A stretch of DNA of 20,019 bases from Myxococcota bacterium (lineage in GTDB: Bacteria > Myxococcota_A > UBA796 > GCA-2862545). Made by a program: the position numbers and the translations under genes. The notes beneath the pieces were generated by a model. It did no database searches, was not told the origin of the DNA, and saw only the letters and a list, made by a program, of their open reading frames with translations. Numbering within the stretch: position 1 is the stretch's first letter; each line of letters starts with the position of its first letter. Location: contig JBCCQY010000173.1 of assembly GCA_039208735.1 (NCBI GenBank), positions 1 through 20,019 of the forward strand. The letters are read 5' to 3'. Of the stretch, positions 1-20,019 are shown in pieces.

Positions 1-32
1 CGATCACCGTCGCCACATTGGACCAGCCATGA
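1..32 (+). CDS. 3' end of an upstream gene (partial), possibly another Tad/TadE-cluster protein
   Basis: Frame 3..32 reads ITVATLDQP-stop. Its TGA (30-32) overlaps the ATG (29-31) of the next gene as ATGA, which suggests translational coupling. The identity is inferred from context only. Confidence 0.4.
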   Translation, partial: ITVATLDQP

Positions 33-421
33 TGAACCGTCGCCGCGGTGCCAATGCCATTGAATTCGCACTGACGCTTCCGGCCTTTCTATTGGCCTTT
101 TTGGGTACTTTGCAACTGGGTTTGTTCTTCTTTGCGTGGATGATGGCCGACGAGGGCGCGCGTCGCGCCTGCAACACCGCGGCCATGCTCGATGAGTCGT
201 CGGCGAACCTTAGCGACCTCGCCAAGACCGAAATGAACACCTACTACGGCCTCGGTGGGTTCACGTGCGCGAGCCTTGGCTGTGACGCTCAGTTGTCGGG
301 GGCGGCGCCGGGCCGGGTGCTGCGGTGCTCCGCCTCGGCCGATCTCTCCGACATCTACGGCCTGCAAATCCTCCCGCTGTCGCTCAACGTTCAGCACGAA
401 CGGCTGCTCGCCTTTCAATAG
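29..421 (+). CDS. tadE: TadE/TadG-family Flp pilus pseudopilin
   Basis: Class III prepilin signal RRRG|ANAIEFALTLP (G at -1, E at +5, then F), a hydrophobic helix, a DEGARRA segment typical of TadE, and a Cys-containing C-terminal domain. Confidence 0.85.
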   Translation: MMNRRRGANAIEFALTLPAFLLAFLGTLQLGLFFFAWMMADEGARRACNTAAMLDESSANLSDLAKTEMNTYYGLGGFTCASLGCDAQLSGAAPGRVLRCSASADLSDIYGLQILPLSLNVQHERLLAFQ

Positions 422-424
422 GCG

Positions 425-3400
425 CTACAGGGTGACGGACGCGCCCAAGGCGTGGCGAAGCGCGAGGTAGGTCCGAATCAGGCGGTGACGGGCCCGATCG
501 CGATCGGCCTGCTGGCGGCTCGCCGCGGCTTGAAGTTGAAGCACGTCGATGATCGTGGCTCGCCCCGCGGCGTACTGCGCCTCGACCAGTCGCAGGGCTT
601 CCTGGGCCTGCTCGAGGGCCGCATCCCGCACGGGGACGGCTTCTTGCGCCACGCGGTATTGGGCTTGAGCACTCGCCCATGCCACCGTGAACTGGCGGTC
701 GAGTTCATCCCGATCCGCTCGGAGCGCGGCAACCTGGCGCGTCAACGCACGGTCTTGCGCCTGTCGAGCCCCGCGGGCCACCGGGGTCCACGCGGCGACG
801 ACGGACCCCTGCAACCACGTGTTGGGCACAAGCACTTGGTTGTTGGTGCCAGAGAAGCGACCCTCGAGCGAGACGGTGGGAAGCGCGTCACCCCGCAGCG
901 CGGTCCGTTGACGGCGCACGGCGGTAATGGCGGCATCGAGCGCCCCTTGCTCGGGGCGGTCCGCACGATCGGGCAGGAGGTCGGGAAGCGCGAGTTCCTG
1001 CTTGACACAGGTGAGCGCGGTCTCCGCGCCGGTGGCCGCCGCCAAAGCCACTTGGGCGACGTCCTGCTGTTGCTCAAGGGCAAATCGCTGTTGGACGGCA
1101 TCGAGACGGGCCACCTCGATCTGCAGGGCGTCGGATTTGAGGGCCCGTCCTTCGCGGCGCAGCGCCTCAACCCGCTGCGCCTGTTGTTCAAGGGCCGTGA
1201 TCTGGTCGGTCAAGGCCTGGATGGCGGCGGTGAGGTCCCACTGGTCGAGGCAGGCATTGGCGGCCGCCAGTCGAGCGTCGCGCGTGGTGGCTTCGCGCTC
1301 TGCGGTGCGCTGGTTGCGTTGGGCGCGGGCGGCCTGCCACCGAGCCCAGTCTCCGGCGGCAAGCACGGACACCTGCAACACGGCCGCCCCTTCGATCGTG
1401 TCTTGGGGGGTCTGGAGAATCTCGATGGGTGCATCCGGTACATCGAGCACGAGGTCCGCTTCCCGACGGGTGGCCGTGACCGACCCCGAAACGGCAGGCA
1501 GGAAGGCTTGGCCAAAGGCGGCCTGGGTTTCGGCGGCAGCGGCGGAGTCTCGGTAGGCGGCGGCCTGAACCGAAGGACGCTCGGCGGCCGCATCCATTGC
1601 GGTGGCCAGATCGACGGTGCGCGGCGCGGCTTCGGTGGTCGCGGGCACGAGGAGGAGAGCCAGGCCCATGGCCAATGCGGGGCGAACCCCCGGGGGAAAG
1701 TTGGGCATCTCGTTGCGGAATGTCAGCATGTAGAGCGCGGGGACCACCAGGAGGGTGAGTCCCGTCGAGGCGACCAGGCCGCTGATGAGGGCGCTTGCGA
1801 GCGGTGGCCAAAGCGTGCTCGACGAGAACAGCAAGGGCAACATGCCGACGATCGTGGTCAACGTGGTGAGCAAGATGGGCCGCATGCGTTTGATGACCGC
1901 ATCCGAGACCGCGTCTTTGATGGAAAGGCCTTCCTTCCTGCGCTGATCGATCCAGTCGATCAAGATGATGGCGTTGTTGACCACGATGCCGATGAGCGCG
2001 AACACTCCGAGGAGCGAGGTGAACCCAAACGGCTGTCCACTGATCACCAGGCCGGGAATCACCCCGGTGGCGGCCAAGGGAACGGTGGCGAGCACGATGG
2101 TCACGCGGCGGAACGAGCTGAACTGTGCAAGCAGGAACAAGATGAGCAGCAGTCCACCCATCGGCGCAGCGACCAAGATGGCCGTGTTGGCGCTTTCGGA
2201 GCCTTCGGCCTCGCCGCCAATCTGCAGTTCAAGGTCGTAGGCTTCGACGATCTCGTCCACCTTGGGACGAAGTTCGCCCGCGACCTGGTTGAAGGCGAAG
2301 CCTGGGCGTAGCTGGGCGGCGACCGTCGCAATCCGCTGACGGTCACGGCGATGGAGAACCGTCGGGCGAAACTCGACCGCGGTCGATGCGAAGTTGGCCA
2401 GGGGCGCCGGACCCTTTGGCGACCACACATCGACCGTAGGCAAGTCGGCCAGCGCGAAGCGCTCCCCGGCCCGTGAGCGTACGACGATGTCGATGGGCTC
2501 GGCCTCGGTCCACAGGGATCCCGCCGGAAGCCCGCGGGTCTGTGAGAGAACGGCTTGGGCCACCGTCGCCGGTGCGATTCCCAAGAACGACGTCGCTTCG
2601 TCAATCACGGCCATGGCCAGGGTCGGGGTGCCTTGGCCCAAGTTGTGGCGGACGTCGGTGGTGGCATCGTGGCCCCGGAGCACTTGGTGCAGGGCGTTCG
2701 CCGCATTCCAAAGGTCAACGACATCGTCCCCGACGAGTCGGTACTCAAGGGGCGCTTCGAGGGGCGGACCCTGCTCGAGCTTGCGAGCGATGAAGGCGAC
2801 ACCCGCCAGATCTCGGGTCTGTTGCCGGGCCCACGCGAGCAAGGGCTCAACGTCGGCGGTGGACCGCGTCGTGACGAGCAGCTGGGCGACGTGAGGGGCT
2901 TGGGGTCGTTGCAGAAGATTGTAGTAGAACGGCGGGGTGCTTCGGCCTACGAAGCTCGCGACCTGCGTCACCTCAGGACGTTGGAGCAGCGCGCGTTCGA
3001 AATCCGCTGCCACGTCGCTCGTCGCTTCGAGGTGGGAGCCTTCTGCAAGTTCGAGGGTGAAGACGGCCTGGTTGCGGTCTCCGGCCGGGAAGAACTGCTG
3101 TTGCACGAACGGCAGCAGCAACAGGACGCCGAACACCAGCGCGGTGGCACCGCCCACTGTCGTCCATGGGAACTGGGTGGGCCACTGGCTTAGCCGTGAG
3201 AGCAGCGGCGAGTCGGCGAAGGTTCGGCGGGGATTGGGCTTGAAGAACTGGGCCGCCAGCATCGGCGTGACCGTGATGGCGAAGAAGAAGCTCACGACGA
3301 GTGTGAGCATCACCAGCTGAGGGATGGCCCGAGTGAAGTCGCCCGACGGGCCCTCGGAGAGGAGAAGCGGCACGAAGCTCGCGAGGGTGGTGCCCGTCGC

Positions 3401-4699
3401 GGTGAACAGCGGCCAAGCCAGTTCTCGAACGGTTCCCGAAGCGGCGTCTTCGCCAGATTCTCCCTCATCGATCCGGGCCTGCACTCGCTCGGCCACGACG
3501 ATGGCGTTGTCGACGAGGAGTCCGAGCGACAAGACTAGGGCCGCGACCGAGATCTGCTGGAGGATACCGCCATTGAGCGCATAAATCGCAAGCGACGACA
3601 GAGTGACGAGGGGAACGACGCTCGCCACCACCCCGCCCAGCCGTAGGCCCATGGCGGCGAAGAGGACGAGGCCTACGATCAACGCGCCCTGGAGTAGCGA
3701 GCCCCCGAGGCTCCCGAGCCGACCTTCGACGCGCATTGGCTGATTCGTCACGACGGTCAAGGTTAGGGGCGCCAACTCGGGTCGTAGCCGATCGAGGGTC
3801 GCCTGGACCTCCTCGCCGAACGACACGACGTCGATGCCGGACCGGGGATTGACCCCCACCGCCACCGCCGTCTGTCCGTTGAGCCGCATGAGGGCCTCGG
3901 CGGGCTGGGTCGGTTCATACCGGACGTCCGCGAGCTGCGCCAAAGGCACCGACGAGCCCGATGCTAGCGCGATGGGCATGCCTTCGAGCGCGTCGAGGTC
4001 GGCAAAGTCTGAGCGGGGGTCGACCACCACGGTGCGCCCCCCATCCACGACCCGACCGCCGGGAACGATGGTCGTGCGGATGCCGATCTGCTGGGCGAGT
4101 TGGCCTTTGGAGAGGCCGTAGCGTCGGACGGCAGCATCATCGACGCGAACCGTGATTTGCTCGCCCGGGTCGGGGGTGACGGTGACCTCGCGGGTGTTGC
4201 GGATGCGCCGGAGTTCGTCGGTGAGCGTCTCGGCGGCCTGACGCAACGCGAGGCGGTCGTCGCTGCCCGTGATGGCGACCATCACGCTCTGCAGACGAGT
4301 GAGTTCGTTATCGATGCGGATCGGCAAGGCGGCATCCGGAAGGTCCGCTTGGACCTCCAAGAGCCGCTCTTCCACATCGTCCCAGTAGGGGTCGGGCTCC
4401 GCGATGGTGTCGTCGAGCTGCACGGACATCACCGCCACCCCCGCCCGGGCGGTGGCTCGGATGTGCTCGATTCCTTCGACGTCCGCTAGTGCATCTTCGA
4501 TGGGCTCGACGACAAGCCGTTCCACGCGCTCCGCATCGGCCCCGGGCAGTGGAGCAATCACAAGCCCGTTGCGGTTGGGGAAGGTGGGGTCTTCTTGGCG
4601 CGGCATGACAAACCAGGCGACCAGCCCCGCGAGGGCCAACGCCGAGGCGAGCAGGTAGATCAGACGCCGCTGATCCAGGATGAGACGTTCGAGGCTCAT
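425..4699 (-). CDS. RND efflux permease (AcrB/AcrD/AcrF family) fused to a C-terminal TolC-family outer membrane factor, 1424 aa
   Basis: Residues ~1-995 are an RND permease: MPRQEDP after TM1, PGADAERVERLV, TM4 GLLVDNAIVVAE, TM10 GIVVNNAIILID, RMRPILLTTLTT, WPPLA. Residues ~1025-1424 show two OEP repeats: FLPAVSGS / EGRALKSDALQ and ALPTVSLEG / QYAAGRATIIDVLQ, ending LRHALG. The frame is continuous. Confidence 0.92.
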   Translation of the reverse strand: MSLERLILDQRRLIYLLASALALAGLVAWFVMPRQEDPTFPNRNGLVIAPLPGADAERVERLVVEPIEDALADVEGIEHIRATARAGVAVMSVQLDDTIAEPDPYWDDVEERLLEVQADLPDAALPIRIDNELTRLQSVMVAITGSDDRLALRQAAETLTDELRRIRNTREVTVTPDPGEQITVRVDDAAVRRYGLSKGQLAQQIGIRTTIVPGGRVVDGGRTVVVDPRSDFADLDALEGMPIALASGSSVPLAQLADVRYEPTQPAEALMRLNGQTAVAVGVNPRSGIDVVSFGEEVQATLDRLRPELAPLTLTVVTNQPMRVEGRLGSLGGSLLQGALIVGLVLFAAMGLRLGGVVASVVPLVTLSSLAIYALNGGILQQISVAALVLSLGLLVDNAIVVAERVQARIDEGESGEDAASGTVRELAWPLFTATGTTLASFVPLLLSEGPSGDFTRAIPQLVMLTLVVSFFFAITVTPMLAAQFFKPNPRRTFADSPLLSRLSQWPTQFPWTTVGGATALVFGVLLLLPFVQQQFFPAGDRNQAVFTLELAEGSHLEATSDVAADFERALLQRPEVTQVASFVGRSTPPFYYNLLQRPQAPHVAQLLVTTRSTADVEPLLAWARQQTRDLAGVAFIARKLEQGPPLEAPLEYRLVGDDVVDLWNAANALHQVLRGHDATTDVRHNLGQGTPTLAMAVIDEATSFLGIAPATVAQAVLSQTRGLPAGSLWTEAEPIDIVVRSRAGERFALADLPTVDVWSPKGPAPLANFASTAVEFRPTVLHRRDRQRIATVAAQLRPGFAFNQVAGELRPKVDEIVEAYDLELQIGGEAEGSESANTAILVAAPMGGLLLILFLLAQFSSFRRVTIVLATVPLAATGVIPGLVISGQPFGFTSLLGVFALIGIVVNNAIILIDWIDQRRKEGLSIKDAVSDAVIKRMRPILLTTLTTIVGMLPLLFSSSTLWPPLASALISGLVASTGLTLLVVPALYMLTFRNEMPNFPPGVRPALAMGLALLLVPATTEAAPRTVDLATAMDAAAERPSVQAAAYRDSAAAAETQAAFGQAFLPAVSGSVTATRREADLVLDVPDAPIEILQTPQDTIEGAAVLQVSVLAAGDWARWQAARAQRNQRTAEREATTRDARLAAANACLDQWDLTAAIQALTDQITALEQQAQRVEALRREGRALKSDALQIEVARLDAVQQRFALEQQQDVAQVALAAATGAETALTCVKQELALPDLLPDRADRPEQGALDAAITAVRRQRTALRGDALPTVSLEGRFSGTNNQVLVPNTWLQGSVVAAWTPVARGARQAQDRALTRQVAALRADRDELDRQFTVAWASAQAQYRVAQEAVPVRDAALEQAQEALRLVEAQYAAGRATIIDVLQLQAAASRQQADRDRARHRLIRTYLALRHALGASVTL

Positions 4700-5757
4700 C
4701 GGGTCACCTCCGCGCGCTCGACGCGCTCACCCACGACAAGTCCGATGTGACCGGCCACGATGACCTCGTCGCCGGGACGCAGATCGCCCTCGACGACGAT
4801 GGAAGCGCCCCGGGCTCGCCCGACTCGCACCGAGACAGACTCCGTCGTGCCATCGTCGAGCACTCGTACGACCTCGGTCCGGTCTCCAAAGGGCGACACG
4901 ATCGCGGCCAGGGGCACCACAACGCCCGTGCTCTCACCTGCGGGCACCGCGACGCGAGCCGTGAGTCCGGGCACGATGTCGCTGTCTTGGGGCAACGCCA
5001 CGACCAGGGGGAATCCTCGAGTGCCCGTCGTGGCCGCTCGCGAGACCGATTGCACGCGCCCAGTCACGGGTTCTCGCTCGGCGAGGGGGAACGAGACCGT
5101 GAGCGAGTCGCCTTGGTTCACCGAGGAGGTATCGGCCTCGACGAGCGCCACCTCGACTTCCACTGCATCGAGCGACCGCAAGGCCACGACAGGCTGCCCG
5201 GGGCTCACCACCGCCCCCTCATCGGCCATCCGGGCCGTGATCGTGCCGGTGAAGGGCGCTGTCAGCACCGTTTCGTCCTGCTGCCAACGCGCTTCTGCCA
5301 ACTGGGCTCGCACGGATTCGACGCTGCGTTCCAGGGCTGTCACCCCAGATTTGCGCTGCTCGAGTTCCTCGAAGGCGGCCGCTTCGATTTCGGCCAGGCG
5401 TGCGGCCCGATCTCGGTCCCGGATGGCCTGAGAAAGGCGCTCTTCGAGTTCTGCGAGGCGCCCCCGGGCAGCGTCAACGGTGAGCCCAAAGCGCTCACCC
5501 TCGATGCGGGCAATCGGCTGACCCGCTTCGACCGAATCGCCGGCATCGACGGTGAGCCGCGCAATCCGCCCTCCGACCGCGAACGACAAAACAGCCTCAT
5601 CCGCCGAGCGCACGATGCCTGTGTAGGACCGGGCCGCCGCCTCACCACTTTCACTCACCGACTCCGTTCGAACGACCACGGGCCGAATCGAGGACTCGAC
5701 ACCCGAGGCCCCCGATCCGCACCCCACCAGTGCGAACCATGCGATTACCACCGTCAC
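4696..5757 (-). CDS. RND efflux periplasmic adaptor (membrane fusion protein), probable lipoprotein
   Basis: GTG start preceded by AAAGGAGG. Lipobox-like LVGC, lipoyl half-motifs LSFAVGGRI...GDSVEAGQ and LTAPFTGTI...GAVVSPGQPV, a coiled-coil hairpin, and C-terminal GDLRPGDEVIVAG. ATGA overlap with the RND gene. Confidence 0.92.
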   Translation of the reverse strand: MTVVIAWFALVGCGSGASGVESSIRPVVVRTESVSESGEAAARSYTGIVRSADEAVLSFAVGGRIARLTVDAGDSVEAGQPIARIEGERFGLTVDAARGRLAELEERLSQAIRDRDRAARLAEIEAAAFEELEQRKSGVTALERSVESVRAQLAEARWQQDETVLTAPFTGTITARMADEGAVVSPGQPVVALRSLDAVEVEVALVEADTSSVNQGDSLTVSFPLAEREPVTGRVQSVSRAATTGTRGFPLVVALPQDSDIVPGLTARVAVPAGESTGVVVPLAAIVSPFGDRTEVVRVLDDGTTESVSVRVGRARGASIVVEGDLRPGDEVIVAGHIGLVVGERVERAEVTR

Positions 5758-5809
5758 GTCTGCCTCCTTTTCAGGCCAGGAGGGGAACTCTCGAGCGAAT
5801 TTCCCAATC

Positions 5810-5863
5810 TTGACGTCGTCAACTTGACACCGTCAGGGTATCAATAGTCTTGACGGCGTCAAG
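5810..5863. promoter_or_regulatory. Three TTGAC-N3-GTCAA palindromes, probable TetR operators in the divergent promoter
   Basis: TTGACgtcGTCAA at 5810-5822, TTGACaccGTCAG at 5824-5836 and CTTGACggcGTCAAG at 5849-5863, lying between divergent tetR and efflux genes. Confidence 0.75.
5835..5862 (-). promoter_or_regulatory. Possible sigma70-type promoter for the efflux operon
   Basis: Minus strand: TTGACG (5862-5857), a 16-nt spacer ending in TGa (extended -10), then TACCCT (5840-5835). It overlaps operator copies 2 and 3. Motif match only. Confidence 0.35.
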
Positions 5864-5884
5864 TCTGGAGATCAAGAAAGCTTC

Positions 5885-6499
5885 ATGACGAGTGAGACAG
5901 GACGTTCTGGCTACCATCACGGAGACCTCCGGGCCGCATTGGTCACGGAGGCCTTGGCCCTCATTGAAGAACGAGGTGTCGAGGGCCTTTCCCTTCGGGA
6001 GGTGGCCCGTCGGGCGGGGGTGAGTCGAGCGGCGCCGTACCACCATTTCAAGAACAAAGAGGCGATGGCGGCGGCGGTGGCCGAGTCTGGGTTTCGCGAA
6101 TTGGCGCGATGCATGGATGCCATCGACGATCTTGGCGATCCGAACGCGGAACTTGAAGCGTGTGGCCGGGCTTACCTCGCGTTCGCCTTGAAGAACCCTA
6201 CGCTCTACCGGCTGATGTTCGGCACCAAGATCGAAGCGATGTCGGACCATCCGGAGTTGCAGGACGCCGCTCGCGACTCCTTTGGCCGTCTCGAAGGCCG
6301 GCTGGCGCGCATGGGTGGCTCCTGGTCCGATGCCCAGGCCATCGCGATGGCGATTTGGGCTTCGATGCATGGCATGGCGTTGCTCATCATCGACAATCTG
6401 GGGCCGTACGACACCGCGGCGCCCGCTAACGTCGAACGCTGGACCGAGGCGGTGATGCTGCTCTTGGGACATGGCCTTGAACAGCGAGGCAGCCCATGA
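5885..6499 (+). CDS. TetR/AcrR-family transcriptional regulator (YHHGDL N-terminus, WHG-like C-terminal domain)
   Basis: YHHGDLRAAL, HTH LSLREVARRAGVSRAAPYHHFKNKE, YRLMF and WASMHG. Divergent from the efflux operon. Confidence 0.93.
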   Translation: MTSETGRSGYHHGDLRAALVTEALALIEERGVEGLSLREVARRAGVSRAAPYHHFKNKEAMAAAVAESGFRELARCMDAIDDLGDPNAELEACGRAYLAFALKNPTLYRLMFGTKIEAMSDHPELQDAARDSFGRLEGRLARMGGSWSDAQAIAMAIWASMHGMALLIIDNLGPYDTAAPANVERWTEAVMLLLGHGLEQRGSP

Positions 6500-6559
6500 C
6501 CAACCTTGACTTGGGCAGCTTGTCAACCAGTTCTAGTCTCGACATCCGCGAGGTTTGGC

Positions 6560-7777
6560 ATGTATGACTCCTCCACTGCGGCCCAAGAGATTTCGACGGG
6601 CCGCCAATCCAGTCTTCCCATTGTGGACCAGCAGGGAGGGCGCATTCGCCTCACCCCGCGTGACGAACCACGGTTCGTTGGGGAAGCCCTTTTAGGAACC
6701 GGGGGGACCGGCGAGGTGGTCCGCGCAGCCGACCTCGACATCGGACGTCGGGTGGCCATCAAGCGCTTGCGAGATGACCGATTCCGGCCGAGCGATGTCG
6801 CGCGGTTTGTCCGCGAGATTCAGTTGGTCGGCAGCCTGGAACACCCCAACATCGTTCCGCTCCACGACGTGGGCACCGATGCGGACAATCGGGTGTACGC
6901 GGTCATGAAGTTCGTGGACGGGATGACCCTCAACGAACTGGTGAATCGTCTGCGGGAGGGGGATGCAACAGCCCACGCCCGTTGGGACCACACCGCAAGG
7001 ACCCGGCTGTTCCTGGAGATTTGTCGAGGCGTGGCGTTTGCCCATGATCACGATGTGCTTCACCGCGACATCAAGCCGAGCAACGTGATGGTAGGGCCCG
7101 AGGGCGAGGCCCAGATTCTGGATTGGGGGTTGGCCAAGCGTCGCGACACGCCCGATCTGGTGGATTCCTTCGATGAGGAACCTTCGCTGCATGCTGCCGA
7201 TCTCGACCCGTCGGCGGCTCCGACCTGGGTCCCCCGGTCTCGTCGGATCAGCCAAGGGTCGAGCGACTTCGACACTCGCGAGGGCGCGGTCTTCGGGACG
7301 CCGCCCTACATGTCGCCCGAGCAGGCGCGGGGGGAAGAGTTCGACGAGCGCAGTGAGGTCTTTGCGTTGGGCCTGCTTTTCTGGGAGCTGCTGACCCTTG
7401 CCGACCCGCTGCCTGGTGTGGAGGAGACCGCCAAACAGGTGGATGCGGCGAGCCGTCGCATCGTGCCCCACATCATGACGATGCCGCGCCACGCGTCTCA
7501 GGCGCCAGTGCCGGGTCCGCTCGCGTGGTTTGTGTTCCGCGCCACGCGGCCACAACCCGAAGACCGATTCCCTTCCGTCGACGCCATGATCGAAGAGCTG
7601 CGCCGCGTGGCCGATGGCTCGTTCAAGGTCCAGTGCCCAAGCACCCTTCAGCACCGAGCCCTCGGGTCGCTCGGGCGGCTGGTCGACCGCAATCCGATGC
7701 TCGTACCCTTCGTTGCCTTTGCGACGCTCGTAAGTCTGGTGAGCGTCGGGGTGGCGATCGGCTTGGCCATTAGCTGA
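6560..7777 (+). CDS. Hanks-type Ser/Thr protein kinase with a C-terminal membrane anchor
   Basis: LGTGGTGEV glycine loop, [24 protein letters not shown] (DFG variant), [10 protein letters not shown] and a hydrophobic C-terminal helix. ATG 6560 follows GAGG and is preferred over TTG 6506; the start is uncertain. Confidence 0.9.
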
Positions 7778-8897
7778 GCCTGGTTCGGGCATCTCCGTGG
7801 CGCTCGATCGCCAGTTCAACGAGACGGTCGAGGAGAGCCCCGTACGAAAGGCCGGATGCTTCCCATAGTTTTGGGTACATCGAGATCTGATTGAAGCCCG
7901 GGAACGTGTTCACCTCGTTGAGGAACAGCTCCCCCGTCTTTTGATGAAGCAGGAAGTCGACCCGGGCCATGCCTGCCCCATCGATGGCCTTAAAGGCGCT
8001 CACGGCGAGGTCTCGAACCTGGGTGGCCAACGCCGGATCGAGGTTCGCCGGAATCGTGTATTGCGTGGTGCCGCCGAGGTACTTGTCCTCGTAGTCGTAC
8101 CAGTCCTTGCCGGGGATGACCTCGCCTACCACCGAGGCCTGGGGGTCGTCGTTGCCGAGGACCGCGACCTCGAGTTCACGGACGGGAATGCCCTGCTCGA
8201 TGACGATGCGGCGGTCGTGTCGGCAGGCTTCGAGCAGGCCCTCGCGAAGTTCCTCGGCGGTGGTGCACTTGGAGATACCCACGCTGGACCCCGCGTTCGC
8301 GGGCTTCGTGAACATGGGGAAGCTCAGCGCTTGCTGTAGCGAGGTCACCACGCCGTCGAGTTCGGCATCGATGTCGCGGCGCAGGACGAGTTGGTAGGGC
8401 ACCTGAGGAAGGCCGGCGGCGGCAAACGTCGCCTTCATCACGCCTTTGTCCATGCCTACCGCAGCGGCCAAGACCCCGCAGCCGACGTAGGCCACATCTG
8501 CAATCTCGAGAAAGCCCTGGAGCGTGCCGTCTTCGCCATAAGCGCCGTGAAGCACAGGGATGACGACATCGATGGGTCGAACTCCGGCCATTGGCGCGCC
8601 CCCGATGGGCAAGGCCATGTCCGGCAAGCGACCGCGCGACGTGCGAGGGGTTCCCGCATCACCGAAGGTGCTGGCGAGCGGTGCTCGTCCGAGGAGCTTC
8701 GGGTCGGACCGTTGTTCGAGCTGCAGGAGGGGATCTCCCCCTACGACCCAGCGACCTTCCTTGTCGATACCGATGGGGACGATGTCGTAGCGCTCCGGAT
8801 CGAGGGCTTCCATCACGGCGCGTGCGGACCGGAGCGAGACTTCGTGCTCGCTGTTGCGCCCCCCGAACACCACGCCCACGCGAATCCGCTGGCTCAT
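7770..8897 (-). CDS. ddl: D-alanine--D-alanine ligase (DdlA-type)
   Basis: [51 protein letters not shown], omega loop YDYEDKY, ARVDF and NEVNTFPG. Start set at ATG 8897 (MSQRIRV) after AAGGAG, rather than the 9041 start in the ORF track. Confidence 0.95.
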
Positions 8898-8998
8898 CGA
8901 GGTCTCCTTGTGCTGCCCCCCCGGTAACCGCAGGACTCGTTGTCGGCGCTGGTTGTCGCCCGATCTCGGCGGCGTTACGCGCTCGGCCGGAGGCCGGG

Positions 8999-9805
8999 TT
9001 GCCGACTGGATGGCCCACCTACGCGACACGCGAACATGCACCCCTCAAGCGCGGATTCATCCGGGCGGTGGAACAGCTCACCGGCCGCGTGGCTCTCGGG
9101 CGCCGATACGATCGGGCGCTGCATGCAGGCGAAACCTCGGGTTTTTTCGGGCGAGTCGTTCGGGAACTGAAGATCGAGATCGACCTTCCACCGGCCCACG
9201 AAGCGCATGTTCCACGCGACGGGCCGTTGCTCATGATCGCGAACCATCCGTTTGGGGTCGTGGATGGGCTGATCCTTTGCGATCTGGCAGCTCGCACGCG
9301 AGGGGACTTCAAGATCCTGTTGCACATGGGCTTGTGCCGTGAGCCCGCGCTCGAGCCCTACCTGTTGCCCGTCGATATGGCGCCCGACGAAGAGGCACAG
9401 AAGACCAACCGGTCGTCGATTCGACTGGCGCTGCAGGAGTTGCGCAAAGGCGGCACCCTGCTGCTGTTTCCGGCGGGGGGGATTTCGACCGCGGTAGGGC
9501 TGCGGGGTCCCGTGACCGATCTCGCATGGCACCCCTTGGTCGCGAAGCTGTTCCGCTCCAGTAAATCTCCGGTGCTTCCCGTCCACTTTGCGGGGGCGAA
9601 CAGTCGCTTGTTCCACACCGTGAGCCAGTTCAGCCCCACGATGCGGGCCTCGATTCTGTTGCGCGAACAATGGGCGCGGCGTGGCGCGAAGGTCTCCGTG
9701 CGCGTCGGCGAGCCGCTGACGTGGTCGGACGCCTTCGTGGGGCTCGATGATGCGGCGTTGTCGCTGAAGCTGCGTGAGACGGTCTACGAGACCGGCCGCC
9801 GCTAG
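8999..9805 (+). CDS. Lysophospholipid/glycerolipid acyltransferase family protein (PlsC-like)
   Basis: HX4D-like motif [17 protein letters not shown] and [15 protein letters not shown]. An in-frame TTG at 8999 lies 5 nt after GGAGG. The ORF-track extension to 8591 overlaps ddl and is rejected. Confidence 0.85.
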
Positions 9806-10944
9806 CTCGTGGCCACCAGCCCCGATGGGGCCACCATGCGCAGCTCGAAGGTTGCGCCGATCCCGTCGTTGTCCACAAGGCGTAGGCTTCCGTGGTTCGC
9901 TTCCATGAGCTGTCGTGCGATCGACAGGCCCAGGCCCGTGCCTCCCCTTGCGGGGCGGGTCGTGAAGCGCGGCTCGAAGATCCGGTCTCGAAGCGCTTGA
10001 GGTACCCCCGGGCCGTTGTCGGAGACGCGCAACTGGACGTGCTCGGCGTGGCCGGTGGCTTCGATGCGCAACGTGGGATTCGGAGTCTGCGCCTCGACCA
10101 TGGCGTGGCCGGCATTGACGACGAGGTTCACGAGAATGCGCCCGAGGTCCGTCCGGTCGCACACGACGGTGAGGTCGGCATCACACTCCACTTCGATGCA
10201 CGTCCCATCGGGGAGTTGCGATTGAGCAACCGCCAACGCGCTGTGGACGATGTGGTGAAGACCCAGCACGTCGGAAGCCCGTTCATGGTCGTGCAGCCCG
10301 GGGACCGACGTATGGAGCTGTTTGAGAAACTCGACGGCCTGGCGAAGGCCCTGCAGCTCGTCGGCAAAGGCGTTGGCGATGGGCGGCGGCATTGTGCCGA
10401 TCATCGAGGGGTAAAGGTCTTCGAGTTCATCGCAACAGCCGATCACGCGACTGGCCACGTTGGCGAGATCGTGAAGCACTTGTCGTTGGGCCTCCGCCTG
10501 CCCGCGGATCTGCATGGCCTGAACGATCTCACCCGCAATCCGGGCCTGGTGCGCCGAGGCCTGGGCCTCCCGAAGGGTTCGCACGACCTCGTCGGTATTC
10601 CATGGTTTGGTGAGGAACGCTGAGACGCGGCCTTGGTTGATGGCTCGCATGACGGCCGCTTGTTCGGTGTAGGCGGTGATGATGATGCGTTCGACGGCGG
10701 GATGGCTGGACCGCACGCGCTCGCAGAGTTCGACCCCTGACATCCCCGGCATTCGTTGATCGGTCAGCAACACGTCGTAGGGTTCGCTGGCGAGCCGTCG
10801 CAGAGCCTCCTCGCCAGAACCCACACACGTGACGTCGAGTTGGTCGGCGAAGGAGGCCTCGAACACGATCCGGTTCGCCTCTTCGTCGTCGACGTAGAGC
10901 ACAGGATGGGGACGAACGAGATCGAACGGCGTGCGGGAGGTCAC
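9802..10944 (-). CDS. Hybrid REC-histidine kinase (receiver + HisKA-like + HATPase)
   Basis: REC: VLYVDDE, LLTDQRMPGMSG, IITAY, FLTKPW. H-box VLHDLAN, N-box NLVVNA, DNGPG, IFEPRFTT, GGTGLGL. GTG 10944 follows AGGAG and overlaps the upstream TGA (GTGA). Confidence 0.9.
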   Translation of the reverse strand: MTSRTPFDLVRPHPVLYVDDEEANRIVFEASFADQLDVTCVGSGEEALRRLASEPYDVLLTDQRMPGMSGVELCERVRSSHPAVERIIITAYTEQAAVMRAINQGRVSAFLTKPWNTDEVVRTLREAQASAHQARIAGEIVQAMQIRGQAEAQRQVLHDLANVASRVIGCCDELEDLYPSMIGTMPPPIANAFADELQGLRQAVEFLKQLHTSVPGLHDHERASDVLGLHHIVHSALAVAQSQLPDGTCIEVECDADLTVVCDRTDLGRILVNLVVNAGHAMVEAQTPNPTLRIEATGHAEHVQLRVSDNGPGVPQALRDRIFEPRFTTRPARGGTGLGLSIARQLMEANHGSLRLVDNDGIGATFELRMVAPSGLVATS

Positions 10945-11948
10945 GCGGGCTCCTGATGCGGGTCGACCGGTAGGCGCAGGGTGAACTGGGCGCCTCCGTT
11001 GGAGCCGGCCCCCACGAACAACTCGCCGCCGTGGCGCCCGACGATCCGCCGGCACAGGTGGAGCCCTAAGCCTGTTCCACCCTTGCCGCGGTGCGTGGTC
11101 ACGTAGGGGTCGAAGACCCGCTCGCGCATCGCCTCGGGGATGCCCGGTCCGTCGTCGCTCACCCGCAGCTCAAGGAACCTCGGCTCGCTCGTCACCTCGA
11201 CGTCGACCCGCCCGCCGCGCCCCGCGGCGCGCATCGCATTGTCGAGGAGGTTGAGAATCACCTGGTCGAGTTCACCAGGATGGCCCACCACAACGGGACC
11301 CGGTTCGGTTTGCACCCCGACCGTGACCTCCTCGTGTCGATGCTCGAGAATCGCCAAGGTTGCGGCGATGCTCTGGGCGGCATCCCAGGGTGCGCAAGGG
11401 GCTCGTTCGGACTTGGGACGAAAGGCGCGTACGAGGTGGGAGAGGCGAGACGCGGAGTGGCCCAGGACGTCGATGAGTCGGGCGGAGCGGGTCTCGAGGT
11501 CGGACGGTAGGCCCCTGCGCAGGGCTTCGAGCCCCCCGACAAGGGCGTGTACCGGGTTGCGCAACTCATGAACGAGGCTTGCCACGTCCTGTGAGGCAGG
11601 GTCGCGCCCTTCGCGGAACATCGCCAGCTCGAGGTGAGCGTGCACGCGTCGCCAGAAGCGCTCGGCGTTGACAGGCTCCACAATGGCGTCGGTGAAGGGG
11701 GGCCCGAGCCGAGCCGCGAGCGGTGTTTTGACGATCTCGATGGCAAGCGCTCGGCCCAGGTGCCCGACCAGCGGGTCCACCACACGTTGAGTCACCGCGA
11801 CAACGTCAGGCCAACCTGCGTCCAGCAGCGGAATCGCCTGGATGACGTCGGCCACAACCCGGACGTGGTCCGCCGGTCCGAGGCTCGCGGCCCAATCCGG
11901 AGGCGGATCGGCGATGACGAGCACACAGGGCACGGGATCGAAAGGCAA
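10941..11948 (-). CDS. Cytoplasmic histidine kinase with a degenerate receiver-like N-terminus
   Basis: H-box LVHELRNPV, N-box NLLDNA, DDGPG, VFDPYVTT and GGTGLGL. TTG start after GGAG. No transmembrane segment. Confidence 0.88.
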   Translation of the reverse strand: MPFDPVPCVLVIADPPPDWAASLGPADHVRVVADVIQAIPLLDAGWPDVVAVTQRVVDPLVGHLGRALAIEIVKTPLAARLGPPFTDAIVEPVNAERFWRRVHAHLELAMFREGRDPASQDVASLVHELRNPVHALVGGLEALRRGLPSDLETRSARLIDVLGHSASRLSHLVRAFRPKSERAPCAPWDAAQSIAATLAILEHRHEEVTVGVQTEPGPVVVGHPGELDQVILNLLDNAMRAAGRGGRVDVEVTSEPRFLELRVSDDGPGIPEAMRERVFDPYVTTHRGKGGTGLGLHLCRRIVGRHGGELFVGAGSNGGAQFTLRLPVDPHQEPA

Positions 11949-12089
11949 GGCGACTCCAAGCGAGGCGCGGGCGTCATCGGATCAATGGTGTGGTGCCTCG
12001 ATCCGATGCCGTGAAGGAACCGCTCGGAGAGGCGTCGAATCCCCGTGGCGCGCACGCTAATGGAGATGCGCGTCCGCTGTGGAGGTCTG

Positions 12090-12530
12090 GTGATTCGCTT
12101 CGTCGTCGATTGGTTCGTCCTCACGTTGTCGGTCGGACTCGCCGCGTGGTTTTTGCCCGGCGTGCACATCGAGTCGGTGTCGGCGTTGCTGTGGGCGGGC
12201 ACCGCGCTTGGCTTCGTCAACGTCGTGATCCGGCCCATCTTTTCATGGCTGACGTTGCCCATTCGGTTCGTCACGCTCGGGCTGTTCACGTTTGTGCTGA
12301 ATGGGGCCGCGTTCTACCTGGCGACGATCTTCGTGCCGGGCTTTTCGTTGGCGGGCCGCAGCTTTCTGTGGGCCATGGCCGGAGCCTTGTTCGTGAGCGT
12401 GGTCTCCTGGATCCTGGGCGACCTCGGTTACCGCCGTCAGCGCAAAAAGTGGGCCGAAGAACGGACACGTTCCACTCCGCGGGTCTCTCGGAGCTCGACG
12501 CGCACCACCCGCGACAACATCGGCTCGTAG
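12090..12530 (+). CDS. 4-TM membrane protein, YvlD/DUF360 (phage holin superfamily IV-like) family
   Basis: PGVHI...ALGFVNVVIRPIFSWLTLPIRFVTLGLFTFVLNG...VPGFS matches the family signature. GTG 12090 after GGAGG. Basic C-terminal tail. Confidence 0.85.
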   Translation: MIRFVVDWFVLTLSVGLAAWFLPGVHIESVSALLWAGTALGFVNVVIRPIFSWLTLPIRFVTLGLFTFVLNGAAFYLATIFVPGFSLAGRSFLWAMAGALFVSVVSWILGDLGYRRQRKKWAEERTRSTPRVSRSSTRTTRDNIGS

Positions 12531-13220
12531 TCATGCCCACCAGGCGTCGTGGGCTCGGCGAGTGTCCAATACGGTGGTTTCGCGTTTGATTTCGACCGGA
12601 ACAAGCCCTTGGACCTCGAGGAGGGTGACGGCGTGAAGAACCCGGGCGTCCACCGCGGCGCGGTCGCCCTTGTAGGCCCGAAGGGTGACGAACTGGACCA
12701 CTTGGTCGTTCCGACGTTCGTACGGATTCCGCGACGGTCGCCATCCGACATCGCGACCCGCCTGCTCAAGCCAGGCGTAGGTTTCGTCGAAGGCTTCGGC
12801 ATCGATGGAGAGCTTGATGTGGACTTCGTGGTAGCGCTCGGCATCGAAGAATTCGAGGGAAGGAAGACTTTCATGCTCGATCTTCACGCGAATGGGCTCC
12901 ACGTGAGCCTCCAGGAGGCCGGTCACCGTGACGCGGAGATCGTCGGCAATGCGGGCGACGGCGCCCGGCTGATCATCGACGAAGTACCGTGTGAACATGA
13001 CGTCCCGCTCCACCCTGCGGTCGAGATCTGCAAGCTCGATGACGGTGAGCTTCGCGCGGTGCGCGGTGGCCAAGCGTTCGAGGGTGGCCCGAAGGTCGGC
13101 CGGCAGCGCGGCGGGCACGCGCAACGTCACATGGCTGTGAAACCGGCCTTCGAGGTTTGAGAGCGGAGGCTGTTCCAATCGATCGCGTCGAGCATCGAGC
13201 GCTGCGAGAACGGGGTGCAT
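12531..13220 (-). CDS. Hypothetical protein with two internally repeated His-motif halves
   Basis: ATG 13220 lies 1 nt downstream of the LRR gene stop. Motifs FHSHVTL...RVKIE and YHEVHIKL...SRNP...QFVTLR...KRETTVLDT...DAWW. Function not recognised. Confidence 0.8.
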   Translation of the reverse strand: MHPVLAALDARRDRLEQPPLSNLEGRFHSHVTLRVPAALPADLRATLERLATAHRAKLTVIELADLDRRVERDVMFTRYFVDDQPGAVARIADDLRVTVTGLLEAHVEPIRVKIEHESLPSLEFFDAERYHEVHIKLSIDAEAFDETYAWLEQAGRDVGWRPSRNPYERRNDQVVQFVTLRAYKGDRAAVDARVLHAVTLLEVQGLVPVEIKRETTVLDTRRAHDAWWA

Positions 13221-13221
13221 G

Positions 13222-15093
13222 TCAGGCGTACTCCGCCCAACGCGCACCGAACCGCCGCGTCAGCTCCTCATTGGTTTCGCTCGAATAGCGCCAGGGCTGG
13301 CCCGTGACGCGGAACATGCGCAGCGGCTTTGGAAATCCACCGGCGAGTCGCAGCAGATCGGCCTCATCGAACGCGTTGTTTCGAAGGAGCAGCCGGTCTA
13401 GGTGCGGCAAACGAGGCCAAGCCAACAACGTTTCGATGGCCTCGCTGGTCAACCCACAGCGGGTCAGGTCGAGATCGACGAGTTGTTCGCCGAGCGGACC
13501 CTCCACAAGGAGGGCCAGTCCGCGATTACCGAGATTCGTGCCTTCAAGGCTTAGGCGCACGAGCTGTGGAGCGCCCTCTCCGATCGTCGAACTCCACGTG
13601 AGGTCGGGCACCCGGGTAAGGTCCAACGCCGTGAGATTGGGCGCGTCCGCCAACAACATGGGTAGCGCCGGACCGATGTGGTTGTTGTTCAGGTCGAGGT
13701 GCTCCACGTTGCGTAGGGTGCTGTGCGCGTTCAGCGCATGGTCCGAGAGCAGGCCGCTCTCACCAAGGTTGAGCACGGCAATTCGGGCGTCGCCAAAGGC
13801 AGCGAGCGCGTCCTCCACGAGGTTGCGATGGACAACCAGTTCCTCGAGCGAGCGGATCCAAGGTAATTCTGCCAGTCGTGCCACATCGTTGGGGCTAAGC
13901 TCGCAATCTTCGAGCCGGAGCGTGTGCAGGGCTTGGGGCGGCGAGGCGCTGGCCAGCAGGTCACCCAGTCCCGCCAAGGCGGTTTCCGAAAGGTTCAGCG
14001 TGCGCAGTGAAGACCAGCAAGGGGCTTCGATGATGTGATGCACGTCAGCCAAGGCGAGCGGGTTTTGCCGGAGGTCAAGTTCGCGCAACGCTGCGAGTCG
14101 AGGGTGATGGAGAAAGCCGAGTTGGTCGCCTGCGATGTCGTTGTCGGCGAGTCGCAGTTGCTCGACGGGAGCCCCTTCGGGCAACGTGACCGCGTTCAGT
14201 TCGAGCCGGTTGAGCGAGATGCGCTCGAGTTTCGTGAACCGGTTCAGCAGGAGTTCCGCACCCTCGTTGCCCAACCGCTGGAGATCGAGGTTCAATTCGC
14301 GAAGGTCGCCAAGCGCATCCGCTCCGGCAATCAAGCGGGCGCCATCGACCCCCAAGGTCGGGTCCTCGAAGTAGCCGCTGTCGTAGTCGACGAAGTCCGT
14401 TCCTAGATCGAGCGTTTCGAGGGCGTAACCCTGCTTGACAGCACGCCGGGCGTGCAGGGTCGCGAGGGTGTGGTGACCTCGAATGCGGAACGTTCGCAGT
14501 CGGGGAAGCTTTAGGGCGCGGAGCAAATCGTCGTAGACGTCGTCTTCGGCGCTATTCGCCCAGGCTTCGATACTCGGCACGTCACCCAACAGCCGCTGGA
14601 TGGCGGACCGCTCGGACGACGAGAGCTGAAACCACTCGGATCGGTCGCTGCCTACGAGCTGGATGGCCCGCACCCAGGGCAAGGCTTTGGCCACCCATGG
14701 GCCAGGCTTGCTTTCCTCTAGCTTGAACCGCACGGTATGCACAGGCTGAAGCGCCTGAATCGCGTCCGCGTGGTTGAACAAGGCGCCGACGTGGTCTACC
14801 TCCACCGTGCCGAAGAATCCCCGATCCAGGGTGCCCCAGTGAATGCCCTCAAATTCGGGCAATTCGGCGCGCCACCGCGCATGGTGGAGCCGTTCAAGGG
14901 TGTGGGCATGACGAGCGGCTCGTACGGTCTCGCGAGCGTCTGCGGGACCTTGGGCCACCCGCAGCTGGAGGCGGATCAACGTGGCGCGGGCCACGTCACC
15001 GTGCTCGTCGAGCCAGTCCGCTGCGATCTGTCGCGGCGCATCCGCCAACGGATCCGCAAGCACCGCCGAGAGCAGTTCGGGTGCGATCGACAC
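13222..15093 (-). CDS. TIGR02996 (repeat-companion) domain protein with about 15 leucine-rich repeats
   Basis: N-terminal LLSAVLADPLADAPRQIAADWLDEHGD..RATLIRLQL and RGF motif. LRRs include LRELNLDLQRLGNEGA, LRELDLRQNPL, LRTLNLSETAL, VEHLDLNNNHI, LVRLSLEGTNLGNRGL and LVDLDLTRCGLTSEA. GTG start after GGAGG. Confidence 0.9.
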   Translation of the reverse strand: MSIAPELLSAVLADPLADAPRQIAADWLDEHGDVARATLIRLQLRVAQGPADARETVRAARHAHTLERLHHARWRAELPEFEGIHWGTLDRGFFGTVEVDHVGALFNHADAIQALQPVHTVRFKLEESKPGPWVAKALPWVRAIQLVGSDRSEWFQLSSSERSAIQRLLGDVPSIEAWANSAEDDVYDDLLRALKLPRLRTFRIRGHHTLATLHARRAVKQGYALETLDLGTDFVDYDSGYFEDPTLGVDGARLIAGADALGDLRELNLDLQRLGNEGAELLLNRFTKLERISLNRLELNAVTLPEGAPVEQLRLADNDIAGDQLGFLHHPRLAALRELDLRQNPLALADVHHIIEAPCWSSLRTLNLSETALAGLGDLLASASPPQALHTLRLEDCELSPNDVARLAELPWIRSLEELVVHRNLVEDALAAFGDARIAVLNLGESGLLSDHALNAHSTLRNVEHLDLNNNHIGPALPMLLADAPNLTALDLTRVPDLTWSSTIGEGAPQLVRLSLEGTNLGNRGLALLVEGPLGEQLVDLDLTRCGLTSEAIETLLAWPRLPHLDRLLLRNNAFDEADLLRLAGGFPKPLRMFRVTGQPWRYSSETNEELTRRFGARWAEYA

Positions 15094-15124
15094 GAGACCT
15101 CCGTGAGCACGAAAGGCCTATCCG

Positions 15125-15931
15125 TCACGCGGGAAGGCGCGCAAGGGCGGCTGCGAGCCTCTTTCTGACCGTTTCGAGGGTGGTTTGGAGGTCTCCCGGG
15201 GTTTCGCTGTCTCGCCAACGGCGTGAGGCGGACTTCGCGGTCCAGTGTGCGGCGGACAGTGTGGTTCGAGCCGATTCGTAGCTGAAGCCTCGTGAAGCGA
15301 ACGCGGCGTCGATCGCAGGGGTGAGCACGGCATCCTCGAGCGGGACGCCTTTGATGATTCGGCACAGATCGGCCAGGTCCTTGGGGCGAAACCGCGGGCC
15401 ACACTCGGCAAGGCCGTGCAGCTTCCAAGCGACTTGGGTCTCGGGAGCGCACGCCCGAATGTGGGGCGGCGCTCCGATGAGAGAGGGGTAGTCCATCTCT
15501 TGAGCGGGGGGCACCAAGGGGTCGCCGTAGCCAACGTCCGCCGTCACCACGATGACGGTTTCGCCGAAGCCCACGGGAATCTGCGCCCGAATTCCCGGAA
15601 ATGCAGTGTGGAGCCAGATTCCTTTCGTGCGCACCGCGGCCCCGTCAACCTGCAGGCCATCGTCGATGGAAACCTGGCCGATCGCGCGCAGGCGTTCGGT
15701 CGTCATGGCGACGTCGAAATCGTGGTCCCCCACCAGGTCGAGGTCTTGGGTGGACCGTCCTGGAGACCACACCCGGGTCATCAGACCGCCCCGCAGCACG
15801 AAGTCGTTGCGCACAGGGCTGTGGGCCAGGCGGCGAAGCAGCCCCTCCAGCAAGTGGTGGCGCATGGCCTCCTCCGGGGATTCCCCTCGGCGATGACCTT
15901 CCGCGATGGCGGCTTCGACCTGTTCGATCAC
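15125..15931 (-). CDS. AbiEii/AbiGii-family (DUF1814-like) nucleotidyltransferase toxin-like protein
   Basis: LLEGLLRRLA, FVLRGGLM, RSTQDLDL (Pol-beta DxD), DVGYGDP, PETQVAWKLH and RPKDLADL are the characteristic AbiEii motifs. Confidence 0.88.
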   Translation of the reverse strand: MIEQVEAAIAEGHRRGESPEEAMRHHLLEGLLRRLAHSPVRNDFVLRGGLMTRVWSPGRSTQDLDLVGDHDFDVAMTTERLRAIGQVSIDDGLQVDGAAVRTKGIWLHTAFPGIRAQIPVGFGETVIVVTADVGYGDPLVPPAQEMDYPSLIGAPPHIRACAPETQVAWKLHGLAECGPRFRPKDLADLCRIIKGVPLEDAVLTPAIDAAFASRGFSYESARTTLSAAHWTAKSASRRWRDSETPGDLQTTLETVRKRLAAALARLPA

Positions 15932-15961
15932 CCACCCATCCGCGTCTTCAAAGCCGGTCCC

Positions 15962-16477
15962 TCATGGGAGTGGCTGCGGGGGATCGCCCACGAAGGGATC
16001 GTAGGCCGAGTTCGCGTAGTTCCAACGCTTCCCGTAGACGTGAACGTCGTCAGTGGGCTTGCCGGTTGGGGTGACCAAGGGGCCCCCCGCATGCGTCCAA
16101 GCGAGGATGCTCCCCCGGAAGTTCGTCGCGTTCACGCCCTCCTTGGCCAGCCGACGCGCGACGTAGCCCGAGCGAACGCCCACGGTGCAGTAGGTGACGA
16201 CCGGCCGACCGTTGTGACGAGCTCGGTTGGCCTCGTAGTCCTCGAGAGAAATGGCCCCTGGCAGGATGCTTACGGCTCGCTCGTGGGGGTCGCGAACGTC
16301 GATGAGCAGCGGAGGAGTGTCGCGGTTGAGGTCTTTCATCAACGTCGCCGCGTCAATCGTGGGGATGCCAGGCGCGGTGAGGGCCCATGCGTCGTAAAGT
16401 TGATCGAGGGCTCGCGCCGTTTCAGCGTCCGTGACCGACGACTGGGCACAGGCAATCATCGCGAAGGTCCACAGCAT
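15962..16477 (-). CDS. Rhodanese-like domain protein, probable lipoprotein
   Basis: LLIDVRDPHERAVSILPGA, active-site loop YCTVGVRS, and GSILAW. Short hydrophobic N-terminus ending MIAC. Confidence 0.88.
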   Translation of the reverse strand: MLWTFAMIACAQSSVTDAETARALDQLYDAWALTAPGIPTIDAATLMKDLNRDTPPLLIDVRDPHERAVSILPGAISLEDYEANRARHNGRPVVTYCTVGVRSGYVARRLAKEGVNATNFRGSILAWTHAGGPLVTPTGKPTDDVHVYGKRWNYANSAYDPFVGDPPQPLP

Positions 16478-16568
16478 GCCCGGTTTGTATCGTTCGAGGG
16501 TGCAATGGGGTACCTCCGCGGTCAGCTTGCTCCTCGCACGATATGAAGCGGTCGCACAGGTGGGATGA

Positions 16569-17201
16569 ATGCCGCGAAAGAAGAGCGAACATTGCCGTTT
16601 GGCGATTCTGCGGGCCTGCCTGAAGGTCCTCGATGAAAAGGGCTACCTCGACCTCACCATCGAAGAGGTGGCGTCGAAAGCACAGGCAGGAAAGCAGACG
16701 GTTTACCGACACTTTGGGAGCAAGGCACGGCTCGCGCTCGAGGCGTTTACCCACATTACCGACCAGGCGGTCCCCGAAGACACCGGATCGCTTGGGGCTG
16801 ACCTGCAGTCCTTCCTGCACGAACGGATCGAGCGGGTGGATTTTCCGAAGAAGCGTCAGATGGTGAGCGGGTTGCTCGCCGAAGCCCAATGCGACCCTGA
16901 CTTCGCGGCGTGCTTTCGTCAGACCTATGTGAAGGCGCATCGGCGCCCGGTTCGCACGATCTTCCGTCGGGCGATTGCCAGGGGAGAGGTCGATCCTGAG
17001 GCAAACATCGAGTTGTTTGTCGACCTGTTGTTCGGGCCTTGGCTCTATCGGCTCCTCGCGACCGGTGATTCCATCGATCCGCAGTTTGCGACCGAACTCT
17101 CCTTTGCCGTCGCCCACGCGGCAACCCTCACCGCACCACCCCTGGCTCGCCCCCATCGCGACGAAGACGTAGCCACACCACGCCGGGTGATGCGAAGCTG
17201 A
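16569..17201 (+). CDS. TetR/AcrR-family transcriptional regulator
   Basis: HTH LTIEEVASKAQAGKQTVYRHFGSK, PEDTGSLGADL, RAIARGEV and DLLFGPWLYRLL C-terminal domain. Confidence 0.92.
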   Translation: MPRKKSEHCRLAILRACLKVLDEKGYLDLTIEEVASKAQAGKQTVYRHFGSKARLALEAFTHITDQAVPEDTGSLGADLQSFLHERIERVDFPKKRQMVSGLLAEAQCDPDFAACFRQTYVKAHRRPVRTIFRRAIARGEVDPEANIELFVDLLFGPWLYRLLATGDSIDPQFATELSFAVAHAATLTAPPLARPHRDEDVATPRRVMRS

Positions 17202-17219
17202 CGCTCTCGAAAGGAGAGC

Positions 17220-18716
17220 GTGATGATGTGGTGGTTGGGATGTCTCGCGGCGCAGGCCTCGAGCCTGGACTTGATCGAGGTCGGCGGGGCTTTTGGTACG
17301 CCGGCGGCGACCAACCCCACCGCCGTGTGGTGGAACCCGGCGGGCCTGGCGGTGCATGGCGGCAATCGGGTGTTGGTCGAAGTCGCGCCAACGCTCGGCT
17401 CGGTGCGGATCGATCGGGATAATCCTAACTATGGCGAGATCAACACCGACAATCTCCCGCCGGGCTTTCCCACGTCGTACGACTACAGCGGCCAAGACCG
17501 CATTGGCTTCGTAGGGGTGATTCCCTTTGTGGGGGTGCAGACCGACCTTGGTATCGACAACCTGGGTTTGGGGGCGGCCTTTTACGTGCCGTTTGCTCGA
17601 GCGGGCGGTCTTGACGATCCCAACGGGCCCAACCGATTCATGGTTCGCGATGGTGCCATCCGGACCCTCAACGTGTCGTTGGCCGCCGCCTATCAATTGG
17701 CCGATGTGATTTCGTTTGGCGTGACGGGATCGGTGGTTCGCAACCAGTACCGGGTCGACACCGACACGGCGTTCTACGCCGATCTGCTCGATGGCGGACG
17801 ACTGGCCGGCTTCGATGACGACGAGCTGCAGACGTTCCAAGACCCCTATTCAGAGCAGCCGGGCTACAGCGTCCAGTCCATCTTTGACCTCGCGGACACG
17901 GCGCTCACCTTCGGGGCAGGGATCTACCTGACGCCGAGCGAGCGGGTGGGCATCTCGTTGGCGTACCAGCACGGGATGCGCCTCGACAACGAAGGGGACC
18001 TGACGCTCAACTTCGATTGTCCGCCGGAGTACGACACGATCGCGCGCGCTTCTGCCGAAGCCATTGGCACCTGCAACACCAGCGTGAGCGGCACGGGAAC
18101 CATCGGGTACCGCCTGCCCGGGCGAATCCAGGGCGGGGTGGCGTTTCGTCCCACCGACAAGCTGCGACTCGAGGCCATGGGGGCCGTCGTGTTTTGGTCG
18201 GTATTCACCGACTACGAGATCCAGCCCTTGGTTGCGCCCAGCGCCTTTGTCGAGGCCGAAGGCGAAGGCAACCGCGTTGTCGCATCCCAGCTCGCGTCCG
18301 TGTTTCGGCCCTGGGCCCGTGACAATCGAACGAGTGGCTGGTTTGGGTTGGATGCGAAGGGAGCCGTCGGCAAGGTGCTGACGCTTGGAGGCCGGGTCAT
18401 TTACGATCGGGCTGCCGTGCCGTCGTCCGCGGTGTCGGCGAACAACTATGACGCAGATAGCCTGCTGTTCTCAGGGCTCGTCGACATCGCAGCGATCGAC
18501 CGTCTTTCGGTGGCCCTGTCGTTTGGCCATCAGGCGTTCGCCCGCCGTACCGTGACGGATTCGGCCTTCGCCATTTGGGCGGATCGTGAAGCCCGTCCTG
18601 CCGACCCTCGCTATTTCTACCCGTCTGCAAACGGCGTTTATCGTGGGGGCATCACCCGCATCGGGATCACGTTGCGGGCTCGTTTGGGGGAGGGCCACAC
18701 CGCAACCGACCTCTGA
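17220..18716 (+). CDS. OmpP1/FadL/TodX-family outer membrane channel for hydrophobic compounds
   Basis: Short signal peptide ending AQA, hatch motif TAVWWNPAGL, GAAFYVPF, alternating beta-strands (NVSLAAAYQL, VISFGVTG), LPGRIQGGVAFRP, WSVF and YDRAAVP. RBS AAGGAG. The exact start (GTG or one of two following ATGs) is uncertain. Confidence 0.85.
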   Translation: MMMWWLGCLAAQASSLDLIEVGGAFGTPAATNPTAVWWNPAGLAVHGGNRVLVEVAPTLGSVRIDRDNPNYGEINTDNLPPGFPTSYDYSGQDRIGFVGVIPFVGVQTDLGIDNLGLGAAFYVPFARAGGLDDPNGPNRFMVRDGAIRTLNVSLAAAYQLADVISFGVTGSVVRNQYRVDTDTAFYADLLDGGRLAGFDDDELQTFQDPYSEQPGYSVQSIFDLADTALTFGAGIYLTPSERVGISLAYQHGMRLDNEGDLTLNFDCPPEYDTIARASAEAIGTCNTSVSGTGTIGYRLPGRIQGGVAFRPTDKLRLEAMGAVVFWSVFTDYEIQPLVAPSAFVEAEGEGNRVVASQLASVFRPWARDNRTSGWFGLDAKGAVGKVLTLGGRVIYDRAAVPSSAVSANNYDADSLLFSGLVDIAAIDRLSVALSFGHQAFARRTVTDSAFAIWADREARPADPRYFYPSANGVYRGGITRIGITLRARLGEGHTATDL

Positions 18717-18799
18717 TGTGACGGTGCGGTGAGTTGCCGGGCAACGGTTTGGCAGAGCGACCTGTCGCTCCCTCGAACCTCCTGTCCCGAGGCTCCACG

Positions 18800-20019
18800 A
18801 TGTTCAGGCTCTTCCATTTCGTCGGGGCGGCCATTTGGCTGCTCGCGGCGCCCGCTACATTTGCGCAAAGCGCAACGCCCGATCTGACGGGAACCCGGGT
18901 TGCCCTCGTGAGTGCGGCGACCGACTCGGCGTTTCCTGAAGACATCCGCGACACCATCATGGTGGGCAGTCGCGGGGTGGGCGGGGTCTACCAGATCCTG
19001 GAGCTTCCGGGAGGCGTCTTTGTCCCCAACCCCCTTCCGTATCGGCCCGGCTACGAGATTGTGGGCGTGGACCTCTTCGATGCCGCGGTGGACGTTCCGA
19101 CGGCCGACGAACTCGCCGACTACGACGCGCTGCTTGTTTACAACAACACCACGTTCGTAGATGCCGATGTCGTCGGCGACCTAGCGGCCGCGATGTCGGA
19201 GCGGGGCAAGGCCGTCATCCTTACGGGGGCGGCCATGGATTCCACCATCGGGATTCGGGGCCGTTTTACGACCCAGTCGCTTTCCCCGGTGGGAACGGGC
19301 CCCCAGGTGTCCCCTGGCGGAGACCTCGGTATCGTCCCCGTCGATCCTGTGGACACGTGGACGACCAACCTCGATGATGGCATGCTGACGGGGCCCAACG
19401 TGGGCAGCCTGGCCGATTGGGGCACTCAGGCGCTCGGAGCCAACCCCGTTCGGGTGCGAGGCGGGCCTTCCAGTCAACACGTGGAAGGGCTGATTTTAAG
19501 GGACTTCGCTTATGCCGTCCATGAGTGGTCTAATGGCGAACTGGCCGACGCGTTCCTGCCTCCGGTGGTCGATGGACAGGGAGCGATTGCAGTTGCAAAC
19601 TGGAATCCGGTCTCGGATGGAGCCGACCCCACCGGGTGGACGCGCCAGACGCAGGGCGGCCGACTGCTCGCCAATGTGATTCTCCAGGCGGTCGTGCTCT
19701 CGGCGGACCCGGTGACGGGCGATACCTACCAGCGGCCACAAGGGTTTTGCTCTGTGCCGGATGCGGCCACCGAGCAGCCCGTGCCCTTCCGGACGCAAGG
19801 CCTGCTGGGTCCTGTGCCCCAAGGCCTTCACACGACCTGCGACCTGGTTTCGCTGGTGGGCGCGGACCCTGCCTCGCCGTTTGGGACCTTGGTGCGCTGT
19901 GCCGACGACAGCTACTGCGTCGACGTCACGGGAGATCCGGATGCCACGTGCTCCATTCGCCAGAATCGCTCTATCGAACGGGACTTGAATTGCAACGGAC
20001 TCGATACGTCGCTCGAGAC
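18800..20019 (+). CDS. Large secreted protein (5' part, runs off the window), with Cys-rich and acidic segments
   Basis: Not in the ORF track because it has no stop. Manual translation from ATG 18800 is open to the window end: signal peptide MFRLFHFVGAAIWLLAAPATFA|QS, then PTADELADYDALLVYNN..., later RCADDSYC...TCS...DLNCNG. Confidence 0.85.
   Translation, partial: MFRLFHFVGAAIWLLAAPATFAQSATPDLTGTRVALVSAATDSAFPEDIRDTIMVGSRGVGGVYQILELPGGVFVPNPLPYRPGYEIVGVDLFDAAVDVPTADELADYDALLVYNNTTFVDADVVGDLAAAMSERGKAVILTGAAMDSTIGIRGRFTTQSLSPVGTGPQVSPGGDLGIVPVDPVDTWTTNLDDGMLTGPNVGSLADWGTQALGANPVRVRGGPSSQHVEGLILRDFAYAVHEWSNGELADAFLPPVVDGQGAIAVANWNPVSDGADPTGWTRQTQGGRLLANVILQAVVLSADPVTGDTYQRPQGFCSVPDAATEQPVPFRTQGLLGPVPQGLHTTCDLVSLVGADPASPFGTLVRCADDSYCVDVTGDPDATCSIRQNRSIERDLNCNGLDTSLE

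Follow-up and report, generated by a model that had tools for sequence, protein, structure and literature searches.

DUF1814/AbiEii nucleotidyltransferases (NTases) are recognised here by the motifs set out in the available text of PMC3985639. According to the available parts of the literature, the characterised members are toxins restrained by AbiEi or MenA antitoxins, and the enzymes modify tRNA (bioRxiv 10.64898/2026.01.19.700257). T65 of AbiEii is the phosphoacceptor (section 3 of that preprint), and AbiEi acts via an acidic loop (D85/E86/I87). In the type VII systems MenAT1 and MenAT3, as covered in the accessible portion of PMC11375011, antitoxins of unrelated fold bind a DUF1814 NTase and either trigger its autophosphorylation or sequester it. 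The pol-beta NTase RlaP travels with RNA ligases and is predicted, in the available sections of PMC7824862, to restore nucleotides before ligation. The locus described here, found in the window (the whole stretch of DNA analysed, 20,019 nucleotides), sets a DUF1814 NTase beside a leucine-rich-repeat (LRR) protein and a protein with a histidine motif (the His protein). As judged from sequence comparison, this triple joins two wider modules, both built on one AbiEi-less DUF1814 clade.

Layout of the locus

All three ORFs were verified on the minus strand in the order NTase, LRR protein, His protein (Table 1), and the intergenic gaps of 31 nt (NTase/LRR) and 1 nt (LRR/His) agreed with the three co-oriented genes of the original prediction. 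GC3 of the locus (0.74–0.76) is in line with that of the adjoining house-keeping genes. The His gene has an alternative in-frame GTG at 13247, overlapping the end of the LRR gene, and the NTase start in database record P0030 lies 22 codons later (246 aa). A rhodanese gene, the fourth co-oriented gene, had been overlooked in the original prediction. It is probably co-transcribed with the module and was rejected as a component, being without a counterpart in the second triple (L023, below). A domain search found no defence-island genes among the genes flanking the locus in the window.

Table 1. Features of the locus and the evidence for each, in positions of the window.
Feature	Position	Strand	Evidence
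NTase, DUF1814/AbiEii family, AbiEi-less clade, 268 aa	15125..15931	-	PF08843, PADLOC, 9HLO profile match, tree
LRR protein, TIGR02996 and ribonuclease-inhibitor/NLRP-like, 623 aa	13222..15093	-	Domain matches, model, Foldseek
His-motif protein, 229 aa, counted from ATG, no Pfam family	12531..13220	-	Model, fold searches, invariants, fusions
Rhodanese gene, co-oriented, 30 nt upstream of NTase	15962..16477	-	PF00581
NTase motif II, R59-S-T61-Q-D63-L-D65	15737..15757	-	Alignment with AbiEii; T61 at the AbiEii T65 phosphoacceptor position
TIGR02996 N-terminal domain of LRR protein	14953..15081	-	Profile match
Acidic insertion loop within one LRR repeat, residues 229–248	14350..14409	-	LRR alignment and model
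Conserved Ser239 in LRR loop	14377–14379	-	LRR alignment

Properties of the three proteins

The NTase matched PF08843 (E 7.8e-24), the only such domain found, and the PADLOC model PDLC02319 (E 4e-61); a profile of its clade matched the solved AbiEii 9HLO (E 5e-25). Motifs I and II (hGG...R..DhD) are present as G48, G49, R59, D63 and D65, and the motif III lysine (K170) and motif IV aspartate (D185, D188) are conserved and aligned to 9HLO. The motifs expected of the predicted AbiEii-like NTase are intact. The phosphoacceptor threonine two residues ahead of the first catalytic aspartate is kept (T61), so classic phospho-control could still operate at this locus. With 31 K/R and 34 D/E, the protein carries no net positive charge. 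ORF and domain searches of the window found no AbiEi-type HTH gene adjoining the NTase, the upstream gene being the rhodanese. Strong AbiEi profile matches in the genome were limited to contigs C283 and C151, with one weak match on C57; each of the two canonical AbiEi genes is followed by an AbiEii of its own, cut off after its start by the end of the contig, and the missing AbiEi reported earlier is upheld. An AbiEi acting in trans was considered and not favoured, both canonical copies being so paired; cross-talk may still occur.

In the LRR protein, residues 5–47, N-terminal to the repeats, matched TIGR02996 with 41.5 bits (curated cut-off 29.05), as the original prediction had assigned, and LRR_4 and LRR_6 matches were also found. 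TIGR02996 has 42 matches in this genome, and a full-text literature search for TIGR02996-LRR proteins returned nothing. Foldseek matched the model (pLDDT 92) best to ribonuclease inhibitors and to the LRRs of NLRP proteins (E around 1e-10), with TM scores to those solved folds of 0.44–0.54 by query. The loop inserted in one repeat contains six D/E and no K/R and was modelled as coil (pLDDT 67–74); in the model it is exposed and flexible. Its serine, S239, was found in 15/16 NTase-linked LRRs overall, among them one from a genome of another class. It occupies the same alignment column in 14 of the 15 full-length linked LRRs, the remaining one being shifted by one residue, and was found in none of the eight aligned unlinked TIGR02996 proteins. 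Among 22 aligned LRRs it is the sole invariant residue other than leucine, in an alignment that excludes P0097, a close LRR homologue without the loop motif. Complex prediction of NTase with LRR protein gave 0.31, 0.01 and 0.32 (mark 0.32; controls 0.00–0.02), which speaks neither for nor against binding. PADLOC models gave no match to the LRR protein, and a named-cluster Atlas search by features gave no named neighbour.

The motif of the His protein is doubled (FHSHVT and YHEVHIK), and its halves aligned by hhalign (P 96.6, E 5e-10), establishing as a true internal repeat the duplication noticed earlier. The model (pLDDT 92.8) has two beta-alpha-beta-beta-alpha-beta repeats and is, as modelled, a tandem ferredoxin-like fold unrelated to AbiEi. 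Matches of the model to solved structures were generic ferredoxin-like ones (best VIA Z 7.1), and the best sequence match to a solved structure had E 0.4. No CYTH/TTM, HIT, 2H or inorganic pyrophosphatase fold was among the matches listed; weak viral matches (E of roughly 2e-3 to 4e-3), including one that bears the title inorganic pyrophosphatase domain, were given no weight. The protein was matched over its full length by the PADLOC 'AbiEi' models PDLC02277 and PDLC02279 (E 1.1e-19 and 2.8e-14), which the original prediction had missed. Pfam search and model revealed no Pfam AbiEi match, N-terminal winged HTH or AbiEi C-terminal domain in it, canonical AbiEi proteins did not match either model at E 1e-6, and no publication testing the 'AbiEi' label on this family was found.

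Fourteen residues, mostly R/K/E/H/D/S/N at alternating strand positions, are invariant in 38/38 His-family sequences down to about 25% identity. Members of the family were found in numerous lytic phages (22 and 189 records) and in giant viruses, and the 14 invariants persist in these copies where no NTase is annotated nearby; scanning viral contigs with the alignment of myxobacterial His proteins gave 16 pattern matches, none confirmed. Fusions to Ham1, NUDIX, MazG and AbiEii were found. The invariants, the viral occurrence and the Ham1/MazG/NUDIX fusions together make it likely that the protein is a nucleotide phosphoanhydride hydrolase, a predicted chemistry that, for want of a solved relative, is read from fusions and conservation.

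Genomic distribution and phylogeny

A second species (L023/G307) carries the triple in identical order with different flanks, at 53% (NTase), 37% (LRR) and 61% (His) identity to the window triple. A further triple is probably present on one JGI metagenomic contig of 8490 nt, as judged only from NTase, LRR and His homologues sharing that size (two contigs each). The triple was found in 2/49 family genomes, with no additional ones in 401 phylum and 182 class genomes. The NTase followed by a TIGR02996-LRR gene was found as a pair in seven genomes (up to five pairs per genome), in neighbourhood data that leave out about 35 closest NTase homologues (P0036–P0075). The His gene was absent from 14 and present in two of the NTase-TIGR02996 loci examined, and the third slot of the others varies (a sulfotransferase-like gene). 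Of the linkage first proposed, the conserved order in L023/G307 and a recurrent NTase-LRR pair remain, and a fixed three-gene unit does not. The His gene is present in 5/7 genomes having NTase-LRR pairs; within the family it is present in 4/6 genomes with pairs vs 2/43 others, kin that are not independent. In this genome, four of the five complete DUF1814 genes have a same-strand TIGR02996 gene within 1 kb downstream, for which the expected chance would be ~1e-10 under an independence that paralogues do not have. The LRR diverges fastest (37–51% identity vs 53–64% for the NTase and 61–68% for the His protein). Distances among the NTases correlate with those among the LRRs (rho 0.67), which was given no weight because co-duplication alone yields such a correlation. 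The closest LRR homologues are from Kofleriaceae.

Ninety NTase domains were classified by partner: AbiEi, 56; TIGR02996, His or ligase, 31; no partner found, 3. AbiEi occurred together with TIGR02996, His or ligase partners in none of the 90. The non-AbiEi NTases group in a single clade (support 0.88), which comprises a His-linked (0.97) and an LRR-linked (0.90) branch, the triple-locus NTases nesting within the latter; one LRR-branch NTase (L067/L133) has no adjoining LRR. Canonical AbiEi-AbiEii made up most of what came back from phylum searches with the broad NTase alignment and from a search of Planctomycetota. The phosphoacceptor threonine was present in 51/51 parsed canonical NTases vs 4/29 parsed non-AbiEi NTases (1/14 in the His-linked branch), and the position is Ala or Val in 12/13 pair-only copies. 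By residue identity, the AbiEi-dependent phosphoacceptor is mostly lost across the clade, the window copy being an exception.

The pair of His and NTase genes occurs in four phyla, in most cellular loci with the His gene directly ahead of the NTase. Twelve of 16 cellular His and NTase loci have a fused or adjoining RNA ligase, and at 3/7 phage loci one lies within 3.5 kb (three different ligase families); NTase-RNA ligase fusions, among them NTase-Rnl1 (L013/L014/L028), occur in the sister branch. In its wider context the His protein is accompanied by NTP pyrophosphatases and RNA ligases, and this extends to viruses without an adjoining annotated NTase. This company hints at RNA repair instead of a plain toxin, and the ligase fusions favour repair in the sister, His-linked branch. 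A domain search found no RNA ligase in the window; the Rnl1-like and Rnl2-like genes of the genome are on other contigs. Because PDLC02277/02279 and PDLC02319/02309/02300 describe both families, the pair is already in the detection database, and PADLOC AbiEi and AbiEii matches both fall at the window locus with one gene, the LRR, between them. The supposition that the module was undescribed is not supported for the His and NTase pair, filed as AbiE.

Interpretation and comparison with known systems

Our preferred reading, held tentatively on comparative sequence evidence, is an LRR-controlled RNA-end NTase descended from an RNA-repair module. As in characterised family members, the NTase would add nucleotides to RNA (probably tRNA) 3' ends. 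The His-linked branch would be a repair kit in which the NTase restores bases, the ligase seals, and the His protein, predicted to hydrolyse nucleotide pyrophosphate bonds in a metal-dependent manner, assists by removing pyrophosphate or blocked nucleotide ends. In the LRR-linked branch, where a ligase is missing, a dedicated LRR clamp would stand in its place and do the job of AbiEi, its loop insertion holding the NTase off until released by a signal that the solenoid, or else the TIGR02996 domain, senses; the acidic loop of AbiEi was counted in favour of such control. At the window locus the LRR would perhaps promote T61 autophosphorylation. The triple would be a genus-level re-linking of a His gene to an LRR-type NTase, and paralogous NTase-LRR pairs may share a single His gene in trans. 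Counting against this reading are the operon without a ligase, the retained T61, the NTase that is not net basic, the loopless P0097 and L067/L133 without an LRR.

An AbiE-like toxin-antitoxin, as PADLOC labels it, with the His protein as non-homologous antitoxin and the LRR as lineage-specific insertion, is unlikely. The 'AbiEi' model matches, the antitoxin-toxin gene order across four phyla, the His-NTase fusions and T61 fit it, but the modelled fold is unrelated to AbiEi, canonical AbiEi proteins miss both models at E 1e-6, enzyme-like invariants persist in viral copies without an annotated NTase nearby, 14 NTase-LRR loci lack the His gene, and just 1/14 parsed His-linked NTases keep the threonine. 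The sensor-effector-eraser scheme of the original prediction, taken here as an LRR that senses infection and switches on a toxic NTase, with the His protein stripping the added nucleotides from tRNA, we consider quite unlikely. It accommodates the conserved triple, the RI/NLRP-like solenoid, the fast divergence of the LRR, the catalytic-looking His protein in 5/7 NTase-LRR genomes and phage copies that could undo host tRNA damage. Yet the triple is in only 2/49 family genomes, the Ham1, MazG and NUDIX fusions suggest small-nucleotide substrates, NTase-ligase fusions suit repair more than killing, flanking defence-island genes were not found, and no PADLOC model matches the LRR.

Decidedly improbable is an LRR that is itself the substrate, a reversible switch in which NMP or phosphate goes onto the serine of the loop, or onto a tyrosine there, and is taken off by the His protein or another hydrolase. 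Pol-beta-fold enzymes, GlnD and GlnE among them, NMPylate proteins, the modelled loop is exposed and flexible, and the serine is in 15/16 linked LRRs while the NTase threonine is Ala/Val in 12/13 pair-only copies; against this, the characterised DUF1814 enzymes modify tRNA, as far as the available sources describe them, RNA ligase fusions occur among sister NTases, and conservation of a Ser-Gly turn may be structural. Chance juxtaposition of unrelated genes, which abundant TIGR02996 domains (42 matches) and the variable third slot would allow, is already largely refuted by the downstream TIGR02996 gene at 4/5 complete DUF1814 genes, the order kept in other species and the specific loop common to linked LRRs, and is extremely improbable.

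A broader account, also doubtful, would have an AbiEii-like clade leave toxin-antitoxin life for a ligase-linked repair branch, with a new family of tunnel-type nucleotide hydrolases that jumbo phages and giant viruses also have, and a diversified LRR-gated nucleotidylation switch in myxobacteria, where the serine loop of an RI/NLR-like LRR replaces the lost phosphoacceptor in trans. If true, an NTase branch without the phospho-switch, with RNA ligases or LRRs, would give DUF1814 a repair or signalling role, and TIGR02996-LRR proteins would gain a defined partner and a residue, S239. Two PADLOC 'AbiEi' models would be flagged as a separate enzyme-like family; with this family, present in many lytic phages and in giant viruses, filed under them, AbiE counts include misnamed members.

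Already known are the NTase family and, in PADLOC, the His and NTase pair. The PADLOC 'AbiE' label is not structural, and its model includes neither the LRR partner nor the ligase link. Of solved folds, those of ribonuclease inhibitor and NLRP LRRs come nearest to the LRR model, and ribonuclease inhibitor clamps a nucleic-acid enzyme; the window LRR differs in its bacterial origin, its TIGR02996 cap and the serine loop inserted into it, and a common fold is no proof of function. Compared with MenAT1 and MenAT3, no MenA-like partner was detected at the window locus, and as a regulator the 623-aa LRR would be much larger and of another kind. Relative to RlaP, the window NTase belongs to another family, the His protein is an extra partner and the locus has no ligase. 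AbiE (AbiEi-AbiEii, COG5340-DUF1814) shares the NTase family, motifs I–IV, T61 at the T65 position and the profile match to the Streptococcus agalactiae AbiEii (9HLO); the window locus differs in having, instead of a winged-helix AbiEi, a downstream LRR and a tandem-ferredoxin protein, and in belonging to a separate clade with the phosphoacceptor mostly lost and sister members fused to RNA ligase.

Gene order and distribution of the triple

The contig belongs to a 9.4-Mb assembly, and the proteins nearest to those of the assembly are labelled Myxococcales/Myxococcota. The co-orientation and tight spacing described in the original prediction for the NTase, TIGR02996-LRR and His genes were borne out by the coordinates, all on the minus strand, and the base composition of the locus resembles that of the remainder of the window.

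Features of the window locus and its flanks
Feature	Position	Strand	Remarks
AcrB-type RND transporter + outer-membrane efflux domain	425-5757	-	single 1424-aa ORF, preceded by HlyD-family adaptor
Phage_holin_4_2 family membrane gene	12045-12530	+	convergent with His gene; stop codons abut (gap 0)
His protein	12531-13220	-	full-length matches to PADLOC 'AbiEi' models PDLC02277 and PDLC02279; no match in Pfam, NCBIfam or PHROG
LRR protein	13222-15093	-	TIGR02996 above cut-off; 1-nt gap to His gene
NTase	15125-15931	-	PF08843, E 7.8e-24; 31-nt gap to LRR
Rhodanese	15962-16477	-	30-nt gap to NTase
TetR regulator, then FadL/TodX outer-membrane transporter	16569-18716	+	divergent from operon

The genome collection was scanned with a His-protein alignment, yielding seven loci, one of which (L023, in a genome of the same genus) carries NTase, LRR and His genes in identical order (53, 37 and 61% identity to the window). 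Its flanks are unrelated to the window's and the rhodanese is absent. The candidate module was recovered in a second genome but is narrow: 6/49 family genomes carry the His gene and 2/49 the triple. No additional triple was found in samples of 401 phylum and 182 class genomes, with few candidates scored per genome. Homologues of all three proteins came from JGI contigs sized 8490 nt; a size of 4343 nt was common to LRR and His homologues, and 12829 nt to NTase and His homologues. Such matches in length suggest further linkage.

Both canonical AbiEi genes of the genome end 72 nt from contig ends, and the start of its own AbiEii follows each; they are therefore not the linked partner of the window NTase, which had correctly been described as lacking a neighbouring AbiEi.

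Partners and motifs of the NTase clade

Ninety NTase domains were sorted by gene neighbours. Canonical AbiEi precedes 56; TIGR02996 is the sole partner of 13 (11 NTases directly upstream, one at 0.9 kb and one divergent, with a weak TIGR02996 match); nine form fusions with a T4-type RNA ligase, with a His gene within 3.5 kb in eight; seven follow a His gene, two lie in triples and three have no partner found. AbiEi together with a TIGR02996, His or ligase partner occurred in 0/90. Additional to this set were L157, where an NTase-LRR pair sits in a genome from a different class, and L158, ordered RNA ligase, Ham1-His, NTase.

In a tree of 83 NTases (one third of the canonical sequences retained; 32 of unknown context), those without AbiEi grouped as a single clade (FastTree support 0.88). 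Within it lie two branches, His/ligase (0.97) and LRR (0.90), and both triples fall in the latter. The His tree, poorly resolved, placed the triple's His protein with family members, some preceding NTase-ligase fusions. On these phylogenies, the triple most likely arose when a His gene was linked anew to an NTase of the LRR type. The broader result is a clade of NTases lacking AbiEi that has two alternative sets of partners, the triple being a narrow hybrid of the two.

His+NTase pairs were found in Myxococcota, Planctomycetota (L027), Actinomycetota and Deinococcus, with a ligase fused or adjacent at 12/16 loci (six fusions and four neighbours Pfam-confirmed; L024 and L025 by local profile only). 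Endonuclease dU (PF01949) adjoins three His-NTase-ligase loci (L015, L024, L158). Near the RNA ligase-His-NTase operon of L011, a weak uracil-DNA-glycosylase match is fused to an ADP-ribosyltransferase domain (2852-4408).

Motifs I-IV, as defined in the available part of PMC3985639, are intact in the window NTase (G48 G49, R59, D63, D65, K170, D185/D188). The best solved match of the clade profile was AbiEii 9HLO, T61 aligning with T65. According to the available text of bioRxiv 10.64898/2026.01.19.700257 and PMC11375011, antitoxin binding triggers autophosphorylation at the T65-equivalent residue, AbiEi acts by an acidic loop, and MenT toxins extend the tRNA 3'-CCA. Of the canonical NTases, all 51 that could be parsed (5 could not) have Thr at the phosphoacceptor position, as do 4 of the 29 parsed AbiEi-less NTases (2 unparsed), both triples among the four.

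The LRR and His proteins

The LRR protein was modelled (pLDDT 92) as an RI/NLRP-like solenoid with an acidic loop (residues 229-248) inserted in one repeat. The loop is nearly invariant across homologues with 33-50% identity elsewhere. An insert occupies this site in 15/15 full-length NTase-linked LRRs, with Ser in the S239 column in 14/15; the loop Ser was found in 0/8 aligned unlinked TIGR02996 proteins (of 38 unlinked in the genome). The L157 LRR likewise carries the loop with its Ser, and S239 is invariant in a 22-row alignment excluding P0097, which lacks the loop motif. TIGR02996 lies within 1 kb downstream of 4/5 complete DUF1814 genes in the window's genome. We infer that the LRR is a dedicated NTase partner acting through its acidic loop.

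TIGR02996 matches number 42 in the genome; what follows the domain at the C-terminus varies, long LRRs being only a subset. A sulfotransferase-like gene follows the NTase-LRR pair in L129, L064 and L157 (in L133, directly the NTase), and a sulfatase gene follows it in L069; upstream of the pair in L157 and, judged by eye, L064 there is a divergent radical-SAM gene. A zf-PARP + TIGR02996 protein lies ~2.5 kb upstream of the pairs in L060 (659-2218) and L061 (9314-10927); this zf-PARP match, below the Pfam cut-off, suggests that TIGR02996 proteins may sense nicks.

The His protein comprises two ferredoxin-like repeats, with no close solved relative in structure and profile searches. This tandem fold rules it out as AbiEi, and canonical AbiEi proteins did not match PDLC02277/PDLC02279 at E 1e-6. 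Fourteen residues are invariant in 38/38 family sequences (H30 in 36/38); several alternate along strands (R111/K113/E115, Y130/E132/H134, S163/N165), a sequence pattern as expected for a lined pocket. The family is uncharacterised, enzyme-like and mislabelled AbiEi. Fusion partners are Ham1, NUDIX, MazG and AbiEii.

Phage homologues numbered 22 and 189 records, and giant-virus folds matched at TM 0.67-0.72 (BFVD: Fadolivirus, Bodo saltans virus, Klosneuvirus, Yasminevirus). An RNA ligase (Rnl1, Rnl2-like, RtcB) lies within 3.5 kb of the His homologue in 3/7 phage loci; the other four have tRNA genes (two), hydrolase/PRTase/MazG/Macro genes (one) or are uninformative (one). In L109 (Klebsiella phage KP13-26) the homologue clusters with hydrolase, PRTase_3, MazG, Macro and Alx, a cluster type conserved in phAPEC8-like phages. 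The His gene stands alone at the same site in L008/L026 (G152, with a TAG interruption) and L007/L029 (G182, with an NTase-ligase fusion 6.8 kb away and a small AbiEi-AbiEii-like pair between).

Partner enzymes of the family cut NTPs between the alpha and beta phosphates, in most cases with release of pyrophosphate; the simplest common helper role predicted from this is a hydrolase of PPi or nucleotide pyrophosphate bonds. Alternatively, the His protein may be a 3'-end healing or NMP-removing enzyme.

Proposed mechanism and comparison with known systems

We tentatively favour, at somewhat less than even odds, an RNA-end nucleotidyltransferase of repair-kit descent that the LRR would gate instead of AbiEi, while the His protein would serve as helper hydrolase. 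An antitoxin role for the His protein is unlikely; it fits PADLOC 'AbiEi' models but lacks an AbiEi fold. Somewhat less likely is the sensor-effector-eraser defence system first proposed, which an NMP-removing His protein would suit; the family elsewhere accompanies RNA ligases. The observation behind that proposal was real and its interpretation partly right. It is doubtful, slightly more so, that the conserved LRR serine is an NTase substrate. Chance juxtaposition is very improbable, the order recurring in L023 between unrelated flanks.

RlaP (RNA-ligase-associated pol-beta) NTases occur with ligases, per the available text of PMC7824862; the His/NTase family was not found in the available parts of PMC9503650 or PMC3632139, and that of PMC9252829 does not state how the PADLOC AbiE models were built. 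Full-text searches returned no paper on TIGR02996, none combining AbiEii, RNA ligase and RNA repair, one combining DUF1814 with RNA repair, and, among the papers listed, none on the NTase-LRR/His/ligase pairings, which Burroughs and Aravind 2016 or supplements may list. Relative to canonical AbiE, the differences are an AbiEi-less NTase clade with two partner sets, and an enzyme-like family under the PADLOC 'AbiEi' label.
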